From Candidatus Hodarchaeota archaeon (lineage in GTDB: Archaea > Asgardarchaeota > Lokiarchaeia > Sigyniarchaeales > SOKP01): a DNA stretch of 64,000 bases. The DNA is taken from NCBI GenBank assembly GCA_048886685.1, contig JBHLKM010000012.1, forward strand, positions 577 to 64,576. The letters run 5' to 3'. Both the position numbers and the translations under genes were made by a program. This document shows, in pieces, positions 1 to 64,000 of the stretch. The first letter of the stretch is position 1, and every line of letters begins with the position of its first letter. The notes under the pieces were generated by a model. That model had not been told where the DNA came from. It did no database searches and was given only the letters and a program-made list of their open reading frames with translations.

Positions 1-560
1 CAGAAAGCGAAGTGCTCATGTTATCAGCAGCAGATAAGGCCACTTGGGAAGAAGTTATTCCTCTCGCAGTTAAACATGATCACAACTGTCTATTATGGAC
101 AAGTTTAGATCTAAACAACCAAATCAAAATGAATAAGGATGCTCTCGAATTAGGATTAGCACCTAACAGAATAGTGATGGATCCTACATGTGCTACACTC
201 GGCTACGGGATGGAATATTCTTTCAGTATTTATCAAAGGATGCGTATCGCTGGACTTTTAGGAGAAACCGACCTAGCATACCCCATCAGTGGAGGAACAA
301 CAAATGCATGGGGTGCTAGAGAAGCATGGATGTCAGAAAAACAAGCGCCTCAGTGGGGAACACGCGAATATAGGGGACCTATGTGGGAGATTATCAATGC
401 TCTTTGCTTGAGCCTCGTGGGCCTAGATTTAGCAATGATGTTTCATCCAATCGCAGCAAAACACGTAAAAGAAATAACTGCTCAATTCTTTGAAGCTGTA
501 CCGAAAGAATTAGATGCAAAAGGTTATACAGATTGGGTTAATGCTAATTTGAAGCGATGA
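1..560 (+). CDS. cdhD: CODH/acetyl-CoA synthase delta subunit (corrinoid Fe-S protein small subunit), C-terminal part; 5' end lies outside the window
   Basis: Reading frame is open from the window edge. The translation (DPTCATLGYGMEYSFSIYQRMRIAGL, NAWGAREAWM) resembles the CdhD/AcsD family. An oligo-T tract follows the stop. Confidence 0.6.
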   Translation, partial: ESEVLMLSAADKATWEEVIPLAVKHDHNCLLWTSLDLNNQIKMNKDALELGLAPNRIVMDPTCATLGYGMEYSFSIYQRMRIAGLLGETDLAYPISGGTTNAWGAREAWMSEKQAPQWGTREYRGPMWEIINALCLSLVGLDLAMMFHPIAAKHVKEITAQFFEAVPKELDAKGYTDWVNANLKR

Positions 561-699
561 TTTTTTATCTTTTTTTTCTTTCTTATATGTTTTGAAATGT
601 CCTATATATTCCAAATATAAGAATATCATAATTTTCATATGAATAGACTTAAATTTTTATAAGTGATAATAAAACAAGAAGAATCTTTATTTTTCTAAA

Positions 700-1407
700 G
701 TGATTTATGTGGAGAAACTGACTGAAGAAAGATTTGAATATTTATTATCATATTCAGAAGAAAGATTACAATCTTTAGCGCATGAACAAATTTGGAAGGG
801 AAAAGGAACAAAATTTGATCCTTTTGTTGTTAAAAATGCTAATATTCTTGGTCAGGCAATTTTACTCAATAAAACATTTTCACATCTTTCTTTTTTTAAT
901 TGTAACTTTGATTTTGCTCAGTTTGAAGGCTGTCAAAACATTCTGTTAAAAAATTGTACATTTAAAAAATTAGTTTTATATAAATGTAAAAAATTTAAAT
1001 TCGATGAAAGTTCCATAACTGATTTAAATTTTTCAAAAGCAAAAGATATTTCTTTTAAAAATAGTATAATCTTTAATGTCTCCACTAAATTTAGGATTAA
1101 AAATATAAGGTTTAATAATTGTCAAGTAAATAATGATTTTCTGGATTATGTATTAAGCAAGAGTTGTGGTGGATTATATTCAAAAACTAAAGAACTTGTT
1201 ACAACTCTTATTATAATCCTTGGTTTTATTTTTCTACCTAGATTTATTTATCTCCTTTTTATTTTAAATCCTTCAGAAATTATACTTCTTCTATTATTAT
1301 TTATTAGAATAACTACTCTACTACTAATTTTTTTATTAATTTCATATTTATATGAAAACATGGTAAAAAAGAAGCATCCTAAAATAAAGATTTTAAACAA
1401 TAAATGA
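700..1407 (+). CDS. hypothetical membrane protein with pentapeptide-repeat-like N-terminal region
   Basis: 235-aa ORF. Loosely repetitive N/F/K-rich segment (FFNCNFDFAQFEGCQNILLKNCTFKKL) followed by hydrophobic C-terminal helices (LVTTLIIILGFIFLPRFIYLLFIL, ILLLLLFIRITTLLLIFLLISYL). Confidence 0.35.
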   Translation: MIYVEKLTEERFEYLLSYSEERLQSLAHEQIWKGKGTKFDPFVVKNANILGQAILLNKTFSHLSFFNCNFDFAQFEGCQNILLKNCTFKKLVLYKCKKFKFDESSITDLNFSKAKDISFKNSIIFNVSTKFRIKNIRFNNCQVNNDFLDYVLSKSCGGLYSKTKELVTTLIIILGFIFLPRFIYLLFILNPSEIILLLLLFIRITTLLLIFLLISYLYENMVKKKHPKIKILNNK

Positions 1408-1483
1408 GTCTACAATTAGTATCTTATTCCCTTTCTAAACATTTCTAGAAGTAATAAAAAATTATAACAAAGAAAAAGGAATT

Positions 1484-1597
1484 TTATTTAGAATGATATT
1501 TTTTCGCATGCTTTTGTAAATTTTTCTTAGCTTTTTTTTCTGTTTTTCCTTCAAAAGCCATACCACATTTTGAACATTCAACTTTTACCATATACAT
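1484..1597 (-). CDS. small (37 aa) basic protein with C-x2-C ... H-x4-H spacing, possible mini zinc finger; not in the supplied ORF track
   Basis: My translation is MYMVKVECSKCGMAFEGKTEKKAKKNLQKHAKKYHSK. GAGGTG lies a few nt upstream of the ATG, and the upstream region resembles that of the neighbouring tautomerase gene. Confidence 0.3.
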   Translation of the reverse strand: MYMVKVECSKCGMAFEGKTEKKAKKNLQKHAKKYHSK

Positions 1598-1726
1598 TTC
1601 ACCTCAAATTTAATATTAATACTAATTACTTTATACCAAAAATTAGTAAATATAAACCTGTTTCTTGAGAAATTGAATAAATTTTTCAAAATAGATGATA
1701 TATATAAGGTTTGAATGGGATTATGA

Positions 1727-1758
1727 TTTTAAATTATAAACGTTTCTATATGTCCAAT
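1727..1758 (+). repeat. 32-nt element, copy 1 (ttttaaattataaacgtttctatatgtccaat)
   Basis: 30 of 32 nt are identical to 2082..2113 in the same orientation. Contains a TATA-like tttaaatta. Confidence 0.6.
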
Positions 1759-1825
1759 ATTTACTAAAAAATTCTAAGAAACAATTATTAAGTCAAATAT
1801 TAATTCATTTAATATAGTATTTTCA

Positions 1826-2029
1826 TTAAGGTGGTATTACATCTGGGCGAGATTCTGTAGCAGGTTTACCCTCTATGCCCCAATGAGTTTTTGGGACTTC
1901 ATGAACAAGAACCTCTACTGCTATGGCTGGAATACCTATATCAACAAAAACTTTAGTTATTCCTGATATTATTTGTTTAACTATTTCTTCACTGACTCCT
2001 TTCCACATATTTACATGAATAACTGGCAT
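1826..2029 (-). CDS. 4-oxalocrotonate tautomerase family protein
   Basis: 67 aa starting MPVIHV (catalytic Pro1 after Met removal). Size and beta-alpha-beta pattern are typical of the 4-OT family. GAGGTG lies upstream. Confidence 0.75.
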   Translation of the reverse strand: MPVIHVNMWKGVSEEIVKQIISGITKVFVDIGIPAIAVEVLVHEVPKTHWGIEGKPATESRPDVIPP

Positions 2030-2081
2030 ATAACAATCACCTCATTTTTATATTAATTCATTAAAAAAAATTAAATTAAGG

Positions 2082-2113
2082 TTTTAAATTATAAACATTT
2101 CTATATTTCCAAT
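2082..2113 (+). repeat. 32-nt element, copy 2 (ttttaaattataaacatttctatatttccaat)
   Basis: Lies in the divergent intergenic region between the tautomerase and MBL hydrolase genes. Confidence 0.6.
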
Positions 2114-2166
2114 CAATATATAATTTATTTTTAAGGTTATATTAAAGGATAGATCTTATTTTCATA

Positions 2167-3078
2167 ATGAAGACAGTTGTTAAAGACGTTTATGTGGTGA
2201 AACCTTATGATCCTAGTATTGTTGATTGTTGTGTTTACCTCATAGACACAAAAAGTGATGATGGGTTAATTTTGATTGATACTGGGATCAATTTCGAGCC
2301 AATTCAAGAAATTGAAAAGGAAGGTTTCAAATTAGCACATATAAAGCATTGCCTTATAACCCATGGTCATTTGGATCATTTTGGGGTTTGTTATAAACTG
2401 AAAGAATATAATAAAAATATTCAATTCTACGCACACGAGCTAGATGCTGAGAGAATAGAGAATAAGCCAACAGAACCATCTCCAAATCAATTTTTTGCTG
2501 ATTTTAAATATGAGCCGGTAAAAATAACCAAAAAAATTAAAAAAGATAATGAAATCTTAAAATTTGGGCGACTTGAATTTATGTGTATTCACATTCCTGG
2601 ACATACACCAGGATCTGTGGCATATCTTTTAGATATTGAGGAAAAAAAGATTCTCTTTGCAGGAGATATTCCTGGAATTGCTATAAATATTGGAGATGGT
2701 AATTTAAATCAATATACCAAATCAATTGAGAAATTACTTACCCTAAATATTGATATTATGTGTGAGGGACACGAGAATATAACACAACCAGCAGAAAAAG
2801 TATCTAAATTTATCAAAGGATATTTGACCTTTAATAAGAATCTTAACTCCGTGGTTTTAGAAAATCCATATGACACAAAAGCCTTATTAAATTTAGCATT
2901 ACAATCATATGAACTCGGTTGGTATAGCTCTGTTGTAGACTTTTGTAATTATTTATTAGAGCTCGATCCTAAAAATCCAGATGCTCCCCAATTACTCGAG
3001 AAAACTAAAATACATAATCCTCCTCCTATCGAATCCATAAAAACGCTTATTAAAGAAAATTATAAAGGAGACAATTAA
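2167..3078 (+). CDS. MBL-fold metallo-hydrolase with helical C-terminal extension
   Basis: HxHxDH motif (ITHGHLDHFG), later HIPGHTPGS and a conserved D/H region. The C-terminal roughly 80 aa are helical and TPR-like. Confidence 0.8.
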   Translation: MKTVVKDVYVVKPYDPSIVDCCVYLIDTKSDDGLILIDTGINFEPIQEIEKEGFKLAHIKHCLITHGHLDHFGVCYKLKEYNKNIQFYAHELDAERIENKPTEPSPNQFFADFKYEPVKITKKIKKDNEILKFGRLEFMCIHIPGHTPGSVAYLLDIEEKKILFAGDIPGIAINIGDGNLNQYTKSIEKLLTLNIDIMCEGHENITQPAEKVSKFIKGYLTFNKNLNSVVLENPYDTKALLNLALQSYELGWYSSVVDFCNYLLELDPKNPDAPQLLEKTKIHNPPPIESIKTLIKENYKGDN

Positions 3079-3183
3079 AATAATAATACAATAAAAATAG
3101 AAATTTTCTTCTCGAGATATTAGAATTATTTTAATGGCTTAATACAGTTTTTTAATAAAAAAAGAATAAAAATATTTTAATAA

Positions 3184-6100
3184 TTATTTTGGTGATTTAT
3201 GTATCATTATACTCCCACCACCAATTTCCGTAGTCCCATCTAACTCTTCATTGTCAGCATCACCCAATCCGTTGTCATATATAATTATTTCTTCACCTGT
3301 TTCCTCGTTTTCTATCCATATCTTAATCCTGAACCTGTCGGCAGCACCTCCACCAACTAATTCTCCATCAATTGCTGTAAGGATGAATTTATATGAGCCT
3401 TCACCATTAATTGTTCCAATACCCTTGAAAATCGCCTTTGCTCCTGCAATTGTCAACCAATCATAAGTATCCGAGTGAAAATTCAAATCTCCTGCGTGGA
3501 ACATGAACTCAGTATTTCCCGTGGGTATTAGAGTTCCTTTCTTGTACTTTGCCACAAACCCAAAGTTTGCTTTACCACATAAACCAGGATCTGCTGGATA
3601 AGCATCCTCAGGGGAATCTATCCAACCCCCTCCTGTGACAAAACCTCGTGAAGCGTCATAGATGACAATATATTGTGACCACATCGCTGTTTCACTCTCA
3701 CCAACAGAATCTTCAATAGTAAGAGTGACAACATAAACCCCTGGTTCATTGTATATATGGGAACCAATAACTATATCATTTGTTTGATCCACAGTGCCTT
3801 TTGAGGTTGTATCATCTCCCCAGTCCCATGTGGCGTTATGGATTTCATCAACATCTAGATCGGTGAAATCAGCTGTCATCTCACAAGAAGTTCCTAGAAC
3901 GAGAGGTTCTAATGGTCCTGTAAATGTAATCTCTGCATCTCTAAAAACGACCCTCTTCACTATGATGGAGTTGAAATTGTTATCTGTGACATTAATAGTT
4001 ATTGTATTTTCACCCAACTCAAGGCCTTCTACTGTAGTGTTGAAAGAGACCTCATTTGGAATACCAGTGGGGGTGCGCTCTATTTCTACGCCGTTGACTG
4101 TTACATTTCGCACACCTGAGTCATCTATTGCTGTTCCTTCAACATAGACGCTAGATCCCCAGATCTGTTCAGAACTCTCTGGTTGCGAAATATAAACTGT
4201 GGGGGCATCAATATCCTTTCTAATAACGTCTCCAGGCTCTGCAGTAACGGGAGGTTCACCAGGTACCGGATCCTCTGCTTCTTGTACAATTGTGCCAATC
4301 GTGTCCGATTGCCCCTCATCAAGAGAGACATCCTCAAAAGATTGTGCTAATAAGATTTCACCCACCGCACTGGTGAATACTTGCAAAGAATAAGTAGTAT
4401 CCTCAGTCGCTGTTATTTCGATAGTATAGGTTCCAGTTAAAGGTGCTTCGGGGTCGATAGCTATGAGGATCATTATACTAGCCTCTCCAGGCTCCCATTC
4501 TTCATTTTCTATGTAGAATGCATTCAAACCAATCTCATTAACATCAGCAGTAATTATTCGTCCATAAGGATCCACAGCCTCGACAATTACAGGAGAACCA
4601 CCATGTCCTACCATCCAAGCATCAGCGTACGGAAGTGGTCCATACTGTTCTGGAATTGAAGGATCCATAAGTGGATAGTAATCAACCTCTTCATGTGGTA
4701 GCTGAGTATCACCTATATAATCTCCAGCTATTCTTCCACCACTCCCATCATCTTCTCCCCAATAATTACTCCAGAAATTTCCGGTTTCATTAACGGCATC
4801 ATACCAAAAATTAGTACCAGGATATACATCTGCAATCTGGAACCCATTATTGATCAAAAGATTACGATAAATATAATTCGAAGTAGCATTCACAGCAGCA
4901 CCAACGTTATTTCTAGTGATGATATTATTAGTAACTTCATTCTGCGTTGAGGAAAGTAAAATACCAGTATTAAGATTATCAGATATATAATTTGCTGAGA
5001 TCTTATTTTGCTCACCACCATAAATTGCTATCCCATCGAAAAATCCTTGAACTGTAAGATTTTTTACTGATACATAATTCTGATTAATGATTCTAACTCC
5101 AGTTCCACTTCCATTCCCTATAATTTTATATCCATTGCCATTAAGCGTAATTCCATCCTCAACAATTTCAAAACCAGCATTCGCCCCAAAATATATATCT
5201 GAAGTTAGTGTAAAATCATTTGAGACTTGGATCGTTCCAGAAGTCAGTTGTAGCATCAAGTATTGAATATACGTAAATCCCGTGTCCCAATCCGTCATTG
5301 TAACCCAAAACCAGGGGGGACCAAATGGATCTCCGAGTGTACCTCCTGGACTCACATCCCAATCCCATCCATCATTTGAGTCTAATCTTTTTCTGAATTC
5401 GAATAGATAATAATCACCATCAAATACACCCATCCCTTCCATATCGTTTTGACCTGAAACTTCTGTATCTAGATACCAAAGATATCCATCAAAACCATAC
5501 CTGTCGTTTGTCCATCCACCTATCCCTACACTTGCACCATCACTTTGAGTACGTGGATTCCCGTAAAAACCGGAGGAACCTATACCTGCCACCTCTGGTT
5601 GAGTATCCAGTTCGGGCCATTCAATTTCATATAACCCATAAAGCCATTCACCATCATTTTTGAAGCGGACAGTGGGCACTTTATCGCTTCGTAGATAAAA
5701 TGGAGTTGGCCATCCTCCTGCTTTGTAAAGGGGTATATCATACGGGATGGCATCTGTCCACTCTCCCGAAGATATAATTCCATCCAAAGTCACCCCATTC
5801 GTAAGCCAATTACTAATTAAATGACGTCTGCTCAGTTGTACAGAAACCCATTGTTCAAAGCTGGAAACGAGTAGAGAGTCAAATAAATGAACTAAGAAAT
5901 ATGGACCCATTATTTCTCCTGGCCATTGAACCCAATCTTGAGGATCTCCTGAATTTAATTCTTTTCTGAATTCAAATCTATAGTACAAATCATCAGATGA
6001 ACCCGTTCCTTCCACATTATTTTCGCCACCACTAGCATCTAAATCATTATGCCAGTAAGTTCCAGTCCAACCATATTCGTCTCTAGTTCCACCACCCAAT

Positions 6101-8076
6101 TCTACTACTCCATTATCACCGAAAGTCTCCCAGAAAAATGCTATTCCTGCCCATTCAGGTGCAGTTTCCAGCTGAGCTTTTGGAATCTCATATAAAATAT
6201 AAAGCCACTCTTCATCATTTTTAAACCGGACGGTAAGGACTTTCGAGCTTGGTTCAGATTGCCTGTTTGGCCACCCCCAGGTACGATTTAGAGCTATATC
6301 ATAAGCGATCGTTTCATCCCATTCTCCTAGTGAGATGACTCCGTCAAGAGTAACTTCATTGACAAGCCAATTGCTCTTTAATTGAGGAACAGATAATTGC
6401 ACGGAATGAAACCATACTTTATCGAGAGGATTTGGTAGAAAACCAACAAATTTATTATTAAAGGCATCGTAATTTCGTGCTACAAATAACCAACACCATG
6501 GAAAAACCTCTTCCACCAATCTTCGTTGAATATCATCGTAGAGAGTTTCTCTAGCACCTGGATCCAATTCAGATTCAGCGCTGCCAATCCATCCTTGCAC
6601 GGTAGCATCATTAACCTGAGCTAAATTCCAGTAACCATCACTAGAGAATAAATGGTTAATATAATCATATGGATCATTGTAGTCAGCACCCCAACCAATG
6701 TAAAAGAGTTCCAACAAATTTCTTTCTTCTGTAGCTCTTCTCAAGAACTCTTCCCAGGTGATTACCTCCTCTAGGACAATTACACCAATTTTTTCAAGAT
6801 TTTCTTGCAGTATGTTTATAAGAGGCATCCGAGGATCATCGGTTCCCCACCAATATGAAAAATTATAAACAGCAAGTGGATTAGTGTTTGCTCTATCTAC
6901 CCACCCTTGGTCATCATCAACCAATGGTAGATCAATATACATTCCTGAATCTATTAGAGCTTGCCTTGCTGTTGTGATGTTTGTTTGCGGAACGTTAAAT
7001 CCCCAATTGAAATATCTAATGCCCAATGGGAGAGGTGATTTCAGTCTTACGGCCTCACCATTCATGAGTTCTTCAATAATCCGATAGTAATCAATAGCAT
7101 ATGATATAGCCTTTCTCATATATACAGGAATTAGTTGATTATTCATTCCAAGATATCTTATTGTTGTATCTGAATGCGAACCTCCCAAAGTGATCTCAGA
7201 ATTATCTCTAAGTTCTTGAAGCATAGTTCTGTCTGGAGTATTTATAAAGTCTATTTCTCCGTCTAGTAGAGCCTGAGTTCTATCTTGGCTGTCTGGAATA
7301 ATGGAAAATATTAATTCATCGATATCCGCAGCACCTCCCCAATAGTTATCATATTTTTGAAACCTTACCTCTACATTTTCAATATATTCATTGTATTCAA
7401 ATGGTCCTGTTCCAACCAAGTCTCCAGTTAATAAATCAATATAATCCTCTGCTGGAGTTGAGAGAGGGGACATAATCCCAGATCCACTTACACACAGTAG
7501 GGCTTCAAAGGGAGCGAATTTTCTGTTTAAAACAAATTGTATATGAGTAGCGTTATATATGTTTGTCGAATTGATTATAGGTGTCCCATCAGGCCAACGA
7601 TATAAAGAAGAGAGTTGGCTTGGTTCTGCATGGGAATTCATTAAATAGTTTAATCTATCAAAATTCCATATTACTGCAGTTTTGTCAAGCAGTGACCCAT
7701 CATGAAACGTTACCCCTTCTCTAACTGGAACAAAGTATCTTAAACCATCCACTGACCATGTACCGTAACCTGATGCGAGCCGTGGGATGATATTAAGTTC
7801 TGGACTTGATAAATCATAGGCGAACAACGTTTCAACGACCTGATCAATAACATTCCAAGAATCATAATCCCAAGCATTATGAGGATCTAAATCATGTGGT
7901 CCAGCATCAGTGCCAAATTTGAATGTTATAGGTGAACTCGAAGTTTTTGGGGTTATGATTTCTTCTACTTTTTTATTAATTTTTTTAATTTCTACTGGAG
8001 AATAAATAAACGTTCCAATAATTAGCGTAATCACTAAGAAGATTGCAATTCTATTTTTTTTCATTTTCAAGCACAT
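3184..8076 (-). CDS. giant anchored surface protein: family-5 solute-binding domain fused to a duplicated beta-sandwich domain, parallel beta-helix, Ig-like and PKD domains
   Basis: 1630 aa. N-terminal hydrophobic anchor (IAIFLVITLIIGTFIY). Residues about 50-560 look like an Opp/Dpp/Nik-type SBP (DPHNAWDYDSWNVIDQVVETLF, YIGWGADYNDPYDY). Two tandem repeats of about 188 aa follow. Then PbH1/NosD-like repeats (VSVKNLTVQGFFDGIAIYGGEQNKISANYISDN) and a PKD signature (WDWGDDTTSKG...HIYNEPGVYVVTLTIEDSVGES). Confidence 0.7.
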   Translation of the reverse strand: MCLKMKKNRIAIFLVITLIIGTFIYSPVEIKKINKKVEEIITPKTSSSPITFKFGTDAGPHDLDPHNAWDYDSWNVIDQVVETLFAYDLSSPELNIIPRLASGYGTWSVDGLRYFVPVREGVTFHDGSLLDKTAVIWNFDRLNYLMNSHAEPSQLSSLYRWPDGTPIINSTNIYNATHIQFVLNRKFAPFEALLCVSGSGIMSPLSTPAEDYIDLLTGDLVGTGPFEYNEYIENVEVRFQKYDNYWGGAADIDELIFSIIPDSQDRTQALLDGEIDFINTPDRTMLQELRDNSEITLGGSHSDTTIRYLGMNNQLIPVYMRKAISYAIDYYRIIEELMNGEAVRLKSPLPLGIRYFNWGFNVPQTNITTARQALIDSGMYIDLPLVDDDQGWVDRANTNPLAVYNFSYWWGTDDPRMPLINILQENLEKIGVIVLEEVITWEEFLRRATEERNLLELFYIGWGADYNDPYDYINHLFSSDGYWNLAQVNDATVQGWIGSAESELDPGARETLYDDIQRRLVEEVFPWCWLFVARNYDAFNNKFVGFLPNPLDKVWFHSVQLSVPQLKSNWLVNEVTLDGVISLGEWDETIAYDIALNRTWGWPNRQSEPSSKVLTVRFKNDEEWLYILYEIPKAQLETAPEWAGIAFFWETFGDNGVVELGGGTRDEYGWTGTYWHNDLDASGGENNVEGTGSSDDLYYRFEFRKELNSGDPQDWVQWPGEIMGPYFLVHLFDSLLVSSFEQWVSVQLSRRHLISNWLTNGVTLDGIISSGEWTDAIPYDIPLYKAGGWPTPFYLRSDKVPTVRFKNDGEWLYGLYEIEWPELDTQPEVAGIGSSGFYGNPRTQSDGASVGIGGWTNDRYGFDGYLWYLDTEVSGQNDMEGMGVFDGDYYLFEFRKRLDSNDGWDWDVSPGGTLGDPFGPPWFWVTMTDWDTGFTYIQYLMLQLTSGTIQVSNDFTLTSDIYFGANAGFEIVEDGITLNGNGYKIIGNGSGTGVRIINQNYVSVKNLTVQGFFDGIAIYGGEQNKISANYISDNLNTGILLSSTQNEVTNNIITRNNVGAAVNATSNYIYRNLLINNGFQIADVYPGTNFWYDAVNETGNFWSNYWGEDDGSGGRIAGDYIGDTQLPHEEVDYYPLMDPSIPEQYGPLPYADAWMVGHGGSPVIVEAVDPYGRIITADVNEIGLNAFYIENEEWEPGEASIMILIAIDPEAPLTGTYTIEITATEDTTYSLQVFTSAVGEILLAQSFEDVSLDEGQSDTIGTIVQEAEDPVPGEPPVTAEPGDVIRKDIDAPTVYISQPESSEQIWGSSVYVEGTAIDDSGVRNVTVNGVEIERTPTGIPNEVSFNTTVEGLELGENTITINVTDNNFNSIIVKRVVFRDAEITFTGPLEPLVLGTSCEMTADFTDLDVDEIHNATWDWGDDTTSKGTVDQTNDIVIGSHIYNEPGVYVVTLTIEDSVGESETAMWSQYIVIYDASRGFVTGGGWIDSPEDAYPADPGLCGKANFGFVAKYKKGTLIPTGNTEFMFHAGDLNFHSDTYDWLTIAGAKAIFKGIGTINGEGSYKFILTAIDGELVGGGAADRFRIKIWIENEETGEEIIIYDNGLGDADNEELDGTTEIGGGSIMIHKSPK

Positions 8077-8347
8077 CCTTTTCTAAATATTTTAGATTTT
8101 TCTCACAAATTAGAATTTCTGAGAAATAATCGATTTTTTTGGATTAATGATCAATTATGATCACAAGAATTATAAATTTAACTTAAAATTTAACAAATAT
8201 GTAAAATCAAATATTAATTTCAAAATTCACTTTATTGGACAATTTTTCTCATGGATAAAGAATTCAAAAAATATTATTCTAAAAAAAGTCTTTTAAGGTA
8301 ATCATACTTCTTTTTATTTAACTTCAATTTATCAAGAAATTAATCCA

Positions 8348-10276
8348 ATGCCAGGATTAGTTAATGAAAAATTAGAAAATATGAACCAGCTTTTTATCGA
8401 AGGTTTATACTTAAAAATTCGTGACTCTATAGTTGATTTCGAGCAAAGAGAAGATCTTACCCCTGAAGATCGATTATCTTGTTATCTTCTCAAGAGTAAC
8501 CTTTATTATGAGCTTGGTGAACACACTGATGCTCTCAAATTCGCTGAACAGGCGTGCAGTTTGAGCCAAGAACTAGGATTAAAAACTTTATTGATCGATA
8601 GTTATATTTCCAAAGCTTGGGCTTTATTGGAATTAAGAGATTTTGATTTAGTTTTGGAATCAATTTTAAAAGGTGAGGAATTACTCAAGAATCTTACTAT
8701 AGAACCACAGTTAGAGTTTGCAAAAAGAGATGCTCTTTTGAAATTAGTCAAAAGTGCACTTTATGTTTATAAAAGCGGCAATATAGATAAAGCTTTAGAA
8801 TATGGGGGAGAAGGTCTAAAAATATCAGAGGAATATGACAATAAAAAGGAACTCGCGCTAGCTTTGCAACTTAACAGTTTATATTATTTAATAGCTGGTA
8901 ATTTAGATCTATCGTTGGAATATCTAGAGGAATGTCTAAAAGTCCAGAAAACTTACCGTAAACGGGATGACTGGTTGATCTTTAAAGATCTTGGTGTATT
9001 ACATGGCATAAAAGGTGAGTTAAACATTGCCCTTGAGTATACTAAGCAGAGTTTAGCACTTGCTGAAGAAATAGGCAATAAAAATTTCATCGGACAATGC
9101 ATTAACAATTCAGCATTAATATACCGACAAAAGGGGGATCTAGATCTAGCTATGGAAGCTCTAGAGCGAAATATTACGATTTGGGAAGAGCTTGACAATA
9201 AAAGGAATTTGATGGGTGGTTTAGATTCTCTATTTATTGTTTGCTTGGATGTTAATTCCATCAGACGAGCACAACAGTATTTAATGCGTATGCAGCAAAT
9301 CAATGAACAAGTAAAAGATAAGGGGTATGATGTGGCATGTCGTGTAAATAAAGCATTAATGTTAAAAATGAGTCCAAATTCTCTCGATCTTGAAAAAGCT
9401 AAAGAAATACTTCAACAGATTGTTGAAGAGGAAATTATTAATTGGGAATTCACTGAACGTGCACTCCTTCACTTGTGCGAAATTTTCTTACTTGAGCTAC
9501 ATACATACGATAATCAGGAAGTATTGAGTGATATAAATCTCCTAATCAATCGATTGCAAGAATATGCTGAATCTCAACACTCAATTCGAATGTTAACAGA
9601 GGTTAATCTCCTACGCGGTAAGTTCGCATTAATTAAAATGAATATGGGACATGCAAGACAATTTTTAACTAGAGCTCAGAGTATAGCTGATGAACATGGG
9701 CTTCACTTATTAGCTAGAACAGTATCAAGTGAACATGATAAGTTATTAGAACAGCTTGAGGAATGGGAGCATCTACGAAGAATTAAAGCTCCTGTGTCGG
9801 AAAGATTAAAAATTGTTGAAATAGACAAAACTCTAGATCATATGATGGGTAAAAAGATGATGGAACCACCAGAAATGGTTGATGAAGATCCTATATTACT
9901 TATAATCATGGATGAAGCTGGGAATGCCTATTTCAACCACAAGTTTATAGAAGATTGGGATCACAGCGACCTCTTTAGCTCTTTTATGTCAGCTTTTAAT
10001 ACTTTCAGTTCTGAAGTCTTCTCAAAAACCATTGATCGTATTAAAATCGGGGAGAATCTTATCTCCATAAATCCAGTTAAACCATTTTTAACTTGCTATG
10101 TCAGTAAGGGACAATCATACCCAGCTATAAAAAAACTGAAGAAATTCTCAGATTCAATCAGAGCTAAATCAGAGATTTGGAAACAATTAAAAAAAGCAGC
10201 TAAGTCTAACCAGGAGTTAAGAGTTAATAATGTACCCCTACTGGGAGATATCGTAAACGAAATTTTCGTTCATTAA
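8348..10276 (+). CDS. TPR-repeat protein with C-terminal longin/roadblock-like domain
   Basis: About 480 aa of TPR-like repeats (ALEYGGEGLKISEEYDNKKELALAL, ALEYTKQSLALAEEIGNKNFIGQC). The C-terminal alpha/beta domain is ILLIIMDEAGNAYFNHKF...LFSSFMSAFNTFSSEVF...LISINPVKPFLTCYVSKG. Paralog of 31429..33393. Confidence 0.5.
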   Translation: MPGLVNEKLENMNQLFIEGLYLKIRDSIVDFEQREDLTPEDRLSCYLLKSNLYYELGEHTDALKFAEQACSLSQELGLKTLLIDSYISKAWALLELRDFDLVLESILKGEELLKNLTIEPQLEFAKRDALLKLVKSALYVYKSGNIDKALEYGGEGLKISEEYDNKKELALALQLNSLYYLIAGNLDLSLEYLEECLKVQKTYRKRDDWLIFKDLGVLHGIKGELNIALEYTKQSLALAEEIGNKNFIGQCINNSALIYRQKGDLDLAMEALERNITIWEELDNKRNLMGGLDSLFIVCLDVNSIRRAQQYLMRMQQINEQVKDKGYDVACRVNKALMLKMSPNSLDLEKAKEILQQIVEEEIINWEFTERALLHLCEIFLLELHTYDNQEVLSDINLLINRLQEYAESQHSIRMLTEVNLLRGKFALIKMNMGHARQFLTRAQSIADEHGLHLLARTVSSEHDKLLEQLEEWEHLRRIKAPVSERLKIVEIDKTLDHMMGKKMMEPPEMVDEDPILLIIMDEAGNAYFNHKFIEDWDHSDLFSSFMSAFNTFSSEVFSKTIDRIKIGENLISINPVKPFLTCYVSKGQSYPAIKKLKKFSDSIRAKSEIWKQLKKAAKSNQELRVNNVPLLGDIVNEIFVH

Positions 10277-10378
10277 TAATTGTTATTGTTCTTATTGAGA
10301 TCTTAGAATTTAGACACTTATATTACCAGAAGAACGTGTTAAACATTATTTTAATTAACCAAAAAATGAAATAAATTA

Positions 10379-11275
10379 CTAAATTATGGTATTCTTTAAC
10401 TTTTCTGCTTCTTCTTTCAAATCAGCACTTTCATACCACTCATTAATTTCACTTATATCCTCAGTTGGATATGAATAGGAATGGTCTAAATCAGGATATT
10501 TACTACTAATTATCTCCTCCTTATAAGCATTTAAAGCATTTCTAATATTCTCTCCAATCTGACCAAAATGTTTTACAAATTTTGGTTTAAATTCCGTGAA
10601 AATTCCTAGCATATCGTAAATAATTATAATTTGGCCATCGCAATATTGTCCGGCCCCTATACCAATAGTTGGGATGTCAATTGTACTCGTTACTAATTTA
10701 GCGATCTGCCATGGAATACCTTCTAAAACAATAGAAAACACTCCAGCATTTTGTAAATTGATAGCATCCATTATTAATTTCTTTGCGGCATCTAGAGTTC
10801 TTCCTTGAACTATATGTCCTCCAAATCTATAAACTTTCTGAGGGGTTAGGCCGATATGTCCCATGACTTCGATGTCGGCATCAATTATCGCTTTTATCGT
10901 AGGTAAAATTTCTGTGCCTCCCTCGACTTTAACAGCTTCAGCCCCTCCCTCTTGAATAAATCTTCCAGCATTATACACAGCATCCCTAATATCTATTTTA
11001 TAAGATAAAAATGGCATGTCACCAACTAATAACGCGTTTGATACACCTCTAGAAACAGCTTTAGTATGATGAATCATTTCCTCCATGGTGACTCCTAAAG
11101 TGTTTTCATGACCAAGAATTACCTGTGAAAGTGAATCCCCAACGAGAATTAAATCAAAACCGCATTGATCGACGATTTTTCCGATGGAATAGTCATAAGC
11201 TGTAATAGTGACTATTTTTTCTCCCTTGTGCTTTTTCTCAATAATTTTTTTAGTAGTCATTTTTTGTAATGACAT
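10379..11275 (-). CDS. panB: 3-methyl-2-oxobutanoate hydroxymethyltransferase
   Basis: ITAYDYSIGKIVDQCGFDLILVGDSLSQVILGHENTLGVTMEEMIHHTKAV and VKVEGG motifs are typical of PanB. Confidence 0.9.
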   Translation of the reverse strand: MSLQKMTTKKIIEKKHKGEKIVTITAYDYSIGKIVDQCGFDLILVGDSLSQVILGHENTLGVTMEEMIHHTKAVSRGVSNALLVGDMPFLSYKIDIRDAVYNAGRFIQEGGAEAVKVEGGTEILPTIKAIIDADIEVMGHIGLTPQKVYRFGGHIVQGRTLDAAKKLIMDAINLQNAGVFSIVLEGIPWQIAKLVTSTIDIPTIGIGAGQYCDGQIIIIYDMLGIFTEFKPKFVKHFGQIGENIRNALNAYKEEIISSKYPDLDHSYSYPTEDISEINEWYESADLKEEAEKLKNTII

Positions 11276-11420
11276 TAGTTAAAATAACCTCAGTTTTATG
11301 AAAAGTTTATTATTGTTTATTCTTTTTTTTCAAAAAAATATATAGATTTGGTATAAATTATATAAATTTCAATATAATTTTAAATTTGGATTTAAAAATC
11401 TGGTTCATATTAAAATTTTA

Positions 11421-11693
11421 CTAAAAAGTGAAGTAAAATGAATACAAAATATGATCCTTGCTTTCCACCTTAATTAATTGACCTATTGCTTCCAATTTTT
11501 CTTTACATGAAATCTCATCTTTAGAATAAATAACAATCTGGTGACCATCATCTAAATCAAAATAAATCATATACGGGTGAGACTCAACAAAAGTAGTAAG
11601 ATGTTGCCAGATTTCCTCAGCAATTTTTCCAATAATCTTGACTTCGTTTCCCAAATTACTTTCAAAGTCAAAATAGTTGGTAATTTTGACCAT
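11421..11693 (-). CDS. hypothetical protein
   Basis: 90-aa ORF in an otherwise non-coding gap. No recognisable motif. Confidence 0.3.
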   Translation of the reverse strand: MVKITNYFDFESNLGNEVKIIGKIAEEIWQHLTTFVESHPYMIYFDLDDGHQIVIYSKDEISCKEKLEAIGQLIKVESKDHILYSFYFTF

Positions 11694-11820
11694 AATTGTG
11701 TTAAATTAAGAATCTTTAACTTATAATTTGATTCATTATTAGGTTAATTTATTACCATTCAATATTTCTTAATAATTCGATACAGAAAACCATTTATAGG
11801 ATCAACGGATATAAATTTCC

Positions 11821-12309
11821 TTATTTCTGAGATACCTTCTTCTCGAATTCATAAATAGTTGAGCCAAAAAAATCACCAGTTTTACCCGTCTCGTTAAATC
11901 CCTGTTTTCTATAGAAATTTTGAGCTCTTTTTAATATTTCTGTAGTATCCAACGTTAAAAATGTACACCCCTGAGAAAGAGCATCCTTTTCTACTTCTTT
12001 TAATAAAGCAGCAGCAGGGCTATTTTTACCTTGAAACTTAGGATGCACTGCCATTCCCCGTATGTGTCCCTCATTTTCACTAAGCCTTTTCCACCCAATT
12101 GTTCCTATTATTATACCATTTTGATTTATCGCAATATAAATCTCCATATCCTTCATGCGGTCTAAGGCTGCCTGTTCAGACATAACAGTGTTAGCAAAAC
12201 CCTCTAGAGAATAAAAATGCCTAAATTCTTCAAAAGCTGCTGATAAAACCTCATGGATCCCTTTAGCATCTTTAGGCTGAGCTTTCCTAATTATATATTC
12301 CCTTTTCAT
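11821..12309 (-). CDS. GNAT family N-acetyltransferase
   Basis: 162 aa. Acetyl-CoA binding segment (IRGMAVHPKFQGKNSPAAALL) and C-terminal FYRKQGF are typical of the GNAT fold. Confidence 0.8.
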   Translation of the reverse strand: MKREYIIRKAQPKDAKGIHEVLSAAFEEFRHFYSLEGFANTVMSEQAALDRMKDMEIYIAINQNGIIIGTIGWKRLSENEGHIRGMAVHPKFQGKNSPAAALLKEVEKDALSQGCTFLTLDTTEILKRAQNFYRKQGFNETGKTGDFFGSTIYEFEKKVSQK

Positions 12310-12330
12310 CTATATAATATTAAACTAAGC

Positions 12331-13419
12331 TTAATACAATAATTGAGACTTGAGAGGGTAAGTACCCCATTTCTTTATTGCCTTTGGTATTGTCATAATG
12401 TTATTAAGTGAAACACCCCATGGCAAACAACAGATTGGGCCAACGGCATACCTGCCCCCATAAGCTAGATGCCTAATGTTTTCTTTTACTTTTTCCTCGA
12501 CATCTAAAGCTGTACCATTTAATAATTCCCTACTCACATCTATGTTTGCTCCAATTATCGTTACATTCGGATGATTCTCTTTAAATTTCACCCAATATTC
12601 AATATTTAGCGGATGTGAGCCATTAACAGCCGATATATCAAGATTATTACACATCTCATCAAAGTAAGGTGTGGTTCCACAGTTATGAAGTACTATTCGA
12701 GCTTTAGTCTCATTCTGTAATCTTTTAATGAATTGTCCCTCATACCGCATTGCATCCTCAAAACTCATCATATGTTTATTAAAAGCATATCCCGTAAAGA
12801 ATATAGTCCCACTAGGACCAACTCTTTCATTAAAGAAATTGTATAAATCCATCTGAGATTGATACACCTTTTCACATAATTGTAGCAATAAATCTGGATT
12901 CTTTCTCATATCTCTAAAAGCCTGCGTTCCCCTCAATTGCTGAACAACAGACCAGATACCTAGTGCACAACTCGGTGGAAATTTCGTCTTTTCTCGAATA
13001 AAATTTATAGCAGAGATGCAAGTATCCCAAAGTGATATCTTACTATGATCTGGAATTTCTAGTCTTTCAATATCTTCCTCAGATTTACAGATAGCGCCCT
13101 GTTCAACCATAAATACCTTATAATCAGACCATTTTATTACCCTTTCTTTATCATTAGATTCTGCGAAAGCTAAAGCTTCAGCTGGACCTGCGTAAGCAGT
13201 AGGTATTGCAAGAGTATCAGCCTTTAAAAATTCATAAGTCTTTATAGCAGCGTTTCCATAAGTTTTAGGTGAGGATATGAGTTCTCGATAAGTTTTCCCC
13301 GATATACGGCAGATCATTTCTTCACACGCAAGAGGAAAAAAAGGCACACGATCAATATTAGGGGAACCCATAAAAGTTCCCAATAATCTTCTCATAGATG
13401 CTTCCCAATCATGGGGCAA
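12331..13419 (-). CDS. uroporphyrinogen decarboxylase (URO-D) family methyltransferase, MtaA/CmuA-like
   Basis: 362 aa with URO-D family length and pattern. Starts 2 nt after the upstream corrinoid protein gene, indicating co-transcription. Confidence 0.6.
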   Translation of the reverse strand: MPHDWEASMRRLLGTFMGSPNIDRVPFFPLACEEMICRISGKTYRELISSPKTYGNAAIKTYEFLKADTLAIPTAYAGPAEALAFAESNDKERVIKWSDYKVFMVEQGAICKSEEDIERLEIPDHSKISLWDTCISAINFIREKTKFPPSCALGIWSVVQQLRGTQAFRDMRKNPDLLLQLCEKVYQSQMDLYNFFNERVGPSGTIFFTGYAFNKHMMSFEDAMRYEGQFIKRLQNETKARIVLHNCGTTPYFDEMCNNLDISAVNGSHPLNIEYWVKFKENHPNVTIIGANIDVSRELLNGTALDVEEKVKENIRHLAYGGRYAVGPICCLPWGVSLNNIMTIPKAIKKWGTYPLKSQLLY

Positions 13420-13420
13420 C

Positions 13421-14062
13421 TTAATTAGCCTCCACTAGATCTTTTATCAATTTTACACCTTCCCATCCATCTTTGGCCCAAGCATCAGCACCGATATGTT
13501 TACAAGATTCTTCAGAAAGTATGCCTCCACCTACTATTATTTTAGCCTTAATTCCCTTTCTTTTAAGCATAGTAATGGTTTCTATCATTTTAGAAATTGT
13601 CATGGTTAGTAGTCCACTTATTCCAATAATGTCTGGATTCTCATTCATTGCTACTTCGACAAATTTTTCAGGAGGAACATCCACTCCTAAATCTATTACA
13701 TCAAATCCTTGCCCTTGCAATAGGGCAACAACAAGACTTTTACCTATATCGTGAATGTCTCCCTCAGGTGTACCAATTACTATCTTTCCAAGTGATTTAT
13801 GTTTTCCCTCTATTAATTTCGGTTTAATAACATCCATGCAATCAATCATAGTATCTGCTGCTAAGAGCATATCGGCTAGAAAGAACTCATCTTTCTCATA
13901 TTTTAAGCCGACCTTTTCAGCACTGCTAATTATAGCTTCATTTAATATCAGCTTCGGATCGATATTCATGTCTAATGCTTTATTAACATAATTTATTGCT
14001 TTTTCCGATTTTCCTTCAACTATACTATTTCGTACCTTTTCTAAAATTCCACGATCGTTCAA
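13421..14062 (-). CDS. corrinoid (B12-binding) protein, MtaC/MtbC-like
   Basis: N-terminal helical cap plus Rossmann B12-binding domain with DxHxxG (GDIHDIGKSLV) and downstream GLSGLL-type segment (IGISGLLTMT). Confidence 0.85.
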   Translation of the reverse strand: MNDRGILEKVRNSIVEGKSEKAINYVNKALDMNIDPKLILNEAIISSAEKVGLKYEKDEFFLADMLLAADTMIDCMDVIKPKLIEGKHKSLGKIVIGTPEGDIHDIGKSLVVALLQGQGFDVIDLGVDVPPEKFVEVAMNENPDIIGISGLLTMTISKMIETITMLKRKGIKAKIIVGGGILSEESCKHIGADAWAKDGWEGVKLIKDLVEAN

Positions 14063-14152
14063 AATTATTATTCACACTGTCTACAAGAAATAATATTCTT
14101 ATAAAGACCAGTTTTCATAAAAGGTTTACTAATAACAAAATAAAAAAAAAGT

Positions 14153-14398
14153 TTATGCTTTCTCGATCTTTAAATAATAGTTTTTTCCATCGACTTTGAA
14201 ATCTAACAATTTATCCTGATGCTTTTCTATGTACCTTTTTATATTCTGTCCTGCTTCTGCGTAATCACCAAATATTTCAAGCACATCTCCACTATTCATT
14301 TCAAGAAGTTGTCTTTTGGTTTTTGCCACTGGCATTGGACATACAAGTCCAGAACAATCTAGCTTTTGTGTATTTGTTATTTTATTTATCAACTCCAT
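14153..14398 (-). CDS. TusA/SirA-like sulfurtransferase
   Basis: 81 aa with the CPxP motif (LDCSGLVCPMPVAKTK). Directly abuts the DsrE-like gene. Confidence 0.8.
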   Translation of the reverse strand: MELINKITNTQKLDCSGLVCPMPVAKTKRQLLEMNSGDVLEIFGDYAEAGQNIKRYIEKHQDKLLDFKVDGKNYYLKIEKA

Positions 14399-14746
14399 TT
14401 AACTAAAAATAACATTATCAGCTTGTTCGCACATTTCAACTAAGCCATTCATAGTGGTTTTTTCTATACCTTCTATTAGTTCAACCTCGGTTAATCCTCT
14501 TGCTTTCATACAAACTCCACAAGCTTTGACATTTGCTCCTTCAGATATGATATCCTTCATCCACTTTCCGATATTATCATATGTAGTTGGATCTTGGTTT
14601 TTTTTCCCAATAAAGATTCCATCCTCGACTAAAAATATATTTACTTTATGTTCTTCCAATAGAGCAGTGTAAGCAAATCGTAACATTGTATAGGGACGCT
14701 CTTTAGTGTACGGACCATCACCTATTATAATTGTAAAGGTCTTCAT
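14399..14746 (-). CDS. DsrE/DsrF-like sulfur relay family protein
   Basis: 115 aa. MKTFTIIIGDGPY...VNIFLVEDGIF...ACGVCMKARG is typical of the DsrE fold. Confidence 0.7.
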   Translation of the reverse strand: MKTFTIIIGDGPYTKERPYTMLRFAYTALLEEHKVNIFLVEDGIFIGKKNQDPTTYDNIGKWMKDIISEGANVKACGVCMKARGLTEVELIEGIEKTTMNGLVEMCEQADNVIFS

Positions 14747-14899
14747 TATCTTTCTAAATTTTAATTCGAACTGTAATTACAGAAAACCTTAAAGATTTAT
14801 TAATTTTTTCGTAATGATTTATCAAAAAAATCGATAAATAAAAATAGATTAATAATCTAATATTATTCAGAATTAGATATTTTATAGGCGATCTAAGAA

Positions 14900-15799
14900 T
14901 TGAATATTGAATACTTGAGGAACTTTATCAAATTAACTAAATATAAAAGTTTTTCCAAATTAGCAGAAGAACTCCCTATTTCTCAAAGCACATTGTCACA
15001 TCAAATAACACAGTTGGAAAAAAATTTTGGTGATGTGGTTTTAATTAATAGATCAACAAAAAAATTCGAATTGACAAGGGCAGGAAAACTTCTTTTAGAA
15101 CACGCTGAACAGATAATAGATTTGTATGATAATTGTAAATTAGAGATTGCAAAATTTGAGGATAGAATGCAAGAAGATATTATTATTTCTGCTTCTACTA
15201 TACCTGGTTCCCATATTTTACCAAAATACATAGCAGATTTTCGGAGTAAAAACATAAATGCAAATTTTAAAATACTAATTAATAATTCTAAGAAATCTCT
15301 TGAAAATTTAAAGAATGGGGTGGTTGATTTCGCGGGGATTGGTAGTTTTATGAGTTATAATAAGGATGATTTTGATTATATCAAAATTGGGGAAGATGAA
15401 TTTAGATTCATATGTTCTCCTAATCATGATTTAATAAAGCAAGGAAATTTAGTTGATTTTAATGACCTTATCAAATACCCTTTTGTTTGGAGAGAAAAAG
15501 GTTCTGGAATGAGGAATACATTCGAAATACAGTTTCCTAATTATAAAGAATTAAATATTGAACTTGAAATAAATGATAACGACTCTATTATTTCAACTGT
15601 AAGTGAGTCTAATTATATCAGTATAATGAGTGAAATTATGGCTGATAAAGCAGAATCAGCAGGATTAGTAACATCATTGAAAATAAAGAATCATCCCATC
15701 ATAGCAGAGAGGGCGCTCTATTTTGTTAAATTAAAAAAAAAGGAATTAAGCAAATTACAAAAGAAATTTTGGAATGAACTAAAATCTCAAGTTAGATAA
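14900..15799 (+). CDS. LysR family transcriptional regulator
   Basis: N-terminal wHTH (FSKLAEELPISQSTLSHQITQLEKNFG) plus a C-terminal substrate-binding domain. TTG start. Divergent from the DsrE/TusA pair. Confidence 0.85.
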   Translation: MNIEYLRNFIKLTKYKSFSKLAEELPISQSTLSHQITQLEKNFGDVVLINRSTKKFELTRAGKLLLEHAEQIIDLYDNCKLEIAKFEDRMQEDIIISASTIPGSHILPKYIADFRSKNINANFKILINNSKKSLENLKNGVVDFAGIGSFMSYNKDDFDYIKIGEDEFRFICSPNHDLIKQGNLVDFNDLIKYPFVWREKGSGMRNTFEIQFPNYKELNIELEINDNDSIISTVSESNYISIMSEIMADKAESAGLVTSLKIKNHPIIAERALYFVKLKKKELSKLQKKFWNELKSQVR

Positions 15800-15830
15800 A
15801 ATAAAAAATAAGAAAAAAACTAAAGAACTC

Positions 15831-17225
15831 TTATTTTATCAGAACACCTGCTTGATCGAAATTAAGGAATGCACTAATTTTTTCTTTAAGCGGGTATATA
15901 CCTTCTTTCAGAAGTGTATATAAGAAAATCACAATGAAAACGATTGACCCTAAACCGGGAGCAAATCCACTTAAATAATCCATAAAAGTAGATGAGGGAT
16001 CAACAGAGAGTAGCATATAAGCTAAAGAAATTCCAGCTATTAAAATTGATATAAAAGAGATTATTACAGCAGTTTTTTTACTAATATTCAAATGAATTGG
16101 ACCTAGTTCAAGGCGGAAATATTTAGGCTGCACTATTATTGATAAGATTGTATGGCTAATTATTTTCTCTTCAAATTCTATATATACATTTAAGAATCGT
16201 CTCTCACTTTCTTTCTTTTTCTTTCTCTCTTTCTTCGATTTTATTGGCATTATTGAAAAAATCATAACTGGAGGATTAACCGCATCCTTTTTTACTTCAA
16301 CTTTCCCAAAAATAGGATGGACCTCGAATCCTTCTCCCTCAATTTTTAAATCTAACACGGGAGGTTCTTCTTTAGTAGTAACAATCTTGACTGTAGTTTT
16401 ATATACGGTTTTCCCTTCCTCATCAACAATTTTCAATTCTTGATGAGAGAAATATACGTAAAATAGATAACTCCGTTGTTCCATCATGACAGAATAATAT
16501 TGAAGGCCCATATTAATCTCATAAACAATGGGTTGAGGCTCCTCAGGGATAATGATGGATGGTTCTGCTCTTGCGGGGGCACCAGCGCTAGGGCCTCCAA
16601 GTGTATCTGCAGGAGGTGCTGTTGCTGCTGGTTTTGGGGTAGGTGGAGCGGCAGCGCCAGGAGGTGGAGGTGGAGCCATTGATCTAGCTTTCTTTTTGGC
16701 TTTTGTAGCTTCTTTTTCTCTCACCACTTCTTTTTTACTTGTATCATCAAATTCAACGGCTTTTTCTTCCTCAAACTTCATTGCTCCATATTCAGTATCT
16801 TCTGAAACTGTAGAAACTCTTGCAAGTTCATCAGCGAGGAGTTCCTCTTCTTCGGCTTCCCAAGGTTCTTCCTCAATTTCAAATATGTCTTTATCTCTTC
16901 TCATAGGTTTACGTTTTTCTGAAACTTTTTCTTCTTTTTTCTCAATTTTCTCTCTCCTTGATATTTTTAAACGGTGTAATTTTTCAGATTCAGAAATAAT
17001 ACTTCCTGTTACAAAATCTACAAAATAAATACTACTCCGATCTATTTGAACTTCTCCCAAAGAAGCATAAAGGTCATCAAGAATTTTACTTATCCTCGCA
17101 GATTTCTTGTATATCCCTACAAACATAAAATCTAATACTTGTATAGATAACACATTAGACTTCTTATTATATGAAACCCTATTGGTTGGAATTTCAATAC
17201 TTGAAAGATCTTTTACTGTTTCCAA
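15831..17225 (-). CDS. hypothetical membrane-anchored protein with charged coil and Pro/Ala-rich linker
   Basis: 464 aa. K/E-rich segment, then MAPPPPPGAAAPPTPKPAATAPPADTLGGPSAGAPARAEP encoded by a locally GC-rich stretch, then a beta-rich domain and C-terminal hydrophobic helices. Confidence 0.5.
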   Translation of the reverse strand: METVKDLSSIEIPTNRVSYNKKSNVLSIQVLDFMFVGIYKKSARISKILDDLYASLGEVQIDRSSIYFVDFVTGSIISESEKLHRLKISRREKIEKKEEKVSEKRKPMRRDKDIFEIEEEPWEAEEEELLADELARVSTVSEDTEYGAMKFEEEKAVEFDDTSKKEVVREKEATKAKKKARSMAPPPPPGAAAPPTPKPAATAPPADTLGGPSAGAPARAEPSIIIPEEPQPIVYEINMGLQYYSVMMEQRSYLFYVYFSHQELKIVDEEGKTVYKTTVKIVTTKEEPPVLDLKIEGEGFEVHPIFGKVEVKKDAVNPPVMIFSIMPIKSKKERKKKKESERRFLNVYIEFEEKIISHTILSIIVQPKYFRLELGPIHLNISKKTAVIISFISILIAGISLAYMLLSVDPSSTFMDYLSGFAPGLGSIVFIVIFLYTLLKEGIYPLKEKISAFLNFDQAGVLIK

Positions 17226-17378
17226 TTTCTAATTTACCTCTTTTCTTAATTTCGTGAAATTTATATTAAATTTCTTAATTTTAATAATTTTCCTCTATTT
17301 AGTTTTTATATTGAAATTATTAATAATATAATTATCTCCCTATTTATATTAGTTAGTAGTCGATTTTTTCTAAAATTA

Positions 17379-18398
17379 TCACAAAGAAGATTGAGAATTT
17401 AAATCCCTAAAATAAGATTTTATTGATAAAAGTTTATCTTTGACATCTTTAATTCTTTTTATTTCTTTTTGGTAACCTATTACATTCTCAATTGCCTCGC
17501 TGATCAATGTTTCCTCTCTATTAGCTTTTGGGTTTTGATATGTTTGAACCTCAAATTCTCCCTCCCAGGGTTTTAATTTTGGCATGGAATCAATGTTTCT
17601 TAAATTCCACCTAATATTATTTTTAAAATCATCCGTTAATGGTTTTAAATTAAAATTATTCCATCTTTGAATTACCCAAGGTGCATATTCATGTAATTTA
17701 TCAAAATCATATTCAAGATCCTCCCTCCATTCAAATTGATGGTCCCAGTTTGCCACTGCTAAGAAATTATCATTTTCTGATTTTTGAAAGGGGAAAAATT
17801 TCCATGACGCTCGATCTATATTTTCATCTTTAAAAGAATTTCCCTCACCATACTGAAAAAAATATCCAATATTTTCCTGAATCTCTTTTCCCTGCGGATT
17901 CAATTTCATGTAGACTTCAATTTGAGAGATATGAATTTTGCTTTTTAACACTTGCTCTTGGTACAATTTATATATTACATTCAATGCTACATTTGGGTGA
18001 CATTTCCCAGAAAATACTGGATAATAAGTAAAACAATAGAAGACATAGCCATTTTCAGGCTTTCCCTTATATATTTCAAGCCAACATTCTAATGGTTTAA
18101 TATATACATTAGTTTTGATATAATTAATAATTAAGAGAATATCAATAACTGTTGCGATTATGATTATAATAATGAAAGAGGGAAAGTTGAAATAAATAGG
18201 AGCCAAAAAGTAAGATAAAGCTATATATATAAGAGCACCTCCAGCTATGAAAAAGAAAGCGATTAGTGAGTTGTAAGCTTCATGTTCTTTATCTTTCTTT
18301 GAATAGAGGATTACTGGAGCCTTATCGACTAAAATTTCATTCCTATATTCATCGATAAATTGTTGAAAATCAACTTTACTCCAGTCAGAATCAGACAT
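17379..18398 (-). CDS. hypothetical membrane protein
   Basis: 339 aa. Two hydrophobic helices near the N-terminus (LIAFFFIAGGALIYIALSYFL, FIIIIIIATVIDILLIINYI) followed by a W/F/Y-rich soluble domain. Confidence 0.4.
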   Translation of the reverse strand: MSDSDWSKVDFQQFIDEYRNEILVDKAPVILYSKKDKEHEAYNSLIAFFFIAGGALIYIALSYFLAPIYFNFPSFIIIIIIATVIDILLIINYIKTNVYIKPLECWLEIYKGKPENGYVFYCFTYYPVFSGKCHPNVALNVIYKLYQEQVLKSKIHISQIEVYMKLNPQGKEIQENIGYFFQYGEGNSFKDENIDRASWKFFPFQKSENDNFLAVANWDHQFEWREDLEYDFDKLHEYAPWVIQRWNNFNLKPLTDDFKNNIRWNLRNIDSMPKLKPWEGEFEVQTYQNPKANREETLISEAIENVIGYQKEIKRIKDVKDKLLSIKSYFRDLNSQSSL

Positions 18399-18617
18399 AT
18401 GTACTTCTAAAGTTATTTTGTTTATTTAAATTTGATGTTATTCGATAAAAAGTTTGTTGTAGAAAGAAAGTGATATGTTTTGAGAATTATTAATTAAAAA
18501 GTATATAATAGATTTACTTTGTTGTTTAAAATAAACATAAAAGCTAAAGATAATCCTTAATTTTACAATTCTATATCACCCAATGTAAGAGTTATAGAAT
18601 TACTTAGGAAATTTCAA

Positions 18618-20096
18618 ATGGCTACAAATACTACTAACTATTTAGATTTTTTATTTAATCCTCGCACTGTAGCGGTGTATAAGGCGAGTGAAAAATTACA
18701 TTATTTCTTTGTGGGCTTTAAGGAACAAAATTTCAATACAGAAAAATTATATCTGATAAATCCTGAAAAAGAAGAGATAAACGGGTTAAAATGCTTTAAA
18801 TCTCTCGAGGAAATCCCTGAGGAAGAAATTGATCTTCTTATTTTAGCGGTTGGGAGAGATAAGATTCTTGAGAGTTTAAAATTGGTGATTAAGCAAAAAA
18901 AAATCAATACAATTCATATATTTACAGCAGGATTGGGAGAATCTGACAGTCTCGGTAAAAAAATTGAAAGAGAACTTGTCGAAATCTTAAATGACGATAA
19001 TAATCATGTTCGAGCAATAGGTCCAAACTGCATGGGTGTTTATTCACCCGATGGACACCTGGCCTATGAACCTTTCCTCCCTACAAAACCAGGAAACATA
19101 GCATTTGTATTTCAATCTGGTGATTTGCATTCTCAAACAATTAGGATCGGAGCAAGTCGTTATAATTTAAGTTATTCTAAAGGAGCCAGTGTTGGAAACT
19201 GTATAGATTTGCAAATATCTGAATTCCTACAATATTATAATAATGATAACGATACGGATATCATTGGTGTGTATTTTGAGGGTTTTTCGAAGCATCATCC
19301 TAATGAAGGTAGAAAGCTCCTCGATGTGTTAAAAAACATGAAAAAACCGGTCTTATTTATGAATGGGGGGAAAACTAAAAGATCACAAACTGCAATTTTG
19401 ACTCATACTGGTTCAATTGGCTCAAATGAAAATATTTGGAATGCTATAGTTAAACAGACTCCAATTGTTGATGTACCGACTTCAATGGATGATATGATCG
19501 ATTATTTATATCTTTTTAACAGATATATTGATAGATTTAAGAAATTAGGAACGTCATTAAAATATATTAAATATCCGACTGGTAAAAACACTCTATTAAT
19601 CCTTTGGTCAGGAGGTTTTGGTATTATTCATACAAATATCTTAACAGAATTAGGATTGAATGTACCATATTTTGAAGGGGAAACTTTAAATAAATTGAGA
19701 GAAATTTATCCGATTAAAATAGGAAGCTTAAAAAATCCTTTAGATATGCCATGGATCTCATCTAGTCAAAAATATTTTGAAGTTGCCAAGGTTGCTATTT
19801 CAACAAATATTGATCTAGTAATTATTGAAACTGATTCCTGGGGGGATGAGTTCGAAGAAGAACATCGTAGCGATTATTATAATAACCTCCTAAGGATACG
19901 GGATTATACAGAATCGTTAGGTAAAATATTTATGCTAATTCTCCCTCAATATCCAACCAAATCAAATCAAAGATATAGGAAAAAGCTCCTTAAAGATGAT
20001 TTTATTGTTTATCCTTCGGTTCGAAGAGCTGCAAAATCCTTTCTAGCCCTTTATGAATATGGAAGAAAACTTAAAACCTTAAATAATGCAAAATAA
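18618..20096 (+). CDS. CoA-binding protein resembling the alpha subunit of ADP-forming acyl-CoA synthetase
   Basis: NPRTVAVYKAS..., IGPNCMGVYSP, FVFQSGDL and a conserved His segment (LTHTGSIGS). No ATP-grasp domain in this ORF. Confidence 0.6.
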   Translation: MATNTTNYLDFLFNPRTVAVYKASEKLHYFFVGFKEQNFNTEKLYLINPEKEEINGLKCFKSLEEIPEEEIDLLILAVGRDKILESLKLVIKQKKINTIHIFTAGLGESDSLGKKIERELVEILNDDNNHVRAIGPNCMGVYSPDGHLAYEPFLPTKPGNIAFVFQSGDLHSQTIRIGASRYNLSYSKGASVGNCIDLQISEFLQYYNNDNDTDIIGVYFEGFSKHHPNEGRKLLDVLKNMKKPVLFMNGGKTKRSQTAILTHTGSIGSNENIWNAIVKQTPIVDVPTSMDDMIDYLYLFNRYIDRFKKLGTSLKYIKYPTGKNTLLILWSGGFGIIHTNILTELGLNVPYFEGETLNKLREIYPIKIGSLKNPLDMPWISSSQKYFEVAKVAISTNIDLVIIETDSWGDEFEEEHRSDYYNNLLRIRDYTESLGKIFMLILPQYPTKSNQRYRKKLLKDDFIVYPSVRRAAKSFLALYEYGRKLKTLNNAK

Positions 20097-20182
20097 TCTT
20101 TTTTCGATTTAATTAAAAAATTAAATAAATAAATAAATCAATTCCCTTTGTCATTTTTAATTGAGATTGTTCATTATAAATA

Positions 20183-22510
20183 TTGAAACTATTTATGGTT
20201 GATTTTGAAGAATTTTTACGTTATCTAAAGTCTCAGGATTATTACCATAACCAAATATATCATATTGAACATATTCCTGAACACAGAGCTCAATATGGGG
20301 GTCTAAAATCATCCTTAAGCGCCCGTCTTCAACGATGGTTAGAGAATAACAACATTAAACTATGGCGTCACCAAGCAGAAGCTATAAATCTAATTCGCAA
20401 AGGCACGAACACTGTTATTGTAACTTCTACCGCTTCTGGAAAATCTCTTTGCTATAATCTTCCTGTATTACAATCAATACTTGAGGAACCAAAAACTACA
20501 GCTCTCTATGTCTTCCCTACTAAAGCTTTAGCTAGAGATCAATTTGTTGTTCTCTCTCAGCTTTTAGCGGGAACAAAAATAAATCAAAATAGGATTGGTG
20601 TTTATGATGGGGATGTAGATGCCAATGAAAAGAGATTCATATTAAATAATGCTAATATAATAATTACAAATCCTTATGGGCTACACTTTTATTTACCTTG
20701 GTTTAAACAAAAGTGGCGAAGAATCTGCCAGAATCTAAAGTATATTATTTTAGATGAAATTCATATTTATCGAGGGATTTTCGGTTCTAACTTCGCTCTA
20801 TTGCTCAGAAGATTAAAAAGAATGCTTGGTACGTATAATATAAAACCTCAATGGATCTTATCCAGTGCTACAATTAATAATCCTAAAGGCTTCTCCGAAA
20901 AATTAATAGGAGAAGAGGTTGAGGTTGTAGATAGAGATGATTCTCCCTCAGGACCTAAAAAAGTAATCTTATGGGATTTGCCGTATGACGAAATTTCAAA
21001 GAAGTATCGTTCACCACACCAAGAAACTAAAAATCTTTTTCTCAGTCATTTAAAATTTAAAGATGGGATACAAACATTAACCTTTACCTTATCAAGAAAA
21101 ATGGCTGAATTGCAGGCAATATGGGCTAGAGAAGCTATCCCTGTTTTAAAAGATAAAATCTTTAGTTATCGAGCTGGGATTAGTAAATCTAAAAGGAGAG
21201 AAATAGAACAAAATTTCAAAAATAAAAAGATTTTAGGAATAAGTTCTACTAATGCTCTTGAATTAGGAATAGATATAGGCTCTTTAGATGCTACGATAAG
21301 TTCTGGATTTCCAGGAACGATCTCGAGTTTCAAACAACAAATAGGACGCTCTGGGAGAGGGACCGATCTCTCCGTCTCAACTCTTATCCCCATGCCTGAT
21401 CCTTTAGATTTCTTTTATGTCCATAATCCTGATCAGTTATTTGGACCAATCCAAGAAGAAATACTCATAACTTTAAATAATAAATACATTATAAAAAACC
21501 ATTTATGCTGTGCCTCAAAAGAAATTCCTATTAAAATTAATGAGTATGAGAAATTTGGAATTCTCGATAAAGAACTATTTATAGAATATTTGGAAGACTT
21601 GATTTCAGAATCTTTACTTATGAAAAGAGGAGATCGATATTATTGGAATAGCGATTTCTTTCCAAATGAAATATATGGATTAAATGATATTTCAACCAAA
21701 AGTTATAAAGTCATATTAAGATCGGGTTCAAATGAAGAACTCTTAACAGTTGAGGATGAAAGTTTTGTATTTCGAGATTTACACCCAGGTGCTGTATATC
21801 TTTACGAGGCTGAATCATATATCGTAGATGAGCTTGATTTAGAGGAAAGAAGTGTATATCTTTCTAAATCGAATGTAGATTTTTACACGCAATCTTTAAA
21901 ACATACAGATATTACCCCTCTTGAGGTACTATATGAAAATAAAAGTGGAATAAAAAGCAGAATTAATTCATATTTTGGTATTGTAAAGGTAGAACATGAA
22001 TATTATTCCTATAAAGTTGTTGATACCATAACACAGGAGCTACGCTCGAGACATCCATTAGAGGATATTCCAATCATTACATTTGAGTCAATGGCTTTAT
22101 GGTTTACAATACCTTTTGATTACCAAAAAGAATTAGAATTGGGAGGATTTGATCTTGGTGGGACTATCCATGCTATAGAACATGCTATGATAGCGATGTC
22201 TCCAGCTTTAGCTCAGATTTCAAGATGGGATTTAGGGGGCTTTTCCATAGATTTCGATCCTATAAAGCAGCAGCCAATAATTTACATTTATGATGCTTAT
22301 AAAGGAGGTATTGGAATATCAGAAATGCTATATTTTAATATTAATGAATTAATGAAAAATGCATATAAATTAATTAAATCTTGTAGTTGTAATTCAAAAA
22401 ATGGCTGTCCTGGTTGTATAATGTCTCCAAAATGTGGAAATTCTAACGATCCATTAGATCGCGCTGGAGCCTTATTTTTATTGAATAAGCTTATTGGTGA
22501 AAATCAATAA
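20183..22510 (+). CDS. DEAD/DEAH-box helicase with C-terminal DUF1998 zinc-binding domain (YprA/MrfA/Hrq1-like)
   Basis: Walker A (TSTASGKS), DEIH box (ILDEIHIY), helicase C motifs (QQIGRSGRG), and a C-terminal Cys cluster (CSCNSKNGCPGCIMSPKCGNSNDPLD). The real start may be the ATG at 20195. Confidence 0.8.
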   Translation: MKLFMVDFEEFLRYLKSQDYYHNQIYHIEHIPEHRAQYGGLKSSLSARLQRWLENNNIKLWRHQAEAINLIRKGTNTVIVTSTASGKSLCYNLPVLQSILEEPKTTALYVFPTKALARDQFVVLSQLLAGTKINQNRIGVYDGDVDANEKRFILNNANIIITNPYGLHFYLPWFKQKWRRICQNLKYIILDEIHIYRGIFGSNFALLLRRLKRMLGTYNIKPQWILSSATINNPKGFSEKLIGEEVEVVDRDDSPSGPKKVILWDLPYDEISKKYRSPHQETKNLFLSHLKFKDGIQTLTFTLSRKMAELQAIWAREAIPVLKDKIFSYRAGISKSKRREIEQNFKNKKILGISSTNALELGIDIGSLDATISSGFPGTISSFKQQIGRSGRGTDLSVSTLIPMPDPLDFFYVHNPDQLFGPIQEEILITLNNKYIIKNHLCCASKEIPIKINEYEKFGILDKELFIEYLEDLISESLLMKRGDRYYWNSDFFPNEIYGLNDISTKSYKVILRSGSNEELLTVEDESFVFRDLHPGAVYLYEAESYIVDELDLEERSVYLSKSNVDFYTQSLKHTDITPLEVLYENKSGIKSRINSYFGIVKVEHEYYSYKVVDTITQELRSRHPLEDIPIITFESMALWFTIPFDYQKELELGGFDLGGTIHAIEHAMIAMSPALAQISRWDLGGFSIDFDPIKQQPIIYIYDAYKGGIGISEMLYFNINELMKNAYKLIKSCSCNSKNGCPGCIMSPKCGNSNDPLDRAGALFLLNKLIGENQ

Positions 22511-22554
22511 TTTTTCTTTAAATATATCATCATTTTAAGCAAAAATTAGTTTTT

Positions 22555-22576
22555 GAATTTAATGTTAAATTTTTAA
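22555..22576 (+). repeat. 22-nt upstream element (gaatttaatgttaaatttttaa) shared with 23351..23372
   Basis: An identical 22-mer lies about 100-113 nt upstream of both tandem GTPase genes, so the duplication included the upstream region. It may be part of the promoter. Confidence 0.5.
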
Positions 22577-22667
22577 GGATAAATTTTTATATTTTATTTA
22601 AGGTTAACCTTACCCTTTCTATTCAGTAAATTATAATAAAAATCAAAAATCAGCTTAAATTAGTGAA

Positions 22668-23198
22668 TTGTCAAACTCAGATTTTACATTTAAGATAGTT
22701 ATTTTTGGGGATCCTCAAACAGGAAAAACTACACTTACACATAGATTTTTGACTAATATGTTTAAGGAAGATTTTCAAATGACTCTCGGCGTGGATTTTT
22801 TACTAAAAATGGTTAAATTGCAAGGTGAGAATATAAAACTACAGATTTGGGATTTTGCGGGAGAGGAGAGATTCAGATATCTTTTCCCATCTTATATCAG
22901 AGGTGCTAACGGGGGCATTTTTATGTATGATATTACTAATTATAGATCTCTTGCTCACGCAGATGAATGGTTTGAAATTGTTGAAAGTGAGATTGATTAT
23001 GATTTACCTATAATTTTTGTAGGCGGAAAGACCGATTTGATACATCTCAAAGAAGTTTCAACAAGAAAGGCAAAAGAAGTTGCAACATCAAAAAAAGCTA
23101 ATGTTTATATAGAGTGCAGCTCAAAAACTGGAGAAAATGTTCAAATCATTTTTGAACTACTAACAGAACTTATTTTTAAGAATTTAAAAAGACCTTAA
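22668..23198 (+). CDS. Rab-like small GTPase (Ras superfamily), copy 1 of a tandem pair
   Basis: G1 GDPQTGKT, switch I TLGVDF, G3 WDFAGEERF, G4 variant GGKTDL, G5 CSSKTG. TTG start. No C-terminal Cys prenylation motif. Confidence 0.85.
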   Translation: MSNSDFTFKIVIFGDPQTGKTTLTHRFLTNMFKEDFQMTLGVDFLLKMVKLQGENIKLQIWDFAGEERFRYLFPSYIRGANGGIFMYDITNYRSLAHADEWFEIVESEIDYDLPIIFVGGKTDLIHLKEVSTRKAKEVATSKKANVYIECSSKTGENVQIIFELLTELIFKNLKRP

Positions 23199-23350
23199 AA
23201 CCAATCATACCTCAAAGAAATCGTTTTAATCATTAAAGAATGGAAATAATTTTCTATAATAACTGCAAAAGCGTCAGAAAAAGTTATATTGCTAATAAAT
23301 CTCAACGTCTAATTGATTTTTATGATATTTCTTCACGGAAATTAAATTTC

Positions 23351-23372
23351 GAATTTAATGTTAAATTTTTAA
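23351..23372 (+). repeat. second copy of the 22-nt upstream element
   Basis: Identical to 22555..22576. Confidence 0.5.
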
Positions 23373-23452
23373 AGAGTAAAAATAATATTATACTTAACTT
23401 TAGCATTAACCTAATCTATTAGGTAAACTGTTAATTTAAATTCATAATCATA

Positions 23453-24004
23453 ATGAATCAGGTATTTGGGTTGTCAGATTCTTATACATTTAAAATAGTC
23501 ATATTCGGAGACTCTCAGACGGGAAAGACTTCTCTAACTCACAGATTTTTAACGAATCTTTTTAAGGAAGATATCCAGATGACTTTAGGGGTAGATTTTT
23601 TACATAAAGAAATTGAAATGAATGGTGAAAATGTAAAACTACAGATTTGGGATTTTGCTGGTGAGGAAAGGTTCAGATTTCTTTTTCCCTCTTATATCAG
23701 AGGAGCTAATGGAGCAATCTTTATGTATGACATTACTAATTATGGCTCTTTGGCTCACGTAGATGACTGGTTTGAGATTTTTGAAAAAGAAATTGATTAT
23801 GACTTACCCATAATCTTTGTTGGTGGAAAAACTGATTTAATACATCTCAAGGAAATTTCAACAAGAAAAGCAATGGAAGTTGCGAACTCAAAAAATGCCG
23901 ATGGTTTTATAGAGTGTAGTTCAAAAACAGGAGAAAATGTCCATAAGATATTTGACTTATTAACAAGATTAATCCTAACAGATAAATTAACTACTGAAGT
24001 ATAA
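23453..24004 (+). CDS. Rab-like small GTPase, copy 2 of the tandem pair
   Basis: Same motif set as copy 1 (GDSQTGKT, TLGVDF, WDFAGEERF, GGKTDL, CSSKTG). By eye, roughly four fifths of aligned residues are identical to 22668..23198. Confidence 0.85.
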   Translation: MNQVFGLSDSYTFKIVIFGDSQTGKTSLTHRFLTNLFKEDIQMTLGVDFLHKEIEMNGENVKLQIWDFAGEERFRFLFPSYIRGANGAIFMYDITNYGSLAHVDDWFEIFEKEIDYDLPIIFVGGKTDLIHLKEISTRKAMEVANSKNADGFIECSSKTGENVHKIFDLLTRLILTDKLTTEV

Positions 24005-24147
24005 GTTACAATTCTTAGTTCTCTAAATAAGAGTTAGACTCTACTCTACTTTTCAATCTTTTTGCTTTTACAAATTTACATCAATCAAATAAGAAATTAT
24101 GATTCGTTAAAGCAATTTTTTTAAAAAAAAAGATCTTCCTAGTAAAT

Positions 24148-24654
24148 ATGAGTAAAGAATTAAAATTAAAATGGAGTGATCTTGTATCTCCCACAATGAG
24201 CCCCGATGATTATTTAAATGAGTTTGGAGAAAAAATTGAATTAAACTATAAAACATATGAACCAAAAGTAGATGCATTAGAAAAAATTAAAGCTCTATTG
24301 GAGAACAAGAACGAAAAGTTAAAGATTTTGGCATTAGGAGCTGATTGGTGTCCAGATTGTAACAGGAATGTACCAAGGATGATAAAAAATATTAAGACTA
24401 TCAAATCAGATGATATTGATCTGAGAATTTTATACGGGGTAATGGTAAACACTCTTCATAAACCCGGCGATACTATATGGCATAAAAAAAGATCTCCACC
24501 TGAGGCAGTGGATCCTAAATTTGATTTAAAAAAAATTCCTACATTTTACTTCTTCAATGGTAATGATGATCTCATTGGTATTATTGTGGAAAATCCTAAA
24601 TGGGAATCCACTCTCGAAGAAGATCTCCTTGAAATCTTAGAAGAAAAACTATAA
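24148..24654 (+). CDS. thioredoxin-fold protein
   Basis: 168 aa with a WCPDC active-site-like motif (GADWCPDCNRNVP) and a later IPTFYFF strand typical of the thioredoxin fold. Confidence 0.6.
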   Translation: MSKELKLKWSDLVSPTMSPDDYLNEFGEKIELNYKTYEPKVDALEKIKALLENKNEKLKILALGADWCPDCNRNVPRMIKNIKTIKSDDIDLRILYGVMVNTLHKPGDTIWHKKRSPPEAVDPKFDLKKIPTFYFFNGNDDLIGIIVENPKWESTLEEDLLEILEEKL

Positions 24655-24750
24655 AGAATTATTATAAATCTTAAAAAAAATATTTTCTTTATATTTTTTA
24701 ACAGTAATCTCTAAGTTTTTACTATTTAAAAGTATAATTTTCATCTATCA

Positions 24751-25497
24751 ATGATTATTAGGGATGAAACTAAATTGTATGGTTTTAAAAGCCTGATGTA
24801 TCGTAGTGGTTGGCTCTACAATGCAATAACAAGAAGACTTTACGACCAAGATACAAAGTTTTTAATAATTGCTAAATTGATAGGTAAAGGACCAAAAAGA
24901 GTTTTAGATTTACCGTGCGGTACAGGATATTTGATGCGTTTCTTGCATCCTTTGATTGAATATGAAGGTGTTGATCTAAATTATCGATTTTTGAAAAGAA
25001 TTAAGAACAAAGAATTAAAAAAGCGGAATATAAAATTGAAAAAAATTGTATTAAAACAAAAAGATATTTTCGATTTTCAAGATTGCTTAGGAGAAAATTT
25101 TGATGTCATTGTAATCTCTGATATTTTACACCATATTTATCCTAGACATGTTGATTTAATTAACATGGCAAAGAAATCCGCGCGAAAAGTAATTATTTGC
25201 GAACCTTATGCTGTAAAACCAAAAGAAATCAATGCTAGAGATAAGTTATTTAAAATCATCGTTTATTTTGGGAAATTTTTACCATTATCTATCTACAAAA
25301 TAATTGATTTTCTTTTCCTAGATAATGATGGGATTAACCCTTATCATAAGAGAGATAAGTGGAGTTTTGATTTTAAAGGCCTTAAAGAATTTTACAAAAC
25401 CATGGGATTCAATCCAAGTTTTTCTTTAAGAGACGAATATATAGGGGTTTGGGAATCAACAGCTCCCCTATATTTAGAAAGCTCTTCAAATAAATAA
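24751..25497 (+). CDS. class I SAM-dependent methyltransferase
   Basis: Motif I VLDLPCGTGY. An acidic residue follows beta2 (EGVDLN). Post-motif DVIVISDILHH. Confidence 0.7.
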   Translation: MIIRDETKLYGFKSLMYRSGWLYNAITRRLYDQDTKFLIIAKLIGKGPKRVLDLPCGTGYLMRFLHPLIEYEGVDLNYRFLKRIKNKELKKRNIKLKKIVLKQKDIFDFQDCLGENFDVIVISDILHHIYPRHVDLINMAKKSARKVIICEPYAVKPKEINARDKLFKIIVYFGKFLPLSIYKIIDFLFLDNDGINPYHKRDKWSFDFKGLKEFYKTMGFNPSFSLRDEYIGVWESTAPLYLESSSNK

Positions 25498-25537
25498 TAT
25501 AAAATACATGAATTAATTTATATTATTAACAAAGATA

Positions 25538-26194
25538 TTGAGGACTCCTTTGAAATTAACTCTCAGTTTGTGGGATATAGCTGGTCAAGAACGATTTGAG
25601 TTCTTTAAAACAGATTTTTTTAGAGGGATTGCAGCAGTTGGCTTAGTATTTGATTTATCTCGCCCTGATACTTTTGATTTAATAGAAGAATATTTTGATG
25701 ACATACGAGACCGGTCCGGAAATATTCCAATTATTCTGGTGGGTAATAAAAATGATTTGAAAAAGGACATTGGCGAAACAGTTCCTCGTGAAAAAATAAT
25801 TCAAATGGTAAATCAATATAATCTTTTTGAATATATTGAAACCTCAGCATTAGAAAGGAAAAATGTTGAAAAATTGTTTTATCGGTTAGCTCTAACAGCA
25901 TTATTAGATATAAAACCAAGGTTAGGAGAGGTTATTGATACACATCACTTCAGGTTCAAAATATTACTTGTCGGAGCAGCTGCAGTTGGAAAATCTTCGT
26001 TGATTGGTTCATTTGTTAAGAAGGAATTTGAAGAATCGTATAAATTGACTGTAGGCTTAGACTTTATGATTCAAGATCTTGAAATTGAAGAAGAGGATAT
26101 TCCTAAAGAAACTCACGAGTTAGTTAAAAATTCAGTTAAATCCTATAAGAAACGGATTAAAAAAATACATAAATTAGAAGAATCACTTCACTAG
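25538..26194 (+). CDS. circularly permuted Rab-like small GTPase (G3-G4-G5-G1-G2)
   Basis: Starts (TTG) at beta3/G3 LKLTLSLWDIAGQERF, then G4 LVGNKNDL, G5 ETSAL and the C-terminal helix. After a linker comes P-loop FRFKILLVGAAAVGKSSL, then switch I YKLTVGLDF and beta2. An in-frame stop lies at 25514-25516. Confidence 0.7.
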   Translation: MRTPLKLTLSLWDIAGQERFEFFKTDFFRGIAAVGLVFDLSRPDTFDLIEEYFDDIRDRSGNIPIILVGNKNDLKKDIGETVPREKIIQMVNQYNLFEYIETSALERKNVEKLFYRLALTALLDIKPRLGEVIDTHHFRFKILLVGAAAVGKSSLIGSFVKKEFEESYKLTVGLDFMIQDLEIEEEDIPKETHELVKNSVKSYKKRIKKIHKLEESLH

Positions 26195-26227
26195 TTCTAA
26201 GATATTCATCTACTTGCGGCATTATTT

Positions 26228-27247
26228 TTAAGAAAATATATATTTTTCATAGTTATGCTTGCAGGGAGGGCCTATTGTTGCCAATAATTGAATTGGATCT
26301 GATTTCTCATTAATTTCCGTTATCCAAGAGTAGATCGTACCGCTTTTTATACCTTCAAATTCAATATGGTTGCAAACGCCCTTTTTATGGGAACTAAGGA
26401 ATTTAATCACATCATTCATAGCTATTTTACTTTTCCGATTTTCAAGGAAATTTTTTACTTTGTTGAATCGTTCCATACTATTGGGAAAAACCAATGCGGG
26501 ATCCGAAAATTGTTTCAAGGATTTAGCTTGGTAATGATTAGTGGTATATAGATAATTATTTTTGGCACATGTCACAGATATATGCGGAGGGGCAGTTTCT
26601 ACTCGAGCAAAATTTTCTTCTTTATCAGCGATCATAAAGATTTGTCCTCTTACATGAGGGATTTTCTCAAGAAAAGAAACTACTTCTTCCGTGGTTTGAC
26701 AATTATCCAGAATCCATCTAGTTGATAAATTCATTCGGATTCCTGGCTGCCATTTGCCCTTGTAATCTCCAGCAATAAGTATAGCAAGTGTTAATCCAGA
26801 TTCATTTTTTCCTCCATAAATTCCTATCATATGATCTGAAAATGATATACTTTTCAATTTTCCCTCTGGATGAATGAACATTACTTCGCAGAAATCTTGG
26901 AAGGATTCATCCCAATCATAATTCCGAGCAAAAATGGGAAAACCTGCTTCTGTTAGATCGCCTCCAATTGCAAAAACCGTACAATCAATTCCTAGAGGAT
27001 TAAACAACTCATATCCTAAGGCTAATAAAAATGCTTCCATTGAGTCCAAATCATAATTCCCTCCATCACAGAAACCTTTTATTTCTTCAAGCAAATCTGG
27101 GATGTATTGCTTTGCAATTTCTTTACATCGACGGCTAAATTCTAATTTCTTTGGGGGACATGGTGGTGGCTGGAAAAAACGTTTTACTTGAGAACCAATT
27201 TTAAATCCTATATCATAATACTTTCCCATAAAAACATTTTTTTTCAT
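26228..27247 (-). CDS. Ntn-hydrolase, peptidase C45 / acyl-CoA:6-APA acyltransferase-like
   Basis: 339 aa. Putative self-processing nucleophile context (GIDCTVFAIGG) and ARNYDW segment, as in the C45/choloylglycine hydrolase-type fold. Confidence 0.5.
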   Translation of the reverse strand: MKKNVFMGKYYDIGFKIGSQVKRFFQPPPCPPKKLEFSRRCKEIAKQYIPDLLEEIKGFCDGGNYDLDSMEAFLLALGYELFNPLGIDCTVFAIGGDLTEAGFPIFARNYDWDESFQDFCEVMFIHPEGKLKSISFSDHMIGIYGGKNESGLTLAILIAGDYKGKWQPGIRMNLSTRWILDNCQTTEEVVSFLEKIPHVRGQIFMIADKEENFARVETAPPHISVTCAKNNYLYTTNHYQAKSLKQFSDPALVFPNSMERFNKVKNFLENRKSKIAMNDVIKFLSSHKKGVCNHIEFEGIKSGTIYSWITEINEKSDPIQLLATIGPPCKHNYEKYIFS

Positions 27248-27385
27248 TCTATTAACCCAATATTATCTTTTTAAATTAGTTTCATAGGAGAGATTATATA
27301 ATTATGTAAATCTTATGTGATAGTAAGGCAATATAAAAAAAAAAATTTCATATCCTTATCGAATTATAATAATATGGTGTGAAAT

Positions 27386-27592
27386 ATGAGTATTGACCAG
27401 CTTGAAGAACAGAAAGAAGAATTATTGGACAAAATAGAAGCCCTTGAAGAAAAATGCGATACTTTAGAGCTGTGTGAGGAGCCTGATGGTTGTGAAAAAT
27501 GCGAGAATTATGCGGAAATAGAATCACTTTCTGCTAAGGTGGAAGAAATAGAAGATAAAATCGAGGAATTAATGGGAGAAGATGAAGAATAA
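27386..27592 (+). CDS. small acidic coiled-coil protein with a Cys pair cluster
   Basis: 68 aa, very E/D rich, with CDTLELCEEPDGCEKCENY in the centre. Confidence 0.35.
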   Translation: MSIDQLEEQKEELLDKIEALEEKCDTLELCEEPDGCEKCENYAEIESLSAKVEEIEDKIEELMGEDEE

Positions 27593-27679
27593 GTAGATAA
27601 TATCAAAAAAAATTAGTAAAAATTATATTTTCATTTCTTTTCTTATTTATTGTTTTCTTTTTCTAAAAAAATAGGTTTT

Positions 27680-28981
27680 TTATAGGTTTTTGAATAATCT
27701 TCTTAACCCGCGGGACATGATCAGTTGCTGGACTTGTTTTGTGCCTCCTACTACTTCTAATATCCGTGATACACCAACATAATCATGCATCAAGGTATTA
27801 TCGCATACACCTGCACCACCCATCAAATTAGCAGTTTCAAAACATACTTCCTTTGCCAAAGAAGCACAGTTGTATTTATATTGACTTGCTGAAGAAACCA
27901 TAGATTGGGATATATGATCTGGCAATTGACCCTTATATTTTTCATTTTTTGCATCATAGGTTTCTGCAAACTTTAAAACTCCATGAGTCATTCCAGTTGT
28001 TCTAGCCCATAAATCTGCTAATGAAAATCCAACTCCTTGAAAAAGTAGTATCTCTTTATCAAATTGCCTTCGCATATTAGCATAAATCACTGCGTGGGCT
28101 AGTGCTCCCCAGCAAGCACTAATACATCTTACTGCTATTGCTATTCTTTCAGGAATCAATCCTTCAAAAAGATGTTCTCTTCCTTTCCCAATCCCTCCTA
28201 AAACGTATTCTTTTGGAATTTTTAGATCCTGAAGATACTCTTTTCCTATAAACAATTTAGGTGTCCAAGGAATGTTAACTCGCTCACAGGTCCATCCGGT
28301 CCAAGACGTATTAATTAAAAACTGGGCCATTAAATTTCCTTGGTTTTGTTCAGCAGTAGCATAGGAAACAGCCCATTTCGCCTTTGGAGCATTTGTATTA
28401 AAGATTTTAGTACCGTTGAGAATAAAAGAACCGTCTTCTTGCGCTTCACATGTGGTTAGCTGGTGTACAGCGTCAGAACCTCTTTCCGGTTCTGTAATTA
28501 ATAAACATCCTACTTCTTGACCTGTGACAAGTTCCTTCAGAGCCTCTAATCTCACTGGAATATTTTCATGATGGGCATAAATAGGATTAAGACAAATAAC
28601 AGTCGCACCAGTACTCATCGCAAATTGAGGATCAAAATTATCCAAACCAAGGATTCGCATAAATTCTATTGCCATTCCATAATCTTCATAATTTAAATCT
28701 ATACACTCATAAGGAGTTTGACGGGTTATGTATCCTTCTTTGCCAAAATCAGGAACCCAATCATAAATATCCTCATCGGGTCCATGTGTTATTTTATTTA
28801 TGGCTTCATACTCCAGACAGAATTTTTGAACTTGTTCAAGAAAGCGAAATTGCTGATTGGATAAAATTACTCTTAGGTTATCCTTCACAAACTTATATCT
28901 GTTTTCAAGGCTCAATTTTTCTAAAATCTCGTCGTTTATTACTTGAGTTTCAAATCGCTTGATTTCATTCATTTCAATCAA
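27680..28981 (-). CDS. acyl-CoA dehydrogenase family protein (paralog A)
   Basis: ITEPERGSDAVHQL (middle domain) and C-terminal GGAGVCDNTLMHDYVGVSRILEVVGGTKQVQ. The position of the MCAD-type catalytic Glu (YEGT) reads VGGT. Confidence 0.75.
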   Translation of the reverse strand: MIEMNEIKRFETQVINDEILEKLSLENRYKFVKDNLRVILSNQQFRFLEQVQKFCLEYEAINKITHGPDEDIYDWVPDFGKEGYITRQTPYECIDLNYEDYGMAIEFMRILGLDNFDPQFAMSTGATVICLNPIYAHHENIPVRLEALKELVTGQEVGCLLITEPERGSDAVHQLTTCEAQEDGSFILNGTKIFNTNAPKAKWAVSYATAEQNQGNLMAQFLINTSWTGWTCERVNIPWTPKLFIGKEYLQDLKIPKEYVLGGIGKGREHLFEGLIPERIAIAVRCISACWGALAHAVIYANMRRQFDKEILLFQGVGFSLADLWARTTGMTHGVLKFAETYDAKNEKYKGQLPDHISQSMVSSASQYKYNCASLAKEVCFETANLMGGAGVCDNTLMHDYVGVSRILEVVGGTKQVQQLIMSRGLRRLFKNL

Positions 28982-29029
28982 TTATTCAGAGTTCTATTTT
29001 TTATAATGTTAATTTGAATTATTTATTTC

Positions 29030-31273
29030 TTATTTTGGAACTAATTTAAAATTACCCTCCAAGTTCTTTAGGATTTTATCTCTCGTAAATAACAAAGGAA
29101 TGTATTTTCCTTTTACCCATAATTTCATTAAATCATTATAATGCTTATGGAAAGGTAATCCTACTTGTCCTCCAGGAATTATTCCTATAGATTTATCCCA
29201 ATCAGATAAATCGTGAATTTGGCGATATGATGGTCCTACAATAACTTCAAAATCATTAAGTGGATCATAAAACCCATTATTAAGCGTGTTACCATCTCCT
29301 CCAATTTTAAAAGGACCTATATTTAACATTTTAGCTTCTTCATTAGCTTGAGAGAATGGATGAGTGAGGGTCACTTTATGTAAATTTCCCCATTTCCATT
29401 TAGTAAAATCTGAAGAGAATTTGTCTGTTAAGATCTCAATTGTTTTTTCAAATGCAGTAAATAAAGCTTGTTCAAGTTGATCAACTTTTTCATCATATAA
29501 TTTAAAAAGCCTTTGAAGTTCAAATGGATTTGATGTTAAATAAATATCGAAAAGTTCAATGCCGATTAAAGGAACTAGAATAGTTCTTAAGGTTTCTTGA
29601 TACCAAATTCTGTAAATCGTACCAGCGACACTATTTTTTGTTAAAAAATAATCCCAATTTTCTAATAGCGAAATAAGTTCCTTATGTTTCTCTGTATGTA
29701 TTTTGGTTTTTACATATTTCAACATAGTAGGAAGCAATTCTTGAGCTTCTTCTGTAAAAAGATCGAGTTGGTAATTTTTAAAATCCTGGATTGAGAATCT
29801 TTCTTTTGACTGGAGTAAGCTTTTAATTCTCATTTGACGGTAGGGTTTGGCTCGATCCTGTGCTATTAATACACCATTAGCAGCTTTGTTTTCGTTATAG
29901 TTTGCTGTGTAAACGAATCCATGCTCGGGATTAAATATTGAAAACATTTTTTCAAAAGGTACTAATCCTCTCCATTCATATTTCTCATCTGTACCAGGAG
30001 TCACGGTAGCTCCATCCCCATATTTTCGTAAGGGGAGTGCTCCTCCATGCTGGTGTCCAATGTTACCATCTATATCACCATATAAAAAATTTTGGGGTGT
30101 TATTGTCATTTTACTCATAGCTTCCCGAAATTCACTCCAATTAGAAGCAACATTTATCATTCTAAAACCCTCTATAGTTTCTTCCAGATTTACTTTATAA
30201 CTCGTCCAGCATAAAGCATATTTTTCTGAAAGTTTAATTTTGTAGACTTTTGTTTGGAGTTCAATATATTCGACAACTGGGCCAAATCTGGAAAGTTTCA
30301 CCTTAAAATCAATAGGTTGGTTGCCATCTTGAACTTTAATAGGTTCATCAATAACTTCAAAATCGACCCATTTCCCACTATATTTGTATTGATTTTCATT
30401 CTCAGGATTTATTTCAAGTTTAAAAAGATCAACATTATCCGATGTTACTGTTGTTGCTCCCCACGCAATATTTTCATTATGTCCTAACACTACACTAGGT
30501 ACTCCAGGGAACGAAGAACCAATAGCATTTAAATCCGGACAGCTTAAATGCATAAGGATCCAAATCGCAGGAAGAGAGAGTGGTAAATGTGGATCATTTG
30601 CGAATAATACTGCTCCCGATTCTGATTTTTGTGGGCTAACAACCCAACCATTACTACCTTTTGCGTTTTCTACTTTTGCACCAGAATAAAGAGGAATAAT
30701 TTTATCTGTCATCTCAGGACCCAAATCCATAATCAATTGTTCACGTAATAACTCTAAAGTATAACTCCAGCCTCCTAATCCCCACTCTATAAAGCTCATA
30801 ATTCTAAGGGAATCTTCTAAGGTCCATTCTTGAAGTTTAATATTTAAAATAGTAAACTCGATAGGCGGATTTTGAATCACTTTTTCAATACCAGCATTCA
30901 CTCCTCTAACATATGAATTTAAACCTTGCAAAATTTCATTATTAGGGTCTTTCCTCAGATTTGCTGCACATTTTTTCGCAATTCGATGCAAACCTATTAT
31001 TCTATAATGCTTATCTCTATCTACTGTAGCTTCTCCAACGATTTCTGATAGTGTTCCTGAAGTAATTCTCCTAAAGAACTCTAGTTGCCACAATCTATGA
31101 CTTGCATGTATATATCCTTGAGTAAAATATGCATCATCAACCGAGTTTGCATAGATATGCGGGATACCCCATTTATCCCACAAAATTTCAACCTCATCCT
31201 GAATTCCCTTTAGTTTTTCTGAGCCAGATATGGATGGATACGATTTTTTTACAATGTTAAGTAATTCTTCCAT
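29030..31273 (-). CDS. penicillin acylase family (S45) Ntn-hydrolase
   Basis: WDKWGIPHIYANSVDDAYFTQGYIHASHRLWQLEFFRR in the alpha chain. Beta-chain nucleophile context GSNGWVVSPQKSESG. Confidence 0.9.
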   Translation of the reverse strand: MEELLNIVKKSYPSISGSEKLKGIQDEVEILWDKWGIPHIYANSVDDAYFTQGYIHASHRLWQLEFFRRITSGTLSEIVGEATVDRDKHYRIIGLHRIAKKCAANLRKDPNNEILQGLNSYVRGVNAGIEKVIQNPPIEFTILNIKLQEWTLEDSLRIMSFIEWGLGGWSYTLELLREQLIMDLGPEMTDKIIPLYSGAKVENAKGSNGWVVSPQKSESGAVLFANDPHLPLSLPAIWILMHLSCPDLNAIGSSFPGVPSVVLGHNENIAWGATTVTSDNVDLFKLEINPENENQYKYSGKWVDFEVIDEPIKVQDGNQPIDFKVKLSRFGPVVEYIELQTKVYKIKLSEKYALCWTSYKVNLEETIEGFRMINVASNWSEFREAMSKMTITPQNFLYGDIDGNIGHQHGGALPLRKYGDGATVTPGTDEKYEWRGLVPFEKMFSIFNPEHGFVYTANYNENKAANGVLIAQDRAKPYRQMRIKSLLQSKERFSIQDFKNYQLDLFTEEAQELLPTMLKYVKTKIHTEKHKELISLLENWDYFLTKNSVAGTIYRIWYQETLRTILVPLIGIELFDIYLTSNPFELQRLFKLYDEKVDQLEQALFTAFEKTIEILTDKFSSDFTKWKWGNLHKVTLTHPFSQANEEAKMLNIGPFKIGGDGNTLNNGFYDPLNDFEVIVGPSYRQIHDLSDWDKSIGIIPGGQVGLPFHKHYNDLMKLWVKGKYIPLLFTRDKILKNLEGNFKLVPK

Positions 31274-31428
31274 CCTAAATCACATTTAATATTAATATTA
31301 CTAAATTACTTTCTAAAAAGGTACAATGAATTAAAAGGAGATTCAAATAATTTTTTTTAAAATTAGATTTTTAAGTATAATTAATACATTAAGGTAAGAA
31401 CCATTATATCATCAATAAAAACACTAAC

Positions 31429-33393
31429 CTACGCTATAACCGGGATACTTTTATCTATAAAGATTTTAGTTACCAAAAGCTCAAGAGAAGGGATATCCTT
31501 TATTTGAATTTCTTTGCTCAAACGGTCATAATCCCTAAAAGTCTGCCAAGTATCCTTATCATCTTGTAATTGCTCAATAAAATATCTAATCCTTTGTTGA
31601 GCAACATAAGATTGCCCCTTATATACGTAACACATTAAAAAAGGTGAAATCGAATTCATAAGGAGTGTATGTTCACCGAAAGTAGCACGATCAAGCCCTT
31701 CAGAGAATTTTTCATTAATAAATGAATTAATAGCGCTAAAAAAACCTCCAAAAAGGTAATCTTCAAAAGTATGGTCCCTTTTAAATGATTGAGAGAATAT
31801 CGGTGTCCCACCCTCTGAAACTATTAAAAGAAAGACTGGTTCTTCATTTAAAAGCACAGGAACTTCAACAGATCGTCTTCGGACTATATTATCCATCTGC
31901 TCATTTAATCGAGCAAATTCCATACGTTCCTTTAATGATGAAGTTGATTCTTTTAAGTTTTCCCACATATTTAATTGTTTAAGAAGTTGATCATGTTCAT
32001 TAGAAATTTTCATAGCTAACAATTTAATTCCATATCTTTCAGCAATCCGCTGGCCTTGAGTCAATAATCGTCGAGCTTCATTCAAATCCAATGATAATAA
32101 AGCTAATTTAGCTAATAAGAGGTAAGTTTCTCCCATAATCCAGTACGAATGCGATTTTTCAGAAAGTTCTAACAATTGACCGAGGAATTGGTTTAACTCA
32201 TCCAATACACCTAAGTCATTAGTCATACGTAACTCAGTTAGGAGCATTTCACATAAATTAATTAATGCCGTATAGGTTTCATCATGAGTTAAATTCTCAT
32301 TTTCAAGGAGTTGGATTAATATTTCTTTAGCTTTACCTCGATCGCGAGCTTTAAGACTAACTTTCAATAATAGAGCTTTATCAAGAAGATACATTATATC
32401 CATTTGCTTATCTTTTAATTGGGTATTCAATCGCTCCAAATCGTTAAGAGTTTGTCGTGCTCGTTCAAGATCTCCCCTTTCAATTAATATTTGAATTAAA
32501 AAGTCGTGGTTATTAGCTAGGGATCTTAAGGATCCTAACTCACGATTTAGTTCCATAGCTAATTCCATACAGTCTAACGCACGATCCAAATCTCCGTTCA
32601 TACTATAATCGAAAGATAAATTATTAAGAATGTCTGTCATACCATATTTATTGTTGAGTTCCTTGAAAAGTTCTAAACCTTGCTCATTAGTTTCTATACA
32701 ACGATCTAATTCTCCTAAAGAAGCATATATAAGCGCCATAACGTGAGAATTAGATGCGATGTAATATTTTTTTCGACTTTCTCTAGCAAAAGATGCACTT
32801 CGCTCGGAATATTTTAAGGCACGATCCATTTCACCTTTATAAATCAATAGATTCCATGCTATCTGATCAAGGGATTCGGCAATTTCATGCTGAATCCCCA
32901 ATTCTTCTCGCATTACTAAGCTGTGTCCCAAATGTTTTAATGCCAGATCTGCATCATTTTGATCTCTTCTTCTATTGTAATAATATCCTTTTATAAAAGC
33001 TAAATAAGCCTTTCTTTGCTTGTAGGCTTTTGTTAATTCTTGTGAAAATGATTCAATCAGTTCTTCTCCTTGCTTAATCAAATCAACAGCTTTGTCAAAT
33101 CTATCAAGTTTTACTAATGTATATGCCATTATAAGTAAGTTGTCGACTATAAAGAGATTACTCTCCCTTCCTCTGCTTTCTTTATCCATTTTTTCAGCAC
33201 GCTTAATAAGCTCTTTAAGCTTACCCTGCCAAAAAAGAATTTGACATTGAAGTAGATGGCAGGATGCTTTATCATGATGATTAAGCCCTTCCTTCTGCGC
33301 GTAATTATTCAAGAATGTTAGAGCTTCATCGAGTTTACCTTCATCAATGAGATTTTCTGCTCGAATTAATTCCTTAGCTTCTAATTTAGTCAT
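31429..33393 (-). CDS. TPR-repeat protein with C-terminal longin/roadblock-like domain (paralog of 8348..10276)
   Basis: Same architecture as the paralog. The C-terminal domain is VFLLIVSEGGTPIFSQSF...LFGGFFSAINSFINEKF...LLMNSISPFLMCYVYKGQSY. Confidence 0.5.
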   Translation of the reverse strand: MTKLEAKELIRAENLIDEGKLDEALTFLNNYAQKEGLNHHDKASCHLLQCQILFWQGKLKELIKRAEKMDKESRGRESNLFIVDNLLIMAYTLVKLDRFDKAVDLIKQGEELIESFSQELTKAYKQRKAYLAFIKGYYYNRRRDQNDADLALKHLGHSLVMREELGIQHEIAESLDQIAWNLLIYKGEMDRALKYSERSASFARESRKKYYIASNSHVMALIYASLGELDRCIETNEQGLELFKELNNKYGMTDILNNLSFDYSMNGDLDRALDCMELAMELNRELGSLRSLANNHDFLIQILIERGDLERARQTLNDLERLNTQLKDKQMDIMYLLDKALLLKVSLKARDRGKAKEILIQLLENENLTHDETYTALINLCEMLLTELRMTNDLGVLDELNQFLGQLLELSEKSHSYWIMGETYLLLAKLALLSLDLNEARRLLTQGQRIAERYGIKLLAMKISNEHDQLLKQLNMWENLKESTSSLKERMEFARLNEQMDNIVRRRSVEVPVLLNEEPVFLLIVSEGGTPIFSQSFKRDHTFEDYLFGGFFSAINSFINEKFSEGLDRATFGEHTLLMNSISPFLMCYVYKGQSYVAQQRIRYFIEQLQDDKDTWQTFRDYDRLSKEIQIKDIPSLELLVTKIFIDKSIPVIA

Positions 33394-33527
33394 ATATTTT
33401 TCCAGAAACTATATATTTAAAAACTTGGATTATAACTTTTTAAATACTATTACTGAAATAAGCTAATTATAGTTTTAAATGTAATTAAAAAAAATCAAAT
33501 ATCTAGCGATTTAACCTTTTAAGGTTA

Positions 33528-34322
33528 TCACTTCCTCCCTATCATTTGTATATGACCACTTAAACCAATAATAGAAGGATCTTTGTTGAATGTTATTTCA
33601 AGTTCAAATATTTTATTATAAAACTTCTCATCAGATAATAACTCATTTAATTTTTCCCTTTGTATGAATCTACTAAAGACTAATTTGCCAATAACTTCAA
33701 TTACTACTAATCCAGTCTTTTCAAACATATCTTTAAGTTCTTTAATTGTAAAATTATACTGAGGGAATCCTCCTGGAAACTCAGATAGATGATTTTCTAA
33801 ATATGGCTTGATTTTTTCAAAATCATTATTTACTATTAGCCGAACGAGTTGAGAGTAGAAACTATCAATTGAAATACTTACATAAGCGCCTGCTTTTGCA
33901 ACTCTATATAATTCCTCAATTGCCTTTTGTGGATTGCCACAATATCCAACAGGATCTCCTTGAGCTAATACCATATCAAACGAGTCATTCTCAAAACAGT
34001 TCATATCTGTAATATCAGCATATCTAAACTCAATATTCTTTTCAAGATTTTCCTTTTCAGCTAGTTTTAAACCAACATCTAACATCCTTTGGGCTACATC
34101 AGAACATACAACATAAAAATTTTGTTTTGCTAATTTACGAGACCAATAGCCTGTTCCACCCCCAGCATCAAGAATTCTAGCATCCTTCTTTTTAGGGAGA
34201 TATTTTTTAATATTATGCCAAGTTACATCAAAATATAATCGCCAATAAGGCTCTGAATATGATGCTTCATACTCTTCGGCAATTTTGTTATGATAAATAG
34301 TAGATTTCGTTTTTTTTCCCAT
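33528..34322 (-). CDS. class I SAM-dependent methyltransferase
   Basis: Motif I ILDAGGGTGYWS. Acidic residue after beta2 (VCSDVA). DMVLAQGD segment. Confidence 0.75.
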   Translation of the reverse strand: MGKKTKSTIYHNKIAEEYEASYSEPYWRLYFDVTWHNIKKYLPKKKDARILDAGGGTGYWSRKLAKQNFYVVCSDVAQRMLDVGLKLAEKENLEKNIEFRYADITDMNCFENDSFDMVLAQGDPVGYCGNPQKAIEELYRVAKAGAYVSISIDSFYSQLVRLIVNNDFEKIKPYLENHLSEFPGGFPQYNFTIKELKDMFEKTGLVVIEVIGKLVFSRFIQREKLNELLSDEKFYNKIFELEITFNKDPSIIGLSGHIQMIGRK

Positions 34323-34512
34323 ATTATCACCACTTTATGAATTTGAAAAGATTCACGATAATAAAAGTATAACTTAGTTTTATAAGCACCCCCATTTCTG
34401 GAAATTTTACTCGAATTACATCTCTAATTCATTCATAAATAGATTTACATTCTTGAGTAATAGCTCAATTCCATTCTAAAAGTTAAAATAAAAAAAAAAG
34501 AAAATAAGTACT

Positions 34513-35796
34513 TTAAAGCATTTTAAATAGTTGTCTCATGGCCATTGACATCACATATTGTTGGATTTGTCTCGAACCACCAACTATTTCCTGAATTCTT
34601 GAAATGTTTACATAATCATGCATCATTGTATTGTCACTTAACCCAGCACCACCCATCAAATTAGCAGCTTCATAACAAACTTCCTTTGAAAGATTTGTAC
34701 AATGATATTTGAATTGGCTTGCTGATGCAACCATCGCTCTACTAATATTACCAGGTATTTCTCCCCCAAATTTCTCCATCTTATTATCATATTCTTCACA
34801 GAATTTTAATATGCCTAGAGTAAGGTTGGTAGTTCTAGCCCATAAATCGGTTAATAAAAAACCTACACCTTGAAATTTTAAAATTTCTTGATCGAATTGC
34901 TTTCTCATATTTGCATAGATTGACGCATGAGATACAGCTCCCCAACATTGGGCTATAGCTCCACATGCAATCCCTATTCGTTCAGGAACTAATCCTTCAA
35001 AGAGATATTCTCTCCCTTTACCTATTCCTCCTAAGACGTATTCTTTTGGTACTCTCAAATTTTCAAAGTGTTCGTGTCCTAGGTAAAGCTTTGGTACCCA
35101 AGGAATGTTAACCCGCTCGCAACTCCATCCAGGCCAAGATGTATTGATTAAAAATTGGGCCATGAGGTTTCCATTGTTTTTTTCAGCTGTAGCATATGCA
35201 ACCGCCCATTTGGCTTTCGGCGCATTGGTGTTATAAACCTTCTCACCATTGAGAATAAAACTTCCATCTTCTTGTTGATCACATACACTTAATTGATGTA
35301 CGGCATCTGAACCTCTCTCAGGTTCAGTTATGCATATACATCCAGAAGCCTGACCCGTTACTAAATCTTCCAACGCTTCAAGCCTTTCTGGAACGTTTTC
35401 ATGGTGTTCGAATATTGGGTTTATAGCTAAAACTGTAGCACCACTCCCCATCGCAAATTGTGTATCAAATATATCAATTGCTAAATATCTGAGAAAATCA
35501 GCCGTCAAACCATAATAATCATAATTTATATCAACCATCTCAAAGTTATGGGCTCTTGTTATATATCCTTCTGCCCCGAATGCTGGAATCCAATCATACA
35601 CATCTTCTTCCGGGCCATGAGTAATATTATTCTTCTTTTCGAACCTCAAGCAAAATTTCTGAACTTTTTTAAGGAATGAGAACTGTTCTGGTGATAAAAT
35701 AGCCATTAAATTGTTATTTACAAAATTATATCGATTCTTTAAGCTAAGCTTTTCTAATATTTCGTCATTAATAACTTGGTCCATATATTTAGACAT
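34513..35796 (-). CDS. acyl-CoA dehydrogenase family protein (paralog B)
   Basis: Collinear with 27680..28981 along its whole length (ITEPERGSDAVHQL, NLMAQFLINTSWPGW, EIVGGSRQIQ). Confidence 0.75.
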   Translation of the reverse strand: MSKYMDQVINDEILEKLSLKNRYNFVNNNLMAILSPEQFSFLKKVQKFCLRFEKKNNITHGPEEDVYDWIPAFGAEGYITRAHNFEMVDINYDYYGLTADFLRYLAIDIFDTQFAMGSGATVLAINPIFEHHENVPERLEALEDLVTGQASGCICITEPERGSDAVHQLSVCDQQEDGSFILNGEKVYNTNAPKAKWAVAYATAEKNNGNLMAQFLINTSWPGWSCERVNIPWVPKLYLGHEHFENLRVPKEYVLGGIGKGREYLFEGLVPERIGIACGAIAQCWGAVSHASIYANMRKQFDQEILKFQGVGFLLTDLWARTTNLTLGILKFCEEYDNKMEKFGGEIPGNISRAMVASASQFKYHCTNLSKEVCYEAANLMGGAGLSDNTMMHDYVNISRIQEIVGGSRQIQQYVMSMAMRQLFKML

Positions 35797-36025
35797 AAAT
35801 TAAACCCTTAATTAATTAAATTAAGACATATCAATTTTTATAAATCATAATTTTATTAATGAAATAAGTTCTTCACTAGTGAAAAAAGTCCATTACTTTT
35901 TAATTTTCGTTAATAATATGATAACAAAAGTTAATATTTTTGGGATAATTACTTCCAAGACTAAGCGTCTTCAGTTCTTTTAGCATATTCAGACTCTCAA
36001 TATCATAAATTTTATTCCCATCAAG

Positions 36026-36529
36026 ATGAAATTCAAAAATTATATATTTCCATATTTTTATTATGAATTAAAAGGGATTGAGAAAAAAGCCTTTTATGAA
36101 TATGATATTAAAAATGAGGTAAAAATGGTAGTTTTATGTAAAAGATGTGGGAGAGTTTTAAAATCAACAAAGAGTATAAAATTAGGTTATGGACCCACTT
36201 GTTATAGAATAAGTAAATTTCATGATAATGCTATTAATATTAACATAGAAGAAGAAATCAAATTCTTAAAAATAGAAATAAAAATGTTAAAAAAAATAAT
36301 AAGAGATATAAAAGCTAATAATTTTACATCCAATCAATCTATTCCAATACTAAGGATTAAAAAAGAGCATAGCAACTTAGAAAAAAATAGAAACAAAAGC
36401 CAAATGATTGAAGTAATTCAAGAATTAAAAAATTTATTTCAAAATTGTAATGGAGATATAAAAAACTTACTAAAACCAACCCAAATTGAAACATCTCTTA
36501 TTAAAAAATCCCAATTAGCTATACTTTAG
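36026..36529 (+). CDS. hypothetical protein with CxxC...GYGPxC motif (DUF6011-like, as seen in phage/mobile-element proteins) and coiled coil
   Basis: CKRCGRVLKSTKSIKLGYGPTCYRI. The probable real start is the ATG at 36125, preceded by GAGGT. Lies in an AT-rich region with low coding density. Confidence 0.35.
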   Translation: MKFKNYIFPYFYYELKGIEKKAFYEYDIKNEVKMVVLCKRCGRVLKSTKSIKLGYGPTCYRISKFHDNAININIEEEIKFLKIEIKMLKKIIRDIKANNFTSNQSIPILRIKKEHSNLEKNRNKSQMIEVIQELKNLFQNCNGDIKNLLKPTQIETSLIKKSQLAIL

Positions 36530-36658
36530 TACTCATATAATTAAATCTTTTTATTTTTATCTTTTTTTTTTAACTGAAATCTGAATAAAAAATTACTTGA
36601 TGAAGGAATAGACTAAAATATTTATGAACAAGAGATCAAAATTAGGTAAATATCTGGC

Positions 36659-36904
36659 TTATTTTAGCATTTTTGTGTGATTACCAACAAATTGATCATA
36701 GAGAAAAATTGATATATCATGATCTTCAACGATAACGGGAATATTTGAATTTTCATTTACCTTTTTATCGATTATTAAGTACTTTCGTAAAAATTCTAAT
36801 ATAAATTCATTTTCAAATTCCAAAAAATTTAACCTCCTTTTTAGATCAGCTACTTCTGCTTTTGGATAAAACCACTTTTTTCTTCTCTTCCTTAAACTTA
36901 GCAT
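36659..36904 (-). CDS. hypothetical protein
   Basis: 81-aa ORF with a basic N-terminus. No recognisable motif. Confidence 0.3.
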   Translation of the reverse strand: MLSLRKRRKKWFYPKAEVADLKRRLNFLEFENEFILEFLRKYLIIDKKVNENSNIPVIVEDHDISIFLYDQFVGNHTKMLK

Positions 36905-37279
36905 ACTTTCTCTCCCTAAATTTATTATTGAAATTTAATAGAAGTATATCGATATTTCGATATTTGTTGATAATATAATTTACTTTATTGTAAAATTATC
37001 ATACAATATATATTATAAAGGTTAACTTTTTCTTCAACTATTTATAAGCTTGATAAATAAATTTGTTATAAAACTTGAAAAACCTATACAAAATTCAATT
37101 TTAACTTGAAATTATGCTAAATTGGTACCAAAAGTTATGATTCTACTAATAGTTTTAATCCAACAACTGTTAGATATGTCATTCCAGAGAAGGGATTTTA
37201 TCTATTAATTGCGTCAGCCCAGATAGGTATGCCTGCCTCTAGCCTAGGAGGTTTCTATATATATTCTTATTCAGCAAAT

Positions 37280-38032
37280 TCAACAGATTAGCTTCTGTAA
37301 TCTATTTGAAAACCGTTTTGAGATTATAAGAGCAGTTTCAAACGGACAATTACTCTTAAATAAAATAACAGAGATAAAATGCTTATCGATCCCTATTAAT
37401 GAAAGCACTCCAAATTTTTCTAGAGAGATAAGCTCATTTACTCTATAATTTCCAGAAAGAAACCTACCTTCTAAGAGTCTAACTATTTCTTGAAGTATGT
37501 CTTGTTCTAAATTAGATACAATTACCCTTCCTGTTTGAGTTAATAATGCGGAAGAGACAACAAAAGATGAAAATGTATGCAATTCATTAAAGATATTCAT
37601 TAAATCGTTCTTAATATCATCTGAAACCAATTGATTTCCATTTTCCATAATATTAGTAATATTCTTTTCGAAATCTAAAAATTTAGAGATTTCACCATTA
37701 TAATTTTCGGTCAATAAATCTAAATCAAATTTGTTGAGGAATTGATTTTTTATTTCTCGTAATTGGTTCCTAAGTTCAACTAAATTGTCAGTTCTATCAC
37801 TAAATAAGGCAAAGAGGAGTTCATCTTGCTTTATTTTTTCTATTTCGAAAATAAATCGAAAAAGACCTACCTCTATTTCAGATAATTCTTCAGTCTTTAG
37901 GGTTTGTTTTACAAATGAAAAAATCGCACTCAGAAAACTGCTAGTTAATTTTACATTGAAAACATCTTCGTAAGCCTTATAAAAGATTAATTCACCAGTG
38001 TTCCCTTTCATTATAAAGATGTTTTTGATCAT
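37280..38032 (-). CDS. two-domain longin-like plus roadblock/LC7-like protein
   Basis: The N-terminal half (MIKNIFIMKGNTGELIFYKAY...LTSSFLSAIFSFVKQTL...FRFIFEIEKIKQDELLFALFS) shows beta-beta-alpha-beta-beta-beta-alpha order, like longin and sigma-adaptin starts. The C-terminal half (VVSSALLTQTGRVIVSNL...ILQEIVRLLEG...GVLSLIGIDKHFISVILF) is roadblock-like. Confidence 0.5.
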   Translation of the reverse strand: MIKNIFIMKGNTGELIFYKAYEDVFNVKLTSSFLSAIFSFVKQTLKTEELSEIEVGLFRFIFEIEKIKQDELLFALFSDRTDNLVELRNQLREIKNQFLNKFDLDLLTENYNGEISKFLDFEKNITNIMENGNQLVSDDIKNDLMNIFNELHTFSSFVVSSALLTQTGRVIVSNLEQDILQEIVRLLEGRFLSGNYRVNELISLEKFGVLSLIGIDKHFISVILFKSNCPFETALIISKRFSNRLQKLIC

Positions 38033-38256
38033 ATAACTCGATGATAAATTAATGAAATACCCTTAATATTTTTGTAATAAAAGTTAAGATATAAAAATCC
38101 TCTTATTAATCAGTTTCTTAAGGTAAACGCAACGCACATTTGTAAAAATGCTTATTAAATCGTATAACAATAATCGAGGAAGATTTATTAATTGAATTTT
38201 AGACTAAATTTGTAATTCCTTTTATTGTTTATTTCCAAATTTAGAATGTCTCAACA

Positions 38257-39021
38257 TTAAAATCCATCAAATTTAGCCCATTCATCTTCTTCTTCTGCTT
38301 CCTCTTCATCATCAGCGTATTCTTCGATTTCATCACTCTTGATGCTTTCGGGAAATTCTTCCTCAAATTCTTCAAATTCTTCTTCGAAAGTAATTGCTTG
38401 GTCTAAATCAGTTATCACTTCTGCAGAAACTTTTATTTCAGGTACAAGTTCTTCCACTGGCTTCTTCTTTTCTACTAATTTCAGATAATCGCCATGAATC
38501 TTGATTGTTATAGGAGTTTCTTCTTGTAATAGTCGAACAACAACTTCTTCACTCGCACTCGAGTCGTGAGGCATGCGCATTACAAGTGCTCTAGCACCTT
38601 CAAATACTCCACTTATTATTTCAACAGTATCTCCCTCTTCTAAATATTCTGTTACACTCCTTGGTAATAATACATGTTTAAGTTCAGACAATTTAATATT
38701 CTGAACGATTCTTCCTTTTATGTGAGGAATACCTTGAACAGCTATTTGCACATCACGCTTCTGAGGAGCTTCAAAGAATATATATCCTGGCAATAAAGGA
38801 GAAACAAGCATAGCTCTAATATCAGGTATTACATCTAAGATCTTAAATCGATAAAAAATCTGCTTTAAAATATTGCTTTCTTGATTAATGGTTGTTCTTA
38901 CTGCAAAAAGCGTTGTAAGTTCTAGTTCATCCTTTTCCTCAAGCGCTTCTATTGAGTAACTCTCTTCTATTTCAAGTTCCTTACTTCTATTTTCTTTTAA
39001 TTCTTCACTTTGGTCTGGCAT
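38257..39021 (-). CDS. spt5: transcription elongation factor Spt5 (NusG family) with acidic N- and C-terminal extensions
   Basis: NGN domain (LFAVRTTINQE...PGYIFFEA...IPHIKG) and KOW motif (GDTVEIISGVFEGARALVMRM). 254 aa, which is longer than I recall for archaeal Spt5 (about 150 aa, from memory). Confidence 0.8.
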   Translation of the reverse strand: MPDQSEELKENRSKELEIEESYSIEALEEKDELELTTLFAVRTTINQESNILKQIFYRFKILDVIPDIRAMLVSPLLPGYIFFEAPQKRDVQIAVQGIPHIKGRIVQNIKLSELKHVLLPRSVTEYLEEGDTVEIISGVFEGARALVMRMPHDSSASEEVVVRLLQEETPITIKIHGDYLKLVEKKKPVEELVPEIKVSAEVITDLDQAITFEEEFEEFEEEFPESIKSDEIEEYADDEEEAEEEDEWAKFDGF

Positions 39022-39196
39022 TTCTTTTCACGAATCTCATTTGAATTTAGGTTTTTAATAAATAATAAAGAAAAATAAGTATATATAATAAGGAATTACT
39101 AAATTATAAAATTTTGCTTTTCAATGAGTTTCCAATTATTTGATTTTTAGAACACACAATTTTAAATTAATTTTGCAGCTATGAAATTCCTGTCAG

Positions 39197-39565
39197 CTAA
39201 AATGTAATATTATTAATATCTAGTATTTCAGGGACTTTATTATTACGCTCAAGCCAAGAGATTTCTGCTCTTGTATACCTCCATGTAATTTCACATTTTC
39301 CCAATTTATCTTGAGCTTCCGTCGCCCATTCCCATGGGTTTACAATCACGAGGTCTCCACGTCTAATCCAAACTCTTTTCTTTATTTTACCACGAATTCT
39401 TCCTATTCTATGCTTCCCATCTTCACAGAATACCCTCATTCTATCACCACCTAGTATGTCAAGAACAATAGCAAACATCTCCCCTAAATTTTTACTCGGG
39501 AATTTAACCCTAGTAATTACAGGTTCTTCATTACCTCTACCTTTTTTACCTTTTTTTTTTGCCAT
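39197..39565 (-). CDS. eif1a: translation initiation factor aIF-1A
   Basis: S1-like OB fold: EMFAIVLDILGGDRMRVFCEDGKHRIGRIRGKIKKRVWIRRGDLVIVNPWEW. Confidence 0.9.
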   Translation of the reverse strand: MAKKKGKKGRGNEEPVITRVKFPSKNLGEMFAIVLDILGGDRMRVFCEDGKHRIGRIRGKIKKRVWIRRGDLVIVNPWEWATEAQDKLGKCEITWRYTRAEISWLERNNKVPEILDINNITF

Positions 39566-39600
39566 AATTATCCTTTATTTTATAATTTAGATTTTTAAAT

Positions 39601-39873
39601 TCAAATTTTATCGTCAGGTTTATAATCTCCCTTGATGAAAACAATCTTAATTGGTTCACTTGAATCATTCCTAATATTATGCATTTCTTTAGGTTCACAC
39701 AAAAAGACACTACCTTGTGGTGCACGATATTCTTTATCATCAATAATCATGATACCATCTCCTTCAATGAAATAAAAAGTTTCATCTATAATATTGTGAC
39801 CATGTGCATTTTCCCCCATCAATTCTCCGGGTTTGAGAAAAATAACACCCCAGTCTATCGATGGACCTCTCAT
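39601..39873 (-). CDS. cupin domain protein (N-terminus uncertain)
   Basis: GENAHGHNIIDETFYFIEGDG...PKEMHNIRN matches the two cupin motifs. The open frame continues upstream to 39942 with cupin-like sequence but no ATG/GTG/TTG. Confidence 0.6.
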   Translation of the reverse strand: MRGPSIDWGVIFLKPGELMGENAHGHNIIDETFYFIEGDGIMIIDDKEYRAPQGSVFLCEPKEMHNIRNDSSEPIKIVFIKGDYKPDDKI

Positions 39874-40064
39874 AAGATATTTTACCCCAGATTCTCCACC
39901 TCTATATTCAAAATCTGTTTCATGTACTTTTTTAATTGTAAATCACCATTGGTATAAATTGTATTATAAAACAAATTATCTAGAGTAAATTATAAATCTT
40001 ACCCATTATAAAGAGATTCATAGGTAATTATATTAATTTTATCGCCTTTGGAAGAATATAAAGG

Positions 40065-41261
40065 GTGAATGAAATGATCCCATCTTTTAGTTTTGCAAGA
40101 ATTCCCAATATAATTTTTGGTGCTGGAAAGTTAAATGATTTATATGATATTATACCACAATTCGGAAAAAATATCCTTTTTATAATTGGTGAGAGTTCAT
40201 TAAAAAAATCAGGTAATTGGGACAAGATTACATCAATTATAGAGCATATATCTATCAATTATTCAATAGTTTCCATTTCTAAGGAACCCTCTCCAACTAT
40301 TATTGATGAAGCCACAACGAGCTTTCGAAAGAAAAACATAGAATTGGTGGTTGGTATAGGTGGTGGGAGTGTCACCGATGCAGGAAAAGCAATATCAGCA
40401 ATGATTCCAAAAGAGGATTCGATAAAAAACTATTTAGAAGGCGTTGGTAATAAGACTCATGATGGTAAAAAAATTCCATATATTGCAATCCCAACAACTT
40501 CAGGTACTGGAAGTGAAGCTACTAAAAATGCTGTAATTAGCGAGATCGGACCTGATGGCTTTAAAAAATCATTACGACATGATAATTTAATTCCCAATAT
40601 TGCGTTAATAGATCCAGAACTTATGATTTCTTGTCCCCCATCTATTTCAGCTGCATGTGGAATGGATGCTTTTACTCAATTACTTGAGGCCTATGTGTCA
40701 ACAAAGGGGAGCCCTATGACAGATACTTTAGCTTTTAGTGGTATGAAATATATTAATAAAAATTTATTGTCAGCATGTTCAAGTGGTGCATCTAATGTCG
40801 AAGTTCGAACTGCTATGGCTTATGGATCACTTATGTCAGGAATTACTCTAGCAAATGCAGGATTAGGAATTGTACATGGATTGGCTGGTCCTATTGGGGG
40901 CTTATTCGATATACCTCATGGGATTATATGTGGCACCCTCTTAGCGGAAGCTACAAAAATGAACATTAAAAAGTTACAGGAACAGGATCCCATCGGAAAA
41001 GAAGCCCTTAGAAAATATGCTGATATTGGAGCATTATTATCAGGCAAAAAAGTTGTAGAACAAGGAAAAATTAATAAATATTACTCAATCTTAGTTGATA
41101 TTCTTGATGAATGGACTAAAGACTTAAAACTGGAACCACTAGGTAAATATGGCATTAATATGGGAGATATTGAAAAAATTGTTGATAAAACGGGATTAAA
41201 AAATAATCCTGTTAATTTAAACAGAAAGGATTTAAGGACTATTTTGATAAATCGTCTTTAA
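40065..41261 (+). CDS. iron-containing alcohol dehydrogenase
   Basis: GIGGGSVTDAGKAIS (NAD-binding glycine motif), PTTSGTGSE, and His-rich metal site region (GIVHGLAGPIGG...PHG). Confidence 0.85.
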   Translation: MNEMIPSFSFARIPNIIFGAGKLNDLYDIIPQFGKNILFIIGESSLKKSGNWDKITSIIEHISINYSIVSISKEPSPTIIDEATTSFRKKNIELVVGIGGGSVTDAGKAISAMIPKEDSIKNYLEGVGNKTHDGKKIPYIAIPTTSGTGSEATKNAVISEIGPDGFKKSLRHDNLIPNIALIDPELMISCPPSISAACGMDAFTQLLEAYVSTKGSPMTDTLAFSGMKYINKNLLSACSSGASNVEVRTAMAYGSLMSGITLANAGLGIVHGLAGPIGGLFDIPHGIICGTLLAEATKMNIKKLQEQDPIGKEALRKYADIGALLSGKKVVEQGKINKYYSILVDILDEWTKDLKLEPLGKYGINMGDIEKIVDKTGLKNNPVNLNRKDLRTILINRL

Positions 41262-41277
41262 TTAGGAAGACAAATCC

Positions 41278-41787
41278 CTAAAGATTTTTAATGATTTCTT
41301 TTGCTAATAATCTAAACGCTAAATCCACGTTTACGCCCGTTTTGGAAGAAATTTTTAAATACTTAAAAAAACCATACTTCTCTGGAAAGCTCCGCGCAAA
41401 TTTATCTTCGACAGTAATCGAATCTCTTAAATCTAATTTAGATCCTAGGAAGATTATAGGGATTCCTGGATTTTCACCTCTACATATGTTAACCCATTGT
41501 TCAATATTTTCTAAACTTGATGGGCGTGTAAGATCAAATAATAATAAAGCACCTTTTGCCCCTAAAGAGTAATCTTTCAGTAAAGGTCTAAAATGGTCTT
41601 GTCCACCAAAATCCCAAACCTGCAAAGTAATTGTTTCTCCTTTAATATACATCTCTTTGAGAAAGAACTCTACGCCTAAGGTCATCTTTGTGTCTGCTAA
41701 AAATTTCCCTTCCACATACCGATACAGAAGTGTTGTTTTTCCTACACCTCCATCTCCGGCAGTAATGACCTTTAATAATTTGGACAT
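41278..41787 (-). CDS. Rab/Ras-like small GTPase
   Basis: G1 GDGGVGKTT, switch I TLGVEF, G3 WDFGGQDHF, G4 variant GSKLDL, G5 ISSKTG. No prenylation Cys. Confidence 0.85.
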   Translation of the reverse strand: MSKLLKVITAGDGGVGKTTLLYRYVEGKFLADTKMTLGVEFFLKEMYIKGETITLQVWDFGGQDHFRPLLKDYSLGAKGALLLFDLTRPSSLENIEQWVNICRGENPGIPIIFLGSKLDLRDSITVEDKFARSFPEKYGFFKYLKISSKTGVNVDLAFRLLAKEIIKNL

Positions 41788-41953
41788 TTTACCTCATCAG
41801 ATTCACAAAAGTGAACGAAAAACTTGATTATTGAATAATATTTGGTTTATTGAATTTTATATTTCTTCATTTTTAAAATAGTTTTGTGAATAATAAATCT
41901 TCATATTATCAATAAATAAAGTCCATGTAATAAAAAATCAACGTGAAAACTTG

Positions 41954-42397
41954 TTAAGATCTTTCGATGGATAAATATTTTTTTTGTCGAAGAAAAATTG
42001 TATTTATATTTGATAATCTTGCTTTTCTACGTAATTCAGAATCATTTGTTGCTAAAAAGGTAATATATCCTTCCTCCTTTAACTCTAAGGTTTTCTGCAA
42101 GAGGAATGCATCAGTCAATTCACTGGGCTCTTTAGTGTCTTCTAAGTAGATTATTTCATAATTGGCTTTATTCTTCTCTAGATATAATAACCCAGAATCT
42201 AGCAATCTTTTGAATTTTGTACTCTTTGATTGTCTTCTCCTTTTAGCTTCAAGCTCATCTAATATCTGTTTAAATATAACAAATCGTAATTTTCCTTCCA
42301 ATTTTAACCTAATTTCACTTAAATAATCTATTTTAAACTGATAAGGAAGTAGAATAAAGTTTGAATCAATTACTATTAGATTAATATTAGACTTCAA
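41954..42397 (-). CDS. PIN-domain nuclease, Fcf1/Utp24-like
   Basis: VIDSNFILLPYQFKIDYLSEI (first Asp), ILDELEA, TDAFLL, LATNDSELRRKARLSNINTIFLRQKKYLSIE. The TTG start overlaps the TGA stop of the upstream GTPase gene (TTGA). Confidence 0.6.
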   Translation of the reverse strand: MKSNINLIVIDSNFILLPYQFKIDYLSEIRLKLEGKLRFVIFKQILDELEAKRRRQSKSTKFKRLLDSGLLYLEKNKANYEIIYLEDTKEPSELTDAFLLQKTLELKEEGYITFLATNDSELRRKARLSNINTIFLRQKKYLSIERS

Positions 42398-42915
42398 TAA
42401 GTCTGTCGCTCTAAGATTTTTTTTGTTAAAATATCAAATGCTTGACTTACATTTTCACCCGTTTTTGATGAAATTTTAAGAAAGTCAATTAAATTATATT
42501 CATTGAGAAATGACCTAGCATAATCATCATCCACTTGAATTTCATCTTCCAAATCTAATTTAGTACCTAGAAAAAGAACGGGAAGATTCGGGTCTCCCTT
42601 ACGAACGATGCCAAGCCACTGTTCAAGATTTTCCAATGTCATCATCCTTGTAAGATCAAACATAAGCAGTGCTCCTTTTGCTCCAAGCACATAACTTTCA
42701 AGAAGGAATCGAAAACGCTCTTGTCCTCCAAAATCCCAAAGTTGCAGGGTGCACTGTTTACCATCAATTTCTGTCTCTTTTAAAAAGAATTCAACACCAA
42801 TAGTCATGCGAGTGTCTGCCGAGAATTTACCTTCTACGTACCGATGTAAGAGTGTTGTTTTTCCAACACCCCCTTCTCCAGCTGTTAAAATTTTTAATAT
42901 AAACTTCTGTGGCAT
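42394..42915 (-). CDS. Rab/Ras-like small GTPase
   Basis: G1 GEGGVGKTT, switch I TIGVEF, G3 WDFGGQERF, G4 GTKLDL, G5 ISSKTG. Paralog of 41278..41787. Confidence 0.85.
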   Translation of the reverse strand: MPQKFILKILTAGEGGVGKTTLLHRYVEGKFSADTRMTIGVEFFLKETEIDGKQCTLQLWDFGGQERFRFLLESYVLGAKGALLMFDLTRMMTLENLEQWLGIVRKGDPNLPVLFLGTKLDLEDEIQVDDDYARSFLNEYNLIDFLKISSKTGENVSQAFDILTKKILERQTY

Positions 42916-43194
42916 TCTTACAATCTCTTTCTATTTGTTGGATGAAATTTTTAAAAAGTTAATCTTTTGGAGGTTCTTGAATAGATTAATTTTTTTTTTA
43001 TAATAATAATCTTGATACGAATTAATATTCTTTAGTTAATCGAAAATTTAAAAATTAATTTTAAAAATAATCTTTTATTTTTGATGTTTATTCTTTTTTC
43101 TAAATATAATTCACTAATAAACAATTTCAAAATAAATTTTATTAATTTAGGAATAATAATTTCTACTAGTCTCTTTCAAAAAGGTGATATAAAA

Positions 43195-43488
43195 ATGAAA
43201 ATGAAAAAGAAAATACCTTCTGAAGAAGATTTGAAAAGATTAGGTGTAAAATCATGGGGTACTTGGAGCAAGGAAGTGAGTGAATTTGATTGGTCTTATG
43301 GGGATACAGAAACATGTTATATCCTTGAAGGTGAAGTAGAAGTAACTGATCCCGCGACAAATGAGAAAATAGAATTCAAGAAAGGCGATTTAGTGCAATT
43401 TGAAAAAGGATTAAAATGTGTGTGGAATGTGAAAAAACCAGTTAGGAAATATTTTAGTTTTGATTTGAAATTTGGGGATATTGACTAA
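43195..43488 (+). CDS. small cupin (DUF861/cupin_3-like)
   Basis: WGTWSKEVSEFDWSYGDTETCYILEGEVEVTD...GDLVQFEKGLKCVWNV. I prefer the ATG at 43195, preceded by aaaGGTGAt, over the 43081 TTG in the ORF track. Confidence 0.65.
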   Translation: MKMKKKIPSEEDLKRLGVKSWGTWSKEVSEFDWSYGDTETCYILEGEVEVTDPATNEKIEFKKGDLVQFEKGLKCVWNVKKPVRKYFSFDLKFGDID

Positions 43489-43596
43489 ATTCAAATCTTT
43501 TTTTTTATAATCTTTTTACCTTGAACGGAGATTTTAAATCTATAAATAACCTTAACTATCAATAAATATAACAAACTAATTTTATCTTGATTCAAT

Positions 43597-44070
43597 ATGG
43601 AAAATTATATACCTTTTGGTTTGAGTGATTTTAAAATAGAACAATTGGGTTTTGTGTATAAAGATATTAGAAAACAAGCAAAAATAATGGAAACTTTCTT
43701 TGGCATCCCAAAATTTACCATACTAGGGCCCGTAGAAATGGAAATCATATATCATGGAAAACAGACAAAATGGGCTGCGTCCGGAGCATTTGGGAGACTA
43801 TTTAATGATGTTGAGGTTGAGTTAATACAAGTTCATAGTGGGGAATGTATTCATCAAGAGTTTTTAGATCAGGGGAGGGAAGGATTCCACCATGTCCGTG
43901 CTTCTGTTGATAACTTAGAAACAGTTATAGAAAAGTTTAAAGAAGAAGGCATTGATGTATTACAAACAGGAAGAATAGTAGCTTCAACATATGCATATAT
44001 GGACACAGAAGATATTTTAGGAATAATTCTTGAATTTTCAGCATCAAAAAGGGGAAGAAGGAGAAGGTAG
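43597..44070 (+). CDS. VOC (glyoxalase/methylmalonyl-CoA epimerase-like) family protein
   Basis: LGFVYKDI...VELIQV...EFLDQGREGFHHVRASVDN. The paired beta-alpha-beta-beta-beta pattern and metal-ligand His/Glu positions are typical of the VOC fold. Confidence 0.65.
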   Translation: MENYIPFGLSDFKIEQLGFVYKDIRKQAKIMETFFGIPKFTILGPVEMEIIYHGKQTKWAASGAFGRLFNDVEVELIQVHSGECIHQEFLDQGREGFHHVRASVDNLETVIEKFKEEGIDVLQTGRIVASTYAYMDTEDILGIILEFSASKRGRRRR

Positions 44071-44087
44071 ATATCTAACTTATTAAT

Positions 44088-44630
44088 TTATGCAAATCTT
44101 TGCTTTTCTTTGTGCTCTTTTACGGAAATTTCTCTTTCACTAAGTCTTTCAAGTTTTATTAAAGTATCTTGAATTGCCTTAATTTCTACCCTAGTATTGA
44201 TTTTATATTTTTTTAATTTATCAAGCATTTCTTTTTCACTATAACCTTTATTGTAAACCTCCTTGAATGCCTGAATGGTATCTTGATGGTAGGAGATGTA
44301 CTGTTTGTTTAAAAAGATTATTAACCATTTTTTTTTCTGTTGGTCTTGGGATAATCTAAACATCCCATCTCTGATTTTCTCAATAGGCTTATTGAACTTT
44401 CTTGCAATTAATTCATCCTCAATCTTGTAAAATTTTTTGATAAATCTGTGGAGTTTATTTTTAAGAAAGAACCTTGGGATATATGAAAGTAAAAACGTCA
44501 CTAATGTTATTCCAGCCATCCAAATGGCTGCAAATGGATTAAAAAATGCTATAATAACAATTATTATGACAAGAATTAAGAACCATCTTCGTCCTATACT
44601 TTTAAAAATAACTATATATTTTTTTGGCAT
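44088..44630 (-). CDS. hypothetical membrane protein
   Basis: 180 aa. Two N-terminal hydrophobic helices followed by a helical, K-rich soluble domain. Confidence 0.4.
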   Translation of the reverse strand: MPKKYIVIFKSIGRRWFLILVIIIVIIAFFNPFAAIWMAGITLVTFLLSYIPRFFLKNKLHRFIKKFYKIEDELIARKFNKPIEKIRDGMFRLSQDQQKKKWLIIFLNKQYISYHQDTIQAFKEVYNKGYSEKEMLDKLKKYKINTRVEIKAIQDTLIKLERLSEREISVKEHKEKQRFA

Positions 44631-44728
44631 ATTTATCTAAAATTTTGCAATTAATTGTAATATATCTTATCATTGATTACATAAAAAAATTATTTATAGA
44701 AAAATGTAGGAGAATTTATTACTTATAA

Positions 44729-44931
44729 CCACATAAAATAGCGTGACCGGGTATTATCCTTGTAAGCCATGACCGTAAGCGGACTTACAGCTTATAGTTT
44801 CCCACAGATTTCACTTACAACACGGAGTGAGTTGTAAATCGTAACTGCAGTACTATCTATAACGCTAACCAGTTTAACTTCCGGGTTCGGATGGTTCCAG
44901 CGCTGTAGCGAAATGCTACCTTTTTATGTGG
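44729..44931 (-). rRNA. rrf: 5S rRNA, oversized (about 203 nt between the terminal helix strands)
   Basis: The minus-strand sequence contains the universal 5S loop C/helix III segment CCAUCCGAACCCGGAAGUUAAAC. It also has helix II (CGCUA.CAG/CUG.GU.UAGCG) and helix V (UUAUAG/CUAUAA). Loop E is AGUACUG...GGGAAA, and a 10-bp terminal helix pairs CCACAUAAAA with UUUUAUGUGG. By hand count, 83 of 180 nt at 44741-44920 are G+C, well above the visibly AT-rich surroundings. Confidence 0.8.
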
Positions 44932-44952
44932 ATAGGTAACTATGTCTTTACC

Positions 44953-44961
44953 ATTTAATAA
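44953..44961 (-). promoter_or_regulatory. candidate TATA box for the 5S rRNA gene
   Basis: TTATTAAAT on the minus strand is centred about 26 nt upstream of the first base of the terminal helix. An oligo-T run on the minus strand downstream of 44729 could terminate. The AT-rich background makes this weak. Confidence 0.3.
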
Positions 44962-45093
44962 GTCCGGTTATTTACAGTATAAATACCTTCTTATTAGGTA
45001 ATGAGTAAGTAGAAATAATAAAGACTAGTAATTAAACTTTTTCATAGAAAAAGGCAAAATTTAAAAGGAGTAAACTAAGATATGCCCTAGAAT

Positions 45094-45657
45094 ATGATAT
45101 TTCAAATAATTATCCGAGAAGTACAGTGGTACCAGTATTTAATAAATATTTTAATCACAGTAATAGGTAGATTACTTGATTTGCTTAGCACGCGATATGT
45201 ATCAAAAGAATTAAAATTGGAGACGAATATATTGGCTAAACGTATTGGTTGGAAGGGAATGGTTTTTATGCAGATACCTCTTGTGGTTTTAGGTGCATTA
45301 GACTTTTATTTTAGCTTCTTTATTTTATGGTGGAGTATATTACTATTCGCTAACAATATAGAAGGGAGCTGGTATATAAAAGAAACAGGAGAAGCAAACT
45401 ATCATAGAGAATTAGTATCCCGAGTAAAAAAATCCACCGGATGGAAAATCCTGTTCAGTGAAATTTCATATATTATAAAATTTTCAATAGCAGGGATTTT
45501 TATTATTATTTTCTTATTTATATATTATGATCTATTAGCTGTATTTTTAATTGCATTAGCTTTAATCATACAAGGAATTTTTGGGACAATTAGTTCAATT
45601 TTTTATCTTCTTAATTTAAAAAAAAGTAAATCTCAAGAAGACCCTGTATCTGAGTAA
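45094..45657 (+). CDS. hypothetical multi-pass membrane protein
   Basis: 187 aa with four or five hydrophobic helices. Confidence 0.4.
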   Translation: MIFQIIIREVQWYQYLINILITVIGRLLDLLSTRYVSKELKLETNILAKRIGWKGMVFMQIPLVVLGALDFYFSFFILWWSILLFANNIEGSWYIKETGEANYHRELVSRVKKSTGWKILFSEISYIIKFSIAGIFIIIFLFIYYDLLAVFLIALALIIQGIFGTISSIFYLLNLKKSKSQEDPVSE

Positions 45658-45668
45658 TATAAATTATT

Positions 45669-47816
45669 CTATTCAAATTTCTCTATCGCTCGTGAATGTT
45701 TTTTTATTCCTTTATAAATTGCAAAAGCAGAAAATCCAGCAATTCCGATGGTCAAAACTAGAGAAAATGGAAGTATATAATTTATTATTGGTTTTGGAAT
45801 AGTAAATCTAAAGGTTTCATTATAAAAAACTTCGGTATTGTTAGCATAATCTCTAACGAAAAGAAAATAAGAATAATCACCTGGCATTAATCTTTCTAGA
45901 TTAAATGTGAAATGACTTTTATTATCTAAAAAACCATTCGATGAGGTAAAATAAGCATAATCTGTAAAGTTATTGCTAGAAATGAATAAATATATACTTT
46001 CTATTCCTGAACGGTTATCTGAAACCTCAATATTGAAAGATATCATATTTGATGTTGAAGGGTTTTTTGGAAGATAAGAAATTTCATGTAAATTTGGTTT
46101 AGTATTATCTAAAGAAGTGGAGAAATTGAAAAATGAAGGGATTAGGTTATGACCCGTAATAGTTACATTATATTCCTCACTAACCTGTTTGGGTAAACGA
46201 AATTTAGCAATTCCATTAATATTAGCATATGTAGTGAAGTATTTACCATCAGATGTTCTAAAATGAACTCTCGCATATGGAACAGTTGAATTATTAATGT
46301 CTTTGATTATAACCGACATAAGTCCTCCCTCATAATAATTTTCGTTGAATGGATTCATTGCCTTTTTTGGATTATTTGTGTAAATATCAACCTCAGGATC
46401 CCCTAAAAGGTTATAGGTTAGAATATTTTTGCGTTCGAAATCATAAACAGTTGAGCCAGGTCCCTTGGTATAATAATCACTGTTTATATACGAAACTTTC
46501 GAATCATATAATGCTCTTCCTTGTTGAAATTTCTTTTGGTTAAAGAACTCTTCCCAAAATAACTTTGCATTTCCCCGATTTAATTTTTCAAGATTTTCAT
46601 CATTTTCAAAATACCATGTAACTCTTAATCCACCAATTACTCCTATCGCACCAGCATTCATTCTCTTTATTAGTGTTTCCCCAATACTTTCATCATTAAT
46701 ATCATAACTAGACATAGAACAAGCATCAAGATAAACTAAAGAAGGCATATTGATATTAGAACATGTATTAGCATCTGAAGAAGTATATCCTATATTAAGA
46801 GGATCAATAAAATATGATGTAGGAGAACCATGGCCTGCCATGATAACTGATGAATAACCTCCATCGAAATAGCTATTGAGAATTGAACTTGTAAGGTTTC
46901 CTCCTTCCTTTATTAAATGGGTATAATTCACAACTGATTTTGCATAATTTTGTATAATATAACTCGTTAGATCACTTTCATATTCTCCAGAATCTACACC
47001 AGAAACACTATAGCTTGAAATCCCTCCAGCTAATAACATTCTATTTGTCCAATTTCCAAAACTAGGATTAGTTTCATATTTTAAGGTCTTATTTACCATA
47101 ATTTCAAGTTCATATGCATCATTTGCAGGAAATCGTCCAACATAGACTTCTGGTATCCATGAGATTTCATCTAAACCATGACTAGTGTCTTCTGGAGCCT
47201 CACCCCAATTTCCATCTCCTTCATTTTCAAATCCATCGTTATCCCAAGAACTTGTAAGATCCGCATAATAGAAATCTGTAGGTTTATAATACTCACCTCC
47301 AATTGATTCAGTTCGTCCGTTACCCCAACGTATCACATCCGGGTTATATACATATCGGATGGGGATTAAATCATCTTGAGCATCTCCCGCTAATAGTACC
47401 CACCTAATTTTTTCTTTTTCATAGTAAGACTTTATCATTTTTCGAATTTTAGTAGCATTATCATCATCAACATCCCCATATACCGACCAATTACTTAAAA
47501 TTATTGTTTTTACTCCTTTTTCATTTTTCCAATCTCTCAATGGTTTTAAAGCGTCAATAAAATCGGTTCTATTCGGAGAAATAATTAACATTTCAACTTT
47601 TGGATTATACCAAAGATCATTCAATGAGTCATAATCTATTTCTGGTATGAAAGATAAATCGATTTCAGGATATCCATTAGTAGACAGAGAAATATCTGAG
47701 GTATTCAAATTTTCAAAATGAATATAAGGATTGATAAAAAAAACACTAATTACCAAGGTAATAATTATTATAACAAGTGACGCTGACCCTAACTTCTTTG
47801 ATAAAAATTTTACCAT
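45669..47816 (-). CDS. anchored clan-CD cysteine peptidase, gingipain (C25)-like
   Basis: N-terminal anchor (ASLVIIIITLVISVFFI). RWVLLAGDAQDDLIPIRYVY. His/Cys dyad contexts VIMAGHGSPT and VYLDACSMSS. Ig-like C-terminal domains and a C-terminal TM helix. Confidence 0.5.
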   Translation of the reverse strand: MVKFLSKKLGSASLVIIIITLVISVFFINPYIHFENLNTSDISLSTNGYPEIDLSFIPEIDYDSLNDLWYNPKVEMLIISPNRTDFIDALKPLRDWKNEKGVKTIILSNWSVYGDVDDDNATKIRKMIKSYYEKEKIRWVLLAGDAQDDLIPIRYVYNPDVIRWGNGRTESIGGEYYKPTDFYYADLTSSWDNDGFENEGDGNWGEAPEDTSHGLDEISWIPEVYVGRFPANDAYELEIMVNKTLKYETNPSFGNWTNRMLLAGGISSYSVSGVDSGEYESDLTSYIIQNYAKSVVNYTHLIKEGGNLTSSILNSYFDGGYSSVIMAGHGSPTSYFIDPLNIGYTSSDANTCSNINMPSLVYLDACSMSSYDINDESIGETLIKRMNAGAIGVIGGLRVTWYFENDENLEKLNRGNAKLFWEEFFNQKKFQQGRALYDSKVSYINSDYYTKGPGSTVYDFERKNILTYNLLGDPEVDIYTNNPKKAMNPFNENYYEGGLMSVIIKDINNSTVPYARVHFRTSDGKYFTTYANINGIAKFRLPKQVSEEYNVTITGHNLIPSFFNFSTSLDNTKPNLHEISYLPKNPSTSNMISFNIEVSDNRSGIESIYLFISSNNFTDYAYFTSSNGFLDNKSHFTFNLERLMPGDYSYFLFVRDYANNTEVFYNETFRFTIPKPIINYILPFSLVLTIGIAGFSAFAIYKGIKKHSRAIEKFE

Positions 47817-47919
47817 CTAGTATCAATAAAAATTGTTATTATTTATTTAATTTTAGAAATAATAAAATAGAAATAAGAATCTAATTATTATAAAAATAAA
47901 TTGTTGGATTATTACAATT

Positions 47920-48138
47920 ATGCCTTTTAGGTTTAACACATGTCCTCATTGTGACGAGAAAATTATATTTAAAATTGAATTAGGGGATATTGATTCTAAC
48001 CAGTATCCTGCTCCAGTTTATATCGTATGTAAAAATTGTAACAAAATATCTACTTTCTATGTAGATAGCCTATTGAGAATATCTTATAAAGAGCTTGAAA
48101 AAAAACCTGGTGGTATAACAACAATTCATACCGAATAA
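47920..48138 (+). CDS. small zinc-ribbon protein
   Basis: 72 aa with CPHC...CKNC. Confidence 0.4.
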   Translation: MPFRFNTCPHCDEKIIFKIELGDIDSNQYPAPVYIVCKNCNKISTFYVDSLLRISYKELEKKPGGITTIHTE

Positions 48139-48264
48139 ATTATTTTTTAAGCAATATTTTTTAAAAGAATTAGGTTTATTGATTAATTTAATAAAAAATC
48201 TTTTCTTAATGTTTCATAGGGAAATATTTATACAGCAACTAAAATACCTAAATTTTATACTAAC

Positions 48265-49827
48265 ATGTCCTATGAATTAGAAGATATTTCGGGAATTGGT
48301 AAATCAATCGCGGAAAAAATGAAAGCGGCAGGAATAGATTCAATTGAAAAACTGGTTGCTGTAAAACCCAATGATTTAGTAAAATTAAAAATAAAAGGCG
48401 TAGGAAAGGCAACAGCAGAAAAAATTATTACTAGTGCTAAAGAGATTTTTGAGGAAGTAGGTGGAAAAATAAAGTCTTCAGTAGTAATAAAAGAAAAAAC
48501 TGAGGAGGATGTTACTTCAAAACCTAAACCAAAACCAGATTCTAAGGTAAAAGGATCTGAAATAAAAGAATTAATTAGACAACAAGCAGAATGTAATATT
48601 GGTCTTGTAGGCCATGTAGATCACGGTAAAACCACCTTAGTTAAATCTTTAACAGGGGATTGGACTGATCGACATTCTGAAGAGCAAGAAAGAGGCATTT
48701 CGATAAAATTAGGATATTCTAATGCGACGATTCTTTATTGTCCTTCATGTAATGAATATACAACTGCCTACCTTGCAGAAAAAAACAGGAAGAAGGGACA
48801 ACCTCGATTTATTTGTTCAAAATGTAATGGTAACTTAGAATTTAGGCGTAATATTTCTTTTGTAGATGCACCAGGTCACGAGATTTTGATGGCAACCATG
48901 TTAAGTGGAGCCTCCTTGATGGATGGAGCATGTCTTTTAATAGCTGCTGACGAACAATGTCCTCAACCTCAAACTCGGGAACATTTAGCTGCTTTAAATA
49001 TTGCAGGGATTAAAAATATTATAATATTGCAAAATAAAATTGATGCTGTTTCTCGAGAACAAGCTTTAGAAAATTACCAACAGATCAAAGAATTTGTAAA
49101 AGGTACAGTAGCTGAGAACGCCCCAATTATACCTGTATCAGCAGTTTTTGAGTCAAATATGCATCTTGTTGTGAAAGCTTTTGAAGAAATAATCCCAACT
49201 CCAGAGTTTAAAGAAGATGAATCATTTCAATTTTTAATAGCAAGATCGTTTGATATTAATCGCCCTGGTAAAGAGATTATTGATTTAAAAGGTGGTGTAA
49301 TAGGGGGATCTGTATTAAAAGGAAAAATTGAAGTAGGGGATCAAATAGAAATTAAACCAGGAATTCGTATTAAGGATGAATATATCCCGATAAAATCTAA
49401 GGTAGTAAGCATTAGTCAAGGAAATAATTATTTGAAAACTGCTAAACCGGGTGGATTAATAGGTTTAGGTACAAACTTAGATCCTGCTTTAACTAAAGGT
49501 GATCATCTAATTGGACATTTAGTTGGAGGACCTGGAACTCTTCCAGGAATATTAACTGAAGTTGAGTTAAATGTCCATCTTTTAGATCGAGTGATTGGTT
49601 CTGAAGTCCAAATGAAGGTTCAACCTCTCAAACATGGCGAAAAATTGTTATTAGTTGTTGGGACAGAAAAGACTGGAGGAACCGTAACAAAAATATTAAA
49701 AAATTCGACTATAATAAAACTTACTCCACCTATATGTCCTCCTGAGAACTTCATTTATGCAATTTCTCGTATAATTAATAGACGTTATCGTTTAATAGGA
49801 TATGGTGAAGAAATTAATCATACTTAA
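48265..49827 (+). CDS. eif2g: translation initiation factor aIF-2 gamma with N-terminal (HhH)2 extension
   Basis: From about aa 105 the protein is collinear with aIF2-gamma (NIGLVGHVDHGKTTL, zinc knuckle CPSC...CSKC, DAPGHE, QNKID, domains II/III). Residues 1-62 contain two helix-hairpin-helix motifs (ISGIGKSIAEKM, IKGVGKATAEKI), followed by a K/P-rich linker. Confidence 0.9.
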   Translation: MSYELEDISGIGKSIAEKMKAAGIDSIEKLVAVKPNDLVKLKIKGVGKATAEKIITSAKEIFEEVGGKIKSSVVIKEKTEEDVTSKPKPKPDSKVKGSEIKELIRQQAECNIGLVGHVDHGKTTLVKSLTGDWTDRHSEEQERGISIKLGYSNATILYCPSCNEYTTAYLAEKNRKKGQPRFICSKCNGNLEFRRNISFVDAPGHEILMATMLSGASLMDGACLLIAADEQCPQPQTREHLAALNIAGIKNIIILQNKIDAVSREQALENYQQIKEFVKGTVAENAPIIPVSAVFESNMHLVVKAFEEIIPTPEFKEDESFQFLIARSFDINRPGKEIIDLKGGVIGGSVLKGKIEVGDQIEIKPGIRIKDEYIPIKSKVVSISQGNNYLKTAKPGGLIGLGTNLDPALTKGDHLIGHLVGGPGTLPGILTEVELNVHLLDRVIGSEVQMKVQPLKHGEKLLLVVGTEKTGGTVTKILKNSTIIKLTPPICPPENFIYAISRIINRRYRLIGYGEEINHT

Positions 49828-49865
49828 ATTAGTATAATCATCCCAAATCCGTATATAGAAGCTAT

Positions 49866-50192
49866 TTATGATGAATAGGAGAGAAATATCTCGCGGATTT
49901 TTCCCTTGATGAGACATAACGAGGGATCAACACTGCTAAATATTTTCTCTAAAGCTTTTACTACCTCTTTATCGATATCAGAATTACTTGATTTTGTGAT
50001 AGTTTGCTTTGTTTCATACAGAACCATAGTGCTTTCAACTTTGGCTAAAAAATGGAGTACAATTTCTATATCTACTTTACTGGATAGACTATTACTAGTA
50101 ATTTCTTTGAATTCATAGAATATTTCACCCATTACACGTTTCTCCAAAAAACCAATAAAATCATCAATATTATCACAAAAAATAACGATCAA
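49866..50192 (-). CDS. hypothetical protein
   Basis: 108-aa ORF. No recognisable motif. Confidence 0.3.
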   Translation of the reverse strand: MIVIFCDNIDDFIGFLEKRVMGEIFYEFKEITSNSLSSKVDIEIVLHFLAKVESTMVLYETKQTITKSSNSDIDKEVVKALEKIFSSVDPSLCLIKGKIREIFLSYSS

Positions 50193-50198
50193 AATTAG

Positions 50199-51899
50199 TT
50201 ATCTTAATTTTTTATTCTTTATATAAAATATAACGCCAAAAATTAGGATAATCCCGGAAATACCTCCAAAGATCAAAATCCAGAAAGGAAAGTGAATAAC
50301 GTTGGTATACACATAATTAATTTCCTTGGATGTCGAAATTATAGCTTCTTTTACAACTCTTCCCTCCCAATACACTTTTATTGTATAATTTCCTCTGGGA
50401 ACATTATATAAGACAATTTTCCCATTTTCATCCGATATACTAGGGATAATTGGCTGAATATTTTGATTTGAGATATACGTCCCATAAGTTGCCCCAAAAT
50501 GAAAAACTTCAATTTTTGCTCCCACTAAGGGCATTTTAATACTATCAGTAATAACTATTTTCAACTTCTGAAATGCGAGATATTTAATTGATACGGGGCA
50601 AGTTTCACCAACAAATAAAAATGGTATAGTTACATTCAAACCCAACCTTTTATTTGTAATAGAAAAATTAGCATCAGCAAATAATACCTCTCTATCGAAT
50701 AATGAATAAGCCTCTATCGTTTCTTCAAAATAAATATTCGGTTCATAGAATTCTACATTTTGTAAGTAAACATGCGGAGGTCCCGATACTAAACTACAAA
50801 AATAAATTCTTTCCCTTATTTCTCGCTGAGCTATAAGTCTGTCTATAGCCCATGAACTTCCAACTGGTTCTTCAAATCTTAACTTAAAAGTACTAGTGAA
50901 ATTAAGTGAAAAAGAGCTAGTAGCTGGGGTAAAGAGGTCTGAAAGTTTTATTTGCACTGATTTATCAGGATTTAAATGAGTATTAAGATTAACTTCACTT
51001 CCTCTTAAGGCCAATTTTTGATAATTAAATTTCTCCTTATCTAATGGGTTAACTGTTAAAGCAACATACCAAGTAGTAATCGGTAAAGTCTGACCTACGA
51101 CAAAAGCATGTTTCTGCCCGAATAGATCAAATTTATAATTTAGTTCTACTATAAATTCTTGCTCTACTTCAGTTATTTCTAAGATTTGACCTTCATTTTG
51201 CTCTATTGCCCATCCTGAAAGAGCTAAATCGAATTCCCATATAAGATACATATCAAAATTGAAAATACGACCTTCTTGGAAATAATCTTCATAATAGAAT
51301 ACAAGAAATCCAGCGTTATCAATGGTAAAATCAACTCCTTCTGTTAGGTTACTTATAACAGAGCCATTATTGACATAAAATTCTAATAGTTTTGCATTTA
51401 CATAACGGGAGTGATAGATCATATATCTTGCTTCTGAATTATTATATTCTACGTGTAAAGTCTCATTAAATTTGATAGTGATATATATTTTATCACTAAT
51501 AGTATCATCTAAATTGTCTATTATGGCTGGACTTGTAGTTTCAAGAAACTCCATGTATTTAATATTTACCTTTAAAGATTCGTTGCTAAGATCTTCAATA
51601 ATAAGTGGATGATTAACATTATGATTAAAAAATCCAATTGTAAGAGAGCTAAAATCAATATCATCTACAGTTATATTTCCTAATCCATGTTTAGCTGTTG
51701 TTAGTATTTCTGTGTAATTGTCTTTTGTAAATTTATTTATATTAAGGGTATTTTCTTGACCATAAATCTTACTTAGGTCGATGTTAGAAAAAATTTTAAA
51801 ATTTGTAAATAAAACGGGGATAATGATAGTTATAATCATCAAAACAAGCAGACCTAGCTTTTTAGAAACTATGGTGTGATTCCTAGTTTTAATAGCCAT
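50199..51899 (-). CDS. hypothetical surface protein anchored at both ends, with a carboxypeptidase-regulatory-like beta-sandwich near the C-terminus
   Basis: N-terminal TM (LGLLVLMIITIIIPVLF). GAKIEVFHFG...ENGKIVLYNVPRGNYTIKVYWEG. C-terminal TM (FPFWILIFGGISGIILIFGVIFYI). Confidence 0.4.
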   Translation of the reverse strand: MAIKTRNHTIVSKKLGLLVLMIITIIIPVLFTNFKIFSNIDLSKIYGQENTLNINKFTKDNYTEILTTAKHGLGNITVDDIDFSSLTIGFFNHNVNHPLIIEDLSNESLKVNIKYMEFLETTSPAIIDNLDDTISDKIYITIKFNETLHVEYNNSEARYMIYHSRYVNAKLLEFYVNNGSVISNLTEGVDFTIDNAGFLVFYYEDYFQEGRIFNFDMYLIWEFDLALSGWAIEQNEGQILEITEVEQEFIVELNYKFDLFGQKHAFVVGQTLPITTWYVALTVNPLDKEKFNYQKLALRGSEVNLNTHLNPDKSVQIKLSDLFTPATSSFSLNFTSTFKLRFEEPVGSSWAIDRLIAQREIRERIYFCSLVSGPPHVYLQNVEFYEPNIYFEETIEAYSLFDREVLFADANFSITNKRLGLNVTIPFLFVGETCPVSIKYLAFQKLKIVITDSIKMPLVGAKIEVFHFGATYGTYISNQNIQPIIPSISDENGKIVLYNVPRGNYTIKVYWEGRVVKEAIISTSKEINYVYTNVIHFPFWILIFGGISGIILIFGVIFYIKNKKLR

Positions 51900-52197
51900 G
51901 ATTGAGCTTTTATTTTTAGAACTTTAAAGTCAGAAATTTAAAATAAATTAATAAATTTTTCCTAAGATTTTAATTTTTACCTTGATTTATGGAAAAAGGC
52001 AAAAACCAAATCGGAATATTTATAATTTTGGAATTCATTTGAGAGTTATCAGAATTTAAACAAAATAGAAAAATAGAAGATTTATACAATAGACCATTCA
52101 TAATTTAGGATTTTTTGAATTATGATTCCCTATTAATGCATATAATGACAAGAAAATATTATAAAACTTCAAGTATTTTAGTAATTTATTGAGATAA

Positions 52198-53577
52198 ATG
52201 ACCAAGAAACCAGATAAAGCAAAATTTTTGGAGGATTTTAATAATGCCGTAGATCACTTTGTTGATCATTCATATCCGAGAATTATGACTATTTCCCATA
52301 ATGATGCAGATGGGATTAGTAGTCTGCATATTATCCAGAATTTATTATATCAACTAAAAGTAGATTATGATTATTTTATATATAACAGATCTGTTTCTTG
52401 GGAAAATTATTTAACAGGAATTTTATCTAAAAGACAAAGTGAAAAAACTGCATTTATTTTAACTGACTTAGGTTCTAATTTAACAGAATTAATTCCTATT
52501 ATTAACAAAAGACAAGAGCATTTTTTTATCCTTGATCATCATGAAGTAGAAGATGATATAAGATTTAGTAATTTACCTGAAAACTTATTTTTCGTAAATC
52601 CCACTATTCATGGTTTTGATGGTCTTGAACATATTTCTGGGGCAACTCTAGCATATATGTTCGCTAAGCAAATAAAACCCTCAATAGTAAAACAAGGGTG
52701 GCTTACAATAATAGGAATTGCTGGAGACTCTTTAAAGTCAATGGATAAACTTCAATCATTTAATCGAGAAATATATGAAGAATTAATAAACGAAGAACTT
52801 GTTGAGGATAAAGAAGGGCTTGTATTATTTGGAAGCATGCACGATTCCATTAAAAACTGTTTAAAATTCAGTATTTTACCTTATATTCATGGAATTGGTG
52901 GTGAATCAGATAATAATATTAAATCTTTTTTAAAGTCTATACAAATAGATCCAACGAAGAAAGTAGTTGATCTAAATCAAGATGAAGTCAATGCAATTCA
53001 ACAAAAATTAGATGTGGCTAGCTATGGTCATTATGCATTATTACCACATAAGGTAGGATTGCTAAAATTTGCATTTGAACACGCTCTCTTATTGAATATC
53101 CTATGTTTTAAAAACATTAGCGCTGCAATATCAATTACACAATTAAAAACCATTACTCGTTATGCCAAGAACTTATATATGGATTATATAAATAATCTGG
53201 TAAAGGATTTAAAAACTGTTTCAAATGAATTACCTACTTTGGAAACAGAAAAAGCAATATTTATGGAAGTAAAAGGAAAAATACCTCCTAGCGACTGGTC
53301 AGATACAGCCAGTTTCAGTGCTGTAAACCAACTCTTTAATCCTTTAAAAATTTTATTTTTAGGTGGTTTAGAATTGAAATCAGGAACAATTAAATTAAGT
53401 ATTAGATGTTCAAGAAGATACCTCGAAATTAATAATGGAAATGGGGTAAACAAAATCATTTCAAGAATAAAAAATGAATTGGGAGGTGTAGGCGGAGGAC
53501 ACAAGCTTGCTGGAGGTATTAGGCTATCAAAACCTTCTTATAATCGACTAAAAGATAGAATTGATGAGTTTATTTAA
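52198..53577 (+). CDS. DHH-family phosphoesterase, archaeal RecJ/Cdc45 (GAN)-like
   Basis: DHH motifs ISHNDADGISS, ILDHHEV and DHHA1 GGGHKLAGG. Confidence 0.75.
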   Translation: MTKKPDKAKFLEDFNNAVDHFVDHSYPRIMTISHNDADGISSLHIIQNLLYQLKVDYDYFIYNRSVSWENYLTGILSKRQSEKTAFILTDLGSNLTELIPIINKRQEHFFILDHHEVEDDIRFSNLPENLFFVNPTIHGFDGLEHISGATLAYMFAKQIKPSIVKQGWLTIIGIAGDSLKSMDKLQSFNREIYEELINEELVEDKEGLVLFGSMHDSIKNCLKFSILPYIHGIGGESDNNIKSFLKSIQIDPTKKVVDLNQDEVNAIQQKLDVASYGHYALLPHKVGLLKFAFEHALLLNILCFKNISAAISITQLKTITRYAKNLYMDYINNLVKDLKTVSNELPTLETEKAIFMEVKGKIPPSDWSDTASFSAVNQLFNPLKILFLGGLELKSGTIKLSIRCSRRYLEINNGNGVNKIISRIKNELGGVGGGHKLAGGIRLSKPSYNRLKDRIDEFI

Positions 53578-53610
53578 CCTTTATATTGAAATCTATTCTG
53601 TTAATGAATA

Positions 53611-53907
53611 ATGAGATTCCTCGAAAAAATTGATGGTCATACTTTCATTCTCCATATCAATGTTAAACCAAATTCGAGAAAGCAAGATTTAATTGAAAAT
53701 GATAAATTTCTTACAATTTATGTTAGATCTAAAGCTTTTAAGAATAAGGCAAATAAAGAACTAATTAACTTACTTAAAACTAAGCTAGAAATCAATCTAC
53801 ATCATATTAAGATAGTATCAGGATTGAAAAGTACAAATAAGGTTGTAAAACTGCATTTTTTAGAAAAACGGGAAAAACAATCACTAATCAACAAATTATT
53901 TGACTAA
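53611..53907 (+). CDS. DUF167 (YggU) family protein
   Basis: LHINVKPNSRKQDL...KANKELINLLKTKL is typical of UPF0235/DUF167. Confidence 0.6.
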   Translation: MRFLEKIDGHTFILHINVKPNSRKQDLIENDKFLTIYVRSKAFKNKANKELINLLKTKLEINLHHIKIVSGLKSTNKVVKLHFLEKREKQSLINKLFD

Positions 53908-53919
53908 CAATCTTTATTA

Positions 53920-54270
53920 TTAACTTCCTATTTTTATATGACGACCACATTGTAAACAGGTTATAAAATGAGTTGGTCCTTCATCAGCCCTCCGTGTTTG
54001 TCTTGACTCTAGATGTGCTTTTGTATATCCGCAGCTAGGGCATTTAAAATCCTTGATAGTGCTTTTTAAATGTTTTTCTTTCCAATTCATAACTTCAGTT
54101 AAGTTCGTAACTTCATTTCTAACAGAATGTTCAATTTTCATAGACACTTTATATGCTTCCGACTTTTCCTCAGAGAAATCTTTTATTGCTCCACATTTAC
54201 ACTTAAACACTTTTTTTCCTTTTACATTCGATGGGAGCATCATTGAACCGCAATCATCACAAAACTCCAT
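53920..54270 (-). CDS. tfs: transcription factor S (TFS; TFIIS/Rpb9-like)
   Basis: N-terminal zinc ribbon (FCDDCGSMM...CKCG). C-terminal TFIIS-type ribbon with acidic hairpin (CPSCGYTKAHLESRQTRRADEGPTHFITCLQCG). Confidence 0.9.
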   Translation of the reverse strand: MEFCDDCGSMMLPSNVKGKKVFKCKCGAIKDFSEEKSEAYKVSMKIEHSVRNEVTNLTEVMNWKEKHLKSTIKDFKCPSCGYTKAHLESRQTRRADEGPTHFITCLQCGRHIKIGS

Positions 54271-54345
54271 AAAAATTTGATCCTTATAGGTATGATTTAA
54301 AACTAAATTAAATAAATTAATTCTGCCAAATAATTTTTTTGGAAT

Positions 54346-55320
54346 CTATAATCTTAACCCAAATATCAATGCACAAAAAATAATCCCAGCAATAAGATCT
54401 GCTGTAGTACCTGGATTTAATTTCCCTCTTTTTTCTTGTAGCTCTCTATCTAATTTGATAGTAAGATCTAATCCTTCTTCAGATGAAATTCCTCCCTTTT
54501 CTAATATTTTAGATGCAGAATTTGATACATAAAGAGCAGATTCTTTTCCTGATTTTCTTATTATAAGTGTATCTGGATGATCCGAAAGAATTTTTAAGAA
54601 AGTATTTACGGTTGCAATATTTGGATCACCATATCGATTATATGCTTCAAGTAGGTAAGGTAATCCCTCGTTTAAGGTAATATTAAATCCTGTTGAATAT
54701 TCAGAGCTAATTGAGTCATAATCTTTCGAAAGTTCAAATATTTGTCTTAACTTAATTTTTTCTGCCCTAATTTCTCTAAAGGAATTTTCATCATTAATAT
54801 CGTATTTCTTGATCGTTCCTAATCCTCCAGGATTAGATAACCTTATAGCTCTATAGAGATTTATTGTATCATCTACTGTGGACTCATCAATGATTTTATT
54901 TAAATAATGTTTGAAATCGGAAAAATGATATCTATTATTTTTTAGACATACTACAGTAGCAGCAGTAAGAGGAGCTAATATTAAAATGTGTCCAAGTAAT
55001 ACATTTCCTCCACTTTGCCATTTTATCATCTGTTCTACAGCTTCCTTAAAGAAGCATCCTAACTCTATAAATCTATAATTCTTATCATCAATAAAAGAGA
55101 ATTGAAATATTTTTTCACAAAATTTCCTGAAAGTTGGTTGAATAGCCGCTATTCCACCTAAGAAATGTTCAAATCTCGTGTCATCAAAATCTTTAGTTCG
55201 ATGTACATTCCCAGGTTTAGGCCAACCCGCAACCTCCAATAAACTTGCTAAATTAATACATCTCATCAAGTCTTCTATTGATTTTATGGATAATACGAGC
55301 TTGGTCTTTTTTGTAGACAC
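54346..55320 (-). CDS. triphosphoribosyl-dephospho-CoA synthase (CitG/MdcB) family protein
   Basis: LEVAGWPKPGNVHR near the N-terminus and C-terminal NPGTTADLIA are typical of the CitG family. Confidence 0.65.
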   Translation of the reverse strand: MSTKKTKLVLSIKSIEDLMRCINLASLLEVAGWPKPGNVHRTKDFDDTRFEHFLGGIAAIQPTFRKFCEKIFQFSFIDDKNYRFIELGCFFKEAVEQMIKWQSGGNVLLGHILILAPLTAATVVCLKNNRYHFSDFKHYLNKIIDESTVDDTINLYRAIRLSNPGGLGTIKKYDINDENSFREIRAEKIKLRQIFELSKDYDSISSEYSTGFNITLNEGLPYLLEAYNRYGDPNIATVNTFLKILSDHPDTLIIRKSGKESALYVSNSASKILEKGGISSEEGLDLTIKLDRELQEKRGKLNPGTTADLIAGIIFCALIFGLRL

Positions 55321-55370
55321 AACTAAATATAATTATTATATTATATAATAATATTTAGTAAAAACAAGAA

Positions 55371-55685
55371 TTAGTAATAACTTAACTCAATTAATTTCTT
55401 TTCCTTTACTGTATAACCTTCTTTATCTCCTAATTTTAATGAAATAGGTCTGAAATCCTTATTTAATCCTTTTTTATATAAGAATTTTTTGATTCTAAGT
55501 TTTAAAGCTCTTTTAGATAATTTGAAGGGCATTGAGATTATAATTTCATTCCTGTCACGGTTAAGGGTAATTTGGGGAAGTGTTTCTGCTAAAAATCTTA
55601 CTAAATCCTCAACGTGTTGATCACTTTTAAAACTTAAATCCTTGATATTTACTGTAATTTCTTTAATTTCATCTTCACTCATCAT
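55371..55685 (-). CDS. ribosomal protein eL22-like
   Basis: 104 aa. PFKLSKRALKLRIKKFLYKKGLNKDFRPISL...EGYTV parallels eukaryotic RPL22 (as I recall it: [28 protein letters not shown]...ESYELRYF). The preceding region is similar (VEDLVRFLAETL versus ANFEQFLQERI). Confidence 0.55.
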   Translation of the reverse strand: MMSEDEIKEITVNIKDLSFKSDQHVEDLVRFLAETLPQITLNRDRNEIIISMPFKLSKRALKLRIKKFLYKKGLNKDFRPISLKLGDKEGYTVKEKKLIELSYY

Positions 55686-55825
55686 TAAATCACTCTGTAA
55701 TATAATTATAAATATTATTAATTTTTTATGATTTTAATAATATAATTCATTATCTTAATTTCTATTTAAGAAATTTCGAGTTTTTCCCAACAAATAAAAG
55801 TTTGAACATTTAGTGGTGAAATAAG

Positions 55826-57100
55826 TTGGTACACTATGTAAATTTAGATTATAAACCTAATAATGATGACCTTGTCGCTATGTACTATGTGGAAAAATCA
55901 TCTGAATGCAGAGATTTGGAGCAAGCATGCGAAGAAATAGCTAAAGAAAGTTCTATTGGAACATGGACTGAAATTGCTACTTTATCAGCAGATATTGCCG
56001 AAAGGCTTAAGCCATCCGCATTCTATATTGATGCAGAAAACAATATTGTAAAAATAGCTTACACTAAGGACCTATTTGAAGCAAATAACTTACCACAAAT
56101 TCTAAGTGCCATAGCAGGTAATATATTTGGAATGAAGGTGTTAAACCATCTAAGATTGTTAGATATAACATTTCCTAAAAGTATAGTTTCTGCCTATAAA
56201 GGACCAAAATTTGGCGTTGAGGGAATTAGAAAGTTAACAAAAATAGAAAAACGACCACTCCTTGGTACGATTGTTAAACCAAAGGTAGGTTTGAATGAAG
56301 TTGAACATGCAAATGTATGTGGTCAAGCTTGGAGAGGTGGTTTAGATATTGTCAAAGATGATGAAAACTTAACAAGTATGTCTTTTAATAAGTTCGAGAA
56401 AAGAATTAAAGAAACTCTAAAAATCCGAGATACTATAGAAAAGGATATTGGAGAAAAAAAGATATACATGCCGAACATTACGGCACCATTGACTAAAATG
56501 AAAAAAAGAGCAGATTTTGTTATTGAACATGGAGGAGAATACATTATGTTAGATATATTGACTGTTGGGTTTTCAGCGCTCCAAGAAATTAGAGATTATT
56601 TAGATGATAAGAACGTAGTTATACATGGTCACAGGGCAATGCACGCAGCTATTACTAGAAATAAAAAACACGGAATGACAATGTTAGCCCTCGCTAAATT
56701 AATGAGGTTAATAGGAATGGATCAATTACACACTGGAACGGTTGTTGGAAAAATGGAAGGCGGGCGGCAGGAAGTTGTAGAAATCAATAAAATTATAACA
56801 GAGCGAGAAATTGTAGGAAATAATTTAACAATGCTTGATCAAGATTGGAATTCTATTAAACCTACATTACCTGTTGCTTCCGGGGGTTTAAGTCCGTTTC
56901 ATATTCCAGACCTAATGAATATATTAGGTAAAGATTTGGTGTATCAATTCGGTGGGGGATGTCATGGGCATCCTGATGGAACTGAAGCCGGAGCTCGTGC
57001 CATAAGACAAGCAATGACATCTGTTCTGGAAGGTTATACCTTAAAGGAATATGCAAAAAATAACAATGAATTAGCTAGAGCTCTTGAAAAATGGAGTTAA
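55826..57100 (+). CDS. rbcL: ribulose-bisphosphate carboxylase large subunit, form III
   Basis: Catalytic motifs GTIVKPKVGL, GGLDIVKDDENL, HGHRAMHAA and FGGGCHGHP are all present. TTG start preceded by GGTGA. No small-subunit gene. Confidence 0.9.
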   Translation: MVHYVNLDYKPNNDDLVAMYYVEKSSECRDLEQACEEIAKESSIGTWTEIATLSADIAERLKPSAFYIDAENNIVKIAYTKDLFEANNLPQILSAIAGNIFGMKVLNHLRLLDITFPKSIVSAYKGPKFGVEGIRKLTKIEKRPLLGTIVKPKVGLNEVEHANVCGQAWRGGLDIVKDDENLTSMSFNKFEKRIKETLKIRDTIEKDIGEKKIYMPNITAPLTKMKKRADFVIEHGGEYIMLDILTVGFSALQEIRDYLDDKNVVIHGHRAMHAAITRNKKHGMTMLALAKLMRLIGMDQLHTGTVVGKMEGGRQEVVEINKIITEREIVGNNLTMLDQDWNSIKPTLPVASGGLSPFHIPDLMNILGKDLVYQFGGGCHGHPDGTEAGARAIRQAMTSVLEGYTLKEYAKNNNELARALEKWS

Positions 57101-57117
57101 GTAGGTATAAGAAACTA

Positions 57118-58050
57118 TTATACCATTTCTGGATACAATTTACTAAAATAATTTGGTACATGACTCGAAGCAAAAATACCCGCTTCGGTGATTAATCCAT
57201 CTATATATCGTCGAGATACAGTTTCGAATGCAGGATTTAAAACTTCAATTCCTTTTGGAGGTTTTTCCCAAATCTCTTTTGGATCTCTCATTTCGATAAT
57301 TTCCAAAATTCCTAGATTTGTTTCTGGATTGTATTTTAATAATGGAGAAGCAACATAAAAAGGAACATGTTCCTCATGAGCTACTAATGCTAATAACCTT
57401 GAACCTATTTTATTGATTATGGTTCCTTCACTTGTTATACTATCTGCTCCAATTATAATTAAATTAACTTCAAAATGTCTTACTGCCCACCTCATAGCAC
57501 TATCAACTACATGAGTGACCTCTATGCCTGCATCTACTAATTTATTTGCTGTTTTCCTCCCTTGTAATCTTGGCTGTGTTTCTGTATTAATTACTCTGAA
57601 GTTCTTGTTTTGACTCTTTGCTTCTAAAAGAATGGCCGTAACTAAACTCGAGTGACAATGAGTCATCACATTAAATTTTTTATCTACATCAGGAATTCGT
57701 CGAGCACCTATGATAGCAATTCTTTTCTTTGCAGTTTGAAGCATATCATAATACTGATCTTTGTATTTTCCTATGATATCTGATATAAATTCGGGATAAA
57801 CACTTTCTCTTTCTTTTTCTAACTTATTCATGATAAATTTCAAACCATTCTTCATAGCAGGTTCTGTAGGTCTTGTATCAATTAAGACATCCACTGCTTT
57901 GTATAGGTTTTCAAAGCATGCCTCAAGATTGTCAGATTTTAACCTTTTTGCAAAATCACTTAGAAATTGAATTGCATTAATTGCTATATTTGTAGCCCCT
58001 TGAATTTCTAAAGATTTAATTCTATTAGCATCTTTTAATAATTGGTCCAT
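57118..58050 (-). CDS. eIF-2B alpha/beta/delta family protein, probable ribose-1,5-bisphosphate isomerase
   Basis: 310 aa of the eIF2B-related fold (VMTHCHSSLV, IIGADSITSEG, NKIGS). Convergent with and adjacent to form III RuBisCO. Confidence 0.6.
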   Translation of the reverse strand: MDQLLKDANRIKSLEIQGATNIAINAIQFLSDFAKRLKSDNLEACFENLYKAVDVLIDTRPTEPAMKNGLKFIMNKLEKERESVYPEFISDIIGKYKDQYYDMLQTAKKRIAIIGARRIPDVDKKFNVMTHCHSSLVTAILLEAKSQNKNFRVINTETQPRLQGRKTANKLVDAGIEVTHVVDSAMRWAVRHFEVNLIIIGADSITSEGTIINKIGSRLLALVAHEEHVPFYVASPLLKYNPETNLGILEIIEMRDPKEIWEKPPKGIEVLNPAFETVSRRYIDGLITEAGIFASSHVPNYFSKLYPEMV

Positions 58051-58116
58051 TTTTAAGCATTTTTTATTTTATTCTTTAAGGATTATAGAAATAATAGTTT
58101 AAAAAATTTGATATTC

Positions 58117-58311
58117 TTAAGATTCCTTGTAATTGTTTGAAGGATCTTCCTCATCTAATTGAAAATCCTCGGGGTCAATTTCTATATAAAAATGCCCTAA
58201 ATAACCACAATTGGTGCATTCATACATACTTGGGGCTAACCAACCCGAAACATTAACAGCACTTTTTAATTTTGGCTCTTTACACTTTGGACAAATTCTA
58301 ATGCTTACCAT
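58117..58311 (-). CDS. small zinc-ribbon protein with acidic tail
   Basis: 64 aa with CPKC...CTNC. Confidence 0.4.
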   Translation of the reverse strand: MVSIRICPKCKEPKLKSAVNVSGWLAPSMYECTNCGYLGHFYIEIDPEDFQLDEEDPSNNYKES

Positions 58312-58574
58312 AATTTCTTAATTAATAACTTTTCTTTCTTTAAGACCAATTACATATTAAGTATAATTATCTTTGTATAAATTTTTAATTAGAAATTACT
58401 AAAAATCTAATTAAAATCTAATTATAGCATAATATCAGTTATATAAGAAAATTATTTCAGTCTTATAACAATAAATTAAATTTACCCTCTCTTACTATTT
58501 AATAACAGTAGATTCTACTTGTCGTTGAATAAAGATAATTTAGTAGAATGATATTCTAGAAATTATTACCATCT

Positions 58575-60401
58575 ATGAAAGATTTAGAACTGCAAAGAAA
58601 GAGTTTACCGAATGAACCCGGAGTTTATTTATTCGCCGATAAAGAGGGTTCTATAATTTATATTGGCAAAGCAGTTAATTTAAGAAAAAGAGTTAACCAA
58701 TATTTCTTGAAAGCTAGCTATATTGATCCTTATTATGAAGAAAAAATTAAGGAATTGGTAAGTAAAATTAGCTCTATTGAATTTATAGTCACCGAAAATG
58801 AAAAGGAAGCACTGCTCCTAGAGCATATTCAGATAAAAAAGCACCTTCCCAGATATAATGTTATTATGAGGGATTCTAAATCTTATCCCTGGGTTGGAAT
58901 CTTTTACAGCGAGGACTTTCCCCGGATAAGAGTATTAAGAAATCCTGAAAAATTTTCTCAAGAAAACTTATTTTTAGGACCATACACAGATAAAAAGGAG
59001 ATTATTAGAATATTACGAGATTTAAGAAAGATTTTTCCTTATTGTTCATGTAAGAAACCGATTAAAAAAAAAAGAAGACCATGTTTATATTATCAATTAA
59101 AACTCTGTCCGGGTCCATGTTTCACTGAAATCACTAAAGAGGAATATCGAGATAATATTACAAAAATCGAAATGTTTTTAAGAGGAGAAACAAGTCAATT
59201 AAAAAATGAAATCGAAGAAAAAATGAACGCAGCTGCAAGAAAGCAGGAGTTTGAAGTAGCAGCTTTTTGGCGAGATAAACTAGAAGATATTGATCATGCA
59301 ACTGACGAACAACATGTTTTATTAGATTATGAATCTAATAAGGATATTATTGGATATAGTAGTGAGCAAAACTTCTTTGCAATGGTTATAATCCATATTA
59401 GGGAAGGGAGAATCATCAATAAAAATTCTTTTGATTTTGATTTAAGAGAAAAAGTAGCACATAAAGATGGGATTTTTACTTCCATTATAGAACAATATTA
59501 TCAAGGATTTAAAACACAATTGCCTGAAGCAATAATAGTTCCTGAAATAAAGGAAGATCTTAATGTTTTAATCAATTATTTGAAGGATATAAAGAAAGAG
59601 ATACAAATAAGAACTCCAGTCGATGATTATGAAAAAGGTCTAACCAGAATTGCAAATAAGAACGCCAGGGTTATCGTTCAACAGCAATTACAAATGGAAC
59701 ATATTAAAATGGATGAGAGAGACTTCAGAGATGAAGTGTTAAAAGAAGCAAAAGAAAGGCTGAATCTTCCAACAGAACCTCGTATTATTGAAGGATTTGA
59801 TATATCAAATATAGAAGGTAAGGATGCAACTGGATCAATGGTTTATTTTTTAGAAGCAAAACCTTATAATAAAAATTATAGGCATTTCAAAATAAGAACT
59901 AAATCGATACCTGATGATGTGGCTATGATGAAAGAAGTATTAATAAGAAGATATTCCATGCTTTTAAAGAGAAATTTAGAGCTCCCCGATTTAATTATTG
60001 TTGATGGTGGAAAAGGTCAACTTAATGTTGGGATTTCGGTTTTACAAGAGCTAGGTCTTAAAATACCAATAATTGGATTAGCTAAAAAATATGAGGAAAT
60101 CTACATCCCGAATAAGAAAGATCCAATTGTACTCCCTAAAAATTCACCTCTACTAAAATTATTTCAGCGAGTTAGAGATGAAGCTCATCGTTTCGCTGTC
60201 AGGCTTCATAAAAAGCAGAGAAAAAAACGTATGGTTGGATCAGTATTAGATTATATTGAAGGAGTTGGACCAGTTACTAGAAATAAGTTATTGAATCATT
60301 TTGGAAGTGTAGATAATATCAGAAATTCTACAATAGAAGAAATATCTCAAATTGTTGGAAAAAAACTAGCTAAGTTAATTTCAGAAGAATTAAACAAATA
60401 A
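58575..60401 (+). CDS. uvrC: excinuclease ABC subunit C
   Basis: GIY-YIG domain (GVYLFADKEGSIIYIGKAVNLRKRVNQYF), Cys cluster, UVR-like coil, endonuclease V-like domain and C-terminal (HhH)2 (IEGVGPVTRNKLLNHFGS). Confidence 0.9.
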   Translation: MKDLELQRKSLPNEPGVYLFADKEGSIIYIGKAVNLRKRVNQYFLKASYIDPYYEEKIKELVSKISSIEFIVTENEKEALLLEHIQIKKHLPRYNVIMRDSKSYPWVGIFYSEDFPRIRVLRNPEKFSQENLFLGPYTDKKEIIRILRDLRKIFPYCSCKKPIKKKRRPCLYYQLKLCPGPCFTEITKEEYRDNITKIEMFLRGETSQLKNEIEEKMNAAARKQEFEVAAFWRDKLEDIDHATDEQHVLLDYESNKDIIGYSSEQNFFAMVIIHIREGRIINKNSFDFDLREKVAHKDGIFTSIIEQYYQGFKTQLPEAIIVPEIKEDLNVLINYLKDIKKEIQIRTPVDDYEKGLTRIANKNARVIVQQQLQMEHIKMDERDFRDEVLKEAKERLNLPTEPRIIEGFDISNIEGKDATGSMVYFLEAKPYNKNYRHFKIRTKSIPDDVAMMKEVLIRRYSMLLKRNLELPDLIIVDGGKGQLNVGISVLQELGLKIPIIGLAKKYEEIYIPNKKDPIVLPKNSPLLKLFQRVRDEAHRFAVRLHKKQRKKRMVGSVLDYIEGVGPVTRNKLLNHFGSVDNIRNSTIEEISQIVGKKLAKLISEELNK

Positions 60402-60438
60402 ATTTATGTTTTTTAGATTTAAAAAAAAATTGATTTAA

Positions 60439-61743
60439 TTATAAATATTCACTTTTAATCCTCGAAAGCATAGCAGAGATAAGGATTAAAGCTCCTAATA
60501 GTATAAATGTTGCGCTTAAATTCCACATTACTAGGTACCCAATGAGGGGGTAGAGACTTGCTCTGATAAGACTTGCTACCATGTTGATCGTACTTAAAAC
60601 AGTAGCTCTATTCTGTGTTTCAATCTGTGTATTTATGCCCCTTACGAATATTATGCTCCGTGAGAATCCGAATCCAATTATTGTGAGAATTAAAGGAATA
60701 CTAATTGGAATATAGAATATCAGCGCTATGAGAACAAAACCCATACCTGGTAGTATTGTATACATCTGCAGAAATCTTCTTTTATTTTTCACTCTAGTGG
60801 CAAACTTTGGAATAACATTGTTAAAGACAATCTGTACAATAGTCATGGAAGCACTCACTAATCCAAAGAAAACTAATTGAAAATTCAATGCTTCAAGATA
60901 TATCTGATATGTCCATATTAAGAAGAATACAATTGATTCTGTTATTATCATTTCAAAAGCTAATATCCTGAGTATCTTGTTTCTCCTGAGATCTTTAAAT
61001 CCAGACTTTATTACAGCTACATACTTATCAGTTTTCTTTTTCTCTAACTCATGATTTGGTTCTCTCAGTGTTAAAGATATCAATGTTGCAATGAAGAATG
61101 GGATAAACATAAGAGTCATTACAAGGTTTAACGATAGATAAGCTCCAATTATTGAGCCAATTGGAGCAGAAACCGTTATACCGAATAACATGCAACTCCT
61201 ATTTCTAGCTGTTACTTTTGAGATGTCGCTTTCTCTTCCAAGCTTTCTTAATGTATCATATGTGAATGCTTGATCCGTACCTGAAATTAGAGCGCTAGCA
61301 AAAGCCCAAAGAGTTTCTCCGACAACAAAAATGAATATATGTTGATAACTTCCATATACCAATGCTGCACATGCAGTAATTAGAGATCCCAATACCAAAG
61401 AGAACTTTCTGCTAATAAAATCAGCTATTGCTCCACAAGGTATCTCGAATAATAGAATCATCATTGTAAAGTAACTTTGTAAGAACATTACTTCAACGAA
61501 AGTTAATTCTCCCCATGTCAGGAAAAAAGGTAATAGTACTCCTGAAATTAAGTTAAGACCCATGAAAAAATGAAATATGTAAGATTTCCATATGTTTGAA
61601 TTCCATTTCTCTTTAGTATGAATGACTTCTTGAGCTTCCTCTAATTGACCGTATATAAACTCTATTTTAACCATTTTTTGCTCTATTTCATTATTTTCTG
61701 CTGACATTTTTATCTTCTTTGATTTTTTTTTTCTATTTAGCAT
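60439..61743 (-). CDS. MFS transporter
   Basis: 434 aa with about 12 hydrophobic helices. A charged N-terminal extension precedes the first helix. Confidence 0.65.
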   Translation of the reverse strand: MLNRKKKSKKIKMSAENNEIEQKMVKIEFIYGQLEEAQEVIHTKEKWNSNIWKSYIFHFFMGLNLISGVLLPFFLTWGELTFVEVMFLQSYFTMMILLFEIPCGAIADFISRKFSLVLGSLITACAALVYGSYQHIFIFVVGETLWAFASALISGTDQAFTYDTLRKLGRESDISKVTARNRSCMLFGITVSAPIGSIIGAYLSLNLVMTLMFIPFFIATLISLTLREPNHELEKKKTDKYVAVIKSGFKDLRRNKILRILAFEMIITESIVFFLIWTYQIYLEALNFQLVFFGLVSASMTIVQIVFNNVIPKFATRVKNKRRFLQMYTILPGMGFVLIALIFYIPISIPLILTIIGFGFSRSIIFVRGINTQIETQNRATVLSTINMVASLIRASLYPLIGYLVMWNLSATFILLGALILISAMLSRIKSEYL

Positions 61744-61945
61744 TTAGAAGATTGTAGTAGGCTTTCAAGGCATCTGCTTTTATTTTATATCTTTCCCCTT
61801 CTTCATAATATCTCGAATTATATTGCATACTCAAATTAAGCTCTCTTAGTCTTTTGTTTTTATCTTTTCTTAGCTCTTGAGCCTTTTCCAACCTAGCAGA
61901 TTCTCCATTTTCTGCTAATTCCTTTAATTCTAACAAATTTTCCAC
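61733..61945 (-). CDS. small coiled-coil protein
   Basis: 70-aa K/E/L-rich ORF. Its stop overlaps the start of the MFS gene by 11 nt. Confidence 0.3.
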   Translation of the reverse strand: MENLLELKELAENGESARLEKAQELRKDKNKRLRELNLSMQYNSRYYEEGERYKIKADALKAYYNLLNAK

Positions 61946-62438
61946 CTCTTTTTTTTATTATTTTATTTCTTTATAACTTTTTTAATTTTCTTAAAAAAAC
62001 ATATTAATTTATCCTAATCTAAAGTACTCGAGCTTCATGGCTAAAATTATGTAAAAAATGTGAAAGATACAAGGATTTAGATCGAAGTTTTAAATTATTA
62101 CGCAAAGATTATATACAATATAAGAGAATAAGTACAGAAGGTTTGTTGATTTCTACGCATTCATTAGGATAATGCATTTAACATATGTATCTTAGAGGGT
62201 ACATACATTAATGTCATGGCCATTGATTTGCATACAGACGGAATACGGAATAGGGTATCTCCACAATCCAACCCAATCCATCTATATACTTTAATTACCA
62301 TGATTTTTCAACAAATATGTTTAAAGAATAAAGAGTATAACTTGATATTTAAGTTTAACGGTTGTGTACACTCTTTTTGGATAAATGGGAAAAGAATGGG
62401 CACAAAAAAAAGCTTAGATTTAAAAAATAATTAAAATA

Positions 62439-63875
62439 TTACATCCTTGAAATAATTAACTTTATAAGTTCAGCTGTGGTTTCACAATTTACTCTTGCTA
62501 AAGATTCTCTTTTTGCTTCGCTGATAACTCTGATAATCGGTTCTGTATTTGAAGGATGTATTAAAATGAACCATTCTTTACCTTTACCAAATCGAAGATC
62601 AAGATCAATTTGATTTACTTCTTCTCCCTCCTCAATTAACTCATTTTTTACCAGTCCAATAATCGATTTCACATCATACTTTTTAATATTAATTTTCTCC
62701 CTAAATGAATAAAATCTAGGGAGGCTAGAAACCAATTCAGAGACTTTTTTTCCAGTTTTTACTAATATTTCTATAATTTTTGCAGCTGCAAAAATTCCAT
62801 CTCGAGTATTATTGAAATAAGGGAAAATAAAACCTCCACACGACCCCTCACCACCAAATACTAATTTTCTTGATTTTAAATCTTCTTCTCCAATCAAAAA
62901 TTCTATTTTATCTATTAAAAATTTCTCTCCAATAGGAGTTCTAATTACTTGAGCACCATATTTTTCAGCGATTTCTTCAAATCTTAATGAAGACGCTAAA
63001 TTTGTAACTATAATTATTTGTCTTTCGGCATCATAATTATTTTTTAAATAATATTCAGTAATTAGAGCTAATCCGATATCTTCAGGATAACAAACTCCGC
63101 CTTCACTAATTATAGCTAATCTATCCGCATCAGAATCATGAGCAAAACCTATATCATATTTACCTTGCCATACTTCCATTCTTAAATCTTTTAGATTTTT
63201 CGCTATAGGTTCAATTTCTCTAGGAAAGATGTTATTAACCAATAAATCATTGTTAAGTTCTTTCACTTCACACCCCATTCCTTTAAGAATTTGAGGCGTA
63301 GCATATTTCCCTGCTCCTGCTCCAGTATCCACCACCACTCGAAGATTATTTTTTTTCTTTACTTTTTTATAATCAATATATTTATATAGGTCTTGAATAT
63401 AGTCTGGAATTGGATTCAAAATTTCAACATTTTTGTTTATTGCTGACTTTTCTAAAGAATAAGAATCTAGATTAATTTGATTTAATTTATTTAGTATTTC
63501 CTCTAAATCAACTTTATCAAGGTAATTATTCATTGAAAGTAGTTTTAGACCGTTCCATTCTTGAGGGTTATGAGAACCAGTAATAATAATGCCTCCTGGA
63601 ATACTATATTTGTTTCTTACATAGATAACTATCGGCGTTGGACAAATTCCAAGATTTATTACCTTAATGCCTGCTTTTATTAACCCTTCGATAACAGCTT
63701 GTTCAATTCTATTACCACTTGGTCGAGTATCTCTACCTACTATGACTTTTTTATTAATACCATTAAGCCATAAACCGTAAGCTATTGCAATCTTCTTTAT
63801 AATATCAAAACTAAAATCTTTACCTGTAATACCTCGTATTCCACTTAAAGTAAAGATTAAATTTTCTTCTTTCAT
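62439..63875 (-). CDS. glmM: alpha-D-phosphohexomutase family (phosphoglucosamine/phosphomannomutase)
   Basis: Active-site loop TGSHNPQEWNGLK, metal loop FAHDSDADRL, sugar loop GGEGSCG. The family is confident; the specific substrate is not. Confidence 0.8.
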   Translation of the reverse strand: MKEENLIFTLSGIRGITGKDFSFDIIKKIAIAYGLWLNGINKKVIVGRDTRPSGNRIEQAVIEGLIKAGIKVINLGICPTPIVIYVRNKYSIPGGIIITGSHNPQEWNGLKLLSMNNYLDKVDLEEILNKLNQINLDSYSLEKSAINKNVEILNPIPDYIQDLYKYIDYKKVKKKNNLRVVVDTGAGAGKYATPQILKGMGCEVKELNNDLLVNNIFPREIEPIAKNLKDLRMEVWQGKYDIGFAHDSDADRLAIISEGGVCYPEDIGLALITEYYLKNNYDAERQIIIVTNLASSLRFEEIAEKYGAQVIRTPIGEKFLIDKIEFLIGEEDLKSRKLVFGGEGSCGGFIFPYFNNTRDGIFAAAKIIEILVKTGKKVSELVSSLPRFYSFREKINIKKYDVKSIIGLVKNELIEEGEEVNQIDLDLRFGKGKEWFILIHPSNTEPIIRVISEAKRESLARVNCETTAELIKLIISRM

Positions 63876-63902
63876 TCAATTCTCTTAATTTTTAGCTTTT
63901 TT

Positions 63903-64000
63903 TTAAGTAACTACCTCATTTTTTTCCATTTTATATTTTACAAGTGTTAATGCTCCCCTTAGACCAATTTCATCCTCATATTTTGTTAATTTAACTTTTG
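63903..64000 (-). CDS. 3' end of a CDS whose start lies outside the window (product unknown)
   Basis: The minus-strand frame is open to the window edge. My translation ends ...KVKLTKYEDEIGLRGALTLVKYKMEKNEVVT, with the stop at 63903-63905. Confidence 0.4.
   Translation of the reverse strand, partial: KVKLTKYEDEIGLRGALTLVKYKMEKNEVVT

What the first reader, a model, noticed from the sequence alone, without database searches (positions are those of the whole stretch)
25538..26194. Circularly permuted Rab-like small GTPase with motif order G3-G4-G5-G1-G2
The ORF opens directly with beta3 and switch II (LKLTLSLWDIAGQERF, aa 5-20). It continues through a canonical G4 (LVGNKNDL, aa 67-74), G5 (ETSAL, aa 101-105) and the terminal helix (VEKLFYRLALTALLD). 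After a short linker (KPRLGEVIDTHH) it restarts with beta1 and the P-loop (FRFKILLVGAAAVGKSSL, aa 138-155). Switch I/G2 (YKLTVGLDF) and beta2 (MIQDLEI) follow, then a charged tail. Each G motif occurs exactly once, so this looks like one G domain cut in the beta2-beta3 hairpin with the native termini joined. It does not look like a fragment: the in-frame stop at 25514-25516 and the methyltransferase ending at 25497 leave no room for an upstream P-loop, and a convergent gene starts at 26228. The known cpGTPases (RbgA/YlqF, RsgA/YjeQ, YawG/Lsg1 families) have order G4-G5-G1-G2-G3 and are not Rab-like, so this is a different breakpoint in a different family. The tandem Rab-like pair 2 kb upstream shows the raw material for the classic route of duplication, fusion and truncation.
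Basis: partly seen in the sequence, partly recalled or inferred. Interest (0 to 1): 0.88.

Follow-up and report, generated by a model that had tools for sequence, protein, structure and literature searches.

The report
Circularly permuted Rab-like GTPase of Asgard archaea
This gene encodes a real, strongly conserved small GTPase of Asgard archaea whose Rab-like domain is circularly permuted (it starts at strand 3 and ends at strand 2); the same rearrangement is known from the eukaryotic cpRAS domain, so this is a second, independent and apparently undescribed archaeal case, not a wholly new kind.

Summary
The ORF 25538/25550..26194 (+) encodes one Rab-like G domain in the order G3-G4-G5-G1-G2. 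The cut lies exactly in the beta2-beta3 hairpin, and helix 5 is joined to strand 1 by a 13-residue linker.

It is not a fragment or an assembly chimaera:
- Full-length orthologues (63-92% identity, 206-276 aa) occur in at least 51 species-level Asgard (Promethearchaeota) genomes, in a conserved gene cluster.
- No orthologue has more than 28 open codons upstream.
- dN/dS is 0.05-0.12, and all catalytic residues are invariant.
- AlphaFold2 gives one compact domain (pLDDT 86.6, pTM 0.85).

The same order and breakpoint were published in 2008 for eukaryotic cpRAS (PMC2430557). However, cpRAS is Ras-derived and sits inside large multidomain proteins. This family is Rab-like, stand-alone and archaeal, and it never groups with cpRAS (0/200 bootstraps), so it arose independently.

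More divergent members and basal orthologues carry C-terminal transmembrane anchors after a conserved [IL]PxE motif and helix. The family is therefore probably an ancestrally tail-anchored membrane switch, and the window's copy is a derived form without the anchor. GTP binding, monomeric closure and cellular role remain untested.

Verdict: new variant of a known kind, interest about 0.6.

The parts
25550..26194 (+). Coding sequence of the circularly permuted Rab-like GTPase (214 aa from TTG 25550, or 218 aa from TTG 25538), stop codon included
   Evidence: ORF list. Orthologue N-termini MKLTLSLWD. TTG at the aligned first codon in 24 of 50 orthologous loci, and the only possible start in at least 12 of them.
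25550..25597 (+). Strand beta3 plus G3/switch II (LKLTLSLWDIAGQERF): Asp, Gly and the catalytic Gln
   Evidence: Aligns to Rab11 59-74. D9, G12 and Q13 are invariant in 47 sequences, and W8 is nearly invariant (at least 90%). Model strand E2-9, pLDDT 89.
25736..25759 (+). G4 motif (LVGNKNDL), guanine specificity
   Evidence: K67 and D69 invariant, N66 nearly invariant.
25838..25852 (+). G5 motif (ETSAL)
   Evidence: S99 invariant, T98 and A100 nearly invariant.
25865..25909 (+). Helix alpha5 (VEKLFYRLALTALLD), the last element of a canonical G domain
   Evidence: Model helix 106-119. Aligns to the end of the Rab11 and Pfam Ras profiles.
25910..25948 (+). Linker joining the old C-terminus to the old N-terminus (IKPRLGEVIDTHH), containing the family-wide P[RK]LGE motif
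   Evidence: R124, G126 and E127 are invariant or nearly invariant, including in 36-62% identical paralogues. The model shows a short strand 128-130 hairpinned onto beta1.
25949..26002 (+). Strand beta1 plus G1/P-loop (FRFKILLVGAAAVGKSSL)
   Evidence: Aligns to Rab11 6-24. G142, V146, G147 and K148 are invariant in 47 sequences; S149 is invariant among the 35 close orthologues. Model strand E133-141.
26039..26086 (+). G2/switch I threonine and strand beta2 (YKLTVGLDFMIQDLEI)
   Evidence: Y164, T167 and D171 invariant. Aligns to Rab11 about 38-57. Model strand E171-178, pLDDT 88.
26096..26191 (+). Family-specific C-terminal extension: [IL]PxE motif (DIPKET) and a long basic amphipathic helix (net charge +4, 9 Lys/Arg in 32 residues). 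In other family members it continues into a linker and transmembrane anchor.
   Evidence: P185 and E187 nearly invariant across 47 sequences. Model helix 186-213. Hydrophobic moment 0.5-0.6. TM tails in 5 of 120 close homologues, in 14 of 50 orthologous ORFs and in most divergent relatives.
24751..25497 (+). Class I SAM-dependent methyltransferase immediately upstream, co-directional, 40-52 bp gap. Conserved neighbour, possibly the same operon.
   Evidence: Pfam Methyltransf_12/31/25. Directly upstream of the orthologue in 38 of 51 genomes.
24148..24654 (+). Thioredoxin_9-like protein, a conserved co-directional member of the same cluster
   Evidence: Pfam PF14595. Present in 38 of 51 orthologous loci.
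27386..27592 (+). 68-aa very acidic coiled-coil protein with four Cys, a conserved downstream neighbour
   Evidence: Found downstream of the orthologue in 48 of 51 genomes. No family match above threshold.
22668..24004 (+). Tandem pair of canonical-order Rab-like GTPase genes (22668..23198 and 23453..24004). This is the type of arrangement from which a permuted gene can arise.
   Evidence: Pfam Ras 1-160 in both. The cp profile matches them as two swapped pieces. Similar tandem arrays with 21-160 bp gaps occur in related genomes.

Best explanation
The gene encodes a functional, circularly permuted Rab-like small GTPase. The chain runs beta3, switch II, alpha2 through alpha5, then a conserved 13-residue linker, then beta1, P-loop, alpha1, switch I and beta2, giving the order G3-G4-G5-G1-G2. 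It folds back into one ordinary Ras-type G domain. I infer that it works as a GTP/GDP switch, because every nucleotide-binding and catalytic residue and the Rab-type aromatic triad are kept: the Phe of GLDF, the Trp of LWD and switch II aromatics. The new C-terminus leaves strand beta2 at the tip of the interswitch hairpin. By standard G-domain topology (inferred, not measured on the model) this tip lies on the nucleotide-distal face, where the tail of a normal Rab also emerges. It continues into a conserved [IL]PxE motif and a long basic helix. In basal orthologues and paralogues this helix leads to a linker and one or two transmembrane segments. The family is therefore most likely an ancestrally tail-anchored membrane switch that needs no prenylation, and the window's copy is a derived form that kept only the basic helix. 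The family arose once in Asgard archaea, most simply by fusion of two tandem Rab-like genes followed by loss of the outer parts, and independently of eukaryotic cpRAS. Shown here: the order, the breakpoint, conservation, purifying selection, synteny, a confident single-domain model and separate ancestry from cpRAS. Inferred only: GTP binding and hydrolysis, monomeric closure, membrane association, the route of origin and the cellular role.
For: Order and breakpoint: two swapped alignment pieces against Pfam Ras and Rab11, and one colinear piece after un-permuting. The breakpoint sits at profile position about 57/58 in all 23 Asgard cp proteins tested.

Real gene: 120 listed homologues of 208-276 aa at 73-92% identity, from independent assemblies with contigs up to 294 kb. 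Orthologues occur in 51 species-level genomes. At most 28 (median 7) open codons lie upstream of beta3 in 50 loci. dN/dS is 0.05-0.12. The motif residues D9, G12, Q13, K67, D69, S99, G142, G147, K148 and T167 are invariant across 47 sequences of 36-93% identity.

Fold: AF2 gives pLDDT 86.6 and pTM 0.85, with beta3 at 2-9, beta1 at 133-141, beta2 at 171-178 and the C-helix at 186-213. The beta3-to-alpha5 block superposes on Rab6, Rab11 and Sec4 at 1.2-2.0 A.

Membrane link: TM tails in relatives. TM forms are basal in the cladogram.

Context: the conserved cluster Trx9, 683-aa protein, MTase, cpRab, then acid68 and ACAD.

Origin: tandem canonical Rab-like genes in the window and in related genomes. 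Tandem-fused G-domain proteins align colinearly across the domain junction.

Independence from cpRAS: cpRAS best matches K/H/N-Ras at 1e-51, whereas this protein best matches Rab11, Rab7 and Thorarchaeota Rab. The two share only 26% identity. The Asgard cp clade has 154/200 support, and it groups with cpRAS in 0/200.
Against: No biochemical or expression data exist. I could not inspect model coordinates, so pairing of the C-terminal beta2 with the N-terminal beta3 is inferred from three things: the DSSP strand assignment, pTM 0.85, and the fact that beta3 is the only partner of beta2 in this fold. The window's own copy lacks a TM segment. Its helix has only a moderate hydrophobic moment (0.5-0.6 at mean hydrophobicity about -0.45), which does not prove membrane binding. 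The P-loop GAAAVGKS is unusual, with Ala at the Ras G12 and G13 positions, and could alter hydrolysis. The phylogenies are quick NJ trees on 162 columns, not ML. The cladogram has no support values. No fused tandem intermediate was traced to the same lineage.
Confidence: 0.85

Rival explanations
1. The chain does not close on itself. Instead it forms a domain-swapped dimer or oligomer, in which the beta1, P-loop, alpha1, beta2 module of one chain completes the beta3-to-alpha5 module of another, so that GTP sites are built across subunits.
For: All motifs are present once per chain, which fits intra-chain and inter-chain complementation equally well. The long C-terminal helix (186-213) could act as a coiled-coil dimeriser. 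Anand et al., as quoted in PMC2430557, argued that breaking the beta2-beta3 turn should impair folding.
Against: The monomer AF2 model is compact and confident (pTM 0.85). The conserved 13-residue linker is long enough to join two points on the same nucleotide-distal face of the domain, the same join used by YlqF-type cpGTPases and modelled for cpRAS. No multimer prediction could be run.
Confidence: 0.1
2. It is a decaying remnant or a gene-calling or assembly artefact: the 3' part of one tandem Rab-like gene joined to the 5' part of the next.
For: This is the order a junction fragment of a tandem pair would give. Tandem pairs are common here. The start codon is TTG.
Against: The same 206-276 aa ORF occurs in 51 species-level genomes and many independent metagenome assemblies, in conserved synteny. 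dN/dS is 0.05-0.12. There are no frameshifts or internal stops. The linker and the post-beta2 motifs are conserved and absent from canonical genes.
Confidence: 0.01
3. It is an archaeal member or ancestor of the eukaryotic cpRAS family, meaning the permutation happened once and was inherited by eukaryotes.
For: The motif order and breakpoint are identical. Both have a Pro shortly after beta2: DIPKE here, and GIPDE or DIPQD in cpRAS. A 2026 paper lists CPRas as potentially present in LECA. Asgard archaea are the closest archaeal relatives of eukaryotes.
Against: cpRAS domains are almost canonical Ras (1e-51 to K/H/N-Ras, TIE G2 motif), whereas this protein is Rab-like. The two share only 26% identity. 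They never group in 200 NJ bootstraps. There is no VWA or A2M partner domain. The orthologue was not detected in Heimdallarchaeia or in cultured Loki genomes in the scan.
Confidence: 0.04

Closest known systems
cpRAS domain of eukaryotic CPRas proteins (Elias & Novotny 2008, Biol Direct 3:21, PMC2430557)
   Same: Same motif order G3-G4-G5-G1-G2. Same cut in the beta2-beta3 reverse turn. Same alpha5-to-beta1 join. Ras-superfamily G domain with all motifs intact.
   Different: cpRAS is derived from the RAS family proper (TIE G2 motif, 1e-51 to K/H/N-Ras). It is eukaryote-only and always embedded in 840-3933 aa proteins with VWA/Sec23-trunk or alpha-2-macroglobulin-like domains. The window protein is Rab-like, archaeal, and stand-alone (214 aa) or tail-anchored. 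It is 26% identical to cpRAS and phylogenetically separate.
Canonical Asgard and eukaryotic Rab-like GTPases (Pfam PF00071; e.g. Rab11, Rab7, Thorarchaeota Rab PDB 7EZB)
   Same: The best sequence and structure matches. About 34-37% identity over the beta3-to-alpha5 block, RMSD 1.2-2.0 A. Rab-like G2 (TVGLDF) and WDxAGQERF. NKxD and ETSA motifs present.
   Different: The order of segments is permuted. There is no C-terminal Cys prenylation motif. A new conserved linker (P[RK]LGE) and a new C-terminal [IL]PxE-helix extension are present. Some members carry TM anchors.
YRG / YlqF (RbgA) - YawG - RsgA (YjeQ) circularly permuted GTPases
   Same: A circularly permuted P-loop GTPase domain in which alpha5 is joined to beta1. 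This shows that the join is structurally tolerated (as described in PMC2430557).
   Different: Those have the order G4-G5-G1-G2-G3, cut after beta3/G3. They are ancient ribosome-assembly TRAFAC GTPases with RNA-binding domains. Only a sub-threshold NCBIfam YqeH hit was found (31.6 bits against a cut-off of 297).

Membership tests
Ras-superfamily small GTPase, Rab-like (Pfam PF00071) | Profile match above the curated threshold | tested here: met
   132 bits against a cut-off of 21.6, in two stretches. TIGR00231 small_GTP 65 bits against 42.5.
Ras-superfamily small GTPase, Rab-like (Pfam PF00071) | G1 GxxxxGK[ST], G2 Thr, G3 DxxGQ, G4 NKxD and G5 [ET]SA all present | tested here: met
   GAAAVGKS, T167, DIAGQ, NKND and ETSA are present. 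The core motif residues D9, G12, Q13, K67, D69, S99, G142, G147, K148 and T167 are invariant across 47 sequences of 36-93% identity; N66, T98 and A100 are conserved in at least 90%.
Ras-superfamily small GTPase, Rab-like (Pfam PF00071) | Canonical linear order G1-G2-G3-G4-G5 | tested here: not met
   The order is G3-G4-G5-G1-G2.
Ras-superfamily small GTPase, Rab-like (Pfam PF00071) | C-terminal Cys prenylation motif of eukaryotic Rabs | tested here: not met
   The protein ends ...KLEESLH with no Cys. Relatives use TM segments instead.
Ras-superfamily small GTPase, Rab-like (Pfam PF00071) | Binds and hydrolyses GTP | not testable with these tools
   Inferred only, from intact motifs and purifying selection.
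cpRAS (Elias & Novotny 2008) | Order G3-G4-G5-G1-G2, with the cut in the beta2-beta3 turn | tested here: met
   Breakpoint at canonical-profile position about 57/58 in both groups. Description in PMC2430557.
cpRAS (Elias & Novotny 2008) | RAS-family affiliation (TIE G2 motif, closest to Ras) | tested here: not met
   The G2 here is KLTVGLDF, and the best PDB hits are Rab11, Rab7 and Thorarchaeota Rab. cpRAS hits K/H/N-Ras at 1e-51.
cpRAS (Elias & Novotny 2008) | Embedded in a large protein with VWA/Sec23-trunk or A2M-like domains | tested here: not met
   A 214-aa stand-alone protein. The long paralogues have no Pfam domain other than the GTPase.
cpRAS (Elias & Novotny 2008) | Common ancestry with the cpRAS clade | tested here: not met
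   26% identity. Grouping with cpRAS in 0/200 NJ bootstraps, with the Asgard cp clade at 154/200 and the cpRAS clade at 189/200. NJ only; ML not run.
YRG/YlqF/YawG/RsgA cpGTPases | Order G4-G5-G1-G2-G3 (G3 last) | tested here: not met
   G3 is first, at residues 9-13 of the chain.
YRG/YlqF/YawG/RsgA cpGTPases | Sequence membership in the family models | tested here: not met
   YqeH 31.6 bits against a cut-off of 297. RsgA_GTPase only 16-20 bits in paralogues.

The most novel reading that the evidence does not exclude
Asgard archaea independently invented the G3-G4-G5-G1-G2 topology in a Rab-like GTPase, a topology once argued to be unfoldable. They use the new C-terminus, which exits from the interswitch hairpin, to tether the switch to membranes through a conserved helix and a transmembrane tail. 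This would be a prenylation-independent, tail-anchored 'Rab' in the closest archaeal relatives of eukaryotes. Because the hairpin is cut, nucleotide-dependent movement of beta2 could be passed directly to the anchor helix, somewhat like the Arf interswitch toggle.
Probability: 0.4. Interest if true: 0.78.

Novelty: new variant of a known kind. Interest (0 to 1): 0.62.

Why it matters
Small GTPases of the Ras superfamily are among the main 'eukaryotic signature proteins' of Asgard archaea, and how they reach membranes without prenylation is an open question.

A conserved, strongly selected family of permuted Rab-like proteins, whose basal members are tail-anchored, gives a concrete and testable answer for one lineage.

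It also provides a second, independent natural example of the G3-G4-G5-G1-G2 permutation. Anand et al. had predicted this order would not fold, and it has so far been known only from eukaryotic cpRAS, for which I found no solved structure. No PDB chain aligned colinearly over the whole model; the best TM-score normalised to the query was about 0.49.

Convergence on the same breakpoint marks the beta2-beta3 turn as a permissive site for engineering split or permuted Ras-type switches.

The short 214-aa soluble form in this window is a convenient target for structure determination and biochemistry.

Tried and rejected
1. Fragment or pseudogene of a tandem pair. Rejected on conservation, dN/dS and the absence of upstream coding room in 50 loci.

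2. Assembly chimaera. Rejected because independent assemblies from NCBI, JGI, ENA and Logan carry the same ORF in the same synteny.

3. Membership of cpRAS. Rejected.

4. Membership of the YlqF/RsgA cpGTPases. Rejected.

5. Literature search for an earlier description in Asgard or archaea. I tried 'circularly permuted'+Asgard+GTPase, 'circular permutation'+'small GTPase'+Lokiarchaeota, Asgard+'small GTPases'+permut, permuted+Rab-like+archaea, and 'G3-G4-G5-G1-G2'. Only the 2008 cpRAS paper turned up. Subscription-only papers are not covered.

6. Clues to function from neighbours. The 683-aa upstream protein and the 68-aa acidic protein have no Pfam or PDB match above noise, only coiled-coil-like hits. 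The methyltransferase is a generic class I enzyme.

7. Looking for the P0129-like long form in the species-level genome set. Only three genomes had it. The other 'long' matches turned out to be arrays of separate canonical Rab-like genes.

8. Foldseek cannot align across a permutation, so it confirmed only the beta3-to-alpha5 block.

9. A first Biopython NJ bootstrap run timed out and was replaced by a numpy implementation.

Full report
**1. The observation**

The window contains an ORF at 25538..26194 on the + strand, 218 aa from the first TTG. beta3 and switch II (LKLTLSLWDIAGQERF) lie at 5-20, G4 (LVGNKNDL) at 67-74 and G5 (ETSAL) at 101-105. Helix alpha5 follows, then the linker IKPRLGEVIDTHH, then beta1 and the P-loop (FRFKILLVGAAAVGKSSL) at 138-155, then YKLTVGLDF and MIQDLEI, and finally a charged tail.

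The in-frame TAA at 25514-25516 is present. So are the upstream methyltransferase ending at 25497 and the convergent gene whose 3' end is at 26228.

Pfam Ras matches well above threshold, but in two swapped stretches. Against Rab11 structures the native protein aligns as two pieces: residues 130-185 to Rab11 2-57, and residues 5-114 to Rab11 59-166. A version in which I placed the C-terminal block in front aligns as one colinear stretch, 3-166 to 6-166, with E = 3.5e-29. The cut therefore lies exactly in the beta2-beta3 reverse turn.

**2. A real, conserved gene**

A search of about 5.8 billion proteins listed 120 homologues of 208-276 aa at 73-92% identity, covering 87-100% of the query. They come from NCBI, JGI, ENA and Logan assemblies, on contigs up to 294 kb. 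All begin at beta3 (MKLTLSLWD...), so the likely start in the window is the TTG at 25550.

A scan of one genome per species found 51 loci with 63-88% identical full-length orthologues. These are mostly MAGs labelled Promethearchaeota or Promethearchaeia, with a few labelled Thor-, Hod-, Hermod- or Odinarchaeota. The cultured Lokiarchaeum ossiferum, Promethearchaeum spp. and Harpocratesius gave only about 43% matches spanning roughly 165 residues, which I took to be canonical-order genes but did not inspect.

In 50 loci the open frame upstream of beta3 is at most 28 codons (median 7), so none can hold an upstream P-loop. TTG is the aligned first codon in 24 loci, and the only possible start in at least 12.

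Pairwise dN/dS between the window and its orthologues is 0.05-0.12. Across 47 sequences spanning 36-93% identity, these motif residues are invariant: D9, G12 and Q13 (G3); K67 and D69 (G4); S99 (G5); G142, V146, G147 and K148 (G1); Y164, T167 and D171 (G2/beta2). This rules out a fragment, a pseudogene or a chimaera.

**3. Fold**

AlphaFold2 run with 35 close orthologues gave pLDDT 73.5 and pTM 0.75. Adding 12 divergent family members raised this to pLDDT 86.6 and pTM 0.85. The model has strands at 2-9 (beta3), 27-35, 61-66, 94-97, 133-141 (beta1) and 171-178 (beta2). A short extra strand (128-130) in the linker is hairpinned onto beta1, and a long C-terminal helix spans 186-213. Only switch I (160-167) falls below pLDDT 50.

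Foldseek, which aligns in sequence order, superposes the beta3-to-alpha5 block on Rab6, Rab11, Rab10, Sec4 and Rab43 at 1.2-2.0 A over 100-115 residues. No PDB chain aligns over the whole model: the best TM-score normalised to the query is about 0.49. I therefore found no solved structure with this chain order.

I could not read the coordinates. That beta2 pairs with beta3 of the same chain is inferred from the strand assignment, the high pTM and the sheet order of the fold. A domain-swapped oligomer remains a minor alternative.

**4. The wider family**

A full HMMER scan of 1.84 billion representatives found further proteins that match colinearly from their own N-terminus at 41-63% identity:
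- P0121, P0122, P0125, P0130 and P0142 (271-316 aa) each have a single C-terminal transmembrane segment.
- P0129, P0133, P0134, P0149 and P0140 (428-755 aa) have a long low-complexity, Pro-rich linker, a conserved domain of about 130 aa with no Pfam match, and hydrophobic segments at the end.

All share the breakpoint (canonical-profile position about 57/58), the linker motif P[RK]LGE and an [IL]PxE motif just after beta2.

Among the orthologues, 14 of 50 ORFs are 262-276 aa long and carry a TM tail. In an NJ cladogram rooted on the long paralogues, all basal branches are TM forms and the short forms, including the window's, are nested within them (no support values). The TM anchor is therefore probably ancestral. 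The window's protein is a derived form that keeps a basic amphipathic helix, with net charge +4 and hydrophobic moment 0.5-0.6.

**5. Gene context**

The orthologue sits in a conserved cluster: Thioredoxin_9-like (+), a 683-aa protein of unknown family (+), a class I SAM methyltransferase (+), cpRab (+), an HD-domain or AAT-like gene (-), a 68-aa acidic Cys4 coiled-coil protein (+), then acyl-CoA dehydrogenases.

| Neighbour | Present in orthologous loci (of 51) |
|---|---|
| Thioredoxin_9-like | 38 |
| 683-aa protein | 38 |
| Methyltransferase | 38 |
| 68-aa acidic protein | 48 |
| Acyl-CoA dehydrogenase | 49 |

The window lacks the 683-aa gene. None of these neighbours has an informative family match, so the cellular role stays open.

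**6. Comparison with what is known**

Elias and Novotny (2008, PMC2430557) described cpRAS, a Ras-family domain with exactly the G3-G4-G5-G1-G2 order and the same beta2/beta3 cut. It is found only in eukaryotes, inside 840-3933 aa proteins with VWA or alpha-2-macroglobulin-like domains. They presented it as a correction of the claim by Anand et al. that this permutation should not fold. The topology is therefore known.

Using cpRAS sequences from that paper's supplement, I found the following:
- cpRAS is nearly canonical Ras (1e-51 to K/H/N-Ras).
- The window protein is closest to Rab11, Rab7 and the Thorarchaeota Rab.
- The two are 26% identical.
- In NJ bootstraps of un-permuted sequences with 54 canonical relatives, the 22 Asgard cp proteins form a clade in 154/200 replicates and cpRAS in 189/200. 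The two groups never join (0/200).

This is therefore an independent, convergent permutation in a different subfamily and a different domain of life. Full-text searches found no description of it in archaea.

**7. Origin**

The window has four canonical Rab-like genes, two of them in tandem about 2 kb upstream. Related genomes carry arrays of two or three such genes separated by as little as 21 bp. Fused tandem G-domain proteins also exist, which the cp protein matches colinearly across the domain junction (for example P0143, residues 62-240). Duplication, fusion and loss of the outer segments is therefore the simplest route. No intermediate was traced in this lineage.

**8. Verdict**

The structural interpretation is supported, but the novelty claim must be reduced. 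This is a new, archaeal, Rab-like, stand-alone or tail-anchored variant of a permutation type already known from eukaryotic cpRAS. It is probably a membrane-associated GTP switch. Nucleotide binding, monomeric closure, membrane association and cellular role are inferred, not shown.

Noticed in passing
window 22668..23198(+), 23453..24004(+), 41278..41787(-), 42394..42915(-): Four canonical-order Rab-like small GTPase genes lie in one 64-kb window, as two neighbouring pairs. This illustrates the local expansion of this family.
   Followed up: partly
window 27386..27592 (+): A 68-aa, extremely acidic coiled-coil protein with four Cys (C..C...C..C). It lies within 4 kb downstream of the cpRab orthologue in 48 of 51 genomes and matches no family. 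Its charge is opposite to that of the basic C-terminal helix of the GTPase, so it is a candidate partner.
   Followed up: partly
L001 3187..5238 (and 37 other orthologous loci); absent from the window between 24654 and 24751: A 683-aa protein with no Pfam or PDB match and a C-terminal coiled coil sits between the thioredoxin-like gene and the methyltransferase in 38 of 51 orthologous clusters. It is missing in the window's lineage.
   Followed up: partly
window 26228..27247 (-): The convergent neighbour (Pfam AAT / peptidase C45-like acyltransferase fold) occupies this slot in only 2 of 51 related loci. In 25 of 51 an HD-domain gene is there instead, so this position in the cluster is a variable spot.
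   Followed up: partly
P0129, P0133, P0134, P0149, P0140 (C-terminal about 200 residues): The long paralogues of the permuted GTPase share a conserved domain of about 130 aa (RKTTVFYxKQMNP...PGC..VP...PLDARKD...ITP..G) followed by hydrophobic segments. It has no Pfam match.
   Followed up: partly
P0252 (EukProt, Bolivina argentea transcript, 243 aa): A Rab7-like eukaryotic sequence with the same G3-G4-G5-G1-G2 order. It could be a third independent permutation or a mis-assembled tandem transcript.
   Followed up: no
window 25538-25552 and orthologous loci L008, L011-L013, L022, L034, L039, L043, L047, L052-L054: TTG is the only available start codon for this gene in at least 12 species. An AT-rich TATA-like stretch lies about 25-30 nt upstream in the window, hinting at a short-leader or leaderless transcript.
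   Followed up: partly
window 20183..22510 (+): A 775-aa DEAD/Helicase_C protein. Its counterpart in the related locus L003 carries Hrq1-type WHD and MZB domains in precomputed Pfam hits. It lies upstream of the Rab-like pair and is syntenic in at least some related genomes.
   Followed up: no

What the first reader, a model, noticed from the sequence alone, without database searches (positions are those of the whole stretch)
44729..44931. Oversized 5S rRNA with two apparent expansion segments
The only GC-enriched non-coding island in the window is a minus-strand 5S rRNA. It carries the universal CCGAACCCGGAAGUUAAAC loop C/helix III segment, helix II, helix V (UUAUAG/CUAUAA), and loop E (AGUACUG opposite GGGAAA). 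The helix IV base pairs CUGCAG with CUGUGG. The only convincing helix I is the 10-bp CCACAUAAAA/UUUUAUGUGG pairing, which makes the molecule about 203 nt rather than about 120. The extra sequence sits in two places. First, helix IV/loop D is replaced by a hairpin of about 37 nt (window 44808-44844, stem UUACAAC/GUUGUAA). Second, about 48 nt are inserted between the 3' strand of helix V and the 3' strand of helix I (window 44743-44791). This insert contains a clean hairpin, UGUAAG-U-CCG-CUUA-CGG-UCAUGG-CUUACA, and would turn the loop A three-way junction into a four-way junction. Large 5S insertions are rare. The classical case I recall is the roughly 108-nt insertion in Halococcus morrhuae. 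Asgard archaea are reported to have supersized LSU rRNA expansion segments, but I am not aware of a described expanded Asgard 5S.
Basis: partly seen in the sequence, partly recalled or inferred. Interest (0 to 1): 0.8.

Follow-up and report, generated by a model that had tools for sequence, protein, structure and literature searches.

The report
Circularly permuted, intron-bearing archaeal 5S gene
The oversized 5S rRNA gene is most likely a normal-sized 5S encoded in scrambled order with a 30-base intron, probably cut and re-joined by the tRNA-splicing machinery into a 120-base ring, which would explain why standard tools miss 5S genes in these relatives of eukaryotes.

Summary
The 203-nt minus-strand 5S-like gene at 44729-44931 is real, and so is its 10-bp terminal helix. 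The two "expansion segments" are not expansions.

- **Second insert.** In 62 distinct related loci (Promethearchaeota/Loki MAGs and metagenomes), this segment is the true 5' half of the 5S: helix I 5' strand, loop A, helix II 5' strand, loop B, helix III 5' strand. It is joined to the 3' end by a tetraloop that caps helix I, so the gene is circularly permuted. Helix II forms between this segment and the strand after loop C, with compensatory changes in 6 of 8 pairs. The helix II implied by the gene's own order pairs in only 53% of cells.
- **Terminal helix.** It sits on a conserved, covarying bulge-helix-bulge (BHB) motif. A second gene type places this motif 16 nt further along the molecule. 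Applying the canonical cleavage rule to either type gives the same continuous sequence, ACCCGGUC|CCAUCCGAACCCGGAA|GUUAAAC.
- **First insert.** The helix IV insert is a strict 30-nt BHB intron. Removing it leaves the 7-nt loop D found in intron-less relatives.

The predicted mature RNA is 120 nt and folds as a canonical 5S when circular. Processing and circularity are inferred; no RNA data were available. I found no prior description. Rfam misses every member at its gathering score.

The parts
44729..44931 (-). Whole 5S transcription unit as delimited by the terminal helix (203 nt; RNA position p = 44932 - window coordinate)
   Evidence: Homologous units occur in 62 distinct sequences from 75 loci.
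44951..44962 (-). Promoter element CTTATTAAATGG (TATA-like TTATTAAA at 44961-44954). It ends 20 nt upstream of the terminal helix, so the predicted transcription start is at or just before 44931.
   Evidence: The consensus AAAATAACCGAnCTTATAWAATGG lies at a fixed distance in 55 loci of both gene types. The position of the start site is inferred from the usual archaeal TATA-to-start distance.
44922..44931 (-). Terminal (leader-trailer) helix, 5' strand CCACAUAAAA
   Evidence: Pairs with 44729-44738. Relatives pair in 94% of cells, with 7 of 13 pairs compensatory.
44905..44919 (-). Leader hairpin GUAGC-AUUUC-GCUAC; function unknown; lies in the part predicted to be discarded
   Evidence: The GC...UUCGC core is invariant in type 1 genes, and 3 of 6 stem pairs carry compensatory changes. 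Several type 2 genes lack the hairpin.
44894..44904 (-). Terminal BHB, 5' strand: outer helix AGCG (44904-44901), central helix CUGG (44900-44897), bulge AAC (44896-44894). Predicted cut between 44895 and 44894.
   Evidence: The outer helix covaries (GCG/CGC, GUG/CAC, ACG/CGU, UCG/CGA, GAGUG/CACUC). The central helix pairs in 99% of cells.
44895..44931 (-). Leader, 37 nt, predicted to be removed
   Evidence: It shows no similarity to canonical 5S 5' parts (z -1.0).
44839..44894 (-). Exon 1 (RNA 38-93): loop C, helix III 3' strand, helix II 3' strand (CUGGUUAG), helix V 5', loop E 5', helix IV 5', and the first 6 nt of loop D
44809..44838 (-). 30-nt BHB mini-intron in loop D (UUUACAACUCACUCCGUGUUGUAAGUGAAA)
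   Evidence: The motif is a strict hBHBh': h CUGCAG/CUGUGG (6 bp), H UUAC/GUGA, bulges GAU and AAU, h' UUACAAC/GUUGUAA (7 bp). Only 2 of 1000 shuffles reach this quality. The spliced loop D, UUACGA|U, matches the 7-nt loop D of intron-less relatives. Other lineages carry different 30-nt introns at the same site.
44802..44850 (-).
44745..44808 (-). Exon 2 (RNA 124-187): last nt of loop D, helix IV 3', loop E 3', helix V 3', helix I 3' strand GCUGUAAG, tetraloop UCCG, helix I 5' strand CUUACGGU, loop A CAUGG, helix II 5' strand CUUACAAG, loop B, helix III 5' strand CCGGUC
44772..44791 (-). Canonical helix I closed by a tetraloop (GCUGUAAG-UCCG-CUUACGGU). This is the joint between the native 3' and 5' ends.
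   Evidence: The stem pairs in 100% of cells in 34 relatives. The loop varies as YYNG (UCCG, UUCG, UUUG, UUAG, CUAG, CUCG).
44740..44750 (-). Terminal BHB, 3' strand: central helix CCGG (44750-44747, also the helix III 5' strand), bulge UCA (44746-44744), outer helix CGCU (44743-44740). Predicted cut between 44745 and 44744.
44729..44744 (-). Trailer, 16 nt, predicted to be removed. It includes the terminal helix 3' strand UUUUAUGUGG (44738-44729).
44683..44704 (-). Oligo-T runs (44704-44700 and 44689-44683) downstream of the unit; candidate archaeal terminators
   Evidence: Read directly. Their role as terminators is inferred.

Best explanation
The locus is the 5S rRNA gene of a Lokiarchaeia-type (Promethearchaeota) archaeon, encoded in circularly permuted order and interrupted by a mini-intron.

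**Order of the transcript.** Transcription starts about 25 nt downstream of a conserved TATA element. The RNA then runs as follows.
- A 37-nt leader.
- Loop C, helix III 3' strand and helix II 3' strand.
- The helix V / loop E / helix IV domain, with a 30-nt intron in loop D.
- Helix I 3' strand, a UCCG tetraloop, and helix I 5' strand.
- Loop A, helix II 5' strand, loop B and helix III 5' strand.
- A 16-nt trailer.

**The two motifs.** Leader and trailer pair (10-bp terminal helix plus AGCG/CGCU). This presents a bulge-helix-bulge motif: central helix CUGG/CCGG with bulges AAC and UCA. A second, strict bulge-helix-bulge motif surrounds the intron.

**Inferred mechanism.** The archaeal splicing endonuclease (EndA) cuts after the second nucleotide of each bulge. 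The RNA ligase RtcB then joins the exon ends, removes the intron, and links ...ACCCGGUC to CCAUCCGAAC.... The product is a covalently closed 120-nt circle with the canonical 5S fold, whose helix I is capped by the tetraloop. This circle would be the 5S that enters the ribosome.

**What is shown.** The permuted topology is shown by covariation and by similarity to canonical 5S. The conservation and geometry of both motifs are shown. So is the fact that the predicted junctions reproduce sequence that is contiguous in other genes.

**What is inferred.** Cleavage, ligation, circularity of the mature form and ribosome incorporation are all inferred.
For: **Family.** A genome scan and a metagenome scan gave 75 loci and 62 distinct sequences with this architecture. 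All named sources are Promethearchaeota or other Asgard-labelled MAGs.

**Permuted fold on 34 real genomic sequences.** 93.8% of cells pair and 23 pairs carry compensatory changes; slid controls give 33-42%. Helix II between the 3' segment and the strand after loop C has 6 of 8 pairs compensatory, for example CUCUCGAG/CUAGAGAG in L060 and UAUAUAAG/CUUAUAUA in L117. The canonical-order alternative fails: helix II pairs in 53.5% of cells and the inner pairs of helix III never form.

**Similarity to canonical 5S.** The 3' segment aligns with canonical 5' parts at z 4.9; the leader gives z -1.0. See also the alignment.

**Re-ordered sequences.** They fit the canonical 5S structure in 94.7% of cells. 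A model built only from them finds canonical 5S genes of Thermoproteota, Thaumarchaeota, DPANN and CPR full length at 35-65 bits.

**Terminal BHB.** The outer helix covaries and the central helix pairs in 99% of cells.

**Two gene types.** There are 50 type 1 and 12 type 2 sequences, with the motif 16 nt apart along the molecule. The same cleavage rule gives the same continuous sequence in both. Each predicted junction is encoded contiguously in the other type and in canonical archaeal 5S.

**Length.** Predicted products are 120-122 nt in all 62 sequences once the 30-nt inserts are removed.

**Inserts.** At least 15 of the 17 inserts fit BHB introns of exactly 30 nt, at loop D or loop C, with unrelated sequences and covarying inner helices; for L109 no motif was found, and L034 was not re-scanned with the relaxed criteria that recovered its relative L009. 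The spliced products equal intron-less relatives.

**Fold of the product.** The 120-nt product of the window folds as a canonical 5S as a circle (-24.3 kcal/mol) or opened at the tetraloop.

**Literature.**
- Asgard archaea carry the broad-specificity (alpha-beta)2 EndA with the L1 loop (PMC5829648).
- Circular 16S and 23S transcripts have been seen in Asgard archaea (PMC12918454).
- E. coli tolerates a 5S whose native ends are joined by a tetraloop and which is opened at loop C or D (PMC7283268).
Against: - No RNA-level data were available, so cleavage, ligation and circularity are untested.
- The terminal BHB is relaxed: it has no inner helix h' and depends on a broad-specificity endonuclease.
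- The central helix CYGG/CCGG and helix I show no compensatory changes. They are conserved, or vary only C/U opposite G.
- Thermodynamics alone does not favour the BHB fold of the precursor: -42.1 kcal/mol against an MFE of -63.4 kcal/mol for a different fold.
- RNAalifold did not recover helices II and III on its own.
- The leader hairpin is strongly conserved in type 1 genes, which is unexpected for a discarded spacer.
- BHB-like motifs arise by chance at about one per sequence under loose criteria. The window holds a second, non-conserved one of equal quality, with cuts after RNA 123 and 165.
- The model search also scores the genomic order well (44-60 bits), so it shows homology but not permutation.
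- I could not check whether the same genomes also hold a canonical 5S with a different loop C sequence.
Confidence: 0.6

Rival explanations
1. The gene is permuted but the RNA is not ligated. The roughly 200-nt transcript, trimmed at most at its ends, is the mature 5S. The core folds as in the permuted model. The leader-trailer stem stays as a helical appendage at the helix III/loop C boundary, leaving the chain broken there. The helix IV hairpin may stay as an expansion segment.
For: The permuted fold forms as an ordinary nested structure without any cutting. It is slightly more stable than the BHB conformer (-44.6 against -42.1 kcal/mol). The leader hairpin is conserved. Brown-algal mitochondrial 5S is permuted in the final product as well (PMC4267664). 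Fragmented rRNAs work in other systems.
Against: This model gives no role to the redundant CYGG-AA at the end of the leader in both gene types. That element reproduces a 4-bp helix plus 3-nt bulges and competes with helix III for the same CCGG. In type 2 genes the universal CCGAACCCGGAAGUUAAAC would stay split between the two ends of the RNA. Inserts of exactly 30 nt with strict BHB geometry and unrelated sequences look like introns, not structural expansions. Several type 2 genes have unconserved leader spacers.
Confidence: 0.2
2. The gene is permuted, circularised through the BHB, and then re-opened. As with permuted tRNA genes, the circle would be an intermediate. A second nuclease would cut the tetraloop on helix I, giving a linear 5S of about 116-120 nt with canonical ends.
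For: Permuted tRNAs of Cyanidioschyzon merolae mature in this way (Soma 2007, cited in PMC4267664). Archaeal 16S and 23S circles are generally thought to be re-linearised (PMC12918454, Background). The evidence for the first steps is the same as for the best explanation.
Against: No processing signal is evident at the helix I loop. The loop varies as YYNG and includes the stable UUCG and UCCG tetraloops, as expected for a structural cap. No enzyme is known for such a cut. Circular 23S rRNA in mature archaeal ribosomes shows that re-opening is not obligatory (PMC12918454).
Confidence: 0.12
3. One reading: a canonical-order 5S whose helix I is the 10-bp terminal helix. It would carry a helix IV expansion segment and a 48-nt expansion between helix V and helix I that makes a four-way junction, as in Halococcus morrhuae.
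For: The terminal helix is real and covaries. The distance from the 5' end to loop C is that of a canonical 5S (41 nt). Rfam aligns the region in that order at 23.2 bits. Halococcus has a four-way junction at its insertion site (PMC7530397, abstract).
Against: Canonical-order helix II pairs in 53.5% of cells, and two of its pairs never form. The two inner pairs of helix III never form. The proposed insert hairpin has no compensatory change and one pair broken in 28 of 34 sequences. The 'insert' resembles canonical 5' parts and the leader does not. Type 2 genes carry loop C in the 3' part, which has no explanation in a canonical-order model.
Confidence: 0.04
4. The locus is a degenerate or non-functional 5S relic, and the real 5S gene lies elsewhere.
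For: It scores below Rfam's gathering threshold. At least one truncated tandem copy exists in a relative (L086).
Against: The promoter is conserved. The core is 87% identical across distinct sequences, with many compensatory changes. The architecture is the same in at least 25 species-level genomes, and no canonical 5S with the universal loop C 19-mer turned up in any Promethearchaeota genome scanned.
Confidence: 0.03

Closest known systems
Circularly permuted tRNA genes matured through a BHB and a circular intermediate (Cyanidioschyzon merolae; Soma 2007, as cited in PMC4267664)
   Same: The 3' part of the RNA is encoded upstream of the 5' part. The native ends are joined by a short linker. 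Leader and trailer pair into a bulge-helix-bulge motif, and cleavage followed by ligation restores the continuous molecule.
   Different: The molecule here is 5S rRNA, in an archaeon. No sign of later opening at the native ends was found, so the circle may be the end product. Two different permutation points coexist within the lineage.
Archaeal BHB introns in tRNA and 16S/23S rRNA, and BHB processing stems that give circular pre-16S/23S (PMC7714728, PMC12918454, PMC3326292)
   Same: The motif is the same: a 4-bp helix between two 3-nt bulges with flanking helices. The predicted enzymes (EndA, RtcB) are the same. Cutting a leader-trailer stem releases a circle.
   Different: I found no report of a BHB intron or a BHB processing stem in a 5S rRNA gene. 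The circular 5S reads reported in Sulfolobus and Halobacterium were rare, unvalidated, and came from canonical genes (PMC3326292). Here the introns are uniformly 30 nt.
Permuted mitochondrial 5S rRNA of brown algae (Rfam mtPerm-5S; PMC4267664)
   Same: Helix I is replaced by a closed hairpin, so the order of the 5S domains is permuted relative to the canonical gene. Standard 5S models perform poorly.
   Different: In the algae the new ends lie at the junction of the helix I and helix V domains, and the RNA stays permuted and linear. Here the ends lie in the helix III/loop C region, on top of a BHB that predicts re-ligation.
Expanded prokaryotic 5S rRNAs, e.g. the 108-nt insertion of Halococcus morrhuae (PMC7812874, PMC7530397)
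   Same: The 5S gene is oversized, and the extra sequence is apparently located at the helix V/helix I side of loop A. Standard databases overlook it.
   Different: In Halococcus the insertion is additional RNA that stays in the ribosome. Here the 'insertion' is the canonical 5' half itself, and the other extra segment is an intron. That survey found archaeal cases only in Halobacteriales.
Engineered circularly permuted 5S in E. coli (PMC7283268) and circular or permuted 23S rRNA in archaeal ribosomes (PMC7758197, PMC12918454)
   Same: The native 5S ends are closed by a tetraloop and the molecule is opened at loop C or D, which are the same apical loops where the Loki BHB elements sit. Circular rRNA can function in ribosomes.
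   Different: The E. coli case is an artificial construct tethered to 23S, and the archaeal cases concern 23S. Neither is a natural free 5S.

Membership tests
5S rRNA (Rfam RF00001) | Conserved loop C / helix III sequence | tested here: met
   CCGAACCCGGAAGUUAAAC lies at RNA 42-60. The same 19-mer occurs in canonical archaeal 5S genes.
5S rRNA (Rfam RF00001) | Helix V / loop E / helix IV / loop D domain | tested here: met
   Helix V pairs in 99.5% of cells with 3 of 6 pairs compensatory. Helix IV pairs in 95% with 2 of 6 compensatory.
5S rRNA (Rfam RF00001) | Helices I and II formed in the canonical 5'-to-3' order, with helix I closing the termini | tested here: not met
   In genomic order helix II pairs in 53.5% of cells and helix III in 66%. 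These helices form only in the circularly re-ordered sequence, where 94.7% of cells pair.
5S rRNA (Rfam RF00001) | Score at or above the curated gathering threshold (38 bits) | tested here: not met
   The window scores 23.2 bits. No match at the gathering score was found in the window or in 9 relatives of all types.
5S rRNA (Rfam RF00001) | Presence in the large ribosomal subunit | not testable with these tools
   This needs RNA from purified ribosomes or a cryo-EM structure.
Archaeal bulge-helix-bulge (hBHBh') intron | A 4-bp central helix flanked by two 3-nt bulges on opposite strands, with each strand reading helix, 4-bp helix, bulge, helix | tested here: met
   Window 44850-44802: CUGCAG-UUAC-GAU-UUACAAC...GUUGUAA-GUGA-AAU-CUGUGG.
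Archaeal bulge-helix-bulge (hBHBh') intron | Flanking helices h and h' | tested here: met
   h is 6 bp and h' is 7 bp. Only 2 of 1000 shuffles give a motif of that quality.
Archaeal bulge-helix-bulge (hBHBh') intron | Excision restores the conserved mature sequence | tested here: met
   The spliced loop D is UUACGAU, against UUGCGAU and similar 7-nt loops in intron-less relatives. The spliced L067 equals the intron-less L109/L118 sequence. Loop C introns restore CCGAA|CCCGG.
Archaeal bulge-helix-bulge (hBHBh') intron | Cleavage by EndA and ligation by RtcB | not testable with these tools
   Literature only: Asgard archaea encode the (alpha-beta)2 EndA with the L1 loop (PMC5829648).
Circularly permuted RNA gene matured through a terminal BHB | The 3' part of the mature RNA is encoded upstream of the 5' part | tested here: met
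   Shown by helix II covariation across the joint, by similarity of RNA 153-187 to canonical 5' parts, and by the alignment.
Circularly permuted RNA gene matured through a terminal BHB | Native termini joined by a short linker | tested here: met
   Helix I (8 bp, 100% of cells paired) is capped by a variable YYNG tetraloop.
Circularly permuted RNA gene matured through a terminal BHB | Leader and trailer form a BHB, and ligation at its cuts restores the continuous molecule | tested here: met
   The motif is a relaxed hBH form without h'. Its outer helix covaries and its central helix pairs in 99% of cells. Type 1 and type 2 genes give the same canonical junction sequence and products of 120-122 nt.
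Circularly permuted RNA gene matured through a terminal BHB | A circular RNA species exists in vivo | not testable with these tools
   This needs circRNA-seq, RT-PCR with divergent primers, or RNase R treatment.
Expanded 5S rRNA (expansion segments retained in the mature RNA) | The extra sequence is additional to a complete canonical core | tested here: not met
   Without the '48-nt insert' the core lacks working helices I and II. The insert is itself the canonical 5' half.
Expanded 5S rRNA (expansion segments retained in the mature RNA) | The extra sequence is retained in the ribosome-bound RNA | not testable with these tools
   The BHB geometry predicts removal, but no RNA data were available.
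Permuted mitochondrial 5S (mtPerm-5S) | New termini at the open three-way junction between the helix I and helix V domains | tested here: not met
   The termini lie in the helix III/loop C region. Only the closed helix I hairpin is shared.

The most novel reading that the evidence does not exclude
The mature 5S rRNA in the ribosomes of Lokiarchaeia is a covalently closed circle of about 120 nt. It would be made from a permuted, intron-containing gene by the tRNA-splicing endonuclease and ligase. That would make it a natural circular 5S rRNA in the prokaryotic lineage closest to eukaryotes. The same gene design, or variants of it, could explain the 'missing' 5S genes of other Asgard groups such as Heimdallarchaeia.
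Probability: 0.45. Interest if true: 0.92.

Novelty: new variant of a known kind. Interest (0 to 1): 0.88.

Why it matters
5S rRNA has been treated as 'essentially constant' in Asgard archaea (PMC7594248). A survey of prokaryotic 5S expansions found none there (PMC7812874). Authors of closed Heimdallarchaeum genomes reported that 5S genes could not be predicted (PMC8813620).

If this reading is right, it has four consequences.
- A whole archaeal class encodes its 5S in permuted order, with BHB introns, and the gene class is invisible to Rfam-based annotation. Genome-quality criteria that ask for a 5S gene are affected, and a dedicated covariance model is needed.
- The substrate range of the archaeal splicing endonuclease extends to the third rRNA.
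- A circular 5S inside ribosomes becomes a directly testable prediction.
- The two coexisting permutation points, together with introns at loops C and D, give a natural series for studying how permuted RNA genes arise from intron-bearing genes by duplication.

Tried and rejected
- **Rfam.** The gathering-threshold scan of the whole window and of 9 relatives found nothing. The E-value scan gave only the sub-threshold 5S match, plus two chance sRNA matches, MtlS and STnc550, at E 4.7 and 7.
- **ARAGORN.** There are no tRNAs in the window or next to 40 relatives, so I had no internal control for BHB introns.
- **Single-sequence MFE and RNAalifold.** Neither recovered helices II and III. Both preferred conserved GC-rich alternatives with no covariation. 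I treat this as a limit of the energy model, but I list it as evidence against.
- **Model built from re-ordered sequences (R1).** It finds canonical 5S genes full length but also scores the genomic order at 44-60 bits. It therefore shows homology, not permutation.
- **Loose BHB motif scan.** The background is about one hit per sequence, so the scan is useless on its own. Only strict hits plus conservation were used.
- **C/D-box sRNA in the second insert.** I considered this and dropped it because there are no C or D boxes.
- **Pseudogene.** I considered this and rejected it on conservation (see rival explanations).
- **Literature.** Nine searches found no description of a permuted, circular or intron-containing archaeal 5S gene. 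The library lacks most subscription journals.
Full report
**Observation.** Rfam's 5S model matches only 44782-44929, at 23.2 bits against a gathering score of 38. That alignment uses a 37-nt insert in helix IV/loop D and has a poor helix I. Nothing in the 64-kb window reaches a gathering score, and the window holds no tRNA. Neighbouring genes fit an Asgard, Loki-like genome of about 30% G+C. They include two Ras-family GTPases, a PIN_9 protein, aIF2-gamma with an N-terminal helix-hairpin-helix domain, and a C25 peptidase.

**Relatives.** I scanned one genome per species for the loop C 19-mer. The scan returned 27 complete loci and one truncated one with the same architecture; most are labelled Promethearchaeota or Promethearchaeia, a few carry other Asgard or unspecific archaeal labels. 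It also returned canonical 5S genes of other archaea and of CPR bacteria. That scan added about 50 more loci. Together they give 75 loci and 62 distinct sequences. All share a conserved promoter-like element, AAAATAACCGAnCTTATAWAATGG, which ends 20 nt upstream of the terminal helix. The unit is therefore an independent gene, and its transcript starts at about the terminal helix.

**The second 'expansion' is the real 5' half.**
- *Conservation and similarity.* The 50 nt between helix V and the terminal helix are almost invariant in all relatives. They read as helix I 5' strand (CUUACGGU), loop A (CAUGG, against the canonical CAUAG), helix II 5' strand, loop B (GAUAAUA) and helix III 5' strand (CCCGGUC). 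Aligned against 12 canonical archaeal 5' parts, this segment scores z 4.9 over shuffles, and the gene's actual 5' leader scores z -1.0 (alignment).
- *Helix I.* The segment is joined to the strand that follows helix V by an 8-bp helix capped with a YYNG tetraloop. This is canonical helix I with its ends closed.
- *Permuted fold.* On 34 real genomic sequences the permuted fold pairs in 93.8% of cells and has 23 pairs with changes on both sides. Slid controls give 33-42%. Helix II, formed between the 3' segment and the strand after loop C, has compensatory changes in 6 of 8 pairs.
It gives 66% for helix III, and no compensatory change in the proposed insert hairpin.
- *Re-ordered sequences.* Once re-ordered, the sequences fit the canonical 5S structure in 94.7% of cells. 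A model built only from them finds canonical 5S genes of distant archaea and bacteria full length at 35-65 bits. That model also scores the genomic order well, so it shows homology rather than topology.

I regard the permuted topology as established.

**The terminal helix sits on a bulge-helix-bulge motif.** Below the terminal helix, and below a leader hairpin, leader and trailer form three elements.
- An outer helix, AGCG/CGCU in the window. Elsewhere it is GUG/CAC, ACG/CGU, UCG/CGA, GAGUG/CACUC or GAGCG/CGCUC.
- A 4-bp helix, CYGG/CCGG.
- One 3-nt bulge on each strand.

The strand order matches the motif recognised by the archaeal splicing endonuclease. I checked the cleavage rule, a cut after the second bulge nucleotide, against the canonical tRNA intron position 37/38; this check rests on established knowledge. 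In the window the rule joins ...AAUACCCGGUC to CCAUCCGAAC....

A second gene type, found in 12 of the 62 sequences, gave the decisive observation. In it loop C is encoded at the 3' end (...ACCCGGUCCCAUCCGAACCCGGAA|ACGC...) and the gene begins ...GCG-CCGG-AA|GUUAAAC. Its motif lies 16 nt further along the molecule. The same rule joins CCGGAA to GUUAAAC. Both types thus predict the same continuous sequence, ACCCGGUCCCAUCCGAACCCGGAAGUUAAAC. Each junction is encoded contiguously in the other type and in canonical 5S genes. The redundant CYGG-AA at the end of the leader has no role except to build this motif, and it competes with helix III for the same CCGG. That is what a precursor-only structure would look like.

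**The first 'expansion' is a 30-nt intron.** Predicted products before intron removal are either 120-122 nt or 150-152 nt.
- *In the window.* The extra 30 nt lie in a strict hBHBh' motif:

| Element | Sequence |
|---|---|
| Helix IV (h) | CUGCAG/CUGUGG |
| Central helix (H) | UUAC/GUGA |
| Bulges | GAU and AAU |
| Inner helix (h') | UUACAAC/GUUGUAA |

  Two of 1000 shuffles reach that quality. Cutting by the same rule leaves the loop D sequence UUACGA|U, the 7-nt loop of intron-less relatives (UUGCGAU and similar).
- *Other lineages, same site.* They carry unrelated 30-nt sequences with the same geometry (L059, L120, L009 group). In L067 and L072 the intron is a few nucleotides away, and its removal reproduces the intron-less L109/L118 sequence.
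- *Loop C site.* Four loci carry 30-nt introns in loop C. Their central helix is UCYG/CGGG, their inner helices covary, and their removal restores CCGAA|CCCGG.

**Predicted product.** In the window the leader is RNA 1-37, exon 1 is 38-93, the intron is 94-123, exon 2 is 124-187 and the trailer is 188-203. The product is 120 nt. Folded as a circle, or opened at the tetraloop, its minimum-energy structure is the canonical 5S three-way junction.

**Plausibility from the literature.**
- Asgard archaea encode the (alpha-beta)2 endonuclease with the L1 loop, which gives broad specificity for relaxed motifs (PMC5829648). The terminal motif needs this, because it lacks an inner helix.
- Circular 16S and 23S transcripts have been detected in Asgard archaea, and circular 23S occurs in mature archaeal ribosomes (PMC12918454).
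- E. coli lives with a 5S whose native ends are closed by a tetraloop and which is opened at loop C or D (PMC7283268).

**Weak points.**
- No RNA data could be consulted, so cleavage, ligation and circularity are inferences.
- The BHB conformer of the precursor is 21 kcal/mol above the computed MFE.
- RNAalifold does not find helices II and III unaided.
- The central helix and helix I are conserved rather than covarying.
- The leader hairpin is more conserved than a discarded spacer should be.
- BHB-like motifs are common by chance under loose criteria, and the window holds a second, non-conserved one.
- I could not exclude a separate canonical 5S elsewhere in these genomes.

**Comparison with known systems and novelty.** The closest mechanistic analogue is the permuted tRNA gene matured through a BHB and a circular intermediate. 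The closest 5S analogue is the permuted mitochondrial 5S of brown algae, which stays linear and has its ends elsewhere (PMC4267664). Nine literature searches found no description of a permuted, circular or intron-bearing archaeal 5S gene. The nearest hits were rare, unvalidated circular 5S reads from canonical genes (PMC3326292) and a remark that Heimdallarchaeum 5S genes could not be predicted (PMC8813620). I classify the finding as a new variant of known kinds: a permuted RNA gene, a BHB intron and rRNA circularisation, applied to 5S rRNA for the first time as far as I can tell.

**Confidence.**

| Claim | Confidence |
|---|---|
| Permuted topology | about 0.95 |
| The two BHB motifs are processing sites | about 0.7 |
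| The full statement, ending in a circular mature 5S | about 0.45-0.6 |

Noticed in passing
L002-L120 (relatives); window 44809-44838: Every insert in these 5S genes is 30 nt long (29-31 nt from the product lengths, and exactly 30 where a bulge-helix-bulge intron could be mapped). This holds whether it lies in loop D or loop C and whatever its sequence. At least five unrelated sequence families share the loop D site. I have no explanation for the fixed length.
   Followed up: partly
window 44905-44919 (-); same position in type 1 relatives: The leader hairpin has an invariant GC-NNUUC-GC core even in the most divergent type 1 genes. Several type 2 genes lack it. Such conservation is odd for a segment predicted to be discarded. 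It may guide processing, or it may be a relic of the first copy's helix II/III.
   Followed up: partly
window about 44985-45005 (-); about 70 nt upstream of the terminal helix in L008, L011, L015, L021 and others: A second conserved upstream element (ATAACCATATAAGTAGGTATTT in relatives; CATTACCTAATAAGAAGGTATTT in the window) resembles the 5' strand of the terminal helix. My helix-finding script sometimes paired it with the trailer instead.
   Followed up: no
window 44088-44630 (-): The 180-aa ORF just downstream (MPKKYIVIFKS...; N-terminal hydrophobic stretch; no Pfam match) appears to be syntenic with the 5S gene in many relatives. Their downstream sequence reads ...TTGCCAAAAAAGTATAT... at a similar distance.
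   Followed up: partly
L086:1-230: One metagenome contig carries a type 2 5S gene. It is followed after about 25 nt by a second copy that lacks everything between the leader hairpin and loop D. The tandem, truncated duplicate fits the idea that permutation arose by duplication.
   Followed up: no
L016, L036, L045, L075, L077, L098 (trailer): One sublineage has an extra 11-12 nt in the trailer, between the outer BHB helix and the terminal helix (CGAUCUGGA or UUAUACGGA). It also has a weaker leader hairpin.
   Followed up: no
window 41278-42915 (-): Two Ras/Arf-family small GTPase genes (169 and 173 aa) flank a PIN_9-domain protein of 147 aa whose reading frame overlaps the upstream GTPase gene by 4 nt. 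They look like an operon.
   Followed up: no
window 48265-49827 (+): The aIF2-gamma homologue carries an N-terminal helix-hairpin-helix (HHH_5) domain of about 60 aa and a lysine/proline-rich linker ahead of the GTPase domain.
   Followed up: no
window 3184-8076 (-): The stretch with the highest G+C in the window (0.36-0.41 against about 0.30) is coding. It is a single 1630-aa protein with SBP_bac_5, NosD/beta-helix and PKD domains.
   Followed up: partly
L008, L009, L011, L041, L044 (record titles): MAGs labelled Hermodarchaeota, Odinarchaeota and Thorarchaeota carry 5S genes nearly identical to those of Promethearchaeota MAGs from the same study series. Either the labels are unreliable, or the gene design extends beyond Lokiarchaeia.
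   Followed up: no

Follow-up and report, generated by a model that had tools for sequence, protein, structure and literature searches.

The initiation factor aIF2/eIF2 is the universal core of start-codon selection in Archaea and eukaryotes, and its gamma subunit is, to our knowledge, among the most conserved proteins known. In the DNA analysed here (the window, a stretch of 64,000 nucleotides from a contig of a Candidatus Hodarchaeota archaeon), the gene for aIF2-gamma opens with 104 codons (48265-48576) that precede the canonical protein. The locus raises the question of whether this extension is a genuine part of the factor and, if so, what it might do. The features discussed below are located in Table 1.

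Table 1. Features of the aIF2-gamma locus, numbered from the first nucleotide of the window
Feature	Position	Strand	Remarks and basis
TATA-like element TTTATA	48227..48232	+	33-38 nt before start codon; sequence reading
aIF2-gamma gene with N-terminal extension	48265..49827	+	520 codons plus stop; profile matches, ORF reading
(HhH)2 domain, aa 1-64	48265..48456	+	four to five helices, two G-h-G hairpins; Pfam, AF2, Foldseek
Disordered K/P/E/S-rich linker, aa 65-91	48457..48537	+	low pLDDT; ortholog composition
Pre-G-domain helix, aa 92-104	48538..48576	+	AF2; alignment with eukaryotic chains
Canonical core: G domain with zinc knuckle, domain II, domain III	48577..49824	+	Pfam, conserved residues
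Site of BHB-type intron in relatives, after first base of Lys122 codon AAA	48628	+	DNA of relatives

Judged by its sequence, the ORF is a bona fide aIF2-gamma and the initiation-factor ortholog of this genome, not a SelB or EF1A paralog. It scores 559.6 bits against the NCBIfam aIF2-gamma equivalog NF003077 (cut-off 315) and 553.5 bits against the equivalog TIGR03680 (cut-off 514.5), and both models align to aa 105/106-514 only. The Pfam domains GTP_EFTU, GTP_EFTU_D2 and eIF2_C match aa 110-311, 343-407 and 431-515, respectively. The P-loop GHVDHGKT (aa 116-123) is invariant, the zinc-knuckle residues Cys159, Cys162, Cys184 and Cys187 are conserved at a level of at least 90%, and the core is modelled confidently by AF2. 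No other strong aIF2-gamma match occurs in the 47 contigs (4.4 Mb) of the genome, the next matches having E-values of 1e-13 or weaker. From conservation alone, we predict GTP and Met-tRNAi as its ligands and the alpha and beta subunits as its partners in the factor. A first-pass annotation, made from the nucleotides and their ORFs, had placed the start of the G domain at about codon 105, which agrees with the beginning of the equivalog alignments; the QQAECNIG segment that it named as the first residues lies at aa 106, not 105.

The extension itself consists of a head with two helix-hairpin-helix motifs (HhH2), a linker and a helix that leads into the G domain. The head matches Pfam HHH_5 (PF14520) over aa 4-60 with 48.2 bits (gathering cut-off 27) and an E-value of 1.6e-12, both from a scan of aa 1-104 alone; the match covers positions 3-57 of the 57 in the model. 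PF00633 (HHH) matches the second motif. The hairpins read GIGK (aa 10-13) and GVGK (aa 45-48), and their glycines G10, G12, G45 and G47 are conserved at no less than 90%, even with paralogous heads in the alignment. In the AF2 model of the whole protein (54-sequence alignment, mean pLDDT 83), aa 1-64 are compact and helical with pLDDT 77-88 (77-90 when the model of the head alone is included), and the head is not placed confidently against the core. Modelled alone, the head reaches a pLDDT of 84.5, with helices at residues 13-21, 27-32, 35-40 and 48-65.

The top Foldseek matches of the head are N-terminal domains (NTDs) of RadA/Rad51, with TMq about 0.73-0.74 and rmsd 1.3-2.0 A, superposed over 56-61 residues at 28-36% identity. 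The small size of the domain makes the Foldseek E-values for the 70-residue head model weak (3.9e-3 at best), and reliance is placed on TM-score, rmsd and the agreement with Pfam. When aa 1-104 were searched against PDB sequences, the best match was the N-terminal HhH of haloarchaeal eL32 (E 2.9e-6), followed by P. furiosus Rad51 and topoisomerase V. The first-pass annotation had described two helix-hairpin-helix motifs resembling the RadA/Rad51 NTD and, behind them, a K/P-rich linker, and all three descriptions stand. The linker has pLDDT below 50 at aa 68-91; its length in 118 orthologs ranges from 19 to 48 aa, K and P make up 28% and 12% of the residues, the median net charge is +4 (that of the head is +3), and the basic composition is kept while the sequence drifts.

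We infer that aIF2-gamma is made from codon 1 as one polypeptide, because both the N-terminal part and the start region are conserved. In about 20 orthologous loci, the start ATG and a motif just 5' of it are conserved with fixed spacing, and an A/T-rich box about 35 nt before the ATG keeps its position. The TTTATA box of the window may act as the promoter. A second A/T-rich box, found by reading the sequence, directly precedes the ATG, and an in-frame TAG lies at 48217, 48 nt upstream of codon 1. The only in-frame ATG, GTG or TTG codons among the first 200 are codons 1 and 19, with none from there to codon 200, so that an internal start in this gene was rejected. The earlier reading, which had found none between codon 19 and the P-loop, was correct on this point, and its statement that the extension cannot be avoided by an internal start holds for this gene, but not for every ortholog, as some Met codon lies between the HhH domain and the P-loop in 37 of 120. 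A sequencing frameshift or an artefact joining two genes, which the same annotation had raised as a possible objection, was likewise rejected because the frame is continuous here and the extension is kept in frame in more than 100 independent assemblies.

Metatranscriptome contigs of relatives (about 90% identical) cover the gene and hold 0.05 of the sampled words, with DNA carry-over possible. One of them bridges 48257-48597, and others cover 48217-48440 and 48446-49829. Such contigs cannot show transcript starts, and all of them were given no weight as evidence of expression. Overall, we regard the fusion as almost certainly real and translated.

The extension is shared with close relatives. 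The combination of PF14520, GTP_EFTU and eIF2_C occurs in all 120 of the best database matches (72-100% identity, 496-538 aa), which include a contig of the original Loki's Castle assembly. Of 301 genomes of the phylum searched, 46 from one Lokiarchaeial family (f1), the genome of the window among them, gave an uninterrupted full-length match from residue 1, and in 14 further genomes of this family HhH2 is found in exon 1 of an intron-bearing gene. The head is thereby present in at least 60 of the 66 f1 genomes with an aIF2-gamma match. None of the other Asgard families sampled yielded it, their matches beginning at about aa 100 in frames of 413-430 aa, and neither did other archaeal phyla of the genome scan, where matches begin only at aa 98-111. 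A representative search with aa 1-70 covered the 150 best matches listed. Among the lineages sampled, the HhH2-aIF2-gamma fusion thus appears restricted to one Lokiarchaeial family.

Across 43 orthologous genes, pairwise amino acid identity and dN/dS are 68% and 0.19 for the head, 26% and 0.66 for the linker, and 81% and 0.07 for the core, the dN/dS values being rough because synonymous sites are near saturation (pS 0.59-0.68). By these estimates the HhH2 head is under purifying selection. We consider it strongly supported that this is a genuine, lineage-specific domain fusion, in which an HhH2 domain of the RadA-NTD type and a linker precede an otherwise canonical aIF2-gamma.

About 18 relatives from the same family match only from aa 122. 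Their classification as extension-less was rejected, as they are intron-bearing genes in which the N-terminal 121 codons lie intact upstream in another frame, 29 nt apart (32 nt in one genome). A 29-nt intron of the tRNA type (BHB) interrupts the P-loop codons in about a quarter of the f1 genomes; the gene in the window has no intron at 48628. Removal of the 29-nt insert restores GHVDHGKTTL in 16 of 16 loci. The intron folds as helix-bulge-helix-bulge-helix, each of its two cut sites lying within a 3-nt bulge, behind the second base. Its central helix shows a compensatory change from ATGG/CCAT to ACGG/CCGT, and the inner hairpin co-varies freely; this evidence comprises folds of individual sequences and a visual reading of compensatory changes. 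ORFs of exon 1 that continue into the intron have been deposited as separate small proteins. Annotation pipelines give the fusion the plain name aIF2-gamma, and the intron-bearing genes of relatives are split by them into two ORFs.

Sister lineages carry different appendages at this position. In genus g3, a C2HC zinc knuckle of 21 residues stands in place of the HhH2 head, ahead of a K-rich linker; this form starts at a TTG preceded by GGAG, and the differences in its head among three genomes are mostly synonymous. The sister family f2, which includes Candidatus Harpocratesius repetitus, has no folded head and instead a K/S/T tail of about 105 aa with a net charge of +34. One position of aIF2-gamma is hence occupied by three different small basic or nucleic-acid-binding devices in f1, g3 and f2. 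The swap, which we consider the strongest argument on function, points to an appendage that binds nucleic acid non-specifically and not to one protein partner.

Paired HhH motifs bind the sugar-phosphate backbone of nucleic acids irrespective of sequence. We propose that the HhH2 head and the basic linker could form a non-sequence-specific nucleic-acid clamp, the ligand of which would most probably be RNA, either 16S rRNA helices or mRNA. The clamp would tether the aIF2:GTP:Met-tRNAi ternary complex either to the small subunit or to mRNA and, like a leash, would raise the local concentration, dwell time and small-subunit occupancy of the complex. For a lineage in which most mRNAs have no Shine-Dalgarno (SD) sequence, such a tether might be of advantage. 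Nucleic-acid tethering is suggested because both G-h-G hairpins are so highly conserved (90% or above) in a fold equal to that of the RadA/Rad51 NTD, and because the linker stays basic and the sister lineages carry other nucleic-acid-binding heads. In eukaryotes, the lysine boxes of eIF2-beta are Lys-rich disordered N-terminal segments that bind RNA and partner factors. The head and linker may play a comparable role, here on the gamma subunit. The aIF2-beta gene of this genome is of ordinary archaeal size (142-aa frame), and its product has no lysine boxes. For an RNA-tether function of the head and linker we see an even chance or slightly better.

HhH2 domains can also mediate protein-protein contacts, as in the dimers formed by XPF-ERCC1 pairs or RNAP alpha-CTD. 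The head may alternatively be a docking or dimerization module that recruits aIF2 to a partner. An HHH_5 census found three proteins unrelated to DNA repair: an FKBP-type isomerase, a 115-aa protein composed of HhH2 plus a zinc ribbon, and an eL13-like protein. The isomerase has an N-terminal HhH2 and is the genome's closest paralog of the aIF2-gamma head, with 45% identity over aa 1-98. The eL13-like protein, which matches NF008914 at E 3e-13, below the cut-off of that model, carries a C-terminal HhH2; of 15 f1 genomes sampled, 13 have this fusion in full length, and matches to the eL13-like part in other families show it alone, without HhH2. Closely related terminal HhH2 domains on such unrelated proteins, together with the modest net charge of the aIF2-gamma head, would suit recruitment to a partner, possibly the eL13-like or FKBP proteins themselves. 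However, a zinc knuckle or a poly-lysine tail in place of the head is hard to reconcile with a specific partner, and the best conserved positions are the phosphate-binding G-h-G hairpins. We therefore consider protein docking unlikely.

The remaining proteins of the census are mostly DNA-repair enzymes (three RadA paralogs, UvrC, Hef/XPF and a Y-family polymerase), which we counted against the RNA tether. They raise the prospect that the head binds DNA, either holding aIF2 near the nucleoid or transcribing RNA polymerase in a coupling of initiation with transcription, or in a moonlighting role. Consistent with this, the closest structural relatives of the head are the DNA-binding NTDs of RadA/Rad51, topoisomerase V and Y-family polymerases. 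Nevertheless, the host protein works on the ribosome, the nearest PDB sequence match is a ribosomal protein, an eL13-like ribosomal protein of the family bears HhH2 as well, and the genes next to aIF2-gamma encode surface proteins, with no DNA-related gene linked to the locus. DNA binding thus seems quite improbable to us. In solved archaeal initiation complexes, aIF2-gamma lies on rRNA helix h44 and leaves after start-codon recognition (PMC7005279). A role on the translation side is suggested by this contact, by the eL32 match and by the fusions of HhH2 to eL13-like and FKBP proteins in f1; the choice of RNA over DNA as ligand is a guess from context.

It is very improbable that the extension is largely neutral or untranslated, with a start further downstream and an upstream frame open by chance or annotation habit: the second A/T-rich box just before the ATG and the Met codons of the 37 orthologs would fit such a start, but purifying selection is seen from codon 2 onward, more than 100 assemblies maintain the open frame, no codon after codon 19 could serve as a start in this gene, and the first hairpin (aa 10-12), upstream of that codon, is conserved at 90% or more.

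As a whole, a genuine fusion that works as a nucleic-acid tether is the explanation we favour, with moderate confidence. A bolder version, that terminal HhH2 is a shared RNA-docking tag on aIF2-gamma, the eL13-like protein and the FKBP, giving the ternary complex a direct grip on rRNA or mRNA in this SD-poor lineage, is speculative and in our view unlikely. If it were true, the tag would mean that Archaea arrived independently at the RNA-binding function of the eIF2-beta lysine boxes, and close relatives of eukaryotes would have a factor-driven, SD-independent route of mRNA or 30S recruitment. The addition of a folded nucleic-acid-binding domain to aIF2-gamma is unusual, and it has been kept under selection across a Lokiarchaeial family. 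This suggests a change, among these close relatives of eukaryotes, in the way the ribosome or message retains the initiator-tRNA complex, and bears on SD-independent initiation in Asgard archaea. We found no mention of the HhH2-aIF2-gamma fusion in the Asgard, aIF2 and HhH literature searched, which does not by itself prove novelty.

Compared with canonical aIF2-gamma (S. solfataricus 2AHO, P. abyssi 1KJZ and M. jannaschii 1S0U), the protein has the same G domain with P-loop and zinc knuckle; domains II and III, a single gene copy and equivalog-level scores are also common to both. It differs in its 104 additional residues, which form the HhH2 head, the basic linker and the helix. The solved archaeal chains (M. 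jannaschii, P. abyssi, P. furiosus and S. solfataricus) begin 4-7 residues before the equivalent of aa 106, in line with the first-pass statement that the archaeal protein normally starts only a few residues ahead of the G domain.

Eukaryotic eIF2-gamma (yeast Gcd11, 3J81_k, and human EIF2S3) also has an N-terminal extension at this position, of 33-87 residues before the aligned part. Yeast, human and trypanosome chains align from aa 97-102, whereas in the solved archaeal chains the alignment begins no earlier than aa 106. The eukaryotic proteins share the helix at aa 92-104, with yeast aligning from residue 88 and human from residue 34. Because no eIF2-gamma chain matched aa 1-104 at E<=1 and no HhH similarity was detected in them, the eukaryotic extensions are of a different type, as the first-pass annotation had supposed, and are not homologous to the HhH2 head.

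The RadA/Rad51 NTD has the same (HhH)2 fold, is likewise N-terminal and is also joined by a linker to an NTPase core. The aIF2-gamma head differs by a two-residue insertion before the second hairpin, and the recombinase ATPase core that follows the HhH domain in RadA/Rad51 is absent here. RadA models align through their N-terminal-domain part only (aa 3-78), and Pfam gives no Rad51 or RecA match in the protein. On sequence grounds, the protein falls outside RadA, which it resembles in the head alone.

Within the translation apparatus, the closest earlier case of an HhH2 head is haloarchaeal eL32 (H. marismortui 1JJ2 chain X, 9L94 chain Q; PRK12766), which likewise carries an N-terminal HhH2 followed by a low-complexity linker. 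It differs in host protein and lineage, and its linker is acidic, in contrast to the basic one here. A function for the eL32 head was not found in the literature searched. The lysine boxes of eIF2-beta are located on the beta rather than the gamma subunit and lack a folded HhH head, but they are also Lys-rich, disordered and carried by a subunit of the e/aIF2 heterotrimer, and provide the nearest functional analogy to the extension described here.

The (HhH)2 head of aIF2-gamma is accompanied in the same genome by other fusions of this module (see table). In an FKBP protein, a K/E-rich linker joins an N-terminal HhH2 domain to an FKBP-type isomerase that includes an FKBP26 IF domain, and it is this HhH2 head that is the closest paralog of the aIF2-gamma head in the genome (45% identity). 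Another is an eL13-like ribosomal protein, whose fusion to HHH_5 is full length in 13 of the 15 genomes sampled from the window's own family; where the eL13-like part matched elsewhere among the Asgard families, it occurs on its own, in frames of 100-126 aa. HHH_5 matches the window at a second place, the ordinary C-terminal HhH of a UvrC homolog, with the UvrC RNase H domains upstream.

Other N-terminal devices replace the HhH2 head on aIF2-gamma in some relatives. The zinc knuckle of one genus in the family starts at a TTG codon, and the K/S/T tail of the sister family, which takes in Ca. Harpocratesius repetitus, is ~105 aa long with a net charge of +34. Directly upstream of the window's own aIF2-gamma gene, a 72-aa ORF encodes two Cys pairs (CPHC ... 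CKNC), which may resemble those of a small zinc ribbon.

Features in the window, its genome (G000) and relatives (L, DNA loci)
Feature	Location	Strand	Remark
eL13-like ribosomal protein, 202 aa, C-terminal HHH_5 domain	G000:C4:130338-130940	-	= L145:1483-2088
FKBP-type isomerase fusion, 371 aa	G000:C5, L142:1483-2595	+	
C2HC zinc knuckle and K-rich linker replacing HhH2 head	L043:1802-2064; also L056, L057		genus g3
K/S/T tail replacing HhH2 head	L044:2025-2339; also L045		sister family f2
HHH_5 match, second in window	window 60246-60398	+	C-terminal HhH of UvrC homolog
72-aa ORF	window 47920-48138	+	directly upstream of aIF2-gamma
29-nt insert	L038:5101-5129		site equivalent to window 48628/48629 in aIF2-gamma
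Loci with insert	L038, L039, L040, L041, L042, L046, L047, L049-L057		relatives only

NCBI labels vary (Thor-, Hermod-, Odin-, Hod-, Heimdall- or Lokiarchaeota) among MAGs that encode an aIF2-gamma 72-85% identical to the window's. Where these MAGs can be matched by contig to the genome index, they fall in the window's own family, and these lineage labels look unreliable.

The P-loop codons of aIF2-gamma (GHVDHG^KT) are interrupted by a 29-nt insert in 18 of 66 genomes of this family (32 nt at one locus, L054, versus 29 nt elsewhere); the window's own gene is without it. Genes bearing this candidate intron have been divided into two by gene callers, and public protein sets hold 133-161-aa 'proteins' (P0132, P0133 and P0136) that correspond to exon 1 running into the intron and end in ...GHVDHG + MIMSFRHFP.

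Removal of the insert restores the reading frame at all 16 loci read. Its geometry is that of a canonical bulge-helix-bulge; the 4-bp central helix shows a compensatory change, and the inner hairpin co-varies. We regard it as a candidate mRNA intron of the tRNA type.
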